This document shows positions 1 to 64,000 of a DNA stretch of 64,000 nt, one piece after another; positions within the stretch are counted from its first letter, which is position 1, and each line of letters starts with the position of its first letter. This DNA is from Sphaerodactylus townsendi (lineage: Eukaryota): NCBI RefSeq assembly GCF_021028975.2, contig NC_059433.1:58280001-58344000 (forward strand). The letters run 5' to 3'. The translations under genes were made by a program, and so were the position numbers. Under the pieces are notes generated by a model. The model did not search any database and had not been told where the DNA came from. It saw nothing but the letters and a program-made list of their open reading frames with translations.

Positions 1-44
1 CAGCAAGCGGTCAGCATCGGGGTCACTCCGCGGCTGCTCGCCAT
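1..44 (-). CDS. GGH: Probable first coding segment of gamma-glutamyl hydrolase (MASSRGVTPMLTAC..., runs off the window edge)
   Basis: Strong Kozak GCCATGG on the minus strand at 44 in CpG-rich DNA. GGH lies immediately downstream of TTPA on the same strand in vertebrates and human GGH starts MAS-. Only 14 codons are visible, so the call rests mainly on synteny. Confidence 0.6.
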   Translation of the reverse strand, partial: MASSRGVTPMLTAC

Positions 45-410
45 GGCCACCGCGCTCTCAGCAGCTCCCTGCGGCTCTTTAACGCAAGGCTCCCCGCGCA
101 CAGAAGAGGCGACCGAGCTGCTCGCAACCCCGCCTCCGGGCTGCAGCCGGCAAGCTGGGAAATGAAGTTCTCTGTGAAGGTCCTTTCTGTCGCAAGGCGT
201 TTCCCTCCTCTTTCCTCTGAGCCTTCCATTGCAACAGGCTCAGTGCGAATCTTTTTCTTTTTTTTAAGCTCTGGAGAAGAACTACAAATATCTCTGTGGG
301 AATTGCAGAATGCGCAAAATGCGGAAGAATCGGAGACGCATTTCAAGGATGAAGCCGAGCAGAGCGGTCGGGCGGCCTCCTTTGACACTGATGAATACTT
401 CCTACGTCAC
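45..410 (-). promoter_or_regulatory. CpG-rich 5'UTR/promoter of the putative GGH gene
   Basis: High CpG density upstream of the minus-strand ATG at 44. Confidence 0.5.
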
Positions 411-507
411 AATTGCCAACAATCACGTTCCTTGGAATGGATTGCCACAAAATTGGGGTGGAAGAAAATGTGCCCAAGTTCCCTATTGAGACAGTCCCCA
501 TCCTGTG

Positions 508-1094
508 TGGTGTGATGTTTGGAGTATCTGAGAGAGGCAAGACCCTCGCTGTGCCATGGAAGCTGGCTGGGTGGTCTTGAGCTGGTTCCGCTCTCTGTGT
601 CTAACCTACTTTATAGTAGAACCGCACCCCCTTTCTATTTCACATGTGTTGGGATTTGCAAGTGTCTATCACAATTCAGACATGAAGGGGTTAACTATGT
701 GCATGCTAATTAGTTACTGAGGTCAGAGTTTTATGACTAGTTTATTGGTCAACTAACCCCAGCATTGCCTATATGAGACCAGTCAGGTAAGTCAGGGGTT
801 ATAAAGTGAAGAATGTTTCTTTGTTTCACACACGCTCTTTTTCACTCTCTCTTACACACACACAATGTTGAAATTCACAAAGGTGAATCTCTGCCTTGCT
901 AGATAGGCACCATGTGGGATCACATGGTCCTAAGCAATGTAACCAAGTTAGTGCTGGAATAGAAAGTTGTTCTTTATTTTCTTCCATGTAATCCCTTCCC
1001 TTATTAGTAAGTAAACTCTTTTATATAACAGCAACTGTCTCATGGTTTCTTATTCTGCTCTCTGCTAAATATCAAGTTTAACAATCCAACAACA
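508..1094 (+). mobile_element. Putative solo LTR
   Basis: TGGTG...CAACA termini, flanking 4-bp TGTG repeats (504-507, 1095-1098), TATAAA at ~800 and AGTAAA at ~1010 in LTR-like order. Confidence 0.4.
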
Positions 1095-1344
1095 TGTGAC
1101 AGAAGCAACAGGTCGTTTCCTAAAGTAGCTTCATGAAACTGTTCAGGCTGTCAGGTCCTCAAGTTCAGTAAGTTCTGCTTATAACAACTTAATAAGCTAC
1201 AAGGAGGCACAGGCCATGTTTGGGGGTGGGTGGGGACCATATGTGTATAATACTGTTTTTGAAGAAAGAATCGAGACCAAAAGTCAATCCACCTAACAGT
1301 CAGTAAACCTCAGTTGTTGGACTGAAAAAATGTATTTCCTGTAG

Positions 1345-1568
1345 TCTGCAATGCCAACTGTGACTAAGCACAACTGGATTTCAGTGCACTGCAGTAGCAC
1401 CTTAGACATCAGCGAGGTTTGGGGTGTAAGCTTTCAAGAGTCAAAACTCCCTTTTGATGGTGTTTGAAGACAGCACTGAGTCTCAAAAATCTTGTTTGGC
1501 TCTAAGGTGCTACTGGACTCGAATGTAGCTGTTCCGTTGCAGGGCATCGTGGCTACCATCTGAAATTG
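1345..1568. mobile_element. Degenerate Penelope-like element terminal (pLTR) inverted remnant
   Basis: Inverted CAGTAGCACCTTAGA / TCTAAGGTGCTACTG arms and a tail resembling squamate Penelope ends. Confidence 0.5.
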
Positions 1569-4030
1569 ATGTAAACAGGTGAGAAGAATTGCATTATTAC
1601 AGTGTCGTAGTAGCCCTGCCTTAGAGAAAGAAATGGTCCCATCTCCGTTTAATTTTTAGTTGTTGATGTAGGGGTGTGTTTCCAAGAATCCTATGTGTGC
1701 TGATTGCCCTGATTCCATGTTAGGAGCTAGCAATGGCCTGCTGTGGAAGAGGTGAGGCAAAAGCTGTCCTCAGGCTATGCTAATAAATGGCAAAACCTGA
1801 TTCACTGATGTGACATCAGCAGGCCTACCCACTGCCGCAGGGTTTGGTCGATCAAGGTAATTTCATCAGCAAATGCAAATCTTTCTGTGTTCAATATCTA
1901 ATTTCTATTAAGCAACCAGGTGCACAGATTACCTTTTCTTGAATGTGTCCTAGTTTACTAACCTGCCCCAGGAATGGAGAGAGACTTCCTTCTGTTCACC
2001 TTTTGTTCACCTTGCCTGAATGCAATCTGCTTTTGTTACCCTTCTGGGAAATCAATCCCCCTTCCCCTTAACTTCATCAGAGCCAGGAAATTCATAGATT
2101 CTCTTCCTGAATTCCTGGTCCTTATTTCTTTGACATTCTTTTGTCCTGGGTCCTGTAGCTATTTCTCCTCTGCAGTCTAAAACTGTGCAGTCTCATCCTC
2201 TCCACTTGCAAAGAGGCTGCCAACTCCACTTTTCGTTTTCTGGGACTTTGGGACATTTACTTGCCACACAGGAACATATCTCTACTATCTTAATTTTTCC
2301 CCTAAGATGTCTGGATATTCCACCTAAAGCCCCTACTTTCAACCTGTAGATCATCAATACAGACAACATACTGGAAGTTAATGTAATTTTGGTATCCTGG
2401 GGCTTGTTCCTTTAGAGAAAAAGAATTGGAAGAGACTAGAACATTTATTTTAGTTGTTTTTTTGACTCTGTGCATCTGTATGGCAGAAGGGTAATAAAGC
2501 TGGTTCCTCAAATATGGAAAGTGAGGTGATTCTGCTTTCCTGGAATCCACTTTAACTAAACAAATGCTCCCATATTTTCAGGTCAGGGCATCTGAGAAGC
2601 CAGTATTTACTATGGATTCTGAGATGCATTTGAAGATTCATTGCGGAGTATTCAGTATGTAAGAGGTGCAGTTGTTAGATTGTTGGTCAAAACAACATAA
2701 CTGTTGATGGCATATGGTTTTTGGAAATAAATAATGTCATATTGAAATAACGTCCAGGACTGGGAGCTATCTTGGAGCTCCTAACCTCATCCCAGGAGAG
2801 CATGCCCGACCACACAGGACTAGAGTCCATCAGGATACTGCAGAGCTGGGTGGAGGAGGCTGGCTGAAGGTGGAGGCAGGTGACAGATCAGAGGAAACCA
2901 GGGGAGAAGGCTTCTCTCAGGGACCCAGTGACGAGCCAGCAGAGCAGAGACCAGGCTTAGGAATTGAGGGTGAAAGCCCAAACAGAGCAGAACCATCATC
3001 AGCAGAGCTATCAGGTGCACTATCAACAGCTGCCCTCATGCAGGTGAAAGGAGGATTAGGGAGAGGGTTTCAGGGAAAGCAGCACCTTGGGCTTGAAAAA
3101 TAGGAATGGAGACAAAGTGAAGACAGACAGGAGAAGGACTCAATCCTGAGATCCCACAGCAAGCTCACCACCAGCTCAGGCAACCCAAAGGACCTCAAAA
3201 GGAAAGACTCCTTTGAAAGGAGCCAGAGTCTGGGACCTGGGAAGAAGTTGTTGGACTTCTCCATAATAACCATGGAATGTTCCAGCCAGGGTAGAGGAGG
3301 GATCTACTTCCACCTCTTCTGATCCTTCTGCAGTCAGTTGTGATACAGCTGAGCTGGCCAAGCTCACCAGCAAAATCCTGAGAGTGAGGCCAGAGTGGTG
3401 GAGGCGCCAACAAATAATTTATTATAGATTACTAAAGACAGGCCTTGTCCAGGTTACATCCCATGCTATCCCCTGTAAATCAAAGAGTCTATGCCCCTGC
3501 CTCACATGATTGCTGTGAGGACAAAACAGAGGGGAGAATTATGTTGTAAGCACTCTGATCCCTTCTAGGGGGGAAAGTGGGGTGCAAATATCTAATTAAA
3601 TTCTATAGCATACATTTAAAATTGCAGCTAAATCACACTTCTGAATCAGATCACTTTTAAAGTTCAGACATATACAAATTCAGATCTGATCTGGCACAGC
3701 AGGAACTCAATTTTAACCACAGCAAGTGTAATATGCTATTAAATGCACATAGAGACTTCATTTTCATTTCCTATTTTGAACAAATCTGGATGAAGGAGAA
3801 CAGACTTTTACAAGATGAAACAGGTTCTAGAATTGAAATTTACAAATTTTCAGACCGAGTTTTATAACCAGATTATGGCAGTATTCTCTGCGGATTCATC
3901 TTTTAACTCCCACACAGAAGCAAACACCCACTGAACTGCAATCATGCGATATCAGGTATAATATCAGTCACATGAGAGAAATAGGCAATCCATCCTTTAA
4001 AAACTTCTGGAACAACAGACTGCTCTGAAT

Positions 4031-5284
4031 CAGGTGTAGGTGTAGATTTTTTATGGGGGGAGTTCGGGGGTGGGGCCACACCCCCACCAGCCCCTAGGGC
4101 ATGGCCACACCTCCCAAGCCCCGCCCCTGGCCTAGCGCTTATAAAAGCAGCTCTCCAAGGCCTGGGATGGTAGACTCCCCCGCCCTGCCCTCTACCAGCT
4201 GGGCTTCCAGCCAGCAGCTCCTTCTGCCCTCCCCTCTGGGCAGAGGCATAGAGGGAAAATGGAGCCTGGTGCAAAATCCGAGCCCCCCCCCCCCCCCGCC
4301 AGCCACTGTGATGCTGGAATCCACCCCCAAACAGCATCATTTTCAATGGTGTTTAAACTAGAAAGCCCAAATTCTCCTTTTAAATCCACCTTAAAGGGAG
4401 AATCTGGGGTCCCCAGTTAAACAACATTGAAAGTGATGCTGTTTTTGGGGGTGGATTATCAACCACCGTGAAACAGCATCACTTTCAATGTGGCGTAGTG
4501 GTTAAGAGCAGGTGCATTCTAATCTGGAGGAACCGGGTTTGATTCCCTGCTCTGCCACTTGAGCTGTGGAGGCTTATCTGGGGAATTCAGGTTAGCCTGT
4601 GCACTCCCACTCATGCCAACTGGGTGACCTTGGGCTAGTCACAGCTTTTCGGAGCTCTCTCAGTCCCACCCACCTCACAGGGTGTTTATTGTGAGTGGGG
4701 AAGGTCAAGGAGATTGTAAGCTCCTTTGAGTCTCCTATAGGAGAGAAAGGGAGGATATAAATCCAAACTCTTCTTCTCAGATTCTCCCTTTAAATCCATG
4801 CCGAAGGGGGTGGATTTAAAAGGAGAATCTGGGGAAATTTGGGGGGGTGCGTGCTGTCAGGGGTGCAATTGTTAAGCTAGCAGCACCAAACTTTTAGGGT
4901 ATTTTTAGGAGACTATCCTAATGATACCACTCAGGTTTGGTAAAGTTTGGTTCTGGGGGTCCAAAGTTATGGATTCTCAAAGGTGTAGTCCCCATCTTCT
5001 ATTAGCTCCCATTGGAAACAATGGAGGATGGGGCACCCCCTTTGGGAGTCCATAGCTTTGGACCCCCTGGACCAAACTTCACAAAACCTGGGTGGTATCA
5101 TCAGGAGAGTCTCCCAAACAATCCCTGAAAGTTTGGTGCTTCTGGCTTAAACAATGCGCCCCCTGCAGGCCAAAAACCGAAAAACACTAAAAATGTTTTA
5201 AAAACCCACAAACGGGTGGGCGGAGCTTCAGACATGAATGGGGAAAAGTTTGAACCCGAGAACCCCCCCTTACCTACATCCTTG
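4031..5284. mobile_element. Non-autonomous DNA-transposon-like repeat (hAT-like) with internal inverted repeats, interrupted by a SINE
   Basis: Short imperfect termini CAGGTGTAGG / CCTACATCCTTG, TCTGAAT on both flanks, internal AAACAGCATCA.../...TGATGCTGTTT inverted arms, GC-rich. Confidence 0.45.
4490..4777 (+). mobile_element. tRNA-derived SINE
   Basis: A box TGGCGTAGTGG, B-box-like GGTTTGATTCC, (TCT)n tail; near-identical copies at 60621 and 62446. Confidence 0.85.
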
Positions 5285-8200
5285 CATCTGAATACTAGAA
5301 GCCTGTGAATCAAACCCAACTCTAAATTTATCTTAACTTCAAATATTTTTCTCCCATTATGGCTAGAAACCTGCATATTATAAATTTATTTATTTATTAA
5401 ATTTAACTCCCACCCCCAGGCCAGATTTTCAGAGTTGATATTTTCCAGATTGTGTAAGAATGCACATAAGCAGGTTTGCTCCTAGGAGCCGAGATGTGCT
5501 AACTTCTGGATTCAGTAGGTTATAGTATTTTTTTCCTGTTGAACTTTTCCCATGCTACTGAAATCAGTATGTTTCTATGGGAATTAAACCACTGTATTAA
5601 GCAGAGTGTTTTTCAGAATTCATCTCCCCTTTAAAAATAACCCAGTTTTTCAATATTTTTAGGGACTCCAAAGTTGAAGCAGAAGACTGAAAACAGTCTG
5701 GAAATTTAAGACTCTGAGAAGAGACATTCCCAGGAAACCAGATTATATCTGCTTTAGTTCAGTAGAGTGTGACATGTAGCAAAACTGGTCCAGCTTTTTT
5801 GATTGTTATTTAGAAGGGGGCATTCTGGCAAGTGCACCTGATTATATTACTTCTGTTTAAAAACTGGACTGGTTTATTTTTTCCATTACAACTATGAAAG
5901 ACACAAATACTTCCATTTTTAATCTAACTCCAGTTTTTCTAAAATCTATATGTTGTATTTATACATAACACAAATATCATAGTCTACAAACTGTATGTAA
6001 ATTGTGTTGCAAGAGGCCAGAAAGGCATTTTGCTATTTAGGTTTCTGTTCAGTTCTGCTTTGAAGTCTTGTGCCTTGTGTAGGAAAGAAAAACCCTGTTG
6101 AAATTGGTGGTGTTGAGCAATCTAGCAACCATGAAACAGACATTTTAAAATGAGTCCATTTTATATCTGGCTTACAAGCAGAAAGAACAGATCAAATCGC
6201 AGCTCTGTCAGGAGGCTTTGTCTGGGTACAATTCTGGTCACAATGAAAAAATGCTGGGAAAACCAAGCAACTATGAACACTTAGCATTGTTCTTTCACCT
6301 CAGTAAAAAGGCATTATTTTAAGAATTACGCTATCTCAAGTTTTCAGCATGAGAATCCTTTCAAAAGCACCATCTGGCAGACAGCATGTGTGTAACATTA
6401 CTCCTTAACAAATAAGATAAATTCTTAAGAGATATTAGTTGTTCCCAGATGTTGACTGCCTGTTGAAATGTTTTCACTCACAATGGCTATTAACTATCAT
6501 TAAAAAAAATAATGACTGCTTGATTCATTTAGAATTTTTAATTTCCTTTGAATAGTGTAAAGTGTGAAAAATTATAAAATTTAGTACAATAACAGGTTAG
6601 ATGACAAGTTGTTTTTCAGAGAACAGAGAAATAATATATTTTCATTTCTAAATAGCATCTGTTTCCCACTCTGCAGGTCATGCTTAGTCGAACTATAAAG
6701 GTCTAAAGTTGTTAAATAGAAAATGAAATAAACTTCTGAAAACTAAATATATATCCCATCAATAAAACGAATGTCACCTATATATCTGCAAAGCAATCAC
6801 ATTTGTCATTTCAGAAGTGACACGCTTAGTGTGAATTTGCTATTTTAATGTAAACAACTATAGTAATCAATTAAATGTTTCAAAAGTCATGTTTACTGAA
6901 ACACATTCTTCTCAAAGAATAGCAGCACAATAATTATAAAATTGTAAGATAGTCACTGTAGAAAGTTACCATGTTGGATTCCAGCCAGAGTGTGGTGCTG
7001 TTAAAGAAGGCAATGATAGAGCTTAGAGAAGGGTGGGGAAAGGAAGTTATAGAATGGCGTTTGAAAAAGTTTAGGTACGTACCATCTCACAGCCACTGCA
7101 AAACAATTAGGATTGGCTCACCATACCCATAGTATTGGTCGTGGTATTGGAAACTGATGAGTGGCATACATGATGGAGCTATCCTGCGTGTTTGTATAAG
7201 ACATGGTTATGACGTAATGTGTCCATAGCATGTAAGCAAAATTTTAGGGTCATATTGGCATCCTTTTATCTCTTTCTGAATCTGAGGGAAGAACGCCTTT
7301 TTACCTCATCCCAAAAACTGTTTCTATTGTGTAGGTCCCCAAGAATAAGAGATTAATGACTTAACCAGATGTTTAAAGAGAATCTCACAACCCTATTTTT
7401 TGCATTAGCGCAATTAGAAGTAACATTAGCAGCAAAAACTCAGTGATTCTGACAAATGGATCAGCATTCCACCACTCTTTTTTCTAAGGCGACGCCCCCT
7501 ACTGCTTATAGCTTGTTAGAAAGTATTTGAAAGCAGAGCAGTCTGTCAATTTGTCTGTTAAGAGGACAGTTGGTACCAGTCTGCTATGAGCTGCTGAAAA
7601 ATGCTTAAGTGTAAGAGCAAGTAACTGCTATTTTTGCAGGACAAGGCAAGATCTAAGTGGATGCTATGGGTGACCTCCAGCTATAGCTGTGACTGTCTGT
7701 CTTCTCCACAAGTGGAAATGGTACTCTTCCCCTTCATCCTAGGGCAGTAATAGAGAACAGGAAAGATATTTTCATGTAGTTGCCCATTAAGAGGAAAGTG
7801 TGTGGAAGAGAAGTGTGATGATTTTTATTTACTTCCATCACATTTGGTTAATGTATAGCTTAATTTTAAAATCATATATATTTATTAAAAAACTAACTTG
7901 TTTTTTAATAAAGAGGGAAAGACGATAAACTGCCTAGTGGGTGGTCGTACCTTTGAGGCCAGGCCTATGGGTCTAGGGGCTTGGGTAGAAGAAGAGGCCC
8001 CGGATTTAATTCCAGAGAAACTGACTTTTAAAGGAAAGGGGTGTCACGGTGGCTGAGAAAAAGTTTTGTGTGCAAAAAGTTCTTGGGAGGTGGCCCAACT
8101 ACCTGATTCAGTGTAAGGTGGCTTGCAGATGCTAATACAAACTAAATTAAGTTTCTAAATTCACTCACAGCATAATGGTTCCAAATCTCCATGGTTCTGA

Positions 8201-9458
8201 ATCTGGATTGTAAACAGTTCTGGTTGGTTCTGAATCTGGATCTGCATCTGTCTATGACATCATAATAACCTCGCTGAAATATCAGAATTATGTTCTGTGA
8301 TGTTGTATTGGTGAGACTTGTTAGCTTATACAAGGTCTGAGGTATATCTAATTGAAGTGACTCCACTAACAAACACTGAAGGCTACAAACTATAATTCAG
8401 AAGTACTGACAAAGTCAGTGTACTGGATTACTGGTTAGGAAATCAGGAGTTAAGAAAGTGCAAAGGATTTTTCCTGAATATTGTTTGAGAAGAGCATCTG
8501 TTTCAAGAAGGCATCACCACCTGTCAGTAAATCAGTATTATTTCTGAGCCTTATTCTTCTTTCAGATTCACATTGGTTTTATAAACCTTATATTGTGTCC
8601 CTTGTTAAGTGAGCATTAACAGCTTTGTAGCACAAACATTTAATTGCAACAAGGACTCACTATTGCTAAATTGTCCCGCCTAAGCAAGCCTAACTAACCT
8701 GAGAATAATTTCAGTATCCCTGAGAATTTATCATAAACAACATTTAGGCACAGTTCCAAGACCAACTACAGTTTCAGTTAGCCCTTTGCCAACCCACAGC
8801 ATGGAGCAATAACTAATTGCATAGTTACTAAATTACCAGATACTGCTGTAGGAAAAATACTCCACATTGATCCTGTAAATTCAGGACTGATAAAAGAAAG
8901 TACTGTACATATAAATCATTTGTAATCAAGATCATCTATAGATTGCTTTTAAAAGGATTAGATCATTTAGTGGATTTATCAATGGCTATTTGCCATGAGA
9001 CAGAAATACCAGCACTGTTGAAGAACTAGATGAAGAATTAGATCCAGCACAGGCAGTTTTTATGGTTTTAGCCTACATGTTAGTAGTTGTTGTAATTAGC
9101 CCTTTACAAGTTGCTGAGAGATTTCTGTAAAATATACATGCCTACTAGTTGCAACATATACTTTTACTTGTGATCGTCTTCACATTAAAATAAGATTGCA
9201 GCAAACAGGGCACTTCTTTTCTTGCAAGATTATTCTGATATCAAAACGTTTGATAATCTTCCAAAACTAATTTCACATTTGAATGCCAACTGTACTGTTG
9301 TAGTTCTTTGGCTTCACTAACTTTTGAAGAATCTGTGCCAACTCACATTTTTATCAGCCAGAAACTATCTTAACTTTTAGATCAGGTCCAGTAATGCAGA
9401 ACAATTAACAATTATTATCTCATGAAATTACTGGGTTCCCTCCAGAACTAGTTTGCTT

Positions 9459-9629
9459 CTATGGGCACTGAGAAATGCTCTGAAGATAACTGGCAGATTC
9501 TATTACAAAGTCAGCCCACTCCTGAGAGAGGTCTTCCATAGGGACCGCCTCACCACCATATTCTTTTGGGAGAATCCTTGGAAAGTGTTGTTGGAGAGTC
9601 TGTAAATAGCTACACCCGTGCATGTGGAT
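9459..9629 (-). CDS. TTPA: Alpha-tocopherol transfer protein exon 5 (IHMHG...ILPKEYGGE...SISQCP*)
   Basis: Matches the TTPA C-terminus; TTGCAG acceptor before 9629; TAG stop. Confidence 0.95.
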
Positions 9630-10135
9630 CTGCAATGAGAAGAAATGTTTATGTATTTTGCACATTTTGTTCTGCATGTCAAAATGTTTTTGATTCTACA
9701 TTGTCAAGGAAAGCAGTGAATAATGGTTGAGAAGACAGGACAAATGTATCAACTAGGCCTTAGGGTTGCATTATATACACTGCATTTTTACAGTACATCT
9801 TTATGTAGCATCCTATTGACACAAGTGTTTGACAACAGTTTCTTTTTGCTACATGGTCCAGGTGACACTCAACTGGATACAGTTCTCCACAGAAGGCTCC
9901 TCTTTAGATAAAGATGTTTTTGCTGAGATCCATTGCAAGCTGGTTCTATAAACTAATATTATTCATGTAAACAAATGTACCTTAAAAGTAGTTTTTCTCC
10001 ATCACTGTGTATACAGACAATACTTTAAAATCTTGGCAGGGTGACTTCATGAATTACAAGTTAGCACAATAGTTGTATATGGCCCTCAAGAATTTAGTCT
10101 TCATATCATGTGGCATTAGCCAGAATGGTGTAGCT

Positions 10136-10568
10136 CAGGGGTAGGGAACTTGCGGCTCGAGAGCCGCATGCGGCTCTTCTGCTCTTGCACTGCGGCTCCA
10201 CGAGCTGAGCCGTCTGCTTCATCCTTGCCTGCCCTGCAGGCAGCAGGGCGGGCACACCAACTGCCCGCGGACGGCTGGGCCACGCCACGGGCTTCCCCTC
10301 TCGTCTGCCCCGTTCGAGCGGGGCGGGCGCTTTCCCGGCGGCTGGCAAGGCCAAGCCGCTGGCCCCATCCTTGCCCACCCTGCAGGCAGCAGGGCAGGCG
10401 CATCCATGTGCTTCTCAGAATGAGTGGAATAAAAGGTAAAAAATCCCAATATATACAGTGTTATCTTTATTTTAAATGTCAAAAATTATTTGCGGCTCCA
10501 AGTGTTTTCTTTTCCCGTGGAAAACGGGTCCAAATGGCTCTTTGAGTGAGTAAGGTTCCCTACCCCTG
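10136..10568 (+). mobile_element. Non-autonomous hAT transposon
   Basis: TIR CAGGGGTAGGGAAC; perfect 8-bp TSD GTGTAGCT; related copy in opposite orientation at 52795. Confidence 0.9.
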
Positions 10569-11139
10569 GTGTAGCTAATAGTGTGTTGGATTATGATAAT
10601 CGAGACTGAGGTTCAAATATTTACTCAGCTTTAAAAAAAAAATTGCTGGGTGACCTTGTGCCCATCACTCTTCCAGGCATATTAGGATAAAACAGAGAAG
10701 GAGAGAACCATGTATGCTACCATGAACTATTTAGGAGAAGGACATAATACAAATATTATAGATAAAAGGATAGTTTTATCTGAAACCACCTTCATGAAAA
10801 TACAAAACTTAGGGGTTTGGATCTGAAATTATTTTCCAACAGTACGAGGAGACAGGTTTTTCCAAACCCCACTCGTTACACATCCCATTTCATTCTTCAT
10901 GCTGTTCCCCAGCAGTAGCACTTCCAGAAGCTCAGTAAGTTCCAGTGAAAAGCAGGAATTGGACAAAACTGCCTCCCTTCAACAACTGGTGTGACTGATT
11001 TAGGCTGGGGAAAAAATTGGCTTTCAGAACCAAACCATGGACATCACTGGAAAAGCATGATGTGTGCTTTTGTGTCTAGAAAGAAATGCTGAGATAATAA
11101 CATAACAATTTTACAGAAGAAATATTTGAATTCACTAAC

Positions 11140-11250
11140 CCGTGCCTTGATTTTTTCAGAAAGAAAAGGCTTAATTACAGCAAAGACTGGATGGAAGAAT
11201 AAAGGCTCATTAATCAAGTGGATACCACGGACTTTTAGTGGAAAGGAATC
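11140..11250 (-). CDS. TTPA: TTPA exon 4 ([37 protein letters not shown])
   Basis: Manual translation; 111 nt; CAG acceptor and GTTAGT donor; absent from the ORF track. Confidence 0.95.
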
Positions 11251-11785
11251 CTGCCAAGCAAAAAAAACAACAAGACAACAGATTAAACAGAGTGAAAGAA
11301 CAGAGCCTCATAATTATAATGACCACATTCACCTGGGTTGGCCTTCAGAAGTATGTTCAACAATGATGCCAACGATGAGAGTCAGTGTGGTACACTGGTT
11401 ACAGTGTTGGGCTAGGTTCTGGGAGACCCAGGTTTGAGTGCCAACTCTGCCACAGGTTCACTGCATAACATGACTAATCATACTGTTTCAGCATAACCAA
11501 CATCATAGGATTGTTGCTGTAGCGATTAATGAAATGGAGAAGGGGAGAATGTTTTTGTGCCATTGGGGAGAAAAGTGAGCTATAAAGATCTAAGTAAAAA
11601 ACAATTATAATAAAACCTGCTATTCTGTCTTACGTTCGATTTTCCTGCTAAAGCCATCAAGAATAACACCATTTAAATGTCACTGAAAGTAAGGGAGTCA
11701 TCTGATTCTCTCTCAGTCTGCAAAAACGTTTGTAAGTGCATGATATGTTTACCACATTCTGCTTTTTTCAAGCATCAAAACTTAC

Positions 11786-11979
11786 TGTGAGCACAGCAGC
11801 AATCCTCTTGGCCACCACTGGAGAGATCTGGAAGGCATGAGCAAATCTCCATCCTTGGAGGTCAAAGATAACTTTGACTCCATTCCGTTGGGTCTCTATC
11901 TCTCTTACAATAAGTTCAGACGTGATAAGACTTACACGAAACACATCAAATGCTGTAAACATTTTTGGGTCCCATTGTG
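11786..11979 (-). CDS. TTPA: TTPA exon 3 ([25 protein letters not shown]...AAVLT)
   Basis: 194 nt, TTTAG acceptor, GTAAG donor, CRAL-TRIO domain sequence. Confidence 0.96.
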
Positions 11980-13013
11980 CTAAAGAACAAAAAGAAGAGG
12001 CTTGTATGAGATAAATGCACATTCCCACTGTTGGCAGTAGGAATAAACTGCAAAGGGAAAAAACCTAGTTCCTTAGCTTAACTGGGATATGAACTTGCTA
12101 CGAGGATAAAGTGCACGATAAGACAGTAGTACAGAAGATAAATGACTTCTAAAAAATCTTTTCATATATCTCAAAATTATGTTAATATTAAATGAATTAA
12201 TTTAATAACCTTATTCTAAATGGTAAGAATGAACATTTCATGCCAGTCAGCCAAATGTATTTTAATAATCCTATCACAAAGCCCTAAACATCATCTCTGG
12301 CTAGTGTAATACACTTACCTACAGCATTACTTGTTTGTTACAGATAGCCTAGCTGACTTACCCCTGAAATGCTTATGTTTCAAGCAGTAACTACTTGTTG
12401 TTAGGAGAATAGTGTTTTTCCCCAGCACTATGTGGATAACCACTGCCACCTCACCCATGCATTTCAAAAGCCTCTGCCTTTACTCCAGCTAGAAAGGCTG
12501 TAAATTTCAGTAAAGAGGAGGCATAAAAGTTCTTGTCTATAATTTCTCACCCAATAGCCAAATGCCCTTTCTGCACCAATCACCTAGAACGTTTCCAGAA
12601 CATTTTTAATGCCCTGCCCCTTCATCGCGATGTTTGTCCACACTCACCATTTCCTCCAAATATTTCATGAACACTGTGAGGGGTTTTTTTAAAAAAAATT
12701 TTGGGGGGATTATCTGTAGAGAGAATGCTTCACTGATTCTGTGCCTCAATTCTCTGTAGCCCCATTTAATTGCTGCTTCATAGATTAAACCAAATGATAA
12801 AAAAACAAACGAACCAGAAACGATTAAAATAAATAGGCAAGGGGAAAGGAGAGAGATGAGGGATGTGGCCCACTGACTAAATTTCTTAGGCCAGGTACCT
12901 GAAATGTTGACCAGAACAGAATGATTCCATAATAGGAGTGGAACTGAATCCTATGGCCTGGATAAAAGGTATGTACCTTTACATAAAAACAACCTATAGC
13001 CAAAGCTGCTTAC

Positions 13014-13167
13014 CAATTCGATAAATGATAACTTTACTCCCTGCTGGGTCTCTCTCTCTTAGAACTGTGTGGTAACCAGCATTCAGAAGACCTAAAATGG
13101 AGGAAGGCCGTAGATCTGCACTTAACTCCGGGGATTCAGCTCTCCAGTTATTATAGTTCTTCAATAA
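13014..13167 (-). CDS. TTPA: TTPA exon 2 ([19 protein letters not shown]...GSKVIIYRI)
   Basis: 154 nt, CAG acceptor, GTAAG donor, phase compatible with exon 3. Confidence 0.96.
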
Positions 13168-13306
13168 CTGAGAAAAGAAATAGCCAAGAGGGAAAAATAT
13201 CATAGCATCGTGAAAAAAATTATATGACAGTCTTTATATCTCTGACATATATGCAAACATAAAAACAAAATAGTACAATCACAGGTAACCTTTTACATTA
13301 AAAGTA

Positions 13307-14405
13307 AGGGGTCCGGGGCACTGTCCTTTAATGGATTGTCTCGTTCCTGCGGGGGCGGAGTCAGCAAGTGTGGTGTGGGGACAAAGCTTCTCGGAGGTGC
13401 CCACTTCATTGCGGTGTGCCTCAGGGGGCATTGTTGTCCCCATTGTTATTTAACATCTACATGCGACCCCTTGCTCAGTTGGTGCAGAGCTTTGGGCTGA
13501 TCTGCCATCAGTATGCTGATGACACTCAGCTCATTCTGTTGATGGAGGGGGGAGCCGTCGCCGCCCCTGCAGCTCTACAGCATTGTTTGGAGGTGGCCGC
13601 TGGTTGGTTACAACAGAGCAGGTTAAAACTGAATCCATCGAAGACAGAGATCCTTTGGCTTGGTCGGGGGGGGGGAGAGATTGGGAATTTTCAGCCGCCG
13701 GTGTGGGAGGGGGTCACATTGGCGCCGACCTCCTCCGTCCGCAGCCTGGGGGTCCACCTGGATTCATCTCTTTCAATGAAGCCCCAGGTGGCCCATATAA
13801 CCCGGGTTGTGTTTTTCCACCTTCGACAGGCCCGTCGGTTGGCTCCCTTCCTCTCCAATGCTGATCTAGCCACTGTGATCCATGCAACGGTCACCTCCAG
13901 GTTAGACTATTGTAACTCGCTCTACGCGGGCCTTCCCTTGCGTCTGATCCGGAAACTGAAACTGGTCCAACATGCGGCGGCTCGTCTGCTCACAGGGGGC
14001 GCCTTTCGAGAACATATTTCCCCTGTGTTGCGCCACCTGCATTGGTTACCGGTTGAATTCCGAATCATCTTCAAGGTGTGGGTATTGACCTTTAAGGCCT
14101 TACGCGACCTGGGACCCTCGTACCTTCAGGACCGCATTACCCCATATGTCCCAGCTCAACCTCTACGTTCAGCAGAGGCCAATCTACTGGAGATCCCTGG
14201 CCCCTCAATGACGCGGCTGGCCTCCACTCGGGCAAGGGCCTTTACGGCTCTGGCGCAGGCCTGGTGGAACACTCTACCACCAGCTGTTCGGGCCCTGTGG
14301 GACCTTGGAGAGTTCCGCAGGGCCTGCAAAACCAAGTTGTTCCACCGGGCCTTTGGAGAGGCCAGCCACTGATGGTGCCTCTGCCCCCCCCCCCTTGCTT
14401 ATAGG
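13307..14405 (+). mobile_element. 5'-truncated L2-clade LINE with an uninterrupted 334-codon RT C-terminal frame (13368-14372)
   Basis: GVPQG, YADD, LNPSKTE, RLDYCNSL and LHWLPV motifs; possible AAAAGTA TSD (13300-13306, 14406-14412). Confidence 0.9.
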
Positions 14406-16207
14406 AAAAGTATTCAGTCCAATTCAGAGCCCGGGGATGGTGGTGCTACTACGCTGCCTCCAGGGGGCTCCCAAACAGTGGTGGGAGGCAGCAAAGATCA
14501 GGAATCCCTGGCCACCTAAAAGTTCTCCAAAGCCCAAAAGGGTCCAAAGTGCTAAGGACGTTCCCAGGCTGAAAGTCTGGTGGAAGACTACTAAAGTTGA
14601 CTCCACCCGGGCAATGCTCTAGTCTACCCCCAGCCACACCGGTGTCCAAGTTCAGGCCAGTGCAGCTCTTCAGGTGTCAGGCTTTTCTGGATCAGGTGCC
14701 ACTGAGATCAGTGGTACCCATCAGCCTCCCTGTTTGCCCACCCTGCCTGACTAAAGTGTCTGGCGGGGAGGGCAAATGTGCTGGTGCAACCCCACCCCAG
14801 CTACAAAAGTCTATTCTGCACCCCTCCCCCCGGGGGATTAGGCTGTCCATCTTGCCACTGGAAGAGGTTCTCTAATTTCAAAAAAAGAACAGAGATGGTA
14901 TGGTTTTCCCACAAACCAGCTTGGCCACTCTGTCACTGTTTAAAGAAGGTCAACAATTGAGTTACTAGAAACTACCAGGGACTGCATAGAAAGTTAATAA
15001 TGAGTTACCAGAGCCTGCACATGTTCCAAGATATCAAATTAATTCCTCTGACTTCAATTTTAAATGCTGAGAGGTTAGCATCAGTTCTGGAAAACTGAAT
15101 ATCAACTTTTTTCTTCTAAAAAGAAGGACTACTGTTGTTTCTAAACTAGCTTCTGTTATGGGCAACCAGAGACCAATAATACTACAAATGCTATATTCCC
15201 CAAATATGTCAAATTCTCAAATGCTCAGGTAAAAGCTGCTCAATGTACTAATGAGCATACATTTTCCTGCCATAGCAACAATGCTAACAGCTGCTAACAT
15301 CCATAATCTTACTGCTGGAATATATTGCTGTTCCAATATGAACTTAGGCTGGGATTCAATGATTAACTCTAAATGTTTGTTGCCTTCAGAAGTAGAGGCA
15401 ATTTTTGCCAATTCTGCATTCCCACTGAAGACCACCCACACTGTTCCCGATGATCCATTCCCTGGAAGTAATGTGTTGTGGAGTTAAGTGGGTTATAGCA
15501 GGACATAGAAATTGGCAGCAATCAGCTCTCCATCCAGTTGGTAGAAATAGTTTATACTTTTGATTCAATCTTAAATATGTTGCATTTATTCAGTAAATTG
15601 CTATCCCATGAAAACCGGAATGGAAAGTGCTGTATGTGGACTCCCAACAATTCAGAACTCCACTTTTATCCAGGGCTATGACCCCTCAAGCTGGCATGCA
15701 TGCTTGTTGTATGGTTACTCCAACAAGGAAATAAAACATTTCAACACAGACTGAAGGCAAGTAACTGAGTTAATGTCTAGGCAATCACTGCTAATATTAT
15801 GCAACTATTGACACAAGCAAGTTGAGGATCTTTGCCAAAAGCAGAGAGTGAGTTTTTTTTTGGTTTCCAAAAAAACAACAACAGTGAAGATAAGCAACGC
15901 CCCATTCTTTTTACTTTCCAAATTACTCAGAACTAGTCTATGCATGTCAGTTCCAGATTGCCAAGACTGTTCAGCATTTCAAGCCAGTGAGCATGGAAAT
16001 GCAGACTCTGAGAGGCCTTCCCAAGAGAAGGAACTGAGCTGAGGAAAAAGAAAATAGCTTTTGCTTCTATAAATCTTCCCTTGCTTACTCACAGGCTATT
16101 GGGAAGAAGCTGTCAGAAAACCACTTATTTATTTAATTTGTATCCCAATGGGAACCCAAAGTGGCTTATATTGTTTTCTGCTCCTCCATCTTATCCTCAC
16201 AACTCCT

Positions 16208-16386
16208 CATAGAATCATACAGTTGGAAGAGACCCCAAGGGCCATCAAGTCCAACCCCCTGCAATGCAGGAACACACAGCACTCACTCCTGACAGATGGC
16301 CATCCAGCCTTTCTTTTAAAAACCCCAAAGAAGGAGACTCCACAACTCTTCGAGGTAGCAAATTCCACTGTTAAACAGCCCTGATG
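16208..16386 (-). mobile_element. CR1 LINE 3' end (first part of a split copy)
   Basis: CATAGAATCATA... and AAGTCCAACCCC, typical CR1 3' terminus; continues at 17532. Confidence 0.8.
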
Positions 16387-17531
16387 TGTAAGGCCTCTGA
16401 CCAATCCTATAAATATAAATATATATTTCTCATAGCAGTATATTTTCCTTTAAAAATCATATTGGCAAAAGCCAGTTGCCAAAAGCACTCCTATGGGTGT
16501 AGGTAGCCGCATGATCACCTGACCACAGCCAAAAGGTCAAAACTACTTTAACAAAAGCTAAGATAATGAGTTACTCCAGCATAACCTGGAGGTCTCATTT
16601 TGTTTGTGGGCATGAGCTTGATTACCTCACCTTGCAAAGATACTGTTAAAGACAAAGAATATGGAAAGCCAACTTGCTATCAGATACTGTCATTTCCCTA
16701 TCTCTTCTGGGAACCCAGGTCAGCAACAAATAGTTGTTCCTTTGCATTTCCTTCCCTTTGTTATGACTCTCCTAAACCACTTACCTTATCCTGATCTAAT
16801 GTCTCTGTCAAATCTGAATATCCTGGGCAGTGACTCTCAAGAGTTAATCTGCATGGAAGCCTTTCAGCGTTTCCTCGTTTAGCTTAACAAAGCAATTTTG
16901 GCCCCATTGTCCCGGGTTTAGCAGTAGATGAGCTGACTAATTACCTCAGCACCCCCAAACCCAGCACAGATGTGAAACTTAGTGTGATTGGTTCCTTTCC
17001 CACCAAGGAACGACCCACCTTATAAAAGTTTAGTTCACCTGCAACATTTTGCTCATTGCCACATGTTCTTGTTGGTGTTGAGACATGAATTCGTCCTTCA
17101 TTGGGTTTCTGTGCTGGCATGGAATCCCTGCCTTCTACTTCTACTCTTCTAAGAATCGTTAGGTAACGTATTACCCCACAACAACCCCCATTCCCTTCTC
17201 TATCATCCAATCTATCTTTCAAACCTGCTTATATCCTAGGCAACTTGAATGTATGTGCTTTTGTGTCTCACTGTGTGTATGCATTTCTGAACCAAATTTA
17301 TATAAAACATTTAAACTCAATTTGGACTCTTGCATTACTCTGTGGAATATTCATTGCCAGAATTCCTTCCCCGTATTATACAGTCTAAAAGATCTCCTCT
17401 TGGCCCCTCTTGCTGCCAATGTGAGTTCATTCCCCTTTGCTACTTTTAAAACCCTATGTGTGCTGTTACACTTTTAGCAGCTGGTGGAGAATCCCTTTAA
17501 TTAAACCCTTACCCCTGTTAGGCCAGTAACA
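16387..17531 (+). mobile_element. Solo LTR (~1145 bp) inserted into the CR1
   Basis: TGTAA...TAACA termini, exact 4-bp TSD GATG, TATAAAAG at 17021, ATTAAA near the 3' end. Confidence 0.8.
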
Positions 17532-18030
17532 GATGGTTAGGAAGTTCTTCCTAATGTTTAGGTGGAATCTCTTTTCCTGCACCTTAAATCCATTACTCCA
17601 GGTCCTAGTCTCTGAGGCAACAGAAAACAAGCTTGCTCCCTCTTCAATATGGCATCCCTTCAAATATTTAAACATAACTATCATGTCTCCCCTTAATCTT
17701 CACTTCTCCAGACGAAACATCCCCAGTTCCCTAAACCTCTCTTCATAGGGCATAGACTCCAGACCTTTGACCATTTTGGTTGCCCTCCTCTGGACCCGTT
17801 CTAGCTTGTCAATATCCTTTTTGAATTGCGGTGCCCAGAACTGTACACAATATTCATTCAAGGTGAGGTCTAACCAATGCAGAATAGAGAGGTACAATTT
17901 CATCCCTCGATCTTGACACTATATTCTTATTGATACAGCCCAAAATCACATTGGGCTTCTTGGTTGCCACATCACACTGCTAAGTCATGTTTAGTTTATG
18001 GTCTACTAAGACTCCCAGATCCCTTTCACA
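17532..18030 (-). mobile_element. CR1 LINE ORF2 C-terminal fragment
   Basis: [33 protein letters not shown] and ERDLGVLVDHKLNM motifs, frameshifted. Confidence 0.9.
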
Positions 18031-19504
18031 TGTAGGGTTGTGAGGAAGGTTAGGCTGGCAGAGTATGACTGGCCCAAGGTCATCCAGCAAGTTTCCATGG
18101 CAGAGTGAGGATTCGAACCCAGGTCTTCCAGATATTAGTTTGATACTCTTTATCACTACACCACACTGGCTCTCAAATTTCATCTGTAGTAAAAAAGAAA
18201 AAGAGACAGTATATGTGGTAACGTAGCAGCGCAGTGGAACAAAGGGAGACAGAAAGAGAGAGAGAGACTGTGGGAGACTGTTGAATATATGCTTCCAGAA
18301 GCCATCTGGAGCAGATAAAGCAATTTATAACCTACAAGCAAGCCCTACATTACAATTGTTTGTTTTAGTGTCTCAAATAGGGCCTTTCACCTAGGGAATT
18401 TACAAAGAACATTTTTGGCAGTGGCATAGCACCAATGGGGCAGTGATGCACTGGGCATGTACAGGGGCACAGGCATACCCTGGGCGCAGTTCCCCCTCGC
18501 TCCGGCTCTGATTTTTGGGATTATAATAATCCCACAGTGCTACTTAGAGCCCCCTTGCTACAAGAGAGACCCAAAGGAGGCAACACAGAACACCACTGAT
18601 TATCACCAACAGCTCACAATTTACCACTTCTACTCATCATCAATTACTTAAATCCTGTCCTGGATAAGGATATTTCTCTTTCAGGCCATGGGTAATGGGC
18701 CCTGCCTTGTTTACATGCAGCCCCCACACAGCTTCTTACCAATGACCATCCAACAGACACATAAACCCAAGAACCAAAACCTGCAGCAGACCTGGAGGTC
18801 AACCTTGTCCCAACAGAAAGTCATGTAATACGATTAAAGGACCTAATAAAATTTGATATACTATCCTGGGCTCAGCCACTTGCACACTGTCCATTTAATG
18901 TATATCATCATGTTGCAATAATGCCCTTCTACTGTCTATACTGGACAACCATTTCAGTATCTGTATGAGAGTACAAATTGGACATAAGAAATCACAACAT
19001 CTAAAAACCAATGGGGGAATATTTTAATTGCCCTGGACTTAATATCACAGCCCCAAAAGTAACTTTTGTACCAAACAAAACAAACCTTCAGAGGGAATAT
19101 ATAACATGACAGTGCTGAATAAGAACTCATCAATAAACTAAACAGTACATGTCATCTTTCCCATAAGAAGAATTCTCAGCATGATGTTCTACTTACAAAT
19201 TGAAAAAGTGAGTGGCAGCTCAAAAAAAGGTCATATGGAAATAAATACGGTTAGTAATTCATGCGCCACCGTTTTGTTTTATTGTGGAAAAAAATCTGGG
19301 GGGAAATGTGGATAGGTGGCCATGTCAGTGGGAGAAGGCTGTGCATATTTAAGTCAGTGCTTGAGAGAAGGGAGTACATGTGTATGTAACAGTTGTCTGT
19401 ATGCACATGCACACTAGAGTCTATTTCCTCCCTGTCCATTGCCTTCTCCGTCTACCGCTATAGTTAGGTATATAACGTTATATAAATACATTATTCACCA
19501 ACTT

Positions 19505-19705
19505 CTTTTATACTCTGCCTTTCTCCACTATGGAGACTGAAATCAGTTTATATTGTTCTCCTCTTCTCCATTTTATCCTCACAACAACCCTGCAAAGTAG
19601 TTTAATCTGAGAGACTGTGAGTGGCCCAGGATTAAGCATCAAGCTTCCGTGGCAGACTAAGGGTTCAAAGATGGGTCTCCCATAGCCCAGTCTGACACTC
19701 CAAGA
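19505..19705 (-). mobile_element. Older tRNA-derived SINE; similar degenerate copies near 10575, 11380, 18035, 20265, 23657 and 57110
   Basis: CCTCACAACAACCCTG...GGCCCAGG...GGTTCAAA family motifs. Confidence 0.6.
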
Positions 19706-20359
19706 TGATCCCACATTGGCTGTCAGTGCCTTTTCCATGTGCCATAGAGGGGCATCAAAGAGCACCATGGACGGGCACCAGCAGCAGAGCTTGTGGGAAA
19801 GGTGATGGAGCCGAACTCCCCACCCCCTTCCTTCCCCCAAGCAGCTCATGTTTGCTCATGATCTGGAGTACCTCACAAACAAAATGCACCCACGGGTCCT
19901 AATGTGGGCCATGGTGAAAGAAGAGTGGGCTTAGCCCTTCTCCCATTGTGCTGCATTGTATTGTGGTATACAAACAACTGCCCTGGTTACTGTATTATGT
20001 CTAAAACAAAATTTAAGCAAACTTCTACCCTACACTGAAAAACAAATCCACATTTGGACCACTTATCCTTTCTCCTCCTCCTCCTCATTATTATTATTAT
20101 TTCTTCTTCGGTATACCACCGCATCCCCAAAGAGCTCTGGGTGGTGTACAACATAATCATCATAAAATAAAAGTAACAAGAGGGGAGAGTTTCATCAGTT
20201 ACATACATTATACAGAAAGGATTAAAAAGTTAACAGAAGTGTGAGCTGGTGTGGCAGTTAATGCTAACGTGGGGTGTCCCGGGTTCAAATCGCCCCTCAG
20301 CAATTACATTCACTGAGTGTCCTTGGGCAAGGTAGCGTGTATCTCTCTGCCTAATTTAC

Positions 20360-21370
20360 TTTATCGGGATGTTTGACAACATAAAAGGAAGGAGGGGAGA
20401 GCTGGGTGCGCGCCCTGCAGAGGAAGGGGCAGGTCAGGATAGAAAGACCAAAGCCAGGGGGAGTTCCTTACCCGTTGCTGTCGAACCCCCTCCCCACTTC
20501 TTTGCATTAACCTTTTCTCGGGCACTGGGAGCGCGCGCACACACACACACACACACACCCCTCCCGCGAGCAGCATGTGAAGAGCCGAGGGGCTTTAGGC
20601 AGCCCCGTTCTTAAGCCACGAGAGCCCAGGAGCGATTCCTGCAGCAGAAGGCGCGCAGGGCAGCCCACTTGCTGCGCATTCCAGGCTCGCCCGGGCATTC
20701 GCGCGCGCTCTTTACCTTCCACGCCTGGTCCAGGTGAAAGTCTCGAGCGCGCAAGAAGCGCAACAGGAAGGCGTCCGAGAGTCCGAGCGGCCACGGCTGG
20801 ACGCGCCCTTCCTCGGCTCGGTGCCGCAGTTCAGCAACGGCGGCTCTCACGGCGGGCGCGTCGTCCGGCAGGTCGTTCAGGTTCCCCGGGAGGGCAGGCG
20901 GCTCCTCCGGGCTCATGGCAACGCTGCTGCGCGGGCCGGAGCAGCCAAGGGAAGGATGGGGTGCCCCGCTGGGCTGGTGCGCGGGCAGAGCTGGCTTCTC
21001 CCCGGGCCCAACTTTCGCACTGCCTTACATAACACAAGCAACGAGCGGCGACTGGCCTGACCAGACCAGCCGGCTGCCAAAAGTACCTCGGAACAAAGTC
21101 GGGCCCACACTTCCCCATTGGCAAGTAGGCGGCAAGCCAACGAACAAGCCAACCAACGAGCCCGTCCGCAGCCTCGCCCCACCAGCCTGGACTCCGCCGC
21201 CGGCCCCTCCCCACATTGGGGTCCCCGGAGTGACGTTGCTAGAGCAGCACGGGGGCTGGGGAAGGGGACCCTCCATTGGGCAAGGAGGGGCCACAACGGG
21301 GCAACTCCATTGGCTGTTAAATTCGCGGGCAGCTGCAGAAAAAGATTTTTGACTTCACACTTACGCATCG
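20360..21370. promoter_or_regulatory. CpG island over TTPA exon 1 and promoter
   Basis: GC- and CpG-dense sequence; (CA)n at ~20537-20558. Confidence 0.75.
20716..20916 (-). CDS. TTPA: TTPA exon 1 (MSPEEPP...[22 protein letters not shown])
   Basis: CRAL-TRIO N-terminal [11 protein letters not shown] motif, GCCATG start, AAG|GTAAA donor; five exons total 831 nt = 276 aa + stop. Confidence 0.95.
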
Positions 21371-21376
21371 CTGCAT

Positions 21377-21508
21377 GGCCCCTTCTGCGCGTGCAGAATA
21401 ATGCAGTTATTTCACAATTGTTTGCAAGTGGATTTTGCTAGTCTGCACAATTAAATCCAGCTGCAAAATGGATTGAAAGTGCATTATTCTGCAAGTGTAG
21501 AAGGGGCC
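21377..21508. mobile_element. PIF/Harbinger-like MITE
   Basis: TIR GGCCCCTTC...GCAGAATAATGCA; second copy at 48240. Confidence 0.7.
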
Positions 21509-21625
21509 CTGGTGAACTAAACCACTGGACCCCTGGATAGGAGGGGAGTTCCCTAATTAAAGATGCGCATTCAGGATCGCTGAGAGATTTAGCCTGAGCT
21601 GGAACTTGCCAAGATCTACGCCAAC

Positions 21626-22239
21626 CAGAGGTGTAGCTGGGAAAAATGGAGTCCAGGGTGGACTCTGAGTTTTCCCATGGGCCCCTGCCCCACTCCCATT
21701 CCACCCCCCCACATGCCCCCCACGCGCCTCACTTACCTTAGGGGCTGGGCAGGGGTGTGCACAGCGGCCCCTGCTGGGGAGACCCGCATGTTACCAGTCC
21801 AGCTTCCCAGCAGGCACCTGTGCACGCAGAATGGTGTGTGATCCTATTCCCTCACCAGCAACTTTCAGTTCCCAAGAGTGGCCATCCAACACCCCTGGCG
21901 CACTCCTGCCAGGCTAACAGAGAGGCAAGGAGACAAGGTGGTTGGGGCCATGCCTCCTCTTGGTGGCGCCAGCAGAGAGGGCAAGAGGCAGGCCCGGAGG
22001 GGGGCTCTTGCACAGCTTGAAGGCCATACCCTGGCATGCCAAAGGGAGGTGGGGCTGGGCAGGGGCGCCCGGCAGCAGCCTCCACCAGGCCTGGCAGGGT
22101 GAGGCTGGCCCAGCAGCAGCCTCTGCTAGGCTTGGTGTGGTGGGACAAGGGGGGGAGGAGGGATGTGGGGGGTGATTTTCAACCCCCTATGTACCTGGTG
22201 CGCCGGTCCCCACCCTGTCCCCTGGTAGCTATGCCACTG
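21626..22239. mobile_element. GC-rich non-autonomous hAT-like element
   Basis: Termini CAGAGGTGTAGCT / AGCTATGCCACTG; degenerate 8-bp TSD (ACGCCAAC/TCTCCAAC). Confidence 0.55.
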
Positions 22240-23039
22240 TCTCCAACACCCTTTTAAAATCAATATATTCCAAAGACATGCAGGCATGATTTTTCCGTTT
22301 ACTCTCTTCTGTGTCAAACGTTAGATTGTTAACTTCTTGGGGACAGTTTTTCTTGTTACTTGTGCAGCAACATGGACACTGATGGTGTGATTGCAATATA
22401 TATCTAAATCTACAAAACCTCAGTCCTGGGACATAGTAGTAATAAGAAGAGTGCATCTGAGCATGCTTAGAGCAGCTTTCCTTTACCAACTCATACCAAC
22501 AGCACAGCAAAGCTATTTTGCGTCTGGGATCTAGAGAAAGGGCTGTTTAAACTGGAGCTGTGTAAACCTGGATGTTCGCTTTATAGAAATTAAGTACCAG
22601 ATGAGATCCACCATTTATTTTACTAACATGATTCCACTTCCAATCAAGATGGCTATAACAAAGGCACCCCCACCTTTTTAATGCAAAACTAAAATAGATT
22701 CCCAATTATATTGGTGATTTTAAATCTGAAACAGAAGGGTTTGATGTATATATGGCATCATTCAGATAGTTCACTGTCCTGCACAGGACAAATATTGATC
22801 ACATTTGGGCAAACCAGAGTATCTCTACTCTTAAAAAAGTTTTGCAAATCCTAAAGTTCCTCTGATTTTTAGAGCTGAATCCTTGGTTGAGCAGGAAATT
22901 TTGTGCAGGAAAATTTCAATTTATTCTTAAACTGTTGATCAGGAACATTTTTACCAAACAAGTTATTCAGCTATTTCTTCATTCCACTCAAATGTTTAGT
23001 TGTTTGCTAACTTAAGAGGCTATTCATTCAAGAATTGCT

Positions 23040-23157
23040 GGCTGATTCCGCATAGGCCAAAAACAGCGGTGTGAAAATGGTGTAAACCCTTTTACACTGT
23101 TTTAAATCCTTTTACACTGTTTTCACACTGCTGTTTTTAGCCCATGCGTAATCTGCC
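23040..23157. mobile_element. Harbinger-like palindromic MITE
   Basis: GGCTGATTCCGCA / TGCGTAATCTGCC termini with long imperfect arms. Confidence 0.6.
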
Positions 23158-24629
23158 ATTGTGTCAGGAAAAAGTTAGGCTGAGAAAAAGATCAAATAAA
23201 AGTTCAAACTGCCACTACCATGCTTTCCATGATTATGCTACAACTGTGCATTTCACTTTTTTTTTAACTGGGTGCTCAACCTGGTCAACTTTAGTTTACC
23301 CCCCTGGGAGTCATACGCAAAATTCTCTGCTGCCTTTGCAACTTATCAGGATTTCTGTACAAGCAGCCACATGTTGAAGATGCTATAACTCATTCAGGCA
23401 TTCTCAACTACCACTGAAAAGCAGACAACCTCTTTTCTGTGGAGCACAATGTATCTCTGTCTAATTTACTTTATCAGGATGTTTGAAAATATAAAACAAA
23501 GGAGGGGGAAGTAACTGGAAGTTATACTGCTTGTGGGCATTTCATAAGATCAAAAGAGAAGATACAAAGTGACAAAATCAGCACATTTTGAAAATGCAGT
23601 TACATGAATGTGAATAGAAGAGTTATGTGAATGAGCTGTCATGGAGGATCATATAAATAGTGTAGTGATTAAGGTGTTCGACTAGGATCTGGGAAATCCA
23701 GGCTCAAATACCCACTCTGCCATGGAAATTTGCTGGGTGACCTTAGGCCAGTCATATGCTCTCAGCCTCAACCCTGGCAAATATTTGGACGGGCAAACTC
23801 CAAGGGATACCAGGGGTGTGATGTGGAGAAAGGCAATGACAAACCACCTTTGAACATCTCTTGCCTTGAAACCCTTATGTCAACTGTGACTGGACAGCAA
23901 AATAAAAAAAAATGTTTATTAATATGAATGTTTTGAAAAGCAGTACAGCATAGTTAACTTTTATTTCTGTAAATAATATATTTGTATCATTCATGTGCAT
24001 CCAGTTAAATACTGCATTCATTCACTAAACCATCAATGCTTGAGTTGTTATCGAAGTCATTCCGCAGCTACTGACTTTAAGAAACTTTCGGTGAGGTTCT
24101 AAAGACAGGTACACCCATTGCCACCTATTGTTTTCAATGCTCAGTACATGCTAGAGGTGTGACTGCACCTTGGATATACCAATGCTATGAGGGTAACTGC
24201 ATAGGGTGTCACTGTGCAGTTATAAGATGTACTTTCCTGAGAGTAAAAATAATTGAATAGACTTGAGTAGGTTTCTAAGTAGACTGGTCTTCCTTGGAAC
24301 AGGAGTAATTTTTTTTTATCCCAGGAAAATGAGGCAGAAGTGTTATTTGTGAAACGTGTTTGAAATGGAACAATGGCTAGTAACATCCCTCTAGTTGAAG
24401 GGATTAATTTTTTATAATAGTTTTTTAAAATGTGGGTTATTAGCATTCTTTAACTACCTTCTACCGTGATCACTGCTTCAACCCAATATTCGTCTACCTT
24501 AGCTTGTTGTTCCTCTACCATACCAGTTTAATAGAAAGAAAATGCTGAGAGAATTACCTTACATTTCTTGTGTTTGGTGGTACCTGTGTTCAGAGTTAAA
24601 GATTTATTATGTATGTGTTGATGAGTAGC

Positions 24630-25060
24630 TGACCAGGTGCCACCCTGGAAAATCTGGCCAGTTCTCTGGAGGCCATGGCAAAATTAATGGTTAAAATTAA
24701 ATCCAGCAAAGATGGAGGTTCTGTTGCTGAGCCAGGAAAATGCTAGAGTGACAATGTGCAATTAACACCTAGGCCATCAGTCACGAGCCTGAGTGTGATC
24801 CTGGACTCTTTCTATGAAGGTCCAGGTCACACAGTGGCCAGACTCGCATTCTTCCATCTCCACCAGGTCATGCAACTGGCACATGATCTGCCTCGCCCTG
24901 ACCTAGCCACTGTAATCCATGCAGTGGTCATCTCCAGATTGGATTACTGTAACTCGCTCTATGCAGGGCTACCCTGGGGCCTGATCTGGAAACCCCAACT
25001 GGTGCAGAATGTGACTGCATAGGTCCTAATGAGGACACCATGGAGGGCCCATATTCAAGC
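24630..25060 (+). mobile_element. Degenerate L2 fragment
   Basis: DLATVIHAVVISRLDYCNSLYAGLP, homologous to the 13368 ORF. Confidence 0.8.
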
Positions 25061-25507
25061 AGCAGGAATGAGCATTTGGGTAAAACCAAACAGAAAAAAA
25101 AATCTCTACAAAATACCTTGTTGTTATTTTTCAGGGTTATTTTCTCCCAGAAAAAGGCAACAATAAACAGGAGCCAAATAAACAGATCCCAAAGAATGCT
25201 AAAAAAAATGGCATTTTTGGGCCCATTTCACTGGTCACCTTAAAACAGAAAAAAAGAAAAGAACCCCCCACTCCCTGCTCCCTTACTCCACAAGGACTTT
25301 GGAAGTGGAACATGCAGTTCAGTGCTGGCAGATACTAACTTAAATAAGGATGAATTAAACCACATGCAAGGCTGTCCTTTGCTCGGAAAGAATCAGTGAA
25401 AACAATGCTTCATTGCTAATACAAGTGTGTGTGTGTGTGTGTATTTTGGCTTGGATATACTTTTAAGAGGCTAGATCCAAACAGAACACTCAAGGGACTA
25501 CCTATAC

Positions 25508-25653
25508 CCGTGGTGGCGAACCTTTGGCACTCCAGATGCTATGGACTACAATTCCCATCAGCCCCTTCCAGCATGGCCAATTGGCCATGCTGGCAGGGGC
25601 TGATGGGAATTGTAGTCCATAACATCTGGAGTGCCAAAGGTTCGCCACCACTG
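25508..25653. mobile_element. Palindromic hAT MITE
   Basis: Near-perfect fold-back; 8-bp TSD ACCTATAC. Confidence 0.9.
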
Positions 25654-26574
25654 ACCTATACTCAGTGAAACGTTTGCTTTCTTCCCTTTGTAAAGATTCT
25701 CACTATGGCAATTAACACATGTTTAGAATCTTTCATGTTTCAAAAGTACTGTAAGTATGAACTGCTGTTTTACAAGAACAAGTACAAAGTTTAATTAGGT
25801 GCATGAAATTCATTGCATATGTTTTTTGATCTTGGCCAATATATTTACATTTATAGTATGTTATTTCTTTAGGCTCAAAAATTCATAGTAATAATTTAAT
25901 TGAACTCCCATGCAAATTCATAAAGGAATATGCCCTGTGAAAAACAAGTTTTACTTCTGAGGACACAGGGTCAAGAGTATGCATGTTACCCATGTATACA
26001 GGGAGGGGTGGTGGTGGTCACTTTATCAGGTCTGAGAAGCCCAGCCTGAGCTGCAAACTTGTTACTGTGATGTGAAATAGTTGTGCTGTGTTAGAAATAG
26101 GTTTCATCCATAACTCATGATACATGGGAATGGATGGGATTACGTGCCACAACTCTGGGTAGAAAAGATTATTCTTTGGCCCCAACTGATGCTGAAAGTA
26201 TTGATGATATAAGATCAATCCTATGCAGTTATTCCAGTCAACCCATTGCTTTCAATCGATTTAAACTAGAATAACTCTTCTTGGAATTGTACTGAAAGTC
26301 ACTGTAAATCCTTGTTCTGCCACTTTAACTGCCTGTAATTAGCGCTCAACCTTCCCTATTTTGGGATACTAATTTTATGAAGTCATCAGCAGAGAGTTAT
26401 AACAAGTGGCTTCCAGTAAAGCTATTGTTCACTTAACAACCAGGCAGCAGCGTTTTCTGTAAAACTGTTTATATGTTTTAAAACTAACTTGAAAACTACT
26501 GACTGTAGCACAATATTTTGATTTCAGGTCTTCCATTTATTTGTGGGGCTTAGTTGCCATGGATTCCCGTAAAG

Positions 26575-26722
26575 CAGGGGTAGGGAACCTGCGGCTCTCC
26601 AGTTGTTCAGGAACTACAATTCCCATCAGCCCCTACCATCATGGCCAATTGGCCATGCTGATAGAGGCTGATGGGAATTGTAGTTCCTGAACATCTGGAG
26701 AGCCGCAGGTTCCCTACCCCTG
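26575..26722. mobile_element. Palindromic hAT MITE
   Basis: TIR CAGGGGTAGGGAACCT; TSD CCGTAAAG. Confidence 0.92.
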
Positions 26723-27569
26723 CCGTAAAGGTTACAATTTCCAAGTTTTCCTACTAAACAAATTTTAAAAAGTACGCTCCAAACCAAGTTGATAATTAAC
26801 TAAGATTGCATATTCTATTTTGTAGTCCTTAGCATTTTTAGGTATCTATTATTTACTTGTACTTTTTGTTCAGCCACAGACCTTGTGAACAAGATAAATC
26901 TATACATTAAACAAATAATGTTTTCTGGTGACATCATGGCTCAATATTGGTGCAGGGGTGTGTGTCTCCCACTAGTCCTTGGAGCAGCAGTGGGCAATAA
27001 GAAATGCCTTTGTGGGAAACCTGGCAACCCTTATGCCTCTGTGGAGGACAAAGCCCATTAATTTAATGCACAAAAGCCATAAAGGTTTTTCCTCCACTTC
27101 TGGGAGGACAAAAAACCCTCCCCCATGAAGAAAAGTGTCTTGTAAGGTCGGCCTGGACATCCCCCTAACATGCTATATTGCTCCATGTGCTTACGGTTCA
27201 GAGTAGCACTCTATCCCTCACAGGTATTTGTATGGGTAGCTGCATGAGGATCATAAATAAACTAACCCTTCGTGCAGAGGCATATTGGTGGGAAATGGCG
27301 CCTGAGTACAACCCCTGCTCCGGATGCCCCCCAGCACTATCCCGTGCTCAGGGGTGGGGCTTGAGGCGGCTTGGATGGGCACAGCAGCAGCAGGCTGGCT
27401 CCTGGGCTAGCCTGCTGCCACGGTGCCCATCTGAGCCACCCCTGGTCTCCCTGCAGGCCGCCTCCTGCAGAAGCCGGCCATCAGGAAGATGGGGGGGGGG
27501 GTCAGGTGTTGCGGCAGGCGGCCCAGGAGACAGCCTGCCACCGTGGTGCCCATCCAATCTAAGAGAGGA

Positions 27570-28290
27570 GGTGATTATCCTTGCCTTGAAACAGGAAATG
27601 ACATGCCCACTCCTAAAGAAGCATACTCTAGACCCATCAGAGTTGAATAACTGCCATCTGATATCTATACTATTCAGCAAGGCCAGGGGTAGGGAACCTG
27701 CGGCTCTCCAGATGTTCAGGAACTACAATTCCCATCAGCCTCTGTCAGCATGGCCAATTGGCCATGCTGGTAGGGGCTGATGGGAATTGTAGTTCCTGAA
27801 CATCTGGAGAGCCGCAGGTTCCCTACCCCTGAGCAAGGCAATTGAACAAGTAGTGGTGCTAGGCAACTTCAGGGATTCCTAAGTGAAGTAGAATGTTTGG
27901 ATCTATTCCAATCTGGTTTTAGGTCTGGTTACAGAACTGAAACAGCCCTGATCACCAGATGGATACCATCTGCTGGGAGATGAAAGGGGTGTGTTACCCT
28001 ATTAATTTCCTTGGATCTCTTGTTGGGTTTTGATACCATTGATCTGCACAGCATTTCAAGGACTGGGAGCACTGTTTTACTGTGCTTTTGGTTCTATCTT
28101 GAAGGTAGATTTCAGAACATGGTGCTAAAGGACTGTTGCTCTGCACCTTTCTCTTGGCCTATTGAGTCCCTAAAAGCTATATGCCATTAAAGGTTGAATT
28201 GAATTGAGGAGATCTCCCTAAAAGATTTCATCTACATAAAGCTGTTAGGAGAATTCATTGTGAGCTTTGGGCTGAATTGCCACAAATATG
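27570..28290 (+). mobile_element. Old L2 RT fragment (N-terminal part; resumes at ~30160-30760)
   Basis: PLLKKHTLDPSELNN and degenerate RT motif DNA (GGTTTTAGG...GAAACAGCC, TTTGATACCATTGAT). Confidence 0.65.
27684..27831. mobile_element. Palindromic hAT MITE inserted in an old L2
   Basis: Same family as 26575; TSD AGCAAGGC. Confidence 0.92.
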
Positions 28291-28559
28291 CAGAAAACAC
28301 ACAGTGCCCCTTCAGATTTCCAGAAGATTTCCAGGTTTCCATTTTCAGGGATCAGAGTCTCTCTTTCTAGGAAACAAACAGATAAAAATGCTTATTTGCA
28401 TTATACCTTCTTTCATCCATGGTTTTTAAAGAACAACTTGTCTTTGGGGTTATTTCTTGGAGCAAAAAGAAAACAGCACACACTCTAGGGTTAAAAAAGC
28501 AGCAAGATCAATAGAAGTAAGATTTCTAAACAGATATTACCCTTGGAAAATTATTCACC

Positions 28560-29240
28560 GAGCCAAGAGAAGAGCAGACAATACTATTAGGAGGGACCTA
28601 TTACAATCAAACTCACAGAAAACAGAATAATCAGCTCTTTTGAGTAGTCAAATCAGTGATAAAATAAAATATATTATTTTCAAGTACTGGCCACTATTAC
28701 AGGACATGCCAGGCAGTGAGCCCCCCCCCCCCCCACCTATTGGTTTAAGATTACTGGGAAGTTGGGAGACGTGTTAATTAAAATGCGTGCCCCATACACC
28801 ACATTTACTATAAAGTGGCATTTGTAGAGCATGTCCACTCACTATAGACATGAAGGAGATGTCCTTCCACAATTTCCCTAGGAAACTTACAGACTTCTCC
28901 AATTGTAATGCCAAAAAATGTGCATATATCATCTGTGATTGCAAATTACTATACACTGGTCAAATTTCTGGGATGGTGAAGGTTCAATTGCTCGTACATG
29001 TTTTGCACATTCGAAACCATGTGACAGAAGCACCTGTTATTGATCATTTTATTCATGAGCAGCAGTCTCCAAAATCACTTCACTTTGGGTTTCTGGCAAT
29101 GGTGGATGAGCATGCTTCCCATATCAACACCCAACAGAGAGTGCATAGATTGGAGACTTTCTTTATCTTTCTGGTTGGAACACTGGAGCCAACCAGTTTA
29201 AACCAGAATTTAGACTTCTCTGTGTACCTCTGAACAATTA
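28560..29240 (+). mobile_element. Penelope-like element fragment with a degenerate GIY-YIG endonuclease (ORF 28850-29233)
   Basis: AYII-C-x-C-xLLYTGQ...H...IR...P-V-xxHF...E-xFFIF...TLEP-x-LN pattern of PLE GIY-YIG domains. Confidence 0.75.
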
Positions 29241-29714
29241 ACAATACCTGTGGATTTTGTGTTCTTATCTCTCTTTCCCCTCCCCCCTTTAAATATGAAA
29301 GCCATCTGATTGCCAAGGACATTTGGCAGCAGCTTAGAGAATCGGCAGCAGATCACACTCCAGGAAGGTAAAAGGCTTATTCACTATTGCACAGGCAGGC
29401 AAGAATGTGTTTTAGCCTCTCAGGAGACGATGTGAAGACCTATCTCATCATATTCAGTATGTTATTGCAGGATTAACCAGCCAGGCTCCTGAAACATTGG
29501 AATTAGCTGTTGACTAAAACAAGATTTGCATCCCAACCCAAGAGACTTGTATATAAGTATAACTCTTTAGGAATTTTTTATGCTACCAGTTCTTTCTTTC
29601 TGTTAGAGTACCTGATATTGTGTTTTGTTTTCCAGAAAACACTAGCCTTGAAAGTACTCATGAGATCAGTCTACTATCCAGACACTGATTAGCTTAGTGG
29701 TTAACTGTCATTTT

Positions 29715-30663
29715 GTTGGCACAATTGGTGCGTTGTTGACTTGAAACACGTCAAGTGTATCTTACCATACATAATTGGCTAAAGGTTCGAACATTGCGAT
29801 GACAAATCATTAGCCAATTATCCTGCAGGATACACAGGGAACTAAGCTCTGGGTATCCTGCAGCCCCATTGGGCATTGCCAGGCCATGGAACAGTTGCTC
29901 CACAGCACAGCAAAGCCTTCCTGCCTCCCCCATCCCAAACACACACCCTGCCCTCACCCTTCCCCCACCCCACACCCTTCCCCCAAAAGTCTCGCGGGCC
30001 CATCTGCAGCCTGACAGACCCCACCTTCACCGCCCCCAAAAGTCCACTCTCCCCCACTGATAGCTCCCTTACTACCCTCCCCCACTTTTAGCCACCCACT
30101 GCCACCCTCCCCTACCCCTAGCCATCCCTAGACAGCATTTTTTGGTAAAAGCCTTACACAGGGTAAACTGTTATTTGCTTTATCTGATCTAGGAAATGGC
30201 ATATCTCCAATCCTAGATGGGGTTGAACTCGCTCTAGGAACTGGTTTGTTGCTTGGAGGTACTGCTGGATCTGGGCCTCCTGTTGGAACAATATGTGTCA
30301 GTCAGGGGTAACTTTCACCAGCTTCAGCTTTCCTAGATTGGAAAGATCTTGCTGCTGTGGTGCGCTGCCTGGTAACATCTAGATTAAATTACTGTAATAG
30401 ACTCTACATGGGCTGCCCTTGAAGACTGTCCAGACAGAATGCCTGAATGCTGATGGGAGTGGTCATAGGGATCATATCATTCCAGTTGGCACAATTGGTG
30501 CATTGTTGACTTGAAACACGTCAAGTGTATCTTACCATACATAATTGGCTAAGGGTTCGAACATTGCGATGACAAATCATTAGCCAATTATCCTGCAGCA
30601 TACACAGGGAACTAAGCTCTGGGTATCCTGCAGCCCCATTGGGCGTTGCCAGGCCATGGAACA
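29715..30663 (+). repeat. 179-bp direct repeat pair (29715-29893 and 30485-30663; 4 mismatches)
   Basis: Direct comparison of the two copies. Confidence 0.95.
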
Positions 30664-31475
30664 TCTATGCTTGGTCTGAATTGGCTTCCATGTCCAATTC
30701 AAGGTGCTGGCATTAAACTTTAAAGCGTTTAAATGTCTCGGGTCCAGCAAAGATGAAGAATTACCTGCCACTCTAATCAACTTTGGAAGTCCCTGGAACC
30801 TGAGGCTACATGGGTGGCAACCTGAGAAACCGTCTTCTTGGCTGAGGAACAAAAACTTTGCTTCTCCCTTCCCAAGGAGATTCAGCTGTGTCCCTCTTAT
30901 CATTTTCTGCCATCAGGTGAACTTATTGTCTCCCCAATAACTATTATTGGTCCTGCTCCTTGCTTGTATTCTTTACTGCGACATTTTACTCATTTGGTTA
31001 AAATATTTCATTATATATTTCATATATGCTATTCTAATGTCTCAGATATGTTAATGTTTGCTACCTTGGTGGGAAAGGTAGTTTAGCATTGTTTCAAATA
31101 AAAAATACTTCTAATTTTTTCTTTTTTTCCTCATTTCTTATACGGTATATTTTAATTGTGCCAGTCATAGGTTTAGCAAGGACATGTGTTCATACTCTAA
31201 ATAATTTAAAAGCAGGGAATATAATCAAACCTGAAAAAAAACCTACACTGACTTTGTTTCCCTGGCAACTTGGGGTCCCTTTCTTTTCTTTTAGTTAATT
31301 AAAGTTTATTTGGATTACAAAGTTACAGAAAAATGACTGCTGAATATCGGTTAAAGTTAACAAAAGCATACAAATGAGAAAAAAGATATACATGCTAGCA
31401 TCCCCTAAATTAGGGGTTGTCATAAAATAGTTACCTACATTTCATTCCTGTGACTTCACCAGTCGTTAACTAATA

Positions 31476-31707
31476 CCCCGTTTCCCCGAATATAAGACAT
31501 CCCCGGAAAATAAGACATAGTAGAGGTTTTGCTGAAGTGCGAAATATAAGGCATCCCCTGAAAGTAAGACGTAGCAAAGTTTTTGTTTGGAAGCATGCCC
31601 GATGAACAGAACACAGAAAAATAAGACATCCCCTGAAAATAAGACATAGCGCATCTTTGGGAGCAAAAATTAATATAAGACACTGTCTTATTTTCAGGGA
31701 AACACGG
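31476..31707. mobile_element. Tc1/mariner-superfamily (Tc2/pogo-like) MITE
   Basis: TA TSDs; TIR CC..GTTTCCCCGAA.ATAAGACA / TGTCTTATTTTCAGGGAAACACGG; internal repeats of the TIR motif. Confidence 0.85.
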
Positions 31708-32514
31708 TATAATCTAAAGAGTGAAAGTTGGTTAGTTATTTGCTAGCCAGCTATATAATATATACTTCTAATTTTTTCAGGGCAGGAAAAGTAATGCAAT
31801 AAACATGTTTTCAGTAAATCAGTAATACTGATCCTTTCAATAACCTATATCAGGGGCTACTTTTTTTTCAAGAGCCTTACAAGATATCAGTCACAAAATG
31901 GTGGCCAGGCAGGGGGAACTAGTCACAAAATGGTGACTTGTGCAAAAATCAGTGTGTCAGAGTAGTTCTGCAGAGCTCAGGTGGAAACCTTTCTTCTGCT
32001 CTTTTTAAAAAGCAAACCATGGCCAACCTTGTAACTAACTTTACCTTTGTTTTCCCTGGAAGAGACAAATAGTTTTGATGGAAGGTGAAAGAGTCAATAG
32101 CATGCTGCTTTGCTGTCAACAAGCAAACCATGGCATGTATGTAAGTTTGAAAGACGAGATGAAAAAGATGCTGGTAGCATCACTTTCCCATCCAGCACAA
32201 AGGTGAATGCATGAATGTGCCTCTCTTTCTTCTTCACACAACAGAGAAAAGAAACTGCTACAATAGCTTTAAAGAAAGCAATTGGAGCAGCAGTGGAGGA
32301 GGGGCATAGAACTACTTTTATTTACTGGGAGAATGACTCATTATTTGAGTGACCTTCTGCCTACTCTTAGTCTACAGCAAAACCTAGCCATTTGATTCTG
32401 TTGATGGTATAAATTGTACCAAAGTTCGGCAGCATTCCCTAAATAACCAAATCTTTTAATAGTTCAAATAAACAATTCACTCAAAAATTTCAAACGTAAT
32501 TATGAATAATTACT

Positions 32515-32600
32515 TGCATAAAATTCCTGTGTTCTAGTTTTGCCTCTCATAAGATATATATCTTATGAGAGGCAAAACTAGAACACAGGAATTTTATGCA
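32515..32600. repeat. Perfect 86-bp palindrome (43-bp arms, no spacer)
   Basis: TGCATAAAATTCC...AAGATAT|ATATCTT...GGAATTTTATGCA. Confidence 0.95.
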
Positions 32601-35600
32601 CGTAATGATTTCAGTACAGCCTTCTATAACAGTACAGTGTTCAAAAGTATATTACATTTATATTGGAAATTAGTAATTTTAACTGTGTTTCTTAACCTTG
32701 TTTTGCTTTAAAATATTGTCCTGTTTTGTATACCAATAAAGGCGTGTGTGTGTGGATACATTAGATTTATTAAGCAGAAGATATTTCGAGCTGATGAATT
32801 TCTAAATTTATCTAATGAAAATCTAAAAGCTGCCAGGAAGCAATTCTCAAAGTTCTCAAATTGATGAACTTATGAGTCTACATTTCAGTGTAAGAAATCA
32901 GATGTATTTCCACTTGTAGAAGTTTTGCTAGATGTAGTATTTGTAAAATGCAATTCAGAAGCTTTGGTACTCATTAAATATTTTTAGCTGCTTGGGAGCT
33001 GTTCATCTGTGAGTGAATTCCAGATATGGGGGATGCATTAAGTGATTCAACTAGACAGCCAGAACCCATCATTTAGATGTTGCTCCCAGCCAAATAGAAC
33101 CTGTTTGTCGATGAGAAGATGTTTAAAGGGCATCTAATTTGAAAAAAAAAAACCTGTTCTTTTAGATAGCTCTTTATGCTTCAAGATGAGAATGCTGGAT
33201 GTTGAATATGCAGTTCATACACAATATTAAAAATTATGAAGAGAAATTTACACTTTATCCAGAAACCTTCCACTGTAACAAGGTAATTAATAAGAAAATG
33301 TTCTGCACAGTATTCTATGGCTAGCCAGTTGAATGCTTAGTGCATATCTGCATGCTTGCAGCTCAGAATAAGGATTAGATGTATTCACACAAAGTATCTG
33401 GTCTCCAGAGTCCATTTTCATAAGAAAAAGGGTCCTGTCAAATTGCCAGAGCTGACTTATCACAGAAAACCATTCATTAACATTTCATAAGGTATAGCAT
33501 GGTGAAGTGCAATTCAAAATACAAAAAGAAGTAATCGCTAGTGAGGTATTAAAGTAAGGATCTTAATATCACTCACTGCAGAGACAGATACAATCACATT
33601 TTCCCACTGTATTTTGTACTGATTAAAATATAGTATCTAACAAAATACATTATCATGTGCAATTAAGTGTATATGGACTTCCTGCATTATAAAATAAGTA
33701 AAGGTGACCTCATTAATTCCTTTAGTGTATTCCGACAAGGTCATTTGGGAGTCTAGTATGATCTGTACAACTGGTTTCCCAGTTAACATCACTTCTGCAA
33801 CAAACGTCTTGTTATGTAGTATTCAGCAACACTGGAAGTTTACAACCTAAGTTGATAGCACCTAAGCTGCATTGTGTCAAATATGAAATATCCTGCTTGC
33901 CTAGATGTCTTGTAGATTGAGGCAATAGTTGAAATTTGACAGTAAATTTTGTGTTGCAGCCAAATTTCATCCAAAGCCATTTTTGCCACAAGCAGTAAGC
34001 AGACTAACATTGCCTTAATGGCCGTTTTATTCTCAAATATGCCTTTTCCGTTTTTAATAGGGAATTTGTGACATACACTATCAATTAAAATTATATTACA
34101 TTAGTAACATATTCTTAATATGATGTATTATCACAGCATCCAAACCGTTCAGATGCACCCCCTGGTACTAGATACTGTCTCTGGAGCCTATATTGTTTGT
34201 ATTCTTTTAACCTGAACTCTGATGCTTGCCTATTTTAAGCTGTTTCAAAATTAATTTGGTAAGATAACCACATATTAGACCACACCATTCAAACGATCAT
34301 TTCCTTCACTATCCAAACGGTATGAAAAAATGACATCTTGAAGAAAACAAATAGTAGAAAGTTAAAAAAAGAGAATACACTGGATATACAAGCTCTAGTT
34401 AACTTTAATACACATACAAGTTTTTATTTAAAACTAAAAAGCAAACATCAGAAGTAATTATGCTTCAATTTATTTGCTGCTATGCAAGCTAAGATATTGT
34501 AAAAAGATAGGTTTCTGACACCTTTCCAACAGCAGAAATGACTTAGTCTTTGTTTTCCCTGGCAGAATCATGCAGTTCCCAAAAGGGGTCTGTAGTGAGG
34601 AAAAAAATCAGGCAACATTAAGCCCCTCCCCTCCATCAGCAAAATTTCAGTAAAAAAAACCCACCACCTTCAATAACGTTTGAAACAGCGAACAAATATA
34701 TGGTAATGGCAGTTCTGTAGCATTTAACATTTTTCTGGGATTGTGAAATACTTTGTTCTGCCACATTTAACAAGAGGTTTGAGGCACCACATCCTTAACA
34801 GTACATTTCAAAATGAACAAATTAATTCCACTGCATTCTTTAACAATGACTGAGGTTGAAGATTTGATCAGTCATCTTTCATCAAAAAAATACCCTGCGA
34901 TCAACATATTCTACAGAGGTTTTCAAAGCTAATGTTGGTTGAGCAGCCTGTCATATGCAGCCTCTCTAATGGTGTAACTATCAATAGCCATCTCCTGACT
35001 GAGAGAAACCTAATGTCCCAAACCCTAATGACGAATGTAAAAAAAAAAAAATACTTCCAGCACATGGTTGGATATTATGGCTGTCCTATGTAGCAATTAT
35101 CTATCTTTTAAACTTGAGGTGTTAGCAAATGAGATTTTTGTCAGGGTTTGCTAGGTTTACAGCTAAGTACTCTATGACAGACTAATGGTTGATGCCCCAA
35201 TCTTTTTAACAAGAACATCTTAATTCATAAAATCATAGAAACACAACAGACAAAAATATGCTACTTTAGAAAATACTTTATAATTCTACCCTTAACTACA
35301 GATTAGAAGAACTGAGTTCTCTATTCTATCATCACACTGCAAAACAAAAACTCTACCATTTTTTTGTGGTATAACAGGTGAACTGCCAGTCAATCAGATT
35401 TGGGGCTATTTCCTTTACAACTTCATCAATCAACTGAACTGGAATATTTCCCCCCTCATGAGTGCAGAAGCAAAATAAAATTCAAAGTCCTACTTTAGGC
35501 TGCTGATAGGCAATACATTAGTCAGCTTATACAATGCACTCACAGTTGTGACTGCTTTTTGTAGTTGTAATGGTTTAACAAATATGATAAACAACTGTTG

Positions 35601-37329
35601 CCATCTTTGGATGATACTCTCCCAGGCACAAGTGGCGAACTAACTTGCATAAAAAGTAACTGAATGTATTTTATTTGGGTATCCTTTTTCAGCTCTGGAT
35701 CCTATACACAGAAGCAATATAATCACACTCAAGCTATTACAATGAAGTTACAATATGATGCTACACTTTTGGTTTTGGAAGATGAAAGTAACTAAGTAGA
35801 GTCTGTCCATTTTGGAGGAAAAACTTCATCTTTATGGTGGTGAGGCTCAAAAGGATGAACTGTCCTGTAAAGTTTCCGAAACGGAAATTTTGGGAACATT
35901 TCAGGACACTCCAGCAGCTTTTCTAAGACAGTGAAGCAAGATAAAGCCTGCAAAAAGCCAAACTAGTTCGTAATTCAGCAACTGCTGAATTAAACTCTCT
36001 TTGATGTAACAGAATATAATTCCTAAGATTTAAACAAGAACATGTTCTATTCTTACCATTTCATCTGGTGCCAAAACTTAACCTAACTGTTTCACTCAAA
36101 TTTATCTGTTTTTTAAAGGTCAGATTTAATATTAGGGTGCTTGTCAGTGCCTCAATGAACAGCAATGCCATGGTTTGCAAAGTTTAAGAATTGTACGGAA
36201 GACGCTTTTGTTCAGCAGAAGACTGAGATGTGCTTAAGATCAACTATCTGTTTTAGAATTAGTAACATAAACTTATTGAAGAGATCATCAGAGTATCATT
36301 CACCATGTGTATCATTTTACTAGGAATATATTGCAGGGTCCAAAGTTTGTTACTGTAAGTCCTGCCTGGGAGAGAAAGGGTAAGGTTTAAACTTTCTTTG
36401 CTGTAAAGCTGCTGAATACACAGAAGATTATTTCACAATAGATTATGGCTATAGGAAGCTGAGTGTTTCTTCCAAATATCATTTGTGTCTTCTACAGTGA
36501 TTCCAACAGAAAACAAATTATCAGAGCATCACATTTGCAATAAAAGTGAGATGAAGCATGGTGATGAAGACTAGTCTCCTTGGAATTCTTACAGATTTAT
36601 AGAAGTAGCAGTTTTTCTGGTTATCTGCTAGCTTTACTTTGTATTACCATGATTATGATTTTCAAGTATTGAACAAACACATGGTCATTTATCCCTTTTA
36701 CAACCCAATCCACAGAGAAAGGGAGTGCTCCAAAGAGGATCTCAGCAGTGCAGGATGCTTAAAGAGAGAAGAAATTTATTAGTGGAGCTGCAAGCAAATG
36801 GGATGTGCTTGCCTTTCAAGTGACATAAGTCACTGGAAATTAAAGGGGGTGTTCCCTGGCTGAAAGCCCTCAAGATGCTGACTAGTCAGCTCTGCACCTG
36901 GGAATGTCCTCACTGGCTCTAATGCAAGCCTCTGCGCCAGAAGAGTGCTGGTGCCTGGGTGCTGCAGTTTACTGGTGCTAGCATATGTGCCTTTGCACCA
37001 GCGTAAATGCCACTTATGCTAGTTTGAGGTGATATCTACACCAGTGCAGGCCCCTTTCTCTATAGATTGCACTGTCAAAGTACCACAGATATTCCCACTG
37101 AAATACTTTCAAAACAGTATAAAAATACCAAGTGGCTGTCATTACTGATCTTCAACATCAGTGGATGTTGATGAATTGTAAAGCCAATAGTGAGCTTCAT
37201 ATAATAGGGCAGGCTCATGGAAAGTTACACTGAGGCAATATTTACAATTTGTAATCATTTATTTGCAGACATATAAGGAAATATTCTTCAGAAGCACGAT
37301 GTGAATTCTTCTGAGAACAACCTGAAACT

Positions 37330-38121
37330 TCATATATATATAGGATGATATTGCTTGCAGCCAAGTTTCTTCCTACATGTTGGACAAGAGTTGGCATTCC
37401 TTAGAGCATCACGGAGACATTCGCTGCAGAAGACATGACCGCATTTTGTTGACACGATGAGTCGTCCACTCTGTACAATTTCCGAATAGATATCCATGCA
37501 AATTGGGCAGCTCACAGTACCGGAACGCCTTGAGCCTGTAACTCCAGCTTCCATCAATTCCAATTCTCTCGACAAAGTACTAGTCAGCACAACATCATTG
37601 TCTCTTGGTTCATCATCATCACTACTTAATACACAGCTGTCAGGAAGATGCTGCCTTAATTTTCGATTCTGCTGTTGCCGCACATGCTCTTCAACCACCA
37701 CCACAGAATCATTGTGTGTAAGGTCAACTACTACTGGTTCTGAAGTTTCACAAGTGAGATCTACTACTTCTTCACAAGCACTTTCTTCAAGGTCAATTGG
37801 CTCCATTTGTGAAGACACTTCTACAGCAGCCATTCGACTTTGCATGCGCGTTTGCCTAGAATTAACAGTTCCTCCGCAACGCTTTTTGGGGACTTTAGAC
37901 TTTCTCATGCTCTCACTGGAAATTATGGAGGCAGCTTCAGCAGTTACCAGAAGTTCACTACCGGTGGCAGGAGAGAAAGAGGCCACAGTGGAAGTGGATG
38001 GCGAGGAGAAAGAGATGGTGGCTGAGGAAGCAGACCCAGCAGACTTGATTTGCACGCTGTTAGCTAGACTTTTGTTCTTCCTGCGCTTAGCTCCAGTGCG
38101 TTTGGCATCAGTCGGACTCAT
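37330..38121 (-). CDS. RNF4: RNF4-like SUMO-targeted E3 ubiquitin ligase, single-exon CDS (probable retrogene), 263 aa
   Basis: Four SIMs (PIDLE, VVDLT, VVVDLT, VVVV), SCVLSSDDDE acidic patch, C3HC4 RING (CPIC...CGHVFCSEC...CPTC) and terminal YHPIYI; no introns, stops or frameshifts. Probably a paralogue rather than the multi-exon RNF4 orthologue. Confidence 0.92.
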   Translation of the reverse strand: MSPTDAKRTGAKRRKNKSLANSVQIKSAGSASSATISFSSPSTSTVASFSPATGSELLVTAEAASIISSESMRKSKVPKKRCGGTVNSRQTRMQSRMAAVEVSSQMEPIDLEESACEEVVDLTCETSEPVVVDLTHNDSVVVVEEHVRQQQNRKLRQHLPDSCVLSSDDDEPRDNDVVLTSTLSRELELMEAGVTGSRRSGTVSCPICMDIYSEIVQSGRLIVSTKCGHVFCSECLRDALRNANSCPTCRKKLGCKQYHPIYI

Positions 38122-38649
38122 GGTTCACAGACAGGCCAAGCTCCCAAATGAACATCAAAGGATACGCTAAGAGCAAGAGCAAAATGTGAGAAACTCGGTC
38201 ATAAGGGCCTCTGTGCAGATTCATTCGCCCGAGTTGTACGTCACAAACACATAACTCCACCCAAACTTCCTGCTAATACGCACAAAGCCACCGAGCCGGA
38301 TAGCCCAGGGCTCACCTACCCACATAAAAGCACGTTCTTCAGGTCCTAGGTTGTTGTTTTTTAAAGGAGCAAAACTCTTCTTTTCTAGCTCTCTTTTTGA
38401 CTTTATCTCTTGCTTCTAAAGTAAGAGACCTGAAGTAAAGCAAGCCTGCCCTGGGACAATCGGAAACCAACGTGTCTCCATTTGGTATAATGGCAACCGG
38501 ACAGGAAGCCACCCAGGCAATTCCATCCACCTTCTTTACACAATGCACCAGAGCAGCCTCTATCCTAGTCCTGTTCCTGACCCACACCCATTACTCCACA
38601 CAATCCCTTACTAGCACCGCAGAGCCTCCTATAAACCAAGAACTACACT

Positions 38650-39197
38650 TACCTTCCACTCCTACCCTCTAGCAGCTTCCCACAGAAGTACGAAGAAAAT
38701 TTAACGTCAGTCCACCCTACCTTTAGTAGGCAGGACCGCGCATGCGCCTCTCCAGCACCCGGCGCTGTTTGAATCGCCTGTTATCGGCAGTCTCCAACTG
38801 GAGAACATACGGGTAACCTAAGGAGACTCTGGCGCATGCGCAAATATCTTTCTCTCCTTCACGTGACGTGAGGCGGAGACGGAAAGGGAAAGGTCGCCTG
38901 CGACGTCGTCAGTGGAGGAGGGGGGAAGAGCGGAAGGTCAGGGAGCCGCGGAGCGGAAGTGGGAGCCGGAGCGCGTCCGCCATTGTGGGAAAGCGGAGCC
39001 CGGAGCTGGGGAGGGGAGCCGTGCGGTGTCCAGCGGGTCGCATTCGGTGGCACCGGCCAGGCCAGGAGTGTCTGGGCTGCGGAGACAATCAAGCGGAGGC
39101 GGCGAAGGCGGCGGCGGGGACGGCGACCTGCGAAAGATAAGGCGGAGGAGGAGGCCCAAGCGGAGCTGGGTGAGGGGATCGCGGTTCCCCGTGAAGA
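38650..39197. promoter_or_regulatory. Bidirectional CpG-island promoter shared by YTHDF3 (+) and the RNF4-like gene (-)
   Basis: NRF1 palindromes GCGCATGCGC at 38738-38747 and 38832-38841; E-box/CRE TCACGTGACGTGA at 38859-38871; ETS/GABP CGGAAGTG at 38954; YY1-like CCGCCATTGT at 38977. Confidence 0.8.
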
Positions 39198-39221
39198 ATG
39201 TCAGCCACCAGCGTCGACCAG
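39198..39221 (+). CDS. YTHDF3: YTHDF3 exon 1 (MSATSVDQ)
   Basis: Matches the YTHDF3 N-terminus; CAG|GT donor. Confidence 0.93.
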
Positions 39222-40478
39222 GTATCGCCTGAGCCTTTCCCGCGCGGCGCCCCTTCGCCCCTCTCCTCCTCCTGCCACTCGGCCCCTGGACATAGCGGGG
39301 ATCCGTGCCCGCTACATCCGAGGCCGTGCGACTCCTCCCCGTTCCCAGGACCGCCCCCTCCGCGAGCCTGGAGGCCGCTCAGCCCCGGCCTGGGGCCTTC
39401 CCGCGGCGGCCGTGTTGCTGGCTTTCCCAAGCAGGGCCCTCTCCTGCAAACGGCCACGGCTTGGCTTCCTTTTTGTTATTGTTTTCCCTTCCCTGTTGCT
39501 CCCGCTTCGCCCTGTGCCGCATCCAGTCCTCGGATTCCATCTCTAATTTCTACCCCTAAACGGGGCCTTCGGCTGGAGATTTTCCTGTCTTAATCGTCGC
39601 CACTTTCCTTCTTTATTTCTGCTACGGTTCCCCGCTCTCCTTTGCAGCCATTTTTCGGCCTCTCCCTCTTCGGTAACATATTTTCAAACCGTTTTTTATT
39701 GCCCAAATTTGTATGCGTCTTGTTTTTCATGCCACTGAGTTATTATTTTCCTCCCCCCCCCCCCCATCCTTTGTCGGTCTTTAACTGCTGAAACGTTTGA
39801 AGTTTTAGGTTTGAAGTAATCGTGGTTCATACGGAAAAAATCATTTATAAAGAGCAACCCAAATCTGGTGTGAAAGAAAGTAAAATGTCATGCCAATGGG
39901 AGAGAGGATAACTTGTTTTAGAAAATTCTGAATTTTCAGCCTGTTAACTAATATTAAGAAAAACGATTTTGACATATTGTCCCTGTGTACTTCTTGAGAC
40001 TGTTATTTGGCATTGTAGAAGGCCTGGTAACTTTCTCATTTGGCTAAGTGGCAGGACTTGGAATATAGAGTACTGTTGCAACTGTGTTAAGCACTGTCTG
40101 TTTTTGCAAACTGCATGTTATGACTGTTGGGGTGTTTTTTTTTAGTTGGGCTTTTAGTCGTGAGAATATGTATTGTATTGTGAGGCATTCAGCTTATGTA
40201 TAAATACAAACAGTATTTTTTGTAATTATATCCCCTAAGACTTCACAAACATGAAACATGTGATTTATATTTCTGTGTGGTAAATGTATATCTAAGTGGC
40301 TTCTAACTTTTTTGGTAAGCAGCACTGTGAGCAACACTTGCTAACTTATTGTGGTTGAGATATATAACAAGCCATTTTACCATCATTTTGGTTTTATTTA
40401 GAATTATGGTTATAATGTGAATATATTTGATATATATCAAAACTTTTAATGCTTGGTTTTTCTATTTTTTATTACTAG

Positions 40479-40503
40479 AGACCTAAAGGACAAGGAAATA
40501 AAG
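40479..40503 (+). CDS. YTHDF3: YTHDF3 exon 2 (RPKGQGNK, 25-nt microexon)
   Basis: Poly-T tract + TAG acceptor, AAG|GTAAGT donor. Confidence 0.93.
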
Positions 40504-43500
40504 GTAAGTTGATTTTATTTTTCCTTTTTAGGTTCCCAGTAATGAAAAGAGTGAAAATCTGTGATTACTCTGAAATAGGGAGGTGTTTTTTTTTAAAATT
40601 GTTGCTATTGGAGACATTCTGCTGATAGCTTATATACTGTTAGTCGTTCATTTCATTAGACTACATCAGTGTAAATAGATTGTGAATCATCTGCCCACTG
40701 CTATAAACTGGAATTTCCCATCCATTTTAGTCTCTTATACCACTTTGATACTGCTGATCAAAGGAAATACGAGTAATCAAGGGATCATATGATACGACCC
40801 CTTTCTTTGCCCAGTGGAATGTGGTCAAGTATTTGCTGTGTGCCTTTCAAATTCAAACATGCTTTGATACATTGAGATAGATGTAAAAGTTAGTCTTTTT
40901 TGCATTTATTTAAGTAGTTTTCTAGCTTAGAATTCAGTAGTTCATTTTTTATTTCTAATCACCCTTTTTTCTTTATCTTACTTTGTTACTGTTGACTTCA
41001 ATTTTTTTTCTATTCAAGTCCCATCAGTATAGATTCTCTTCCAAAGTGCATACTGTATGTAGAAAAGGATGCCCCAGACAGAGAAGAGAGCTGTATCTAA
41101 AATTTGAAACTTGTATGGGTTGGATTTGTAGGATTAAGCCTTTATATATATGGTCAACAATCACACTGTCAGTGATACATGTTGTGGTCAGAGGATATGT
41201 CCCAGCACTCCCTTTTTGCAGTAGATGTCATTGCTGATGGCACCCACAGAGAGATCCAGAGTTGGATGTTGTTTAGCCAATTGATATGCCAAATATTTCT
41301 AAACAGTATTAATTTATATCAACAAAATGTAATTGTTAACAAATTAACTTACTGGGCTACAGTGAAAAAGATTTTGCAAATGTTAGTGATTTTTAAGTGT
41401 TAGAGAAGGTTACTTTAAATTTTCTAGCCTGTTCTGACTTTTTTTAATATTAATATCAGCCTACTGTTTACAGAAGTTGAAATCAACAGAAAGTAACAGC
41501 AGTTTTAAAAACTTTTAGAGAAGCCTGCAGTTACAGTAGGTGACCAGTGGGAGAAGCCATGTCACTACGTTGACTTTGCACTGCTAGGTGTAGGGGTTCA
41601 TAAGGAATATTTAGTCCTGTTCTTTGCTTACAAAAGACACAAAACAAAGCTACCACATTGGCATTCTTGTTCTAACAAGTACTTGACAGTTGTTAAAGGA
41701 TCTTTGTTGACAATGTCTGACCAATCATAACAGAGCTGAAATAAGATTACTGTTACACTATTTTGTTGCAATAACTTAAAATATATGCAGGGCTGATCCA
41801 AAGGGTAGGTGCCTTTTACCAGTTTGTCTTTCCTGCTGCAAAATCCCACATTGCCATTGGGGTCTTGAAGATCCCTTCTCTGCAGCTGCATAATTAGGCA
41901 CTGGGGCATTCTTGGTGGGCTGCATGCTCAGATAGGTACATTCCACTCAGCTGGTGATGATTTGGATCCATCCCATATAGTGTACCTTCAACTTGTTTGT
42001 GAAGGATAGAGAATGAGTATGTCTATGTTGAAAGTATTGTAGGAATAACTCTTCCATTGGCATGGTGGTCAAAGCCCTAAAATGAAAAGACGCGAAAACT
42101 GAAATGCTCAAGTGAAAGGGAGGGACTGATTGTAGCAAATCAAACTGTTTTCTATGGATTACTTGGCCAGTATGTGTGTGTAATGGTAAATTATTGGTAG
42201 CGAATGATGAAATATAGAATGAGCTTATCCTATTGTGATATAATTAGCTATAAGAGAAAGAGTTAAAATCTGTATCTGTAGAAGTGAATGTTGAAACCTT
42301 GTTAAATATTATCTAATCTTAGGCAGTTGTTGACAGATTATGAATCTAACTGGTACTCACTGAATCAATACACCCCAGTGGTTTCTTATTAGTATCATTC
42401 TTATAAAATGTTTGCTGTTATACACCAAAGCACTTTGCAGCATATTACAGTGAGGATATTTTAATAAGTGTGGCTTTCTAAAGAGTAACAATTTGCAGGA
42501 AAGACACAAAATTTACTTTCTGGGCTGCATTGCTTCTATTAAAGTTCTAATATCAGTAAGATAATATTGATTGTGTTTTTCTCTTGGCTGAAAATTTTAA
42601 CTACAAGCAAATATGTGGCTGTCATTTTTTCCAAGCAATACTTGAACTACAATCCTAAGAACACTTTCCTGGATGTAACCTCCCATTGACTGAAATTAGA
42701 CTTATTTACAAGGAGATCAGCTAAGGATTTCCTTCTTGGTCTCATTTCAAATACACATTTAACTAAATCAAAAGAGAAAAGACTCTACTGAGACTCCAGA
42801 GGTGGAGGGTTTTCAAGTACTTGGCAAGTAAAACAAATTAAAGTGTGTGTCCCCCCCCCCTTGTGCCTGCATCATTTTTTCAATTCAGAATGCACTGTAC
42901 TAATCAAGTTCGTTTTCAATTATTTGGCATATACATTGCTTCAAATGTGAGCATTTTTGAAAATGCTCTGGAAAAGTTGCACTGGAAGATTTAATATTTC
43001 TCTGAGTCATGTGACACTTCTAAATCTTCGCATGTAAGAATTTGTGGCTTTTGGTCTTCTTTGTCCATCTCCATCCCATATTCTTGAGAGCAGAAAACCT
43101 AACAGTAAGGAAGGGTATGAAAGTGACTTCAGGTGATGTTTATAATGATGAAAGCAAGATCATAGCTCTCTCCCCACCAAGTCAAAGCAAAGGCTATCAG
43201 AAGTAAGAGAATTTTCATGCCAAAACTACTGGGGAGAAATTTTTCTGAAATACACAGATTTTTTAAAGGAAATCTGCTTCCAGTGGCACCAAACACCAAC
43301 AAGCAGTTCTTCCTGTGAATTTGTATGTTTAAAGCTCACCTGCTCAAAGCTCTGTTCTGTCTTTGTATGGTTTCAGCTTTTTATAGGGACTGTCTAACCA
43401 TCTCTGTATTTTTCTCTTACTGTGGAAAGCAGGGGTTCTTGCCCAGGAAAGACCACTAAGAGTGTGGAACGTGGCTGAATTTATAAGCTTTTCGTTTGCT

Positions 43501-45126
43501 GGGATTTAGGTCCATGTATCTGTAAATGTTGAGCAGAAAAAGCAGACCCTGATCATTTATAAATAATTATTGTAGAGGTCACTGGTGTTGTTTTCTTTTT
43601 CTAAATGATGTTAAAATCTGAAAAACAGTAAAATATGATATGAACTCTCTGAAAGTCTTGTACAGTACATGAGGCAAATGTTTCCTCTCTAAGCATAATA
43701 GCATATGTATGTTTGACTACAAAGTAGACGAGAGCATCTTTTATAACCCATTTGTTATGATGTAGCTGAAGATAAGACTTTTAATAAGTCTTAGTGGCTA
43801 GGTTCAGTGACTTTTGTTCTGTCATGGTCTTGTTGCCTTTTCTTTTTGTTTTCATTGACAATGCTCTCTGAAATTAAACTATTATTTTTTTGTAATTTTT
43901 GTTGACAAACATCCAAATGTGGTTCTTTCAACTTTTTAGTAGGTTAGAAATTAGCTCTTATAGAGTGACCCTGGAATCTTAAGAAGGATTCTTCATACCT
44001 ACTACCAGTATGAACAAGTCATTACGAAATAATCGTATCCTCTCTTGCATTCAGCTTTATTTAACATTGAGAAGTAACAAGCACCTGTTCATTCTGACAG
44101 TTTAGACATTGCACCAGTGCATTGCACCCATGCAGATCCACAAACGTGTGCTTACATTTTATTGAGGTAAATAGTAATAGAAACTACAGGTAAACTATTA
44201 TTTAGAATTACTGGATGGAGTGTGATGAAAACCCCATGGCTGGCATTGTAAACAGCCTATAACAGTTACACAGTATTGGAAAAGCAAGTCATGTTATGTT
44301 AGAAAGCTTCTAGCTTGACTATGAATTTAGAGCTGGAACGCCACAGCTGTGGCTACTCACCATGTTCCTGAAAACATGCAATGGAGTTGCAGTATTATAA
44401 CATAGTTTATCTGTGTGAAGGGGTCTTACCTGTTGCTTGCCTGTGTTCCATTTGTGGTTTTCTTGGTTGATATTAAGCAGAACTGCTTAATCTTTTTGAG
44501 GTTTGTTACTCATATTCTGGTTTTAACTGAAAATGATGTAACGATTATTGAAAGCCACCTAGAACTACAGGAAATGTGGGGTATAAATGTTTTAATAAAT
44601 TTAAAAAGTAGAACTATATCTAACCTAAACCTTTCTTATTGCTTTAACATTTCTTCTGCAGTCAGTTACAGGTTTTTTTTAAATGTATTCTTAGAGCTAC
44701 AAGAAATATTACTGTGATGGGAACAGTTTGCGTATTATTAGCCAAAATTATTTGACCTGAGCAAATTCATGTAATATTTCTAGTTGCATACTGATCTATT
44801 GAACATGTACTCTAGTTCTCATTGGAGGGCTGCTTGCCATTTATCCAATCTTATCACATTGCTGTTGTGTATCATACGTGCATCAGTCTCATAGAGACTT
44901 TTCCTTTCATCTGTGTTCTTAATATCGTGTTGTACACATAGTTTAGATGGAGGGAGGGGGGAGAGAGTTGATATTGGCTGACAACAGATTGTATACCATA
45001 TTTTGTGGGTTTTAGGATATCTTTTCTGGGACAGATTCTTGTAAAACATGCTCAATTTTTTTACTTTTTAATTAAAAGTTTAAAGCTGGCACTTCTGAAA
45101 AGTGCCTAATTTGAATTGTGTTTCAG

Positions 45127-45212
45127 TTTCAGTGCAGAACGGTTCGATTCATCAAAAGGATGCAGTAAATGATGATGATTTTGAGCCATATCTAAGTAGC
45201 CAGACAAATCAG
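45127..45212 (+). CDS. YTHDF3: YTHDF3 exon 3 ([29 protein letters not shown])
   Basis: 86 nt; TTTCAG acceptor; CAG|GTGAGT donor. Confidence 0.95.
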
Positions 45213-45450
45213 GTGAGTTAAAAGAGTATGTTGAGAAACCTGAACTAACATTGTATTTGTTTTGGCAAACTAGCTCAGTCTTTAATAAACAATGATTTGA
45301 AATAAAGTTTCTGAATTAAAGTTTCAAACAAAACTAATGACAGTTGTAAACATAATCAACTTTTCAGAGAGTTTCTTCTGCTTGAGTTCTTTATTTTTAG
45401 AGATAAACTACTGTAGGTTGGATACAATTTTCAGAAGAAATTGGTAGAGT

Positions 45451-46100
45451 TTATTTATTTATTTGTTTGTTTGTTTGTTTGTTTGTTTTATTAAATTTCT
45501 ATACCGCCCTTCCCCGAAGGGCTCAGGGTGGTGTCCATCATTCACATAACAGTTAAAATCCATTTCACCCCAATCCCAGTTAAAACCATATACAAATTAT
45601 AAAATTCAAAGTCCCGATGGCGATTAAAATTATTTCCCCTTTCCTGCCCCCCCCCCCCACAGGAAGCCAGATTTTTCCACAGAAGTGAGATGTTATCCCA
45701 GTTGGCCAAATGCCTGGCGGAACAGGTCCGTTTTACAGGCCCTGCGGAAACTCTGTATGTCCCGCAGGGCCCTGATCTCACTTGGGAGCCTGTTCCACCA
45801 CTTGTATGTCCCGCAGGGCCCTGATCTCACTTGGGAGCCTGTTCCATCGCCCTGCTAGGCCCCTCCGCTCCTCGGAGGCGGACCTCCTGGTGATCCCTGG
45901 CCCCAAAGTGATCCGGCTGGCCTCTACAAGGGCCAGGGCAGCCCTGGCCCTTGTAGAGGCCAGCCGGATCACTTTGGGGCCAGGGATCACCAGGAGGTCC
46001 GCCTCCGAGGAGCGGAGGGGCCTAGCAGGGCGATATAGGGAGAGACGGTCCCATAGGTATGCTGGTCCAAGGCCGCGAATAGCTTTAAAGGTCAAAACCA
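45451..46100 (-). mobile_element. Rearranged L2 3' fragment with an internal 44-bp tandem duplication and a 94-bp-arm perfect inverted repeat
   Basis: TFKAIRGLGPAYL..PLRSSEADLLVIPGP homologous to the 13368 ORF; (TTTA/TTTG)n tail. Confidence 0.85.
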
Positions 46101-46689
46101 GAGTTGGTGTTTTCTGACCTTTTCTTGGAATCCTGCTCCTTGTTCCAAAGTTCTGGTGTAAAGATCAGGAATCCCTTGTGGATAGAATGCAGAGTATTAT
46201 TGTGATGGAGTCTCACTTATCATTTGCCCTGATTTCCTCTTTGCTTCATCCTCCCTCCCTCACTGTAGTGCATTTTGTTTTTGAGGGTCTCCTAACTATC
46301 AGAAAGGACAGTAGAGGCAGAAAGCAGGGGCAAATTAGCTTCACTAATCCAAAATGTCACATGAAATATTTCTTTTAGAAATTGGTGAAAGTTAGTGATT
46401 TTTCCTTAGCTAATTTTTATTCTCCCATATCTTTACAACAAAAATATTCCTCACAGCAAAAATCTAACTTCTAACCCAGCCTAATTTTCCCCAATTTAAT
46501 TGAGTACTAGAGATGATATAGAAAGCAATCCGTTAAGAAATGAATTCATCCATAATCATTGAAAGGTGGTAAAATTAAGTTTGCCTATAAATAAGCAAGA
46601 ACTTCATACACATTTTTATGTCCTATAACAAAGTATTCCGATACAATATAAGATCCAGCCAGCATTGATAAGATCCAGTCAGATTTTTT

Positions 46690-46952
46690 GCTCCATCTTG
46701 GCCATTTTCCCTGTTGGCAGCAGAGGATAGGACTTAACAAGAATGAGTATAAATTACAGGTGGAGAAGATACTGGCTGAATATTAGAGGGAAACATTTAC
46801 TGTAAGAGTTGGCCCCCTAGGGGGATGGTGAACTCTCCCTCACTGGCAGTCTGCAAGAAGTGGTTTGATGAATGCTTGCCAGGGATGCTTTAGGCAGATC
46901 CTCCATTGAGCAGCGGGTTGGACTAGATGACCTTTCCCAAATCTGTGATTCT
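46690..46952 (+). mobile_element. CR1 3' fragment
   Basis: GGGTTGGACTAGATGACC...TGTGATTCT terminus. Confidence 0.65.
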
Positions 46953-48239
46953 TACTACAGGCCTTATTCCATGTGGGTTTTGTATGTGAAGATCTCAAAT
47001 TCCCGGACACAGTGGGTTTTGATGGTCAAAAGGGATCCTTTCCTCCCTTTTTCACCAGTGGAAAATGTGGTCTGAATCCAGCCTTTGTGCTTCTACTGAT
47101 ACTTGCCAGGACGTGCTATAATAAAATAACTGCCAGAAATACTAGATGTGCTCAAGACACCTGGCACCTGGGATTTTTGGAGCCCTGTGGTAGTAGTTTT
47201 GGAAAGCAGTAGCTGCAGATAGTTAATAGAATTGCCAAGTATGTATTTATTTATTGTTAATATTTGTTTTTTATGTTCATATGTATTGGTCTGTTATTCT
47301 GTTGTTATCTGTTGGTTGTTAGCTGCTCTGAGTCCTACAGGGGAGAGTGGGGGTACAAGTCCAATAAATAAATGAATTAATGAAGTATAAGATACTGTAG
47401 TGTGCTAGGATTGGGCCCTCCAGAAGTTTTTCACCAGAATGAATTTCAGTCCCCTAAGAACAGGACATCCCCAAGAACAAATGTGAGGGTGGAAGTCTGG
47501 TCTTGCATGGCAGAGGGGAATTGGCAAATAGTGCCCTGTATATGTGGATGTAGAAATTCTCTGGTGGATCCAGGCCAAGTATTGTTCATGAATGATATTG
47601 TTCATTAATGGTATATGATGAAATGAAAGGGACTTGGCATGGTGAAAAAAAATCAAAAATTTCTAAGTAGAAAAATCACTTGGCTTTTACAAGCAAATGG
47701 CATTTGCTTGTACAACCTTGAGAATTAGTCCATTGTCTTTTAGGTTGTGCAAGCAAAAGTAATCCACTTGGGTGAATTGGCAGGCCTTCAGTTCCTGAAA
47801 AGGCATTCTGTAAGTGGCCTTTGCTCCTGAGAGAAATGCTAAACAGTAATTGGTATGAAGGTGGGGATAAGTGGTTACTGTTGAATTTTTAAAGTGTTGT
47901 AAGCCACTGTGAGGATTTCAGTGGAAAAGAATATGAGGGGGGTGGGGGGTGGAACATGTTGCCGTATGATAAATATAGACAACAAACAAGAATTAGCATT
48001 AATTCTGTGGGTGCTGGCAACAGAAGTAAATCTTACAAAACATTCTGTCCATGGTTGCAATCACATTCATTTAATAGTCAAAGTTAATGCTTGCCTTCTA
48101 TTTTTTCTTGATTATGAGTTTCTGGTACAAACTATTATGAAAAAAGTTTTCCAATTGTGATCAGAATGAAGTTGAAGTGTTTTTTCACCCAATTACTCCA
48201 CTAGGTTGCTATTCTCCTTTCTTCCTCAGTTGTTACACA

Positions 48240-48386
48240 GGCCCCTTCCGCACATGCAGAATAATGCACTTTCAATCCACAATGCACTTTGCAGCTGGAT
48301 TTTACTGTGCAGAGTATCAAAATCCACTTGCAAACAATTGTGAAAGTGGGTTGAAAGTGCATTATTCTGCATGTGTGGAAGGGGCT
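48240..48386. mobile_element. PIF/Harbinger-like MITE
   Basis: ~35-bp TIRs; 3-bp TSD ACA; same family as 21377. Confidence 0.8.
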
Positions 48387-49271
48387 ACAGTGTTTTCCTT
48401 AATCTTGCCTTGGAGGAGGAATACTTGTTTGCTGATCGTAAATGTGTAGAGGGTACGTTTAAAAAAATAGGTTTCTCTGGACAGGCTAATGTTTTTGTAA
48501 CAAGTGAAGTAAAATTTCTTTTCCTATTAACTCTGTTTTTGCTAGCATCAATTACATCTTTATCAGTTAGTAGATAAAATTTGGTGTGCAGTATTTCTTA
48601 TTGTTGTGCAAATAATGGTCACAAGTGTCAGCAGAAATTAAGATCTAATATGACTGAATTAAAATACTATCTAATGTTTAATGTCTGTTTAAACAATACA
48701 ACACTAGAATGGGTAAGTATAAGAGAAGACAACTTTAAGTTATAAGTACGGTTAGCAGGATATTTCTAGCGTTGAAGATCTTTTATGCTTGCAGACATCA
48801 GGAAGTTTATTTCTTGAGTTCAGGCTCCATGCAACAGGATTCAGTCATCATTTAGCAGGTGATGAAAAACCTTCCTGGGTTTTTGTAAGAAAAATGATTG
48901 CTTTTTTGTTTTTTAATGGAATAATCAAAAGGTAGTTATATTGAGCATTCTCCTTAGTTGCCTCCCTCACTGTTGAATTCTTCCCCTCCAGAGGGAATAG
49001 GATTATTTTCCCTTTTGTTCTTGGAACTGAGTACAGTAGATTAATCAGAAGATAATTTGTATAGGTAAAATAAATCCTCAAGAATTACTAGCTTTCCTCT
49101 GTACCCATGTGCAGATCTGCATTATTCGTTTCTACCATGTAGTTTAAAAGAGTCTAATATACATTAAATGCTTATGTGGAGATAACTGCTTATTTTCTGT
49201 AGGTGTTCACAGGAGGGGCAATTACCACAGTTTTCAGTAGTATATCTACCTTCCACAATTATTTGGGTAAC

Positions 49272-49658
49272 TTATTTATTTATATTATTATTTATTGCAT
49301 TTATACCTCACCAATTCTCCCAAAGGACTCAGGGCGGCTTACAAATAAAAGCAAATAAAACAATACAATACAATAAATAAGTATAAAAATTTAACATTAT
49401 AAACTTTAAAAAAGATTACAGCAGATGAAATAAAAATCTATCTGGGGACATAGAATGAATGAACAAGCACCTCATTTAGAAGACGGGTCCGGCTGGCCTG
49501 GCAGAATAGGCCTGGCAGAACAGCTCTGTTTTACAGGCCCTGCAGAACTGAGGCAGACTGTGCAGTGCCCAGATGTTACCAGAAAGAGCGTTCCACCAGA
49601 CCGGGGCCTGGCCCGTGTCGATGCTAGTTGAATATCCCTGGGGCCTGGAACCACCAAC
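49272..49658 (-). mobile_element. L2 3' fragment
   Basis: VPGPRDIQLASTRAR motif and (TTTA)-type tail. Confidence 0.75.
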
Positions 49659-50127
49659 AAACCACCAGCTTCACAAGGAATACAAGTTTTTTACTATTGG
49701 CCATGATGCATACAACAAAGGCATGCTTCTAAGGAGAATATTTACATACTAGATTGATTGTCTCAATATCATTTATCATTTTTTAAGCTAGGGGAAGGGA
49801 AGCCAGGAGAAACAACAGGAGAATGCTTATAGCACTATAGGCTTTTAAAACATTTAATTCCAATAATTTAATTGAAAAGGTGTGTTCCTGTTTAAAGACA
49901 GTGGTCTTTATTAGATCAGCTGCCCCCTTAAGTGTTATTGAATATGTGCTTTTTTAGATGCAATTGTGTTTTTGTTTCAGCTCTTTAGTCTTTTAAGACA
50001 GCTAACCTTCAGCAAATAACTTAAATGTTTTTCTCTGATATTTGAAATACAATGCTATAAGCAAATTAAGACAGTAGATGAAGTACCAAATTTGATTCTT
50101 CTGATACTGATTTTTGTTCTACTGCAG

Positions 50128-51711
50128 AATAATAGCTATCCACCAATGTCAGACCCATACATGCCTAGTTATTATGCACCATCCATTGGATTTCCATACT
50201 CTCTGGGTGAAGCAGCTTGGTCTACAGCAGGAGATCCTCCAATGCCATACTTGACAACTTATGGACAGATGAGCAATGGTGAACACCACTACATCCCTGA
50301 CGGTGTGTTTAGTCAACCTGGGGCTTTAGGAAATACCCCTCCATTCCTTGGTCAACACGGATTTAATTTTTTTCCTGGGAATGCAGATTTCTCTACATGG
50401 GGGACAAGTGGATCTCAGGGGCAATCAACCCAAAGCTCTGCTTATAGCAGCAGCTATGGCTACCCTCCTAGCTCTCTTGGCAGAGCTATAGCCGATGGAC
50501 AGGCTGGATTTGGCAATGATACCTTAAGCAAGGTGCCTGGTATTAGCAGCATTGAGCAAGGCATGACTGGACTGAAAATTGGTGGCGATATGACAGTTGC
50601 TGTAACAAAAACAGTGGGTTCAGCTCTGAGCAGTACAGGAATGACGAGCATTGCAGCCAACAGTGTGCCTGCAGTTAGCAGTTCAGCACCGAAACCAACC
50701 TCTTGGGCTGCCATCGCTAGGAAACCTGCTAAGCCTCAGCCAAAACTTAAGCCTAAAGGTAATGTGGGAATTGGGGGTCCTGCTGTCCCACCCCCCCCTA
50801 TAAAACACAACATGAATATTGGAACTTGGGATGACAAAGGGTCTGTAGTCAAAGCTCCCCCCACCCAACCAGTACTGCCTCCTCAGACTATAATTCAGCA
50901 GCCTCAGCCATTAATTCAGCCCCCACCAATGGTGCAAAGCCAACTGCCTCAGCAGCAGCCGCAGCCACAGCAGCAACAAGGACCTCAGCAGCAGGCCCAG
51001 CCGCATCAGCTGCAGCAACAGCAGCTGCAAAATCGCTGGGTGGCTCCTCGCAATAGGGGTGTGGGCTTCAATCAGAGCAATGGAGCTGGCAATGAAAACT
51101 ATGGTATAGGTGTTATACCAGTTAGCTCTTCACCTTCTGGTGTAGAAGTGCACCCAGTACTGGAGAAACTAAAGGCCATAAATAATTATAATCCCAAAGA
51201 CTTTGACTGGAACCTGAAGAATGGTCGTGTGTTTATAATCAAAAGCTATTCAGAGGACGATATACATCGTTCCATTAAGTATTCTATCTGGTGTAGTACT
51301 GAACATGGTAATAAGCGCTTGGATGCCGCGTACCGTTCGCTGAATGGAAAAGGCCCACTCTATTTACTTTTCAGCGTGAATGGCAGTGGACACTTCTGTG
51401 GAGTGGCTGAGATGAAGTCTGTGGTGGACTACAACGCATATGCTGGTGTCTGGTCTCAGGATAAATGGAAGGGGAAGTTTGATGTTAAATGGATCTTTGT
51501 TAAAGACGTTCCGAACAACCAGCTGCGGCACATTCGTTTGGAAAACAATGACAACAAACCGGTTACCAATTCGAGGGACACTCAAGAAGTACNNNNNNNN
51601 NNNNNNNNNNNNNNNNNNNNNNNNNNNNNNNNNNNNNNNNNNNNNNNNNNNNNNNNNNNNNNNNNNNNNNNNNNNNNNNNNNNNNNNNNNNNNNNNNNNN
51701 NNNNNNNNNNN
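50128..51711 (+). CDS. YTHDF3: YTHDF3 exon 4 (P/Q/G low-complexity region and YTH m6A-binding domain); the 3' end lies in the N run and is inferred
   Basis: CTGCAG acceptor; [25 protein letters not shown]...[10 protein letters not shown] aromatic-cage tryptophans. Sequence is visible to 51592; the end assumes ~40 further conserved codons. Confidence 0.95.
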
Positions 51712-51732
51712 NNNNNNNNNNNNNNNNNNNNN
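51593..51732. other. 140-nt N run (gap or mask)
   Basis: Ns in sequence. Confidence 1.
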
Positions 51733-52794
51733 CTGTTTTTTATGTATTAAGTGCTTAATATTTGAAAATTATATCTCATTTCCAGTAACAGTAATGATCC
51801 CTCATTTCCAGTCACCATTTCCAGTAACAAATCTTAGAAATCCTCAGGTAATGGGAGGACTCTTACAAACAGAGCAGAAAGGTCTTGCTGGTCTTTCCTT
51901 CAGCCTTCCCTCACCCTAAAGCACCTACTGAAAAGCTGGGGACCATGTGTTTTGTGGGCAGAATGCATGTGGGGAGGGGGGAGGTTCATGATGCAGGAGG
52001 ACTTGAAAGTGGTAGAACTTTGCCCTTCTATCAGAGTTCATTCTTCTGCTGGCAGAGGGGGAATTCTGCTCAGTTTTCCTATCCTCACTGCAGCCCCAAC
52101 AAGGCTTCTACAGTTGCCCGAAGAATCTGAAGTTGTATGGAAAGGTGGCATAAAAATGTTTTAAATAAACACCAGAGTCAATTTTTTTGATCCTCATCAG
52201 GCTGTGGTGGATGGGTAGGTGGGAAATGGACATGAGAGCTTTTCTGTCCAGTTCATAGAATCTAACTTTTAAAAAAGAATAAAAACAACTTTTCCTACCA
52301 AACTAGAGGTTAAGTGCGAGACAATGCACACTTCAGCTGGATACATTAATCACTTTAAAGTTTCTGCCTTCAGTATGATACTTAATTTTAATTCTGCATT
52401 AAAAATGTGTTTAATACAAAGTTGAAATTATTGCATTTTGGAATCTCAGTTGTCTGATTGTGTTTAAATTAATTTTATGACTTGTTTTCTTTTGTCGTGT
52501 TGCAATACTATACAGTGTTTTTAAAAGATAAAAAGTATTTCAGTTATTGCAATGGAGGGCTTTCTGCATCTTTGGAGGAAAAAGTTGCTATTAAACAAAC
52601 ATCAAAGTTTTGAAAATTTTGACAATATTTTGAAAACCAGTTTTTCTGGTATTACAATTTTAACTGTATCGTGAACAACTAATTTGGAATTTTGTTATAA
52701 AAGACTTTTTGTTTTTCTTCTATTACAACTGAATCCATCCCACAATTTTGTGAAAAACTTCTTTTTGGGTGGGGGGGGAGATGTGATTTTAATG

Positions 52795-53344
52795 CAGGGG
52801 TAGGGAACCTTAATCACTCAAAGAGCCATTTGGACCCGTTTTCCACAGGAAAAGAAAACACTTGGAGCTGCAAATAATTTTTGACATTTAAAATAAAGAT
52901 AACACTGTATATATTGGGGTTTTTTACCTTTTACTCCGCTCATTCTGAGAAGCGCATGGATGCGTCCGCCCTGCTGCCTGCAGGGCAGACAAAGATGAAG
53001 CCGGTGGTTTGGCCTTGCTGGCCGTCGGGAAAGCGCCCGCCCCGCTCCAACGGGACGGGCGAGAGGGGAAGCCCGTGGCATGGCCCAGCCAGCTGCGAGC
53101 AATTGGTGCGCTCGCCCTGCAGGGCAAGGATGTAGCCGGTGGCTCAGCCTCACCGGCCGCCGGGAAAGCACCCGCCCCGCTCGAACAGGGCGGGCAAGAG
53201 GGGAAGCCCGTGGTGAGGCCCAGCCGGCCGTGGGCAATTGGTGCGCTTGCCCTGCTGCCTGCAGGGTGGGCAAGGATGGGGCTGGCAGCTCGGCTCGTGG
53301 AGCTGCAGTGCAAGGGCAGAAGAGCCGCAGGTTCCCTACCCCTG
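52795..53344 (-). mobile_element. Non-autonomous hAT transposon, longer variant of the 10136 copy with an internal duplication
   Basis: TIR CAGGGGTAGGGAACCT; TSD TTTTAATG. Confidence 0.9.
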
Positions 53345-55656
53345 TTTTAATGGGTGATACAGCCTCTCTGCTAGTGGAAATAGAACAGCTACTTAAACTC
53401 TACAAAGTAGTTTTTCACAAAATTGTGGGATAGATTCTAACAACCTGAAATGGAGAACCACCACTTTACGATGATGGATTCAACCCATTATGTCACAAAA
53501 GCAGCAGTTGTAATAGAAAGTAGAGTTCTCTGATATTCAAGATATGGAATAAGTAGAAATATTGATTTACAGCCATTCATTCAACAGGTTATCACAAGAG
53601 AGATTTTCTTACGTGTAATAATAGTGTTTTGTGGCAACTTACTGACCCCTGAAAGAGAACTTCAGCAGATTCTCAGACTCTACATTGATCCTGTACAATA
53701 AAAGCAAACAAGAATACTGCCCAGCAAACAAGCTCATTTTTTTCCACTGCTCCTCTTGAAGTAATCCTCTTTTACCTCATGCTCCTTCAGACTGTCTCCA
53801 AACCAATATCTTTATAAATCTGTTAAACCGAGACTAGCTATGTCTGGGACTCTGACCTTAAGAGTTATAATAGGTAATTTATATATATGTTAAAGACAGA
53901 GATGGCTCACGTATTCCATGGGTAATAATGCTGAAGACTCGTCCTAGCTCACAGTATGCCCTATCTTTCTATGCTGGGATGATATGGAAATTAGTGAATC
54001 TAAACAGGATAATATCTGAATCTTTTAATTTCTTGTTCAGACTCTAACTAGCTGCTGGTAGTTTCCTTTCTAGGAGGGGCAACTCACAGTGTAAGTGCTT
54101 GGACTATTCTTAATGCATTTGAAAAGAAAATAATAAAATACTGTTTTTGTGTGTGAAATCCATGGTATGCAGCATAATCATGGAATTTTTGTTTGCAGGC
54201 AGAATTTTAAAGAGACTTACAAATAAAAAATTGTATTTAATCAAGAGGTTAGTACTTTTTCCTGCATCCTGGGAATAAATTGGTGAAAATGAGAAGCACC
54301 CTTAAGCATGCAAATCTGCATTTAAAATCACACTTTTTTATTTAAACATTTTGTCTTCTGTTCATTTAACAGTAGTCATTAAAATGTATATTCTTACAAA
54401 TGTATATTCTATCAAAAGAAAGATAATAACATGGGTTTGACAGAAGTACAGTGCTTGAAACATGTCCAGGTGAATGATTGACAGTATGTTGACATACCCC
54501 TTACATTCTTAATTCTTGTAATCTGCTGTACTATTCTTATAGATGGAAGAGGTATATGTGAATTTGGGGATATTTTCTCTTCCTTAAGAAGAATGATATA
54601 ATTCTTGATTACTTAATTGGTGTTGATATATTCAGGAGTAAAGCTCTCATTTGCCCTCCTAGGGTTTATCTTCCACTGGAGAGCTTTTTGGTTTGTAGCC
54701 TCCAGAAGGCTAGTGGAAAGGCATTCATGGATGAGGGTTTTCCCCACGCTCCCCTTCTCTCAGCAGCCCCTTTTGGCTCACGGAAAACGGATGTTTAGGA
54801 ACCCACGTGGGCAGAAAGTCATACAACTTGATGGGCTGCTGTGAGGAGAGAGAAACTGGTGCTAAAGTCTCTCTGCTCTTGCCAGTGAAAAGTGCGACTG
54901 AGTAAGAGTCAGGAGGGATGATTTCACCAAACATCTAATTGCTTCAAGCCTTTGGTCCTATGTATCTTTTTGCATATCAACCAATATACAATGGTGTATA
55001 GCGGATAAGTACCTATGTACCTATTTGCCAAAAGTGAACTACCAGCATCAGATGCTTTTTGGAGAAGGACTCTGTGGAGAAATCTCTGCTTTTCTGAACC
55101 CCTTGTATGATCCTGCTGCCACTCTGAGGATCCATAGGAAGTGGAAACCAGAAGACTCTGGGACTTTCACTTATCCTTTTATGCAGTACTGTGCAGGATG
55201 GAATCAGGTTGGAAGATATACTAATGACATAATATATTCAGCGAGTCTTAAATATCTTGTCTGACCTCTAGAGTGTCTGAAGAAGACTTAATACTTGCAG
55301 AATGTTAATATCAATAATCTTAATATTAATAGGGATGACTATGTGGGCAGAAGCAGATACAGATAATAGCTAGAAGTGAGTGCCTGGGTATTGATTAAAA
55401 GAGAGTTACAGAGTATGCAGTTATTGCCCTGTGTCATTAGACTGAGATTTACCTTGAACAACTAGTTAGATTTGGCTGGCTGGTCCTTGGGTACAAATGC
55501 AGCAACTGGCTGCACAGCAGTCACAAAACCCTTTTGACCAAGCTGTCATTCCTTTTTTCACTTTCCATAGAAGGCCTTCAGACTGCAGATGTGCATGTGC
55601 AGCTTTTTGAACTGACTTAGCTTTGCAGTTTTGGAAGAAACAAAAAGCTGGCATGC

Positions 55657-55830
55657 TAGCCTGATCTTGTTGGGTTTCAGAAGCTAAGCAGGGTTGACCC
55701 CTGGCAAGTATTTGGAGGGGAGACCTTCAGGGAATACCAGGGTTGTGACGTGGAGGCAGGCAGTGACACTACCTCCTAACACCTCTTGCCTTGAAAACCC
55801 TACAGTTGCTGTAAGTCAGCTGTGACTGGA
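55657..55830 (+). mobile_element. 5S rRNA-derived SINE
   Basis: GCCTGATCTTG...GAAGCTAAGCAGGGT...GTATTTGGAGGGGAGACC...GGGAATACC resembles the 5S internal promoter region, followed by a non-5S tail also present at ~23770-23900. Confidence 0.75.
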
Positions 55831-56537
55831 ATCATTTGGATACAGCAACAGTGATAACAGTAAAGACTGGAAAGCAAGCTGTGAATTTCAAATTTTCACT
55901 CATGCGCTGTTACTTCTGTGGTGTCCTGGATTCTTCATTTGTGTACCATTTCAATGTTTAACAGTCATCCAAAAATGCATTCTTATGCTAACTAAACATT
56001 GACAGGTTTGATTTGCAATACAGGTATGACTAAGTCTTTAGCTGTAAGCCAGGTTAGCCCAGTTACTTCAATTAGCCTACATTGTCATAAATGAAAGTAT
56101 TATAACTGGATTGTGGATTTGGTTGGTCATGTGTAGTGTTTATTATTGAAAATAGTTTGTTTTTCAATAGAGAAAAAAATGACATGCTTTTACATCTCTA
56201 AAGATATCTTAAAATTGAAATATGGTGTTATGCCTCTTAAACATTAATTTGTTCTCCAAGGTTATTATAACCTTAAGTTCAGTCCTAAGTTTCTAATGAT
56301 GGAGTCTTTTACACATGCAAGGAAGGGATATACTCTCTTGGAGGAAGTTTCCTTGCATTGGAGGATGGGTTCATGATTATTGAACCCAAACAACTGAATC
56401 TAACAAAGCATAACTAAAAGTTCTACAGCTGCATTTGTAGGGTACGATTTTGTTCCCTTGTTGTCATTTAAAATGTGTTACATTTGCTTGTGGTTAGAAA
56501 TAGCAGTTTTTATTAGTGTTCCAAGATTGCTTTAGAC

Positions 56538-56672
56538 CACAGATGTCAAACTCGCAGCCCTCCAGATGTTATGGACTACAGTTCCCATCATCCCCTGTCA
56601 GCATGATGCTGGCAGGGGATGGTGGGAACTGTAGTCCATGACATCTGGAGGGCTGCGAGTTTGACACCTGTT
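56538..56672. mobile_element. Palindromic hAT MITE
   Basis: TIR ...TGTCAAACTCGCAGCCCTCCAGATG; TSD CTTTAGAC. Confidence 0.88.
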
Positions 56673-58794
56673 CTTTAGACACACATGCAGTGGATGGCCA
56701 GTGGATTAAGTATTCAGAATACAGTTCGAGGTAATGTCCAGCTACTTGTTTTTCTGGCCGCAAGTGAGCTTGTTTTGGTACCATTCAGTTCCAGTTCCCA
56801 AAGGAAATTTTAAATGTTCATATTATAATACTGACTTGAATTTATTGTAAGGTAATATATTTAGAATTGGAGTTTTAAATGTAGCTGAGTAAATGTAATA
56901 GACCAGAAAAGCAAGTGTGAGCATTAACACAGAGTTGGATGTGGCATTATAGGCCACAGTGATAGTTACTAAGCAATATAGGAAACCTTAACTGGAATAT
57001 TCCTAACAAATGGTTGTCAGTAAAAGGTTGGGGGAAGGCACAGGGGCCTTCCAGGGCAGTTTTGGTCTTTAGAGGATAACACAAAAGGATTCAGTACCAC
57101 ACGGAAGCCAATGTGATGTAATGGTTAAAGTTTCACACCTAAGATATGGGAGACTCAGTTTTGAATCTCAACTCTGCCGAAGAAGCTATCTGGGTGACCT
57201 TGGGCCAGTCGCTCGCTCAGGGTTGTTTTGAGGATAAAATGGAAGAGAGAAAAAATATGTAAGTTGCTTTGGGAGAAAGTAATAAATGAAGTAAATAGAT
57301 GATGTAGCTAAAGATTGGGAACACATAGAAGGTTAGTTGCTTGGTGGGTGAGAAGAAGAGAAGAAAGGAGAAAAAAGTAAGGATGTGGAGGGTTGCCAGG
57401 AAATATGCTGCTGTTCATGGAAGGGGATCCAGAGTAAAGTTAAGGACCCCTTGCAAGACCCTGGAGGTTTCCTACCATGTAAATGGGCCTGAATGGCAGC
57501 CTCCACCACACAACTCCACCATATTTTTCTTGGGTAGAAGCTGCCAGGGAATGGGAAGGAAGGAAGGCTGAAGGCAGAGTGGAATATCAAGGTAGGTAGG
57601 CTTGTGGATGGGCTGAAGAGAAAAAAACTAAAAAGCAAATAGACTATGGGAGCTTTCAAAGAAAGAAATGAGGGAATAATGGAAGAAGAAATGAGATGCT
57701 ACCTGCAAGTCCCTGAGGGTTCTCAGGTTTTTTGTCCCAGTGTTCAGCTGAAAGTTATTTTTCTGTAACTTGACATCTAGAAGTTTGAACATCAGGGGAG
57801 TAAAAATTGGGAATGAACAAAGAGAAACTATTCACGTGTATATATAGTGACAAACACAGCCTGGATTGTATCTTTTTGGTTTGAAGACAGCATCATTATG
57901 TCACCAGACAGTTCATGCAGAGAACTATTTTAGATTATCAGGAGTTTGATGTTTCAGTACTATTCTTGAGACATTGTGTGCTTGAACACTTGGTGTGTAC
58001 AAATTCTGAAATGAAATTTGGTGCACTGCATACATTAATACAGAACATCATGTTAAATGCCAGTAGTAGAGACTTAGGTGTTTTTCTTGTGTAACACTGA
58101 ATCATTGCACTTGGGGCCTTACCCAATTAGAATAGCAGAAACTGACATGTAAGGTTTCTTCCCAAGGTAATGTAAAATTGCTGTAAAGCATTAGCTCTGA
58201 AAAATTTCACCACCTAAATTGTCCTGTAGTATATCCCATTCCTGCAGAAAAGCAAGTTGCTAAGCTACAAAGAGTCTGAAGTGCTGCTGATGACCAGATT
58301 GCAGGGGATTTATCAAAAGCCTGTTATGTCAGAGGAAGTTTCCCCATTATCTTTGCTTGGTAGCAAGCTTTTGTCAGTCACTGTTCAGATGTGTAACTAC
58401 AACTTATTCTTGTGTCAGGTTTATTCTGTAGTGTAAGGCTGCAGGATCTTCTACGTATTTGAGTGACAAAAACAGTACTGTGATACGGATGTTTACAACA
58501 ATCAGTGCAAGTGCAATTCATAGTCCTAGGGGTGTCTTATTTTTTCCTTTGCTTTGAAGCAGAATTTTTAATTAGTTGGAAGCAACTGGATTCTTACTAC
58601 TGGTAAGTCATTTTACGGTATTTAGCTACTTCTAGACTTGGGAAGATTGTGGAACAGGACTCAGCTAATTCTGTAAAGCCTCCTACCTAAATATTCTGAA
58701 ATATTTATAGTTGAGCAGCTGCTGTACTCTGTTACACCAAACGGAAATATTTTATGACACTGCTGTACTAATTTTCCTTTCTTCTGTCCTGCAG

Positions 58795-58818
58795 GAGAGG
58801 AATAGAAACAAACAATAA
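58795..58818 (+). CDS. YTHDF3: YTHDF3 exon 5 coding part (ERNRNKQ*)
   Basis: Polypyrimidine tract + CTGCAG acceptor; matches the YTHDF3 C-terminus; TAA stop. Confidence 0.93.
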   Translation, partial: ERNRNKQ

Positions 58819-58993
58819 CTATATGGTGATGGTCCTGCTAGAATTACAACACTAATGATGTAGACTCTGGAAATGCCTAATATGTCTAAGAAGACGTTAT
58901 TAAAGCTTTGTTCCTGCTTAAGGTGACATCTTTGAACACTTTAACACAAAATTGACTCTTCTTGTAATGGTTCTCATCAGTGCATCTGCCCTT

Positions 58994-59165
58994 NNNNNNN
59001 NNNNNNNNNNNNNNNNNNNNNNNNNNNNNNNNNNNNNNNNNNNNNNNNNNNNNNNNNNNNNNNNNNNNNNNNNNNNNNNNNNNNNNNNNNNNNNNNNNNN
59101 NNNNNNNNNNNNNNNNNNNNNNNNNNNNNNNNNNNNNNNNNNNNNNNNNNNNNNNNNNNNNNNNN
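58994..59165. other. 172-nt N run (gap or mask)
   Basis: Ns in sequence. Confidence 1.
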
Positions 59166-60620
59166 AACCATCATAAGTGGTTCAATGATGTGAGATTCAC
59201 ATTGCTTCAACTTAATTTTTCTTTGATGTAGTTTTTTAATTGTCAGTTTTTAGCTATTCAACAGAATAAAAGCAAAATCATGCCATATTTAGTCCTGGAG
59301 TAAAACTCAAGTCTAAATGTTCATGTGAAAATTATTGTAGTAAACTTTTAATATGGCAAAGCAACTTTGAGCTGCAGTTTAGCCAAATATAACATGAAAT
59401 TATATTAGAATGACATTTCCCTTGTTTCAAACTGTTTGGTGTAGAGAATATTAATATATGCAGCTTGGTGGGCCGCACCAGTTAATGCACACTTCCTTAT
59501 TTTTTTTCCTGTAACATGTATACCGAAAAAAGTGCATTTGTCTGAGGAACTGTTTGTTTGCTACCACTCAATCTCAGTTTTGAGTACATGTACCTCAGTC
59601 TAAATCAGACTTTTTATGACCTTTATAACTACATTTAAAAATCTTTAATTCCTATTTCTGGGTGTTTGCAAGCCTGAAAAGATTGCTATCATGGAAGTGA
59701 AAATTTACTCCTCTAGGTGATTCACTAGCTAAATAAACATAATTCTTGTTTAGCAAGAATATACTCTGTTTCTCAGATTTTGTTTGTTCCCAGCTCTGAT
59801 TAATAGTCTGGTATTCTTTCGTTTCCAAATTCTTTGGGAAATAAACGCGTATCCATGGTTTCAGTTTGTATACTCATGGCTGTGTTTACATGTTATCTGT
59901 TAGTGCTATATAATAAAAGCCTAGGTACCATATTCACCTGAATATTTTCTATGCTACTTTTTAAATTAACCTATTTTAAAACTTTCTCTCGCACAGCAGC
60001 ATGACATACTGTCTTGAAAGTCAGCTTGTAACAAAACATGTCACGTATCTGTGTTTAGCTGCATAAAGTACTGAACCACCTTTCATTTGTATCTGAGAGA
60101 ACGTCCAAGAAGAGAAACTAAGGGGCAAATATGGTGAAGTTTAAAATAGCATTTGTATGAATGCTTACTGTCTCTGTCAAGCAAATGTTTACACCATGTG
60201 TGAAATCTTCCACTGAAAGTACCTATTTTTAGAGAAGTGGTCAAATCTCTTAGGCGTACTTCTTTTATATATTTTTCTCTGTGTGCATATGAGTTCCAAA
60301 AAGTAACAGCAATTTTTACAAGGTATGGATAGTCATTTTGCCATTAATTTTGGCAGCATTCCCATATGTATTTGTTTTGGTCCAAAGTTTCCTTGTTCAA
60401 ATAGAAGGGACTTTGGGAAAGGTTTGCATGACTTTTGCTAATTTTCCTTTCTCATTGCACTTTGTTTTCATGCTGATTAAAAAGCTTCGGAGATGCAAGA
60501 GATCATGTTCTGCTAGTAGAACCCTGTTTGTAGGTAGAAATTGTTTGCAAACTCCTGGTTTGTGGGTTTACGTCTTCACTTAATCAGCTACCTGTCTTTA
60601 TGCTTAACTAAGTCCCATTT

Positions 60621-60903
60621 GTGGTGTAGAGGTTAAGAGCAGGTGTACTCAGCAGTGGCTTCAGTGGTTAAGAGCAGGTGTACTCTAATATGGAGGAACC
60701 GGGTTTGATTCCCTGCTCTGCCGCTTGAGCTGTGGGGGCTTATCTGGGGAATTTAGATTAGCCTGTGCACTCCAACACATGCCAGCTGGGTGACATTGGG
60801 CTAGTTACAGTTCTTCTGAGCTCTTTCAGCCCCTTTGTAAGCCCCTTTGAGGCTCCTTACAGGATAGAAAGTGGAGATATAGATCCAATTCTTATTTCTT
60901 CTG
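60621..60903 (+). mobile_element. tRNA-derived SINE with a duplicated 5' head
   Basis: GGTTAAGAGCAGGTGTACTC occurs twice; same family as 4490. Confidence 0.85.
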
Positions 60904-62445
60904 CTGTAAAATTTGCTTACAATACAATACATCTAGTATATTTGGATGTTACATAAAGTACCAAAGCAAAGTACTTCCTTAGCTGCTGCAAAGAAATGGA
61001 ACATTAAATTCTATATGAAGCTTACCTTGAATGAAAACCACATTTGTTACCCAACTCCTGATTTTTCACAAGGCTATAAAGTACTGAAATTTTTCTGTCA
61101 TTGCTATGCAAACTTAAAAGTTTTAATGACTGAGAGATATAGCAGCCCTTGTCGAATAGCTGGTTTTAATACAACTAATTAGGCAGAATTTTGTGTTGTA
61201 AGTAGTTATGAGAGTGTCTCCTGATTAATTTTATTCACAGTGCAAATCCCAAAAATTTTTGACAGTGTCAAGAGTTGATGCACAAAAACGTACCATATGT
61301 TAGAGGTATAGCCACCTGTTAGAGATTATGTATGCTTTGTGGTATGCTTCAATATTTCTGTCTAGGAGATAGAAAAGAAGATGAAATCAAAGGAGGTATG
61401 CAAAGGAGGTATGATTAGAATGGTACTTACTTTGCTGTGAACTTTTGCTATGTTTCTCTTTTCCCTGGATCTACCTCAAAAGCCATGGTTGCGGATCGCA
61501 ATACTTGGAGGAGCTGCACTGGGATGAGAAGACTGCATTTGGTTGGAGGAAGAATGTTCTGTACCCTTAAGAAGCCTTTTGAGTTTACGCCCTGGAATAT
61601 TTAGCATGATAAACTATGACTGAGTCTTGTATTTGTTGCTGGTTCATGTAACATAATAGAACGATTGTAGCTTGCATGTTTTGATAGGCGAAAAAGAATG
61701 GAAATCACCTTTTCAGTTTTGTGAGATTCTGCCTCACCATTGCAGGCCCCACTTGTAGTATGTCTTTTTGCTTTTTAATTCTTCAAACTTGGCAGTCCCT
61801 TTTTGGGTGTCACTGTGGGAAAGGGCAAGTGGACATCAACTCCCAAGGACAGAACTGAACTTGATGAAGAGCATTATAAAAATCCCCCAAAAGCTGTAAA
61901 GAAAACCCCACTATAGAAAAAAAATTACTTACACTGAGAATAGTACAAGATGGATGGCATTTTTTAACAATTCTTGAATCCAGAGTGTATGCAGTCTTCC
62001 TGTCGTAGTCCCTAAGAAGTCACATGGAAATAAGGTAGTCAGTGAAGATCTTTTGCAGTCTGTTCTGAATTATGTAAGTTATTAAAATGTATGTAAAATA
62101 TCTGTTTAATGTGGATGTTCTGAACTGGTGATTTTTGTCAAGTGAACCTGAACATCCAAAAAAATGAAAGCTGTGGATCTCTGGGTTCTGAGTCAAAACC
62201 AAGCTATGCATTTTGTCCTGCCACAATCTTTTGTGTGATTAATTTTTAAAATTACAAGTTACCTTATCTGGAACGGACTGTAAAAATCAAGAATGAAGGT
62301 GAAAATTATGGTAATGAAAGAAGTATGACAAACATGTGTATTGCAAATTATGTGTTTGAGAGAGTCTGGAACCAAATGTTTTTTCTAACTTGGGAAACTT
62401 TCCTCAGGTGCGCATGTTTTACTGTGATTATGTAGCAGTGGTGCA

Positions 62446-62742
62446 GGAGCAGCAGTGGCGAAGGAGGTTAAGAGCTCGTGTATCTAGTCTGGAGGAACCG
62501 GGTTTGATTCCCAGCTCTGCCACCTGAGCTGTGGAGGCTTATCTGGGGAATTCAGATTAGCCTGTACACTCCCACACACGCCAGCTGGGTGACCTTGGGC
62601 TAGTCACAGCTTTTCGGAGCTCTCTCAGCCCCACCCACCTCACAGGGTGTTTGTTGTGAGGGGGGAAGGGCAAGGAGATTGTAAGCCCCTTTGAGTCTCT
62701 GCAGGAGAGAAGGGGGATATAAATCCAAACTCCTCTTCTTCT
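62446..62742 (+). mobile_element. Full-length tRNA-derived SINE
   Basis: Same family as 4490; (TCT)n tail. Confidence 0.88.
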
Positions 62743-63784
62743 ATATCCCTAAAAATATTCATACATTTTGAAGCTATTATGGGGTGAGATTTGGGAGGAA
62801 TCTACAGATTACTTCCTCATCAAGCCCACATCTTTTGTTGCTTCAGTAAGTACTTCATTTTTAAGTACGTCATTTATAAGTTAGCATTTAAAATTGTACT
62901 GTTTTGCATATTTATCAAATTTAACAGTGCAAGTTCTTTAGTTTTCTATAAGAAAAATTGTGAATATGCTAGAGGTCTGCCTTAACAAATTGCCATCTGA
63001 GAGGCTGAAGTAAATTTTGTAGCAGTCAACATTATTACTTGGATAGAAAGTCATAATAAGGTTAGTGTATTTGAATAAATGAGCTAAGCTTTATCACGTT
63101 GACAACATTGAATTTAATAATGTATTGTTGTGCACTATATTGTGGGGGTGTTTAAACATGTTCTTGCTTGGTATAGACCACCATTATTTAATGTGGCAGG
63201 TCATCTTACATAAAATTTTGCATACTATAGGTTTTAGTGAGTAAAATTTCTGATTTTTACTGTTCAAAAAATTGGGGACAAAATCCTTGGGGCGAAAAAA
63301 AACATGGTTTCCCCAGATGTTTACATCTCTGTTGGCCTGCTGAGCCCACAGAGATATTGAGTACAGCTGGCTGATGCTCACAAAAAACTACTCCCTTGAT
63401 TTGTATAATAACAGAATTTAGAAAACAGCAACACTTATGGATGTGGTACAGGAAAATTCTAAGTGACATTAAACTAGTTAATGTTAAACTAAACTAAGTA
63501 ACATTAAACTTTAGTTTTCATCACACTTTTCCATTTAAGAGTAGTTATTTGCAGGAGTTGGCCGACTGTAACAATTGTCTGCTGGCTCACAGTGTACTTG
63601 AGTCAAGGAAAAAGTAATGAAAGATTTGACCTGCTCAATCCAGAATTTTTTGGTCCAGCATTTTTTGACCTTCTCAATCCAGAAATGCATTTATTCCTAT
63701 CACTGTTTGAAGCTAGGCAGATATAAATAATAGCTTTCTTGGACACATCTTGGTTTGTCAAAGGCTTTCATGGCCAAACTCAAC

Positions 63785-63941
63785 TGGTTGTTGTGGGCTT
63801 TCCAGGCTATGTGGCCATTGTCTGGTAGATCTTGTTCCTAATGTTTCAGAGGTGAACATGCCATCCACAGATGCAGGTGAAACATTAGGAACAAGATCTA
63901 CCGGACCACGGCCACACAGCCCAGAAAGCCCACAACGACCA
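63785..63941. mobile_element. Penelope-like element terminal inverted remnant with a degenerate hammerhead-like core
   Basis: ~60-bp inverted arms TGGTTGTTGTGGGCTTTC.../...GAAAGCCCACAACGACCA; central TGAACATGCC...GCAGGTGAAAC. Confidence 0.65.
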
Positions 63942-64000
63942 ATATCTCGGTTTCTTCGTGGAAGGTAGGAACAACCTTTGCAATTTAACTCTTGCAGTGG

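What the first reader, a model, noticed from the sequence alone, without database searches (positions are those of the whole stretch)
37330..38121. Intact intronless RNF4-like retrogene inserted between TTPA and YTHDF3
Seen: an uninterrupted 263-codon ORF with all four SIMs, all eight RING zinc ligands, the CPICM and CPTCR E2-contact residues, the RKK basic patch and the terminal HPIYI dimerisation/ubiquitin-contact tail. Known: canonical RNF4 is multi-exon and lies in a different neighbourhood, and the mammalian GGH-TTPA-YTHDF3 block has no RNF4. Inference: this is a lineage-specific retrocopy kept under purifying selection, giving a second SUMO-targeted ubiquitin ligase. Linker regions have diverged while motifs are intact and no poly(A)/TSD scar is visible, which suggests an old, domesticated copy.
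Basis: partly seen in the sequence, partly recalled or inferred. Interest (0 to 1): 0.85.

Follow-up and report, generated by a model that had tools for sequence, protein, structure and literature searches.

The report
Squamate RNF4 is a relocated retrogene
The intronless RNF4 gene beside YTHDF3 in this gecko is real, expressed and under purifying selection, but it looks like the only RNF4 of lizards and snakes: an old mRNA-derived copy that replaced the original multi-exon gene.

Summary
A 263-codon ORF lies at 37330-38121 (-) with four SIMs, an RNF4-type RING (PDB 4ap4, E 2e-66) and the HPIYI tail. It sits between TTPA exon 1 and YTHDF3 exon 1.

The gene is not lineage-specific and probably not a second ligase.
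- The same single-exon gene lies head-to-head with YTHDF3 in six other squamates, geckos to python. It is annotated RNF4 or RNF4-like in about 40 squamate species.
- All squamate RNF4 proteins form one clade sister to tuatara. No parent-type squamate protein turned up.
- Turtle and guinea fowl keep a 14-17 kb multi-exon RNF4, directly after CFAP99 in the fowl. After CFAP99 in a monitor lizard and a snake there is no RNF4, only a convergent ubiquitin/zf-AN1 gene.
- So this is most likely an orphan retrogene: fixed before crown squamates, parent lost.

RNA reads cover the ORF and show a 5'UTR exon at the edge of the YTHDF3 CpG island, spliced with GT..AG 45 nt before the ATG. That acceptor is conserved in seven squamates. 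Pairwise dN/dS is 0.15-0.29 overall and 0.02-0.07 in the RING. A 70-95-residue Ser-rich N-terminal segment is found only in squamates and is also constrained (0.20-0.56).

This is a good example of a known kind, of moderate interest. Whole-genome absence of the parent in this gecko was not tested.

The parts
37330..38121 (-). Complete RNF4 coding sequence in one exon (263 aa plus stop).
   Evidence: ORF list. 100% match to a database protein, and 59-82% full-length identity to squamate proteins annotated RNF4. RNA reads show no indel in it.
37888..38121 (-). Squamate-specific N-terminal segment, aa 1-78. It starts MSPTD, carries a KRRKNK basic patch and a Ser-rich PSTS stretch. In this gecko it is 8-20 aa shorter than in most squamates.
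   Evidence: Aligned in all squamates and absent in tuatara, turtle, crocodile, bird, mammal and frog. A profile built from it hits only squamates. Pairwise dN/dS 0.20-0.56. Predicted as coil at low confidence.
37687..37800 (-). SIM1-SIM4 cluster, aa 108-145 (poly-SUMO binding region).
   Evidence: Invariant columns I109, L111, V120-T123, V132-T135, V141. Match to the RNF4 SIM peptide of 2mp2, E 5e-6. dN/dS 0.07-0.32.
37330..37509 (-). RING finger (C205-R250), C-terminal tail to I263 and the stop codon.
   Evidence: Pfam zf-C3HC4_2, E 4.5e-12. PDB 4ap4, 4ppe, 3ng2 at E 1e-35 to 2e-66. dN/dS 0.02-0.07. Window-only substitutions G211I and Q234E.
38122..38166 (-). 5'UTR part of exon 2. It holds two in-frame TGA codons and a 15-codon uORF that starts at 38155 and overlaps the main ATG.
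   Evidence: Sequence. Exon start fixed by spliced reads. The acceptor is conserved in seven squamates.
38167..38720 (-). 5'UTR intron, GT..AG on the minus strand. An alternative, shorter intron uses a donor near 38653-38656.
   Evidence: 27 spliced reads join 38166 to 38721, and 12 join 38168 to about 38656. Read depth in the intron is 1 or less.
38721..38795 (-). Non-coding exon 1. The upstream end is approximate, taken from read depth.
   Evidence: Depth about 22 in X5 in bin 38700-38795, falling to about 2 further upstream. The donor is AAG|GTAGGG.
38600..39700 (.). CpG island and bidirectional promoter shared with YTHDF3. Two GCGCATGCGC palindromes (NRF1-type by my recall) start at about 38738 and 38832. 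The YTHDF3 ATG is at 39198 (+).
   Evidence: GC up to 0.73 and CpG observed/expected 0.8-1.15. YTHDF3 5'UTR reads rise from about 38900. Palindromes located.
37258..37263 (-). AATAAA poly(A) signal 67 nt after the stop codon. The main 3' end follows shortly after it.
   Evidence: Motif position. Depth falls from about 49 to about 9 below 37260 in X5. Weaker coverage continues to 36300, so longer 3'UTR forms may exist.

Best explanation
This is the gecko's RNF4 gene in the form shared by all sampled lizards and snakes: an orphan retrogene.

Origin (inferred):
- A processed RNF4 mRNA was reverse-transcribed and inserted between TTPA and YTHDF3. This happened after the split from tuatara and before crown squamates diverged.
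- The copy landed about 1 kb from the YTHDF3 CpG-island promoter and is transcribed divergently from it.
- It gained a non-coding first exon and a 5'UTR intron.
- The original multi-exon gene beside CFAP99 was then lost, so the copy carries the ancestral function.

Function (inferred from family knowledge, not assayed):
- Four tandem SIMs bind poly-SUMO chains on substrates.
- This promotes RING dimerisation through the C-terminal YHPIYI tail.
- The dimer activates the E2~ubiquitin conjugate, so the SUMOylated protein is ubiquitinated.

Shown here: the intronless ORF, the synteny across squamates, expression and splicing, purifying selection, absence of RNF4 at the ancestral site in two squamates, and a conserved squamate-only N-terminal segment of 70-95 residues.
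For: - Family: the RING matches RNF4 structures at E 2e-66 and the SIM region matches the 2mp2 peptide.
- Retroposition: turtle RNF4 spans 16.9 kb with at least five coding introns. The window ORF is continuous across the four that align unambiguously, at about aa 115, 143, 198 and 214. Guinea-fowl RNF4 is a 13.8 kb multi-exon gene directly after CFAP99.
- Shared by squamates: a single-exon RNF4 lies head-to-head with a YTH gene in Eublepharis, Podarcis, Python, Heteronotia, Sceloporus and Hemicordylus. A CRAL_TRIO gene lies downstream in two of them.
- Single origin: 19 named and 4 unnamed squamate sequences form one clade (SH-aLRT 98, stem length 0.19) sister to tuatara.
- Parent missing, by annotation: no parent-type squamate protein is among the 120 best hits, which reach down to mammals and frogs. 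Retro-type entries cover about 40 species.
- Parent missing, by locus: in Varanus the order is FYVE gene, CFAP99, then 1.8 kb on a convergent ubiquitin/zf-AN1 gene. In Pituophis the same gene follows CFAP99 after 5.1 kb. tblastn finds no RNF4 exon in either locus, but 4-6 exons in the turtle and fowl controls.
- Function retained: dN/dS is 0.15-0.29 overall and 0.02-0.07 in the RING. Seven of eight fixed differences to the RNA source are synonymous.
- Expression: 1350, 274 and 101 RNA reads were laid in three runs, with depth up to about 225. There are 39 spliced reads with GT..AG ends.
- Structure conserved: the 5'UTR acceptor is conserved in seven squamates.
- Precedent: orphan retrogenes that use CpG-island or bidirectional promoters are described in PMC4772013 and PMC3548309.
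Against: - No whole-genome search for a parental RNF4 could be run in this gecko or any squamate.
- The ancestral site was inspected in only two species, both Toxicofera, and only 10 kb past CFAP99. If a rearrangement broke between CFAP99 and RNF4, a parent could survive elsewhere unannotated.
- No poly(A) tail or target-site duplication remains, so retroposition rests on simultaneous intron loss plus relocation.
- The RNA runs come from an individual or close relative about 1% diverged in the CDS and coded as a different organism. The libraries are unstranded, so the strand is inferred from the splice sites.
- The RNF4 : YTHDF3 5'UTR depth ratio varies from about 0.3 to about 8 among the three runs. 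Simple co-regulation is therefore not shown.
- Biochemical activity is untested. This species carries K93M, G211I and Q234E at positions that are invariant or nearly invariant in the other aligned vertebrates.
Confidence: 0.85

Rival explanations
1. One reading: a retrocopy that coexists with a retained multi-exon parental RNF4, giving squamates (or geckos) two SUMO-targeted ubiquitin ligases.
For: NCBI names the gene 'RNF4-like' in some species (Python, Elgaria, Rhineura, Pantherophis, Candoia), which could hint at another copy. Extra copies do arise: Hemicordylus has a second one. No whole-genome search was possible.
Against: No parent-type squamate protein appears in the search or the tree. 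The Hemicordylus extra copy carries the squamate N-terminal segment and is itself intronless, so it is a daughter of the retrogene and not the parent. The site after CFAP99 is empty of RNF4 in Varanus and Pituophis. Most RefSeq annotations name this gene RNF4 outright.
Confidence: 0.08
2. The ancestral gene itself moved next to YTHDF3 by a DNA-level rearrangement and lost all coding introns afterwards. No RNA intermediate was involved.
For: No poly(A) tail or target-site duplication is left. The ancestral CFAP99 neighbourhood is rearranged in squamates. The gene does have an intron, in its 5'UTR.
Against: All coding introns are absent in every squamate sampled, with no intermediate form. None of the ancestral neighbours moved with the gene. 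The 5'UTR intron has no counterpart at the turtle start-codon exon. A gained 5'UTR intron is a typical secondary acquisition of retrogenes (PMC4772013).
Confidence: 0.05
3. A transcribed but non-functional retrocopy whose open frame survives by chance.
For: This gecko has three substitutions at otherwise invariant sites and a longer terminal branch than its nearest relative (0.076 against 0.015).
Against: The frame is intact in every squamate sampled across roughly 200 My. RING dN/dS is 0.02-0.07. Seven of eight recent differences are synonymous. Spliced expression is strong.
Confidence: 0.02

Closest known systems
Vertebrate RNF4 (SNURF), the SUMO-targeted ubiquitin ligase (PDB 4ap4, 2mp2)
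   Same: Four tandem SIMs, a C3HC4 RING with all eight ligands, the CPICM methionine and CPTCR arginine, and the YHPIYI tail. The core is 63-70% identical to tuatara, turtle, bird and mammal RNF4.
   Different: The coding sequence is a single exon beside YTHDF3 rather than multi-exon beside CFAP99. A squamate-only N-terminal segment of 70-95 aa is present. The arginine-rich stretch between SIM4 and the acidic tract is weaker (VRQQQNRKLR here). This species also has K93M, G211I and Q234E.
Orphan retrogenes that replaced their parents, for example mammalian RNF113A, MARS2 and TRMT12 (PMC4772013; PMC3548309)
   Same: A processed copy is retained under purifying selection while the parent is lost. 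The promoter is a recruited CpG island, and 5'UTR exon-intron structure was gained.
   Different: The clade is Squamata and not mammals. The gene is a core SUMO/ubiquitin pathway enzyme. The copy also acquired a conserved new coding segment. My searches of the held paper library found no description of it.
Retrocopies driven by a neighbour's bidirectional promoter (for example HTR7P1/HEBP1 in PMC4772013)
   Same: Head-to-head with the neighbour, with start codons about 1.08 kb apart. The first exon lies at the edge of the neighbour's CpG island.
   Different: In Podarcis, Sceloporus and Python the two start codons are 4.7-9.4 kb apart, presumably through growth of the 5'UTR intron. Co-expression with YTHDF3 is not evident in the three runs.

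Membership tests
RNF4 / SUMO-targeted ubiquitin ligase | Cluster of four SUMO-interaction motifs in a disordered N-terminal half | tested here: met
   I109-E112, V119-L122, V130-L134 and V140-V143 lie in invariant alignment columns. Residues 117-138 match the 2mp2 SIM peptide at E 5e-6. The four-SIM definition is taken from PMC12751084.
RNF4 / SUMO-targeted ubiquitin ligase | C-terminal C3HC4 RING with eight zinc ligands and the E2-contact Met and Arg | tested here: met
   Pfam RING families. Residue-by-residue alignment to 4ap4 and 4ppe with all ligands kept, M209 and R250 included.
RNF4 / SUMO-targeted ubiquitin ligase | C-terminal aromatic tail (YHPIYI) used for RING dimerisation and donor-ubiquitin contact | tested here: met
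   Y258 to I263 are invariant in 26 sequences. The role of the tail comes from knowledge of the 4ap4 structure and was not tested.
RNF4 / SUMO-targeted ubiquitin ligase | Poly-SUMO-dependent E3 activity | not testable with these tools
   Needs an in vitro ubiquitination assay. G211I and Q234E make it worth doing for this species.
Retrogene (processed-mRNA copy) | Lacks the parental introns | tested here: met
   tblastn of the ORF on the turtle locus splits into five exons, while the window ORF is continuous. The coding sequence is a single exon in six other squamates.
Retrogene (processed-mRNA copy) | Lies away from the parental locus | tested here: met
   Outgroup RNF4 follows CFAP99 and has no YTH or CRAL_TRIO neighbour. 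The squamate gene lies between YTHDF3 and TTPA.
Retrogene (processed-mRNA copy) | Poly(A) tract and target-site duplications | tested here: not met
   None is seen in the flanks. This is expected for an insertion older than crown squamates, so it weakens the claim without excluding it.
Orphan retrogene | Parental gene absent from the same lineage | tested here: inconclusive
   Absent at the ancestral site in Varanus and Pituophis. Absent from all squamate protein sets searched. No whole-genome search was run in this gecko.
Orphan retrogene | Purifying selection and expression | tested here: met
   dN/dS 0.15-0.29. Spliced RNA reads in three runs.
Bidirectional-promoter recruitment | Head-to-head within about 2 kb of another gene, with the transcript starting in the shared CpG island | tested here: met
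   The two ATGs are 1077 bp apart in the window, and 957-1140 bp apart in two other geckos and Hemicordylus. Exon 1 is at 38721-38795 and YTHDF3 5'UTR reads rise from about 38900. CpG observed/expected is about 1.
Bidirectional-promoter recruitment | Co-expression with the partner gene | tested here: inconclusive
   Only three runs of unknown tissue. The RNF4: YTHDF3 5'UTR depth ratio ranges from about 8 (X5) to about 0.3 (X7).

The most novel reading that the evidence does not exclude
The retrogene is more than a like-for-like replacement in two possible ways.

- The squamate-only N-terminal segment of 70-95 residues (basic KRRKNK patch plus Ser-rich stretch, constrained for roughly 200 My) may be an in-frame insertion or duplication just after the ancestral first ten codons. 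It could give RNF4 a new regulatory or targeting module.
- The parent may have been lost through the same chromosomal rearrangement that now places a ZFAND4-like gene against CFAP99. That would have made an essential genome-stability gene depend on a retrocopy in the ancestor of all lizards and snakes.
Probability: 0.3. Interest if true: 0.55.

Novelty: new member of a known kind. Interest (0 to 1): 0.42.

Why it matters
RNF4 is the main vertebrate ligase that links SUMO chains to ubiquitination, in DNA-damage repair and in turnover of PML and DNA-protein crosslinks.

If the whole squamate radiation runs this pathway from a retrocopy, three things follow:
- It is a rare, clean, clade-wide case of parental replacement outside mammals. 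The retrocopy has a borrowed promoter, a gained 5'UTR intron and a new conserved protein segment.
- It offers a natural experiment on how a recruited promoter reproduces housekeeping expression.
- It offers a defined extra segment to test for function.

There is also a practical point for annotation. 'RNF4' and 'RNF4-like' in squamate genomes are the same single-exon gene and should be treated as the functional orthologue. Synteny-based orthology calls will fail for it.

Tried and rejected
- Source of the N-terminal segment. tblastn and blastn of the segment and 5'UTR against the turtle RNF4 locus gave only noise. A profile of the segment hit no non-squamate protein. Pfam found nothing in it.
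- Structure. The AlphaFold model from 26 sequences was poor (mean pLDDT 49). It shows RING-like elements and coil elsewhere, and I did not use it for fold searches.
- Literature. Searches for an RNF4 retrogene in squamates found nothing relevant. PMC7240998 turned out to mention RNF43.
- Earlier notes of this scan held nothing on RNF4 elsewhere in the genome, nor on FAM193A, ZFYVE28 or CFAP99.
- P0023 (green turtle) is not on record in the contig index, so I used Emys.
- The two guinea-fowl CFAP99 exons I translated match no CFAP99 Pfam model and are absent from the turtle flank. The last exon still reached squamate CFAP99 proteins.
I redid the step by coordinates.
- Human entry. P0120 was among the 120 hits. 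It went through one bulk profile scan and was otherwise left out of the alignment and tree. I handled no contig that I took for human.
- The N runs at 51593-51732 and 58994-59165 were left as they are. No YTHDF3 sequence was sent to any search.

Full report
**Observation**

- Pfam sees only RING families at residues 204-252.
- Residues 196-263 align to the RNF4 RING of PDB 4ap4 (E 2e-66), 4ppe and 3ng2. Residues 117-138 align to the RNF4 SIM peptide of 2mp2 (E 5e-6).
- In an alignment with 25 vertebrate RNF4 proteins, the four SIM cores, the eight zinc ligands, CPICM, CPTCR-KK and YHPIYI all fall in invariant or near-invariant columns.
- YTHDF3 exon 1 begins at 39198 (+) and its last large exon is at 50092-51750 (+). 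A TTPA-type first exon lies at 20611-20916 (-).

**The gene is not special to this lineage**

A search of 5.8 billion proteins returned full-length matches of 59-82% identity only from squamates. They come from geckos (Heteronotia, Euleptes, Paroedura, Eublepharis), skinks, cordylids, lacertids, teiids, an amphisbaenian, anguimorphs, iguanians and snakes, and all are annotated RNF4 or RNF4-like. Cluster members bring the count to about 40 species, including venom-gland transcriptome entries. The window comes from a gecko, with Euleptes as nearest relative in the tree.

In Eublepharis, Podarcis, Python, Heteronotia, Sceloporus and Hemicordylus the coding sequence is a single exon, head-to-head with a YTH-domain gene. 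In Podarcis and Python a CRAL_TRIO gene follows it. This is the arrangement seen in the window.

**The outgroups have the canonical gene**

Emys RNF4 spans 16.9 kb. tblastn splits both the turtle protein and the window ORF into the same five exon blocks, with junctions at about window residues 115, 143, 198 and 214. A further intron lies just after the start codon. Numida RNF4 spans 13.8 kb and lies directly after CFAP99; I recall the same order in human. The tuatara protein model carries a spurious insert exactly at the RING exon junction, which points to an intron there.

Loss of all coding introns together with a new location is the signature of retroposition. No poly(A) tract or target-site duplication survives.

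**Second gene or sole gene?**

Three lines of evidence favour a sole gene.
1. The 120 best hits reach down to mammals and frogs (E 1e-60). Among them every squamate entry is of the retro type. The two short models (Podarcis muralis, Varanus) are N-terminally truncated versions of the same gene.
2. In a maximum-likelihood tree, 19 named and 4 unnamed Logan-derived squamate sequences form one clade (SH-aLRT 98) on a long stem (0.19), sister to tuatara (83). The other unnamed hits fall with birds or mammals.
3. I reached the ancestral site directly. The last CFAP99 exon of Numida found CFAP99 of Pituophis and Varanus.
   - In Varanus the order is a FYVE gene (ZFYVE28-like), then CFAP99, then 1.8 kb further a convergent 710-aa ubiquitin + zf-AN1 gene. 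I call it ZFAND4-like from its domains and length.
   - In Pituophis the same gene follows CFAP99 after 5.1 kb.
   - tblastn with turtle, tuatara, bird and squamate RNF4 finds nothing in these loci (E > 0.4). It finds 4-6 exons in the turtle and fowl controls.

The parent is therefore gone from its ancestral place in a snake and a monitor, and no trace of it appears in any squamate protein set. A whole-genome search, in particular of this gecko, could not be run. That is the main remaining gap.

**Function is maintained**

Pairwise Nei-Gojobori dN/dS among seven orthologues:

| Region | dN/dS |
|---|---|
| Whole ORF | 0.15-0.29 |
| Core | 0.09-0.22 |
| RING | 0.02-0.07 |
| N-terminal segment | 0.20-0.56 |

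Three RNA-seq runs were laid on the locus. They come from an individual or close relative about 1% diverged in the coding sequence and coded as a different organism.
- They cover the ORF at depth up to about 225 in X5, with no indel in the ORF.
- Of the eight fixed coding differences, seven are synonymous.

**Gene structure and promoter**

- Twenty-seven reads join 38166 to 38721, with GT..AG on the minus strand. Twelve more use an alternative donor near 38656.
- The gene therefore has a non-coding exon 1 (about 38721-38795), a 554-nt 5'UTR intron, and a second exon that starts 45 nt before the ATG.
- That stretch holds two in-frame stops, so 38121 is the first usable ATG, in an ACC ATG A context. 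A 15-codon uORF starts at 38155.
- Exon 1 lies at the edge of a CpG island (38.6-39.7 kb, GC up to 0.73, CpG observed/expected about 1). YTHDF3 5'UTR reads rise from about 38.9 kb in the other direction.
- The polypyrimidine-AG acceptor 40-48 nt before the ATG is conserved in all seven squamates examined.
- The distance to the YTHDF3 ATG is about 1 kb in geckos and Hemicordylus, and 4.7-9.4 kb in Podarcis, Sceloporus and Python.
- An AATAAA at 37258-37263 precedes the main drop in coverage.

Head-to-head CpG promoters, gained 5'UTR introns and replacement of parents are all documented for mammalian retrogenes (PMC4772013, PMC3548309).

RNF4 depth relative to the YTHDF3 5'UTR is about 8 in X5 and about 0.3-0.5 in X6 and X7. 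Expression is therefore tissue-dependent and not simply tied to YTHDF3. The tissues are not known to me.

**The N-terminal segment**

All squamate proteins begin MSPTD..KR.G.KRRKNK. A Ser-rich stretch follows, and only then the sequence that aligns with the canonical N-terminus (KKRCGGTINSRQ). A profile of this segment matches only squamates.

The first ten codons resemble the canonical start across the turtle's first exon junction. Local alignment scores lie 2.5-5.5 SD above shuffles in five of the seven species and about 1-2 SD in Podarcis and Python. The K-R-C-G motif occurs both at residues 7-10 and at about 80-83 in several species.

This suggests an in-frame insertion or duplication after the ancestral start rather than recruitment of upstream sequence. 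The evidence is weak, and I give it about even odds.

**Peculiarities of this gecko**

It has K93M, G211I and Q234E at positions invariant in 17 other squamates and invariant or nearly so in the outgroups. Its terminal branch is longer than that of Euleptes (0.076 against 0.015). The RNA reads show no difference at these codons, so they are not assembly errors. Whether they affect activity is unknown.

**Verdict**

The feature is real and functional. It is best described as the squamate RNF4 orthologue in retrogene form, an orphan retrogene with a recruited bidirectional CpG promoter, and not as an extra ligase. It is a new member of a known kind. The gene is already annotated in many genomes, but I found no paper describing its origin. 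Interest is moderate.

Noticed in passing
L005:10001-10915 (Hemicordylus capensis, another chromosome): A second intronless RNF4 copy (304 aa, 55% identical to the window protein) lies inside the range of a Ribosomal_L21p (MRPL21-like) gene. It carries the squamate N-terminal segment, so it is a retrocopy of the retrogene. dN/dS against the main copy is 0.43 overall and 0.11 in the RING.
   Followed up: partly
window 38092-38121 and about 37870-37887 (-): The first ten codons resemble the canonical RNF4 start, and the K-R-(C)-G motif recurs about 70 residues later in several squamates. The 'extension' may be an in-frame insertion or duplication after codon 10. Statistical support is weak.
   Followed up: partly
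window 37843-37845, 37489-37491, 37420-37422 (-): K93M, G211I and Q234E occur only in this species, at sites invariant in 17 other squamates and invariant or nearly so in seven outgroup sequences. The RNA reads agree with the assembly at these codons.
   Followed up: partly
L011:21244-31243 and L010:33169-43168: In Varanus and Pituophis, CFAP99 is followed after 1.8-5.1 kb by a convergent 708-710-aa ubiquitin (+ zf-AN1) gene, ZFAND4-like, where birds have RNF4. This is either a deletion or a rearrangement breakpoint at the lost parent.
   Followed up: partly
window 38108-38155 (-): A 15-codon upstream ORF in exon 2 overlaps the main start codon in another frame.
   Followed up: no
window 36300-37250: Low RNA coverage continues about 1 kb past the AATAAA signal and is relatively stronger in run X6. 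It could be a longer 3'UTR isoform or a separate transcript.
   Followed up: no
window 13368-14372 (+), 45778-46117: A 334-aa ORF resembles the C-terminal part of a LINE reverse transcriptase. A palindromic fragment at 45.8-46.1 kb shares its tail motif on both strands.
   Followed up: no
window 10106-10545 and 52818-53433: Two copies of one repeat, in opposite orientation, give near-identical spurious ORFs ending in the same peptide. This is probably a dispersed transposable element.
   Followed up: no
window 51593-51732 and 58994-59165: Runs of N. The first lies inside the YTH-domain part of the YTHDF3 last exon.
   Followed up: no
P0076 (Sphenodon), alignment A1 columns about 340-352: The tuatara RNF4 model carries an odd 11-residue replacement exactly at the RING exon junction. 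It is probably intron read-through in the annotation.
   Followed up: no

What the first reader, a model, noticed from the sequence alone, without database searches (positions are those of the whole stretch)
38122..39221. Retrogene appears to have captured the YTHDF3 CpG-island promoter as a head-to-head pair
Seen: the two ATGs (38121 -, 39198 +) are ~1.08 kb apart around two NRF1 palindromes, an E-box/CRE, GABP and YY1 motifs. Known: these motifs are enriched at bidirectional promoters, retrogenes often gain expression from them, and human has a non-coding divergent transcript upstream of YTHDF3. Inference: ancestral divergent transcription was turned into a protein-coding unit, coupling expression of an m6A reader to a SUMO-targeted ligase.
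Basis: partly seen in the sequence, partly recalled or inferred. Interest (0 to 1): 0.75.

Follow-up and report, generated by a model that had tools for sequence, protein, structure and literature searches.

The report
Lizard RNF4 retrogene borrows YTHDF3 promoter
In this gecko the SUMO-targeted ubiquitin ligase gene RNF4 has no introns in its coding part and is spliced to a first exon inside the CpG island of the oppositely pointing YTHDF3 gene; it is likely a retrocopy that replaced the original gene early in lizard and snake evolution, a known kind of event that appears new for this gene.

Summary
Observation confirmed. The ATGs (38121 -, 39198 +) are 1076 nt apart; both NRF1 palindromes exceed chance (0 of 1000 shuffles). 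The gene sits beside TTPA in other geckos, belongs to a squamate-only clade with a new ~70-90 aa N-terminus, and no ordinary multi-exon-type RNF4 from a squamate appeared among 120+120 listed hits, so it likely replaced its parent (orphan retrogene). A second squamate copy is annotated inside MRPL21. No functional link to m6A was found. Closest precedent: amphioxus SYCP1. New member of a known kind.

The parts
37330..38121 (-). Intronless RNF4 coding sequence, 263 aa: four SIM-like motifs and C-terminal RING
   Evidence: no read joint inside the CDS
37909..38121 (-). Squamate-only N-terminal extension (71 codons; basic KRRKNK patch, PSTS motif); Met72 aligns near the ancestral start
   Evidence: profile hits only 3 representatives of 1.84 billion, all squamate RNF4
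38122..38166 (-). 5'UTR part of the coding exon; splice acceptor AG at 38168-38167
   Evidence: Paroedura model resumes at 38166
38167..38720 (-). 5'UTR intron, major form (554 nt, GT-AG on minus); minor form 38167-38652 (486 nt)
   Evidence: 27 reads in X5, 0 in X6/X7; minor form 10 in X5, 2 in X6, 0 in X7; none in X1 (kind not on record, contigs run through unspliced)
38721..38830 (-). Non-coding first exon inside the CpG island (extends to 38653 with the minor donor). Lower edge shown; upper end at least 38770, estimated 38800-38830
   Evidence: 50 letters on the short side of the joint; estimate from binned unstranded depth
38200..38290 (-). Probable second, proximal start region inside the intron: unspliced reads fade from 44 (38177) to 19 (38198) to 12 (38207) to near 0 beyond 38244; TGACGT 38243-38238 and CAGGAAGT 38272-38265 just upstream
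   Evidence: (X5 only; 0 reads in X6, X7); region also aligns to another gecko's contig product. Start site inferred
38738..38747 (.). NRF1-type palindrome, lies inside the minus-strand first exon
   Evidence: also present in the Paroedura model (translated AHA)
38832..38841 (.). NRF1-type palindrome near the estimated minus-strand start
38860..38869 (.). Overlapping E-box / CRE-like CACGTGACGT between the two estimated starts
38930..38984 (+). ETS/GABP-like GCGGAAG (38930, 38953) and YY1-like CCGCCATT (38977)
38700..39400 (.). Core of the shared CpG island (GC 0.67, CpG o/e 0.91)
38980..39221 (+). YTHDF3 exon 1 (5' end estimated 38980-39010; ATG 39198; donor after 39221, joined to exon 2 at 40479-40503)
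   Evidence: (17, 23, 2 joint reads); YTH domain downstream
37258..37263 (-). Proximal AATAAA; depth in X5 drops from about 90 to about 4 here (short 3'UTR form)
34400..37329 (-). Long 3'UTR, about 2.9 kb, with poly(A) signals at 36130-36125 and 34474-34404; end inferred from where depth fades
   Evidence: libraries unstranded, so strand of these reads is inferred

Best explanation
This is an expressed, intronless RNF4 gene, likely a retrocopy, whose first exon lies in the YTHDF3 CpG island and is spliced to the coding exon; it likely borrows that island's reverse-direction transcription for broad basal expression and likely replaced the original multi-exon RNF4 in the squamate ancestor. Steps: (1, inferred) an RNF4 mRNA was reverse-transcribed and inserted between TTPA and YTHDF3, about 0.6 kb from the island; (2, shown as end state) a splice acceptor at 38167 and donors at 38720/38652 join island-initiated minus-strand RNA to the ORF; (3, partly shown) a long-3'UTR form is present in all three runs at a similar ratio to YTHDF3, while one run adds a far more abundant short-3'UTR form from both the island exon and a probable second start in the intron, likely a germ-line programme as in mouse Rnf4; (4, inferred) broad expression let the parent decay; the protein keeps SIMs and RING and likely does the ordinary SUMO-targeted ubiquitin ligase job. 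The pairing with YTHDF3 is likely opportunistic, not a functional module.
For: Joints 38166-38721 (27 reads, 20 starts) and 38166-38653 (10 + 2 reads) with CT..AC ends; no joint in the CDS. Paroedura model aa 1-51 maps to 38837-38658 (E 1.7e-6 within the 1.3 kb tested) and aa 55-75 to 38166-38104. RNF4 and TTPA share contig length in Eublepharis, Paroedura, Heteronotia and Gekko kuhli, with adjacent accession numbers in Paroedura (077208418 / 420-422) and Heteronotia (060099688-690 / 691), not adjacent in Eublepharis; in Pelodiscus/other turtles, Chiroxiphia and Phocoena TTPA and RNF4 are on contigs of different size. Tree of 64 proteins: 22 type A + 17 type B squamate rows versus 25 non-squamate rows, 100/99 support, tuatara next to them. 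No squamate protein of the ordinary type among the 120 of 599 and 120 of 291 rows listed; the 7 unnamed rows there group with birds or mammals. 7 of the 8 listed CDS differences between reads and window are synonymous. Long-UTR/YTHDF3 depth 0.35, 0.37, 0.21; CDS/long-UTR 17.7, 1.2, 1.5. Mouse Rnf4 is multi-exon and essential (PMC11093604 passages) and has 3.0/1.6 kb forms, the short one abundant in round spermatids (PMC3637229 passage).
Against: No CAGE or stranded data: start sites are estimates. Reads come from a lineage differing at about 94 places in X5 and the tissues are unknown. Island-exon joints are nearly all from one run (37 of 39 reads); X7 has none. No genome was available, so loss of the parent rests on protein listings cut at 120 rows, which could hide a fast-evolving parent (most type B copies were themselves missed). 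Position next to YTHDF3 and absence of introns were not tested in non-gecko squamates. No poly(A) remnant or target-site duplication is visible at the 3' end, as expected for an old event but no support. Only 8 of the CDS differences were listed; 62 rows were not shown.
Confidence: 0.72

Rival explanations
1. One reading: the shared promoter exists to co-regulate YTHDF3 and RNF4 as a functional pair (m6A reading tied to SUMO-targeted ubiquitination).
For: Arrangement kept across gecko families; long-UTR form tracks YTHDF3 in three runs; head-to-head retrocopies are co-expressed with neighbours, r about 0.6 (PMC4772013 passage).
Against: CDS/YTHDF3 ratio varies about 20-fold between runs; the genes are unlinked in turtles, birds and mammals; a second copy took another housekeeping locus, MRPL21, which suggests any broad promoter would do; no paper found with RNF4, YTHDF3 and TTPA or lizard.
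Confidence: 0.08
2. It is an extra, mainly germ-line retrogene driven by its own proximal promoter; the parent still exists and the island exon is minor leaky divergent transcription.
For: About ninefold or more higher CDS depth in X5, 44 unspliced reads at 38177 next to CRE- and ETS-like sites, short 3'UTR; many lizard retrogenes are testis-expressed (PMC3136929 passage).
Against: Expressed in all three runs; X6 has 8 reads at 38165 and 0 at 38177, so no proximal form there; spliced island form is also high in X5; gecko annotations call it plain RNF4 and no other gecko RNF4 was listed; core identity to turtle RNF4 stays 72-80%.
Confidence: 0.1
3. The retroposition to YTHDF3 is gecko-specific; in other squamates the type A gene is the extended parent (with introns, elsewhere), and type B is a DNA-level or later duplicate.
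For: Synteny was shown only in geckos; the extension is shared by A and B, so it predates their split and could have arisen in an intron-bearing parent.
Against: Unnamed skink-, agamid- and viper-type contig products read as one ORF from pyrimidine-rich upstream codons through the whole CDS (P0008, P0016, P0196, P0197), as an intronless exon with a nearby acceptor would; type A lies on 203-259 Mb contigs in several snakes and iguanians, which fits the YTHDF3 linkage group by recalled karyotype homologies (not tested).
Confidence: 0.1

Closest known systems
Amphioxus SYCP1 (retrogene replacement; PMC5803294, abstract and section 13 read)
   Same: Single coding exon, parent lost, bidirectional promoter taken from a neighbouring gene (CHIC), new non-coding 5' exons with alternative forms
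   Different: Here a CpG island in a vertebrate, an essential broadly needed ligase rather than a meiosis gene, a new protein N-terminus, a probable second proximal start, and a sister copy in another host gene; parent loss is inferred here, not shown
Mammalian orphan retrogenes such as RNF113A, MARS2, TRMT12 (PMC4772013 and PMC3548309 passages)
   Same: Retrocopy standing in for a lost parent; 9 of 10 use CpG-island promoters; RNF113 also has a later second copy
   Different: Squamate lineage; N-terminal extension of 65-91 aa; no rescue experiment exists here
Head-to-head promoter-piggybacking retrocopies, e.g. HTR7P1/HEBP1 (PMC4772013 passage: 11 human, 12 mouse within 2 kb)
   Same: Divergent orientation within 2 kb of a protein-coding gene
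   Different: Old and conserved, apparently the only RNF4 in geckos; output only partly coupled
Mammalian RNF4/SNURF (PMC11093604, PMC3637229, PMC2923610 passages)
   Same: Four SIM-like motifs, RING with the same Cys/His spacing, C-terminal YHPIYI, long and short 3'UTR forms
   Different: Mammalian gene has coding introns and lies elsewhere; lacks the extension

Membership tests
RNF4 SUMO-targeted ubiquitin ligases | Tandem SIMs followed by a C-terminal C3HC4 RING | tested here: met
   PIDL, VVDLT, VVDLT, VVVVE and intact RING
RNF4 SUMO-targeted ubiquitin ligases | Phylogenetic placement within vertebrate RNF4 | tested here: met
RNF4 SUMO-targeted ubiquitin ligases | Poly-SUMO-dependent ligase activity | not testable with these tools
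   no assay
Retrogene | Coding introns of the parent absent | tested here: met
   One ORF, one tblastn piece, no read joint in the CDS; mouse gene has an exon 6; other outgroup exon structures recalled
Retrogene | New genomic position relative to the parent | tested here: met
   Beside TTPA/YTHDF3 here; RNF4 and TTPA on differently sized contigs in turtle, bird and porpoise records; indirect
Retrogene | Poly(A) remnant and target-site duplication | tested here: inconclusive
   None evident by eye past the poly(A) signals; decay expected at this age
Retrogene | Expressed and under purifying selection | tested here: met
   Reads in 3 of 3 RNA runs; 7 of 8 listed CDS differences synonymous; orthologues across squamates; no formal dN/dS
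Orphan retrogene | No functional parental gene in the same genome | tested here: inconclusive
   None among 120 of 599 and 120 of 291 listed hits; genome not available
Bidirectional CpG-island promoter | Divergent starts less than 1 kb apart in one CpG island | tested here: met
   Minus exon reaches at least 38770, YTHDF3 exon 1 covered at 39092: at most about 320 nt apart, estimated 150-210; exact starts not mapped
Bidirectional CpG-island promoter | Shared elements drive both directions | not testable with these tools
   needs reporter or deletion
Bidirectional CpG-island promoter | Co-expression of the two genes | tested here: inconclusive
   Long form ratio 0.21-0.37, total ratio 0.30-6.2, n = 3 runs

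The most novel reading that the evidence does not exclude
All lizards and snakes lost the ancestral RNF4 and run this essential SUMO-targeted ligase from retrocopies that each hijacked a housekeeping gene: one head-to-head with YTHDF3, a faster-evolving one inside MRPL21, both carrying a newly born N-terminal segment with a basic patch and a conserved PSTS motif that gives the enzyme a new interaction; the YTHDF3 copy re-evolved the long-somatic / short-germline mRNA pattern of mammalian Rnf4 from borrowed and new promoter parts.
Probability: 0.35. Interest if true: 0.62.

Novelty: new member of a known kind. Interest (0 to 1): 0.42.

Why it matters
It gives a likely case of an essential genome-maintenance gene being replaced by its retrocopy in a non-mammalian vertebrate group, with the promoter-capture anatomy (new 5' exon, intron, two donors) visible in reads. 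It allows a direct test of how a retrocopy rebuilds a parent's expression programme, and it flags an annotation error: RNF4-like proteins of several snakes and lizards are named MRPL21 isoforms. It does not reveal a new mechanism, nor a link between m6A reading and SUMO-targeted ubiquitination.

Tried and rejected
Whole-genome search for the parent: no genome held. No RNA holder was listed by the index; the three RNA runs came by species label and were laid directly. Paper searches with no hit: RNF4+YTHDF3+lizard, RNF4+TTPA+YTHDF3, RNF4+squamate, MRPL21+IGHMBP2+bidirectional promoter; RNF4+retrogene gave 11 listings, none on this by title or abstract start. Two supplements of PMC3136929 (2,275 characters) hold no RNF4 or Anolis ids; the supplementary retrocopy tables of PMC4772013 were not opened, and subscription papers and retrogene databases are outside the library. 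Earlier scan findings: none. Origin of the extension: no match to N-terminal additions of non-squamate RNF4 models (101 proteins searched; only the squamate B protein P0124 matched, next best E 0.04), no outside hit among 1.84 billion representatives, Atlas hit 0.77 only: a chimera with another known protein is not supported; parent 5'UTR versus insertion-site DNA stays open. A middle exon that I guessed from the sequence (about 38430-38317) and an acceptor at 38210 were not seen among the joints. TTPA search reached only one non-gecko squamate (Salvator, no contig), so synteny outside geckos was not tested. No structure or complex prediction was run; no binding is claimed.

Full report
What is there. 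The window is from a gecko: TTPA exon 1 is identical to a record named Sphaerodactylus townsendi, on a contig of the same length as the window's RNF4-like protein. Gene order is TTPA (-, exons 20916 to 9462), an intronless 263-aa ORF (38121-37330, -) and YTHDF3 (ATG 39198, +; YTH domain at 50146 onward). Two perfect NRF1-type palindromes (38738, 38832) are the only ones in the window and are reached by 0 of 1000 shuffles; the E-box, CRE-like, ETS-like and YY1-like matches are present but weaker singly (73, 8, 19 and 32 of 1000) (names recalled). The island core has GC 0.67 and CpG o/e 0.91 against 0.29 for the window.

Transcription. Three RNA runs with the same species label, from a lineage that differs at about 94 places in the covered part, and one contig set were laid on 32700-40600. 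The libraries are unstranded and the tissues unknown. Three joints were listed. One is YTHDF3 exon 1 to exon 2 (17, 23, 2 reads). Two have CT..AC ends, i.e. minus-strand introns: 38167-38720 (27 reads in X5, none in X6 or X7) and 38167-38652 (10 in X5, 2 in X6, none in X7; listed as 38168-38656 with one letter between, which a sequence difference explains). Donors read AAG/GTAGGG and AAG/GTAAGT. So a non-coding exon inside the island, reaching at least 38770, is spliced to the ORF exon. Binned depth puts its 5' end near 38800-38830 and the YTHDF3 5' end near 38980-39010 (rough estimates), which places the first NRF1 site inside the transcript and the E-box/CRE and ETS-like sites between the starts. 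No joint falls in the CDS. Independent support: the N-terminus of the Paroedura RefSeq model translates this leader, aligning to 38837-38658 and then from 38166.

Coupling. Mean depth over the CDS is 116.6, 12.7 and 4.4; over the long 3'UTR 6.6, 10.6 and 3.0; over YTHDF3 exon 1 18.8, 28.9 and 14.4. The long form keeps a similar ratio to YTHDF3 (0.35, 0.37, 0.21), as a shared promoter predicts, though three runs are no test. X5 adds a short form ending at the AATAAA at 37263-37258, about 18 times the long form, with no rise of YTHDF3. In X5 the spliced island form is itself high (37 joint reads), and about as many reads run unspliced into the intron and fade between 38177 and 38244, just below a TGACGT and a CAGGAAGT; X6 and X7 have none. 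I read this as a second, proximal start (inferred; intron retention would not stop there, an antisense RNA cannot be excluded). Mouse Rnf4 has 3.0 and 1.6 kb forms differing in 3'UTR, the short one abundant in round spermatids (PMC3637229 passage), so X5 may be testis; this is a guess.

Evolution. The 22 best hits are all squamate or group with squamates; 20 carry an N-terminal extension, and the other two are short models inside the same clade. The other 98 listed rows are one divergent Hemicordylus copy and 97 non-squamate or unnamed rows; the 7 unnamed ones group with birds or mammals. Searching with the Hemicordylus copy gave 17 further squamate-type proteins. Five are named MRPL21 isoforms (Elgaria, Pogona, Pantherophis, Liasis, Erythrolamprus), two more turned up in cluster look-ups (Thamnophis sirtalis, Crotalus tigris), and a Lerista model fuses the RNF4 N-terminal half to the ribosomal L21 domain. 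I infer that this type B copy lies within MRPL21; its DNA was not seen. No gecko appears among type B rows. The tree (64 rows, last 188 residues; the Lerista fusion and most bird, turtle and mammal rows left out) separates A (22; 99/96), B (17; 100/99) and non-squamates (25; 100/99), with tuatara nearest the squamates. Core identity to turtle RNF4 is 72-80% for A and 51-67% for B. The extension is shared by A and B; PSTS or ASTS is in 20 of 20 A and 8 of 17 B; its profile hits only three squamate RNF4 representatives among 1.84 billion. RNF4 and TTPA share a contig in four other geckos, with adjacent accession numbers in two, and do not in turtle, manakin and porpoise records. Since no ordinary squamate RNF4 was listed, and gecko annotations call this gene plain RNF4, the parent was probably lost. 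This rests on truncated listings, not on a genome search.

Mechanism, with status. Shown: intronless CDS, island-borne first exon, two donors, expression in 3 of 3 runs, short and long 3' ends, conservation in geckos. Inferred: retroposition, shared cis-elements, proximal start, parent loss, pan-squamate position, ligase activity. RNF4 is essential in mice (PMC11093604 passages), so a replacing copy would need broad expression, which a housekeeping CpG island supplies; 9 of 10 mammalian orphan retrogenes have CpG-island promoters (PMC4772013 passages). Human YTHDF3-AS1/DT is named in 40 papers and described as adjacent to YTHDF3 (PMC8872986 passage); that it reflects an ancestral divergent transcript was not tested.

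Comparison and verdict. Amphioxus SYCP1 combines the same features: retrogene replacement, a co-opted bidirectional promoter and new 5'UTR exons (PMC5803294, abstract and section 13). The event type is known; I found no paper on it for RNF4 in squamates (open-access library only). New member of a known kind, interest 0.42.

Noticed in passing
P0121, P0126, P0127, P0128, P0133, P0221, P0225, P0136: A second, faster-evolving squamate RNF4 is annotated as an MRPL21 isoform in seven species and fused to MRPL21 in a Lerista model; likely a copy inside MRPL21; none listed from geckos.
   Followed up: partly
window 37909-38121 (-): Squamate-only N-terminal extension begins MS..KR.G.KRRK, echoing the ancestral MSTTQRKRRGG start, whose own basic patch is eroded to KKRCGG; the nuclear signal may have moved. 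PSTS/ASTS kept in 20 of 20 type A proteins.
   Followed up: partly
P0222 (Anolis carolinensis), P0194 (Vipera latastei): Two gene models leave the ORF at the same point (RS/G before the RING), giving SIM-only, RING-less proteins; suggests a cryptic donor near window 37520. No such joint.
   Followed up: no
window 38837-38122 (-): The spliced leaders hold up to four upstream ATGs, two inside the NRF1 palindromes; the one nearest the main ATG opens a 15-codon out-of-frame ORF overlapping it. Possible translational control.
   Followed up: partly
window 36110-36395: Depth spike in all three RNA runs with read starts at 36124 and 36140 beside ATTAAA 36130-36125: probably an intermediate poly(A) site.
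   Followed up: no
window 32505-32610: 106-nt near-perfect hairpin (53-nt arms, 96%, no loop), probably a small transposon remnant.
   Followed up: no
window 31487-31650: Three 35-nt direct repeats, transposon-like.
   Followed up: no
window 13461-14372 (+): 303-aa ORF with a weak reverse-transcriptase match (below Pfam cut-off) in TTPA intron 1: LINE remnant.
   Followed up: no
window 51593-51732 and 58994-59165: Runs of N; the first interrupts the YTH-domain exon of YTHDF3.
   Followed up: no
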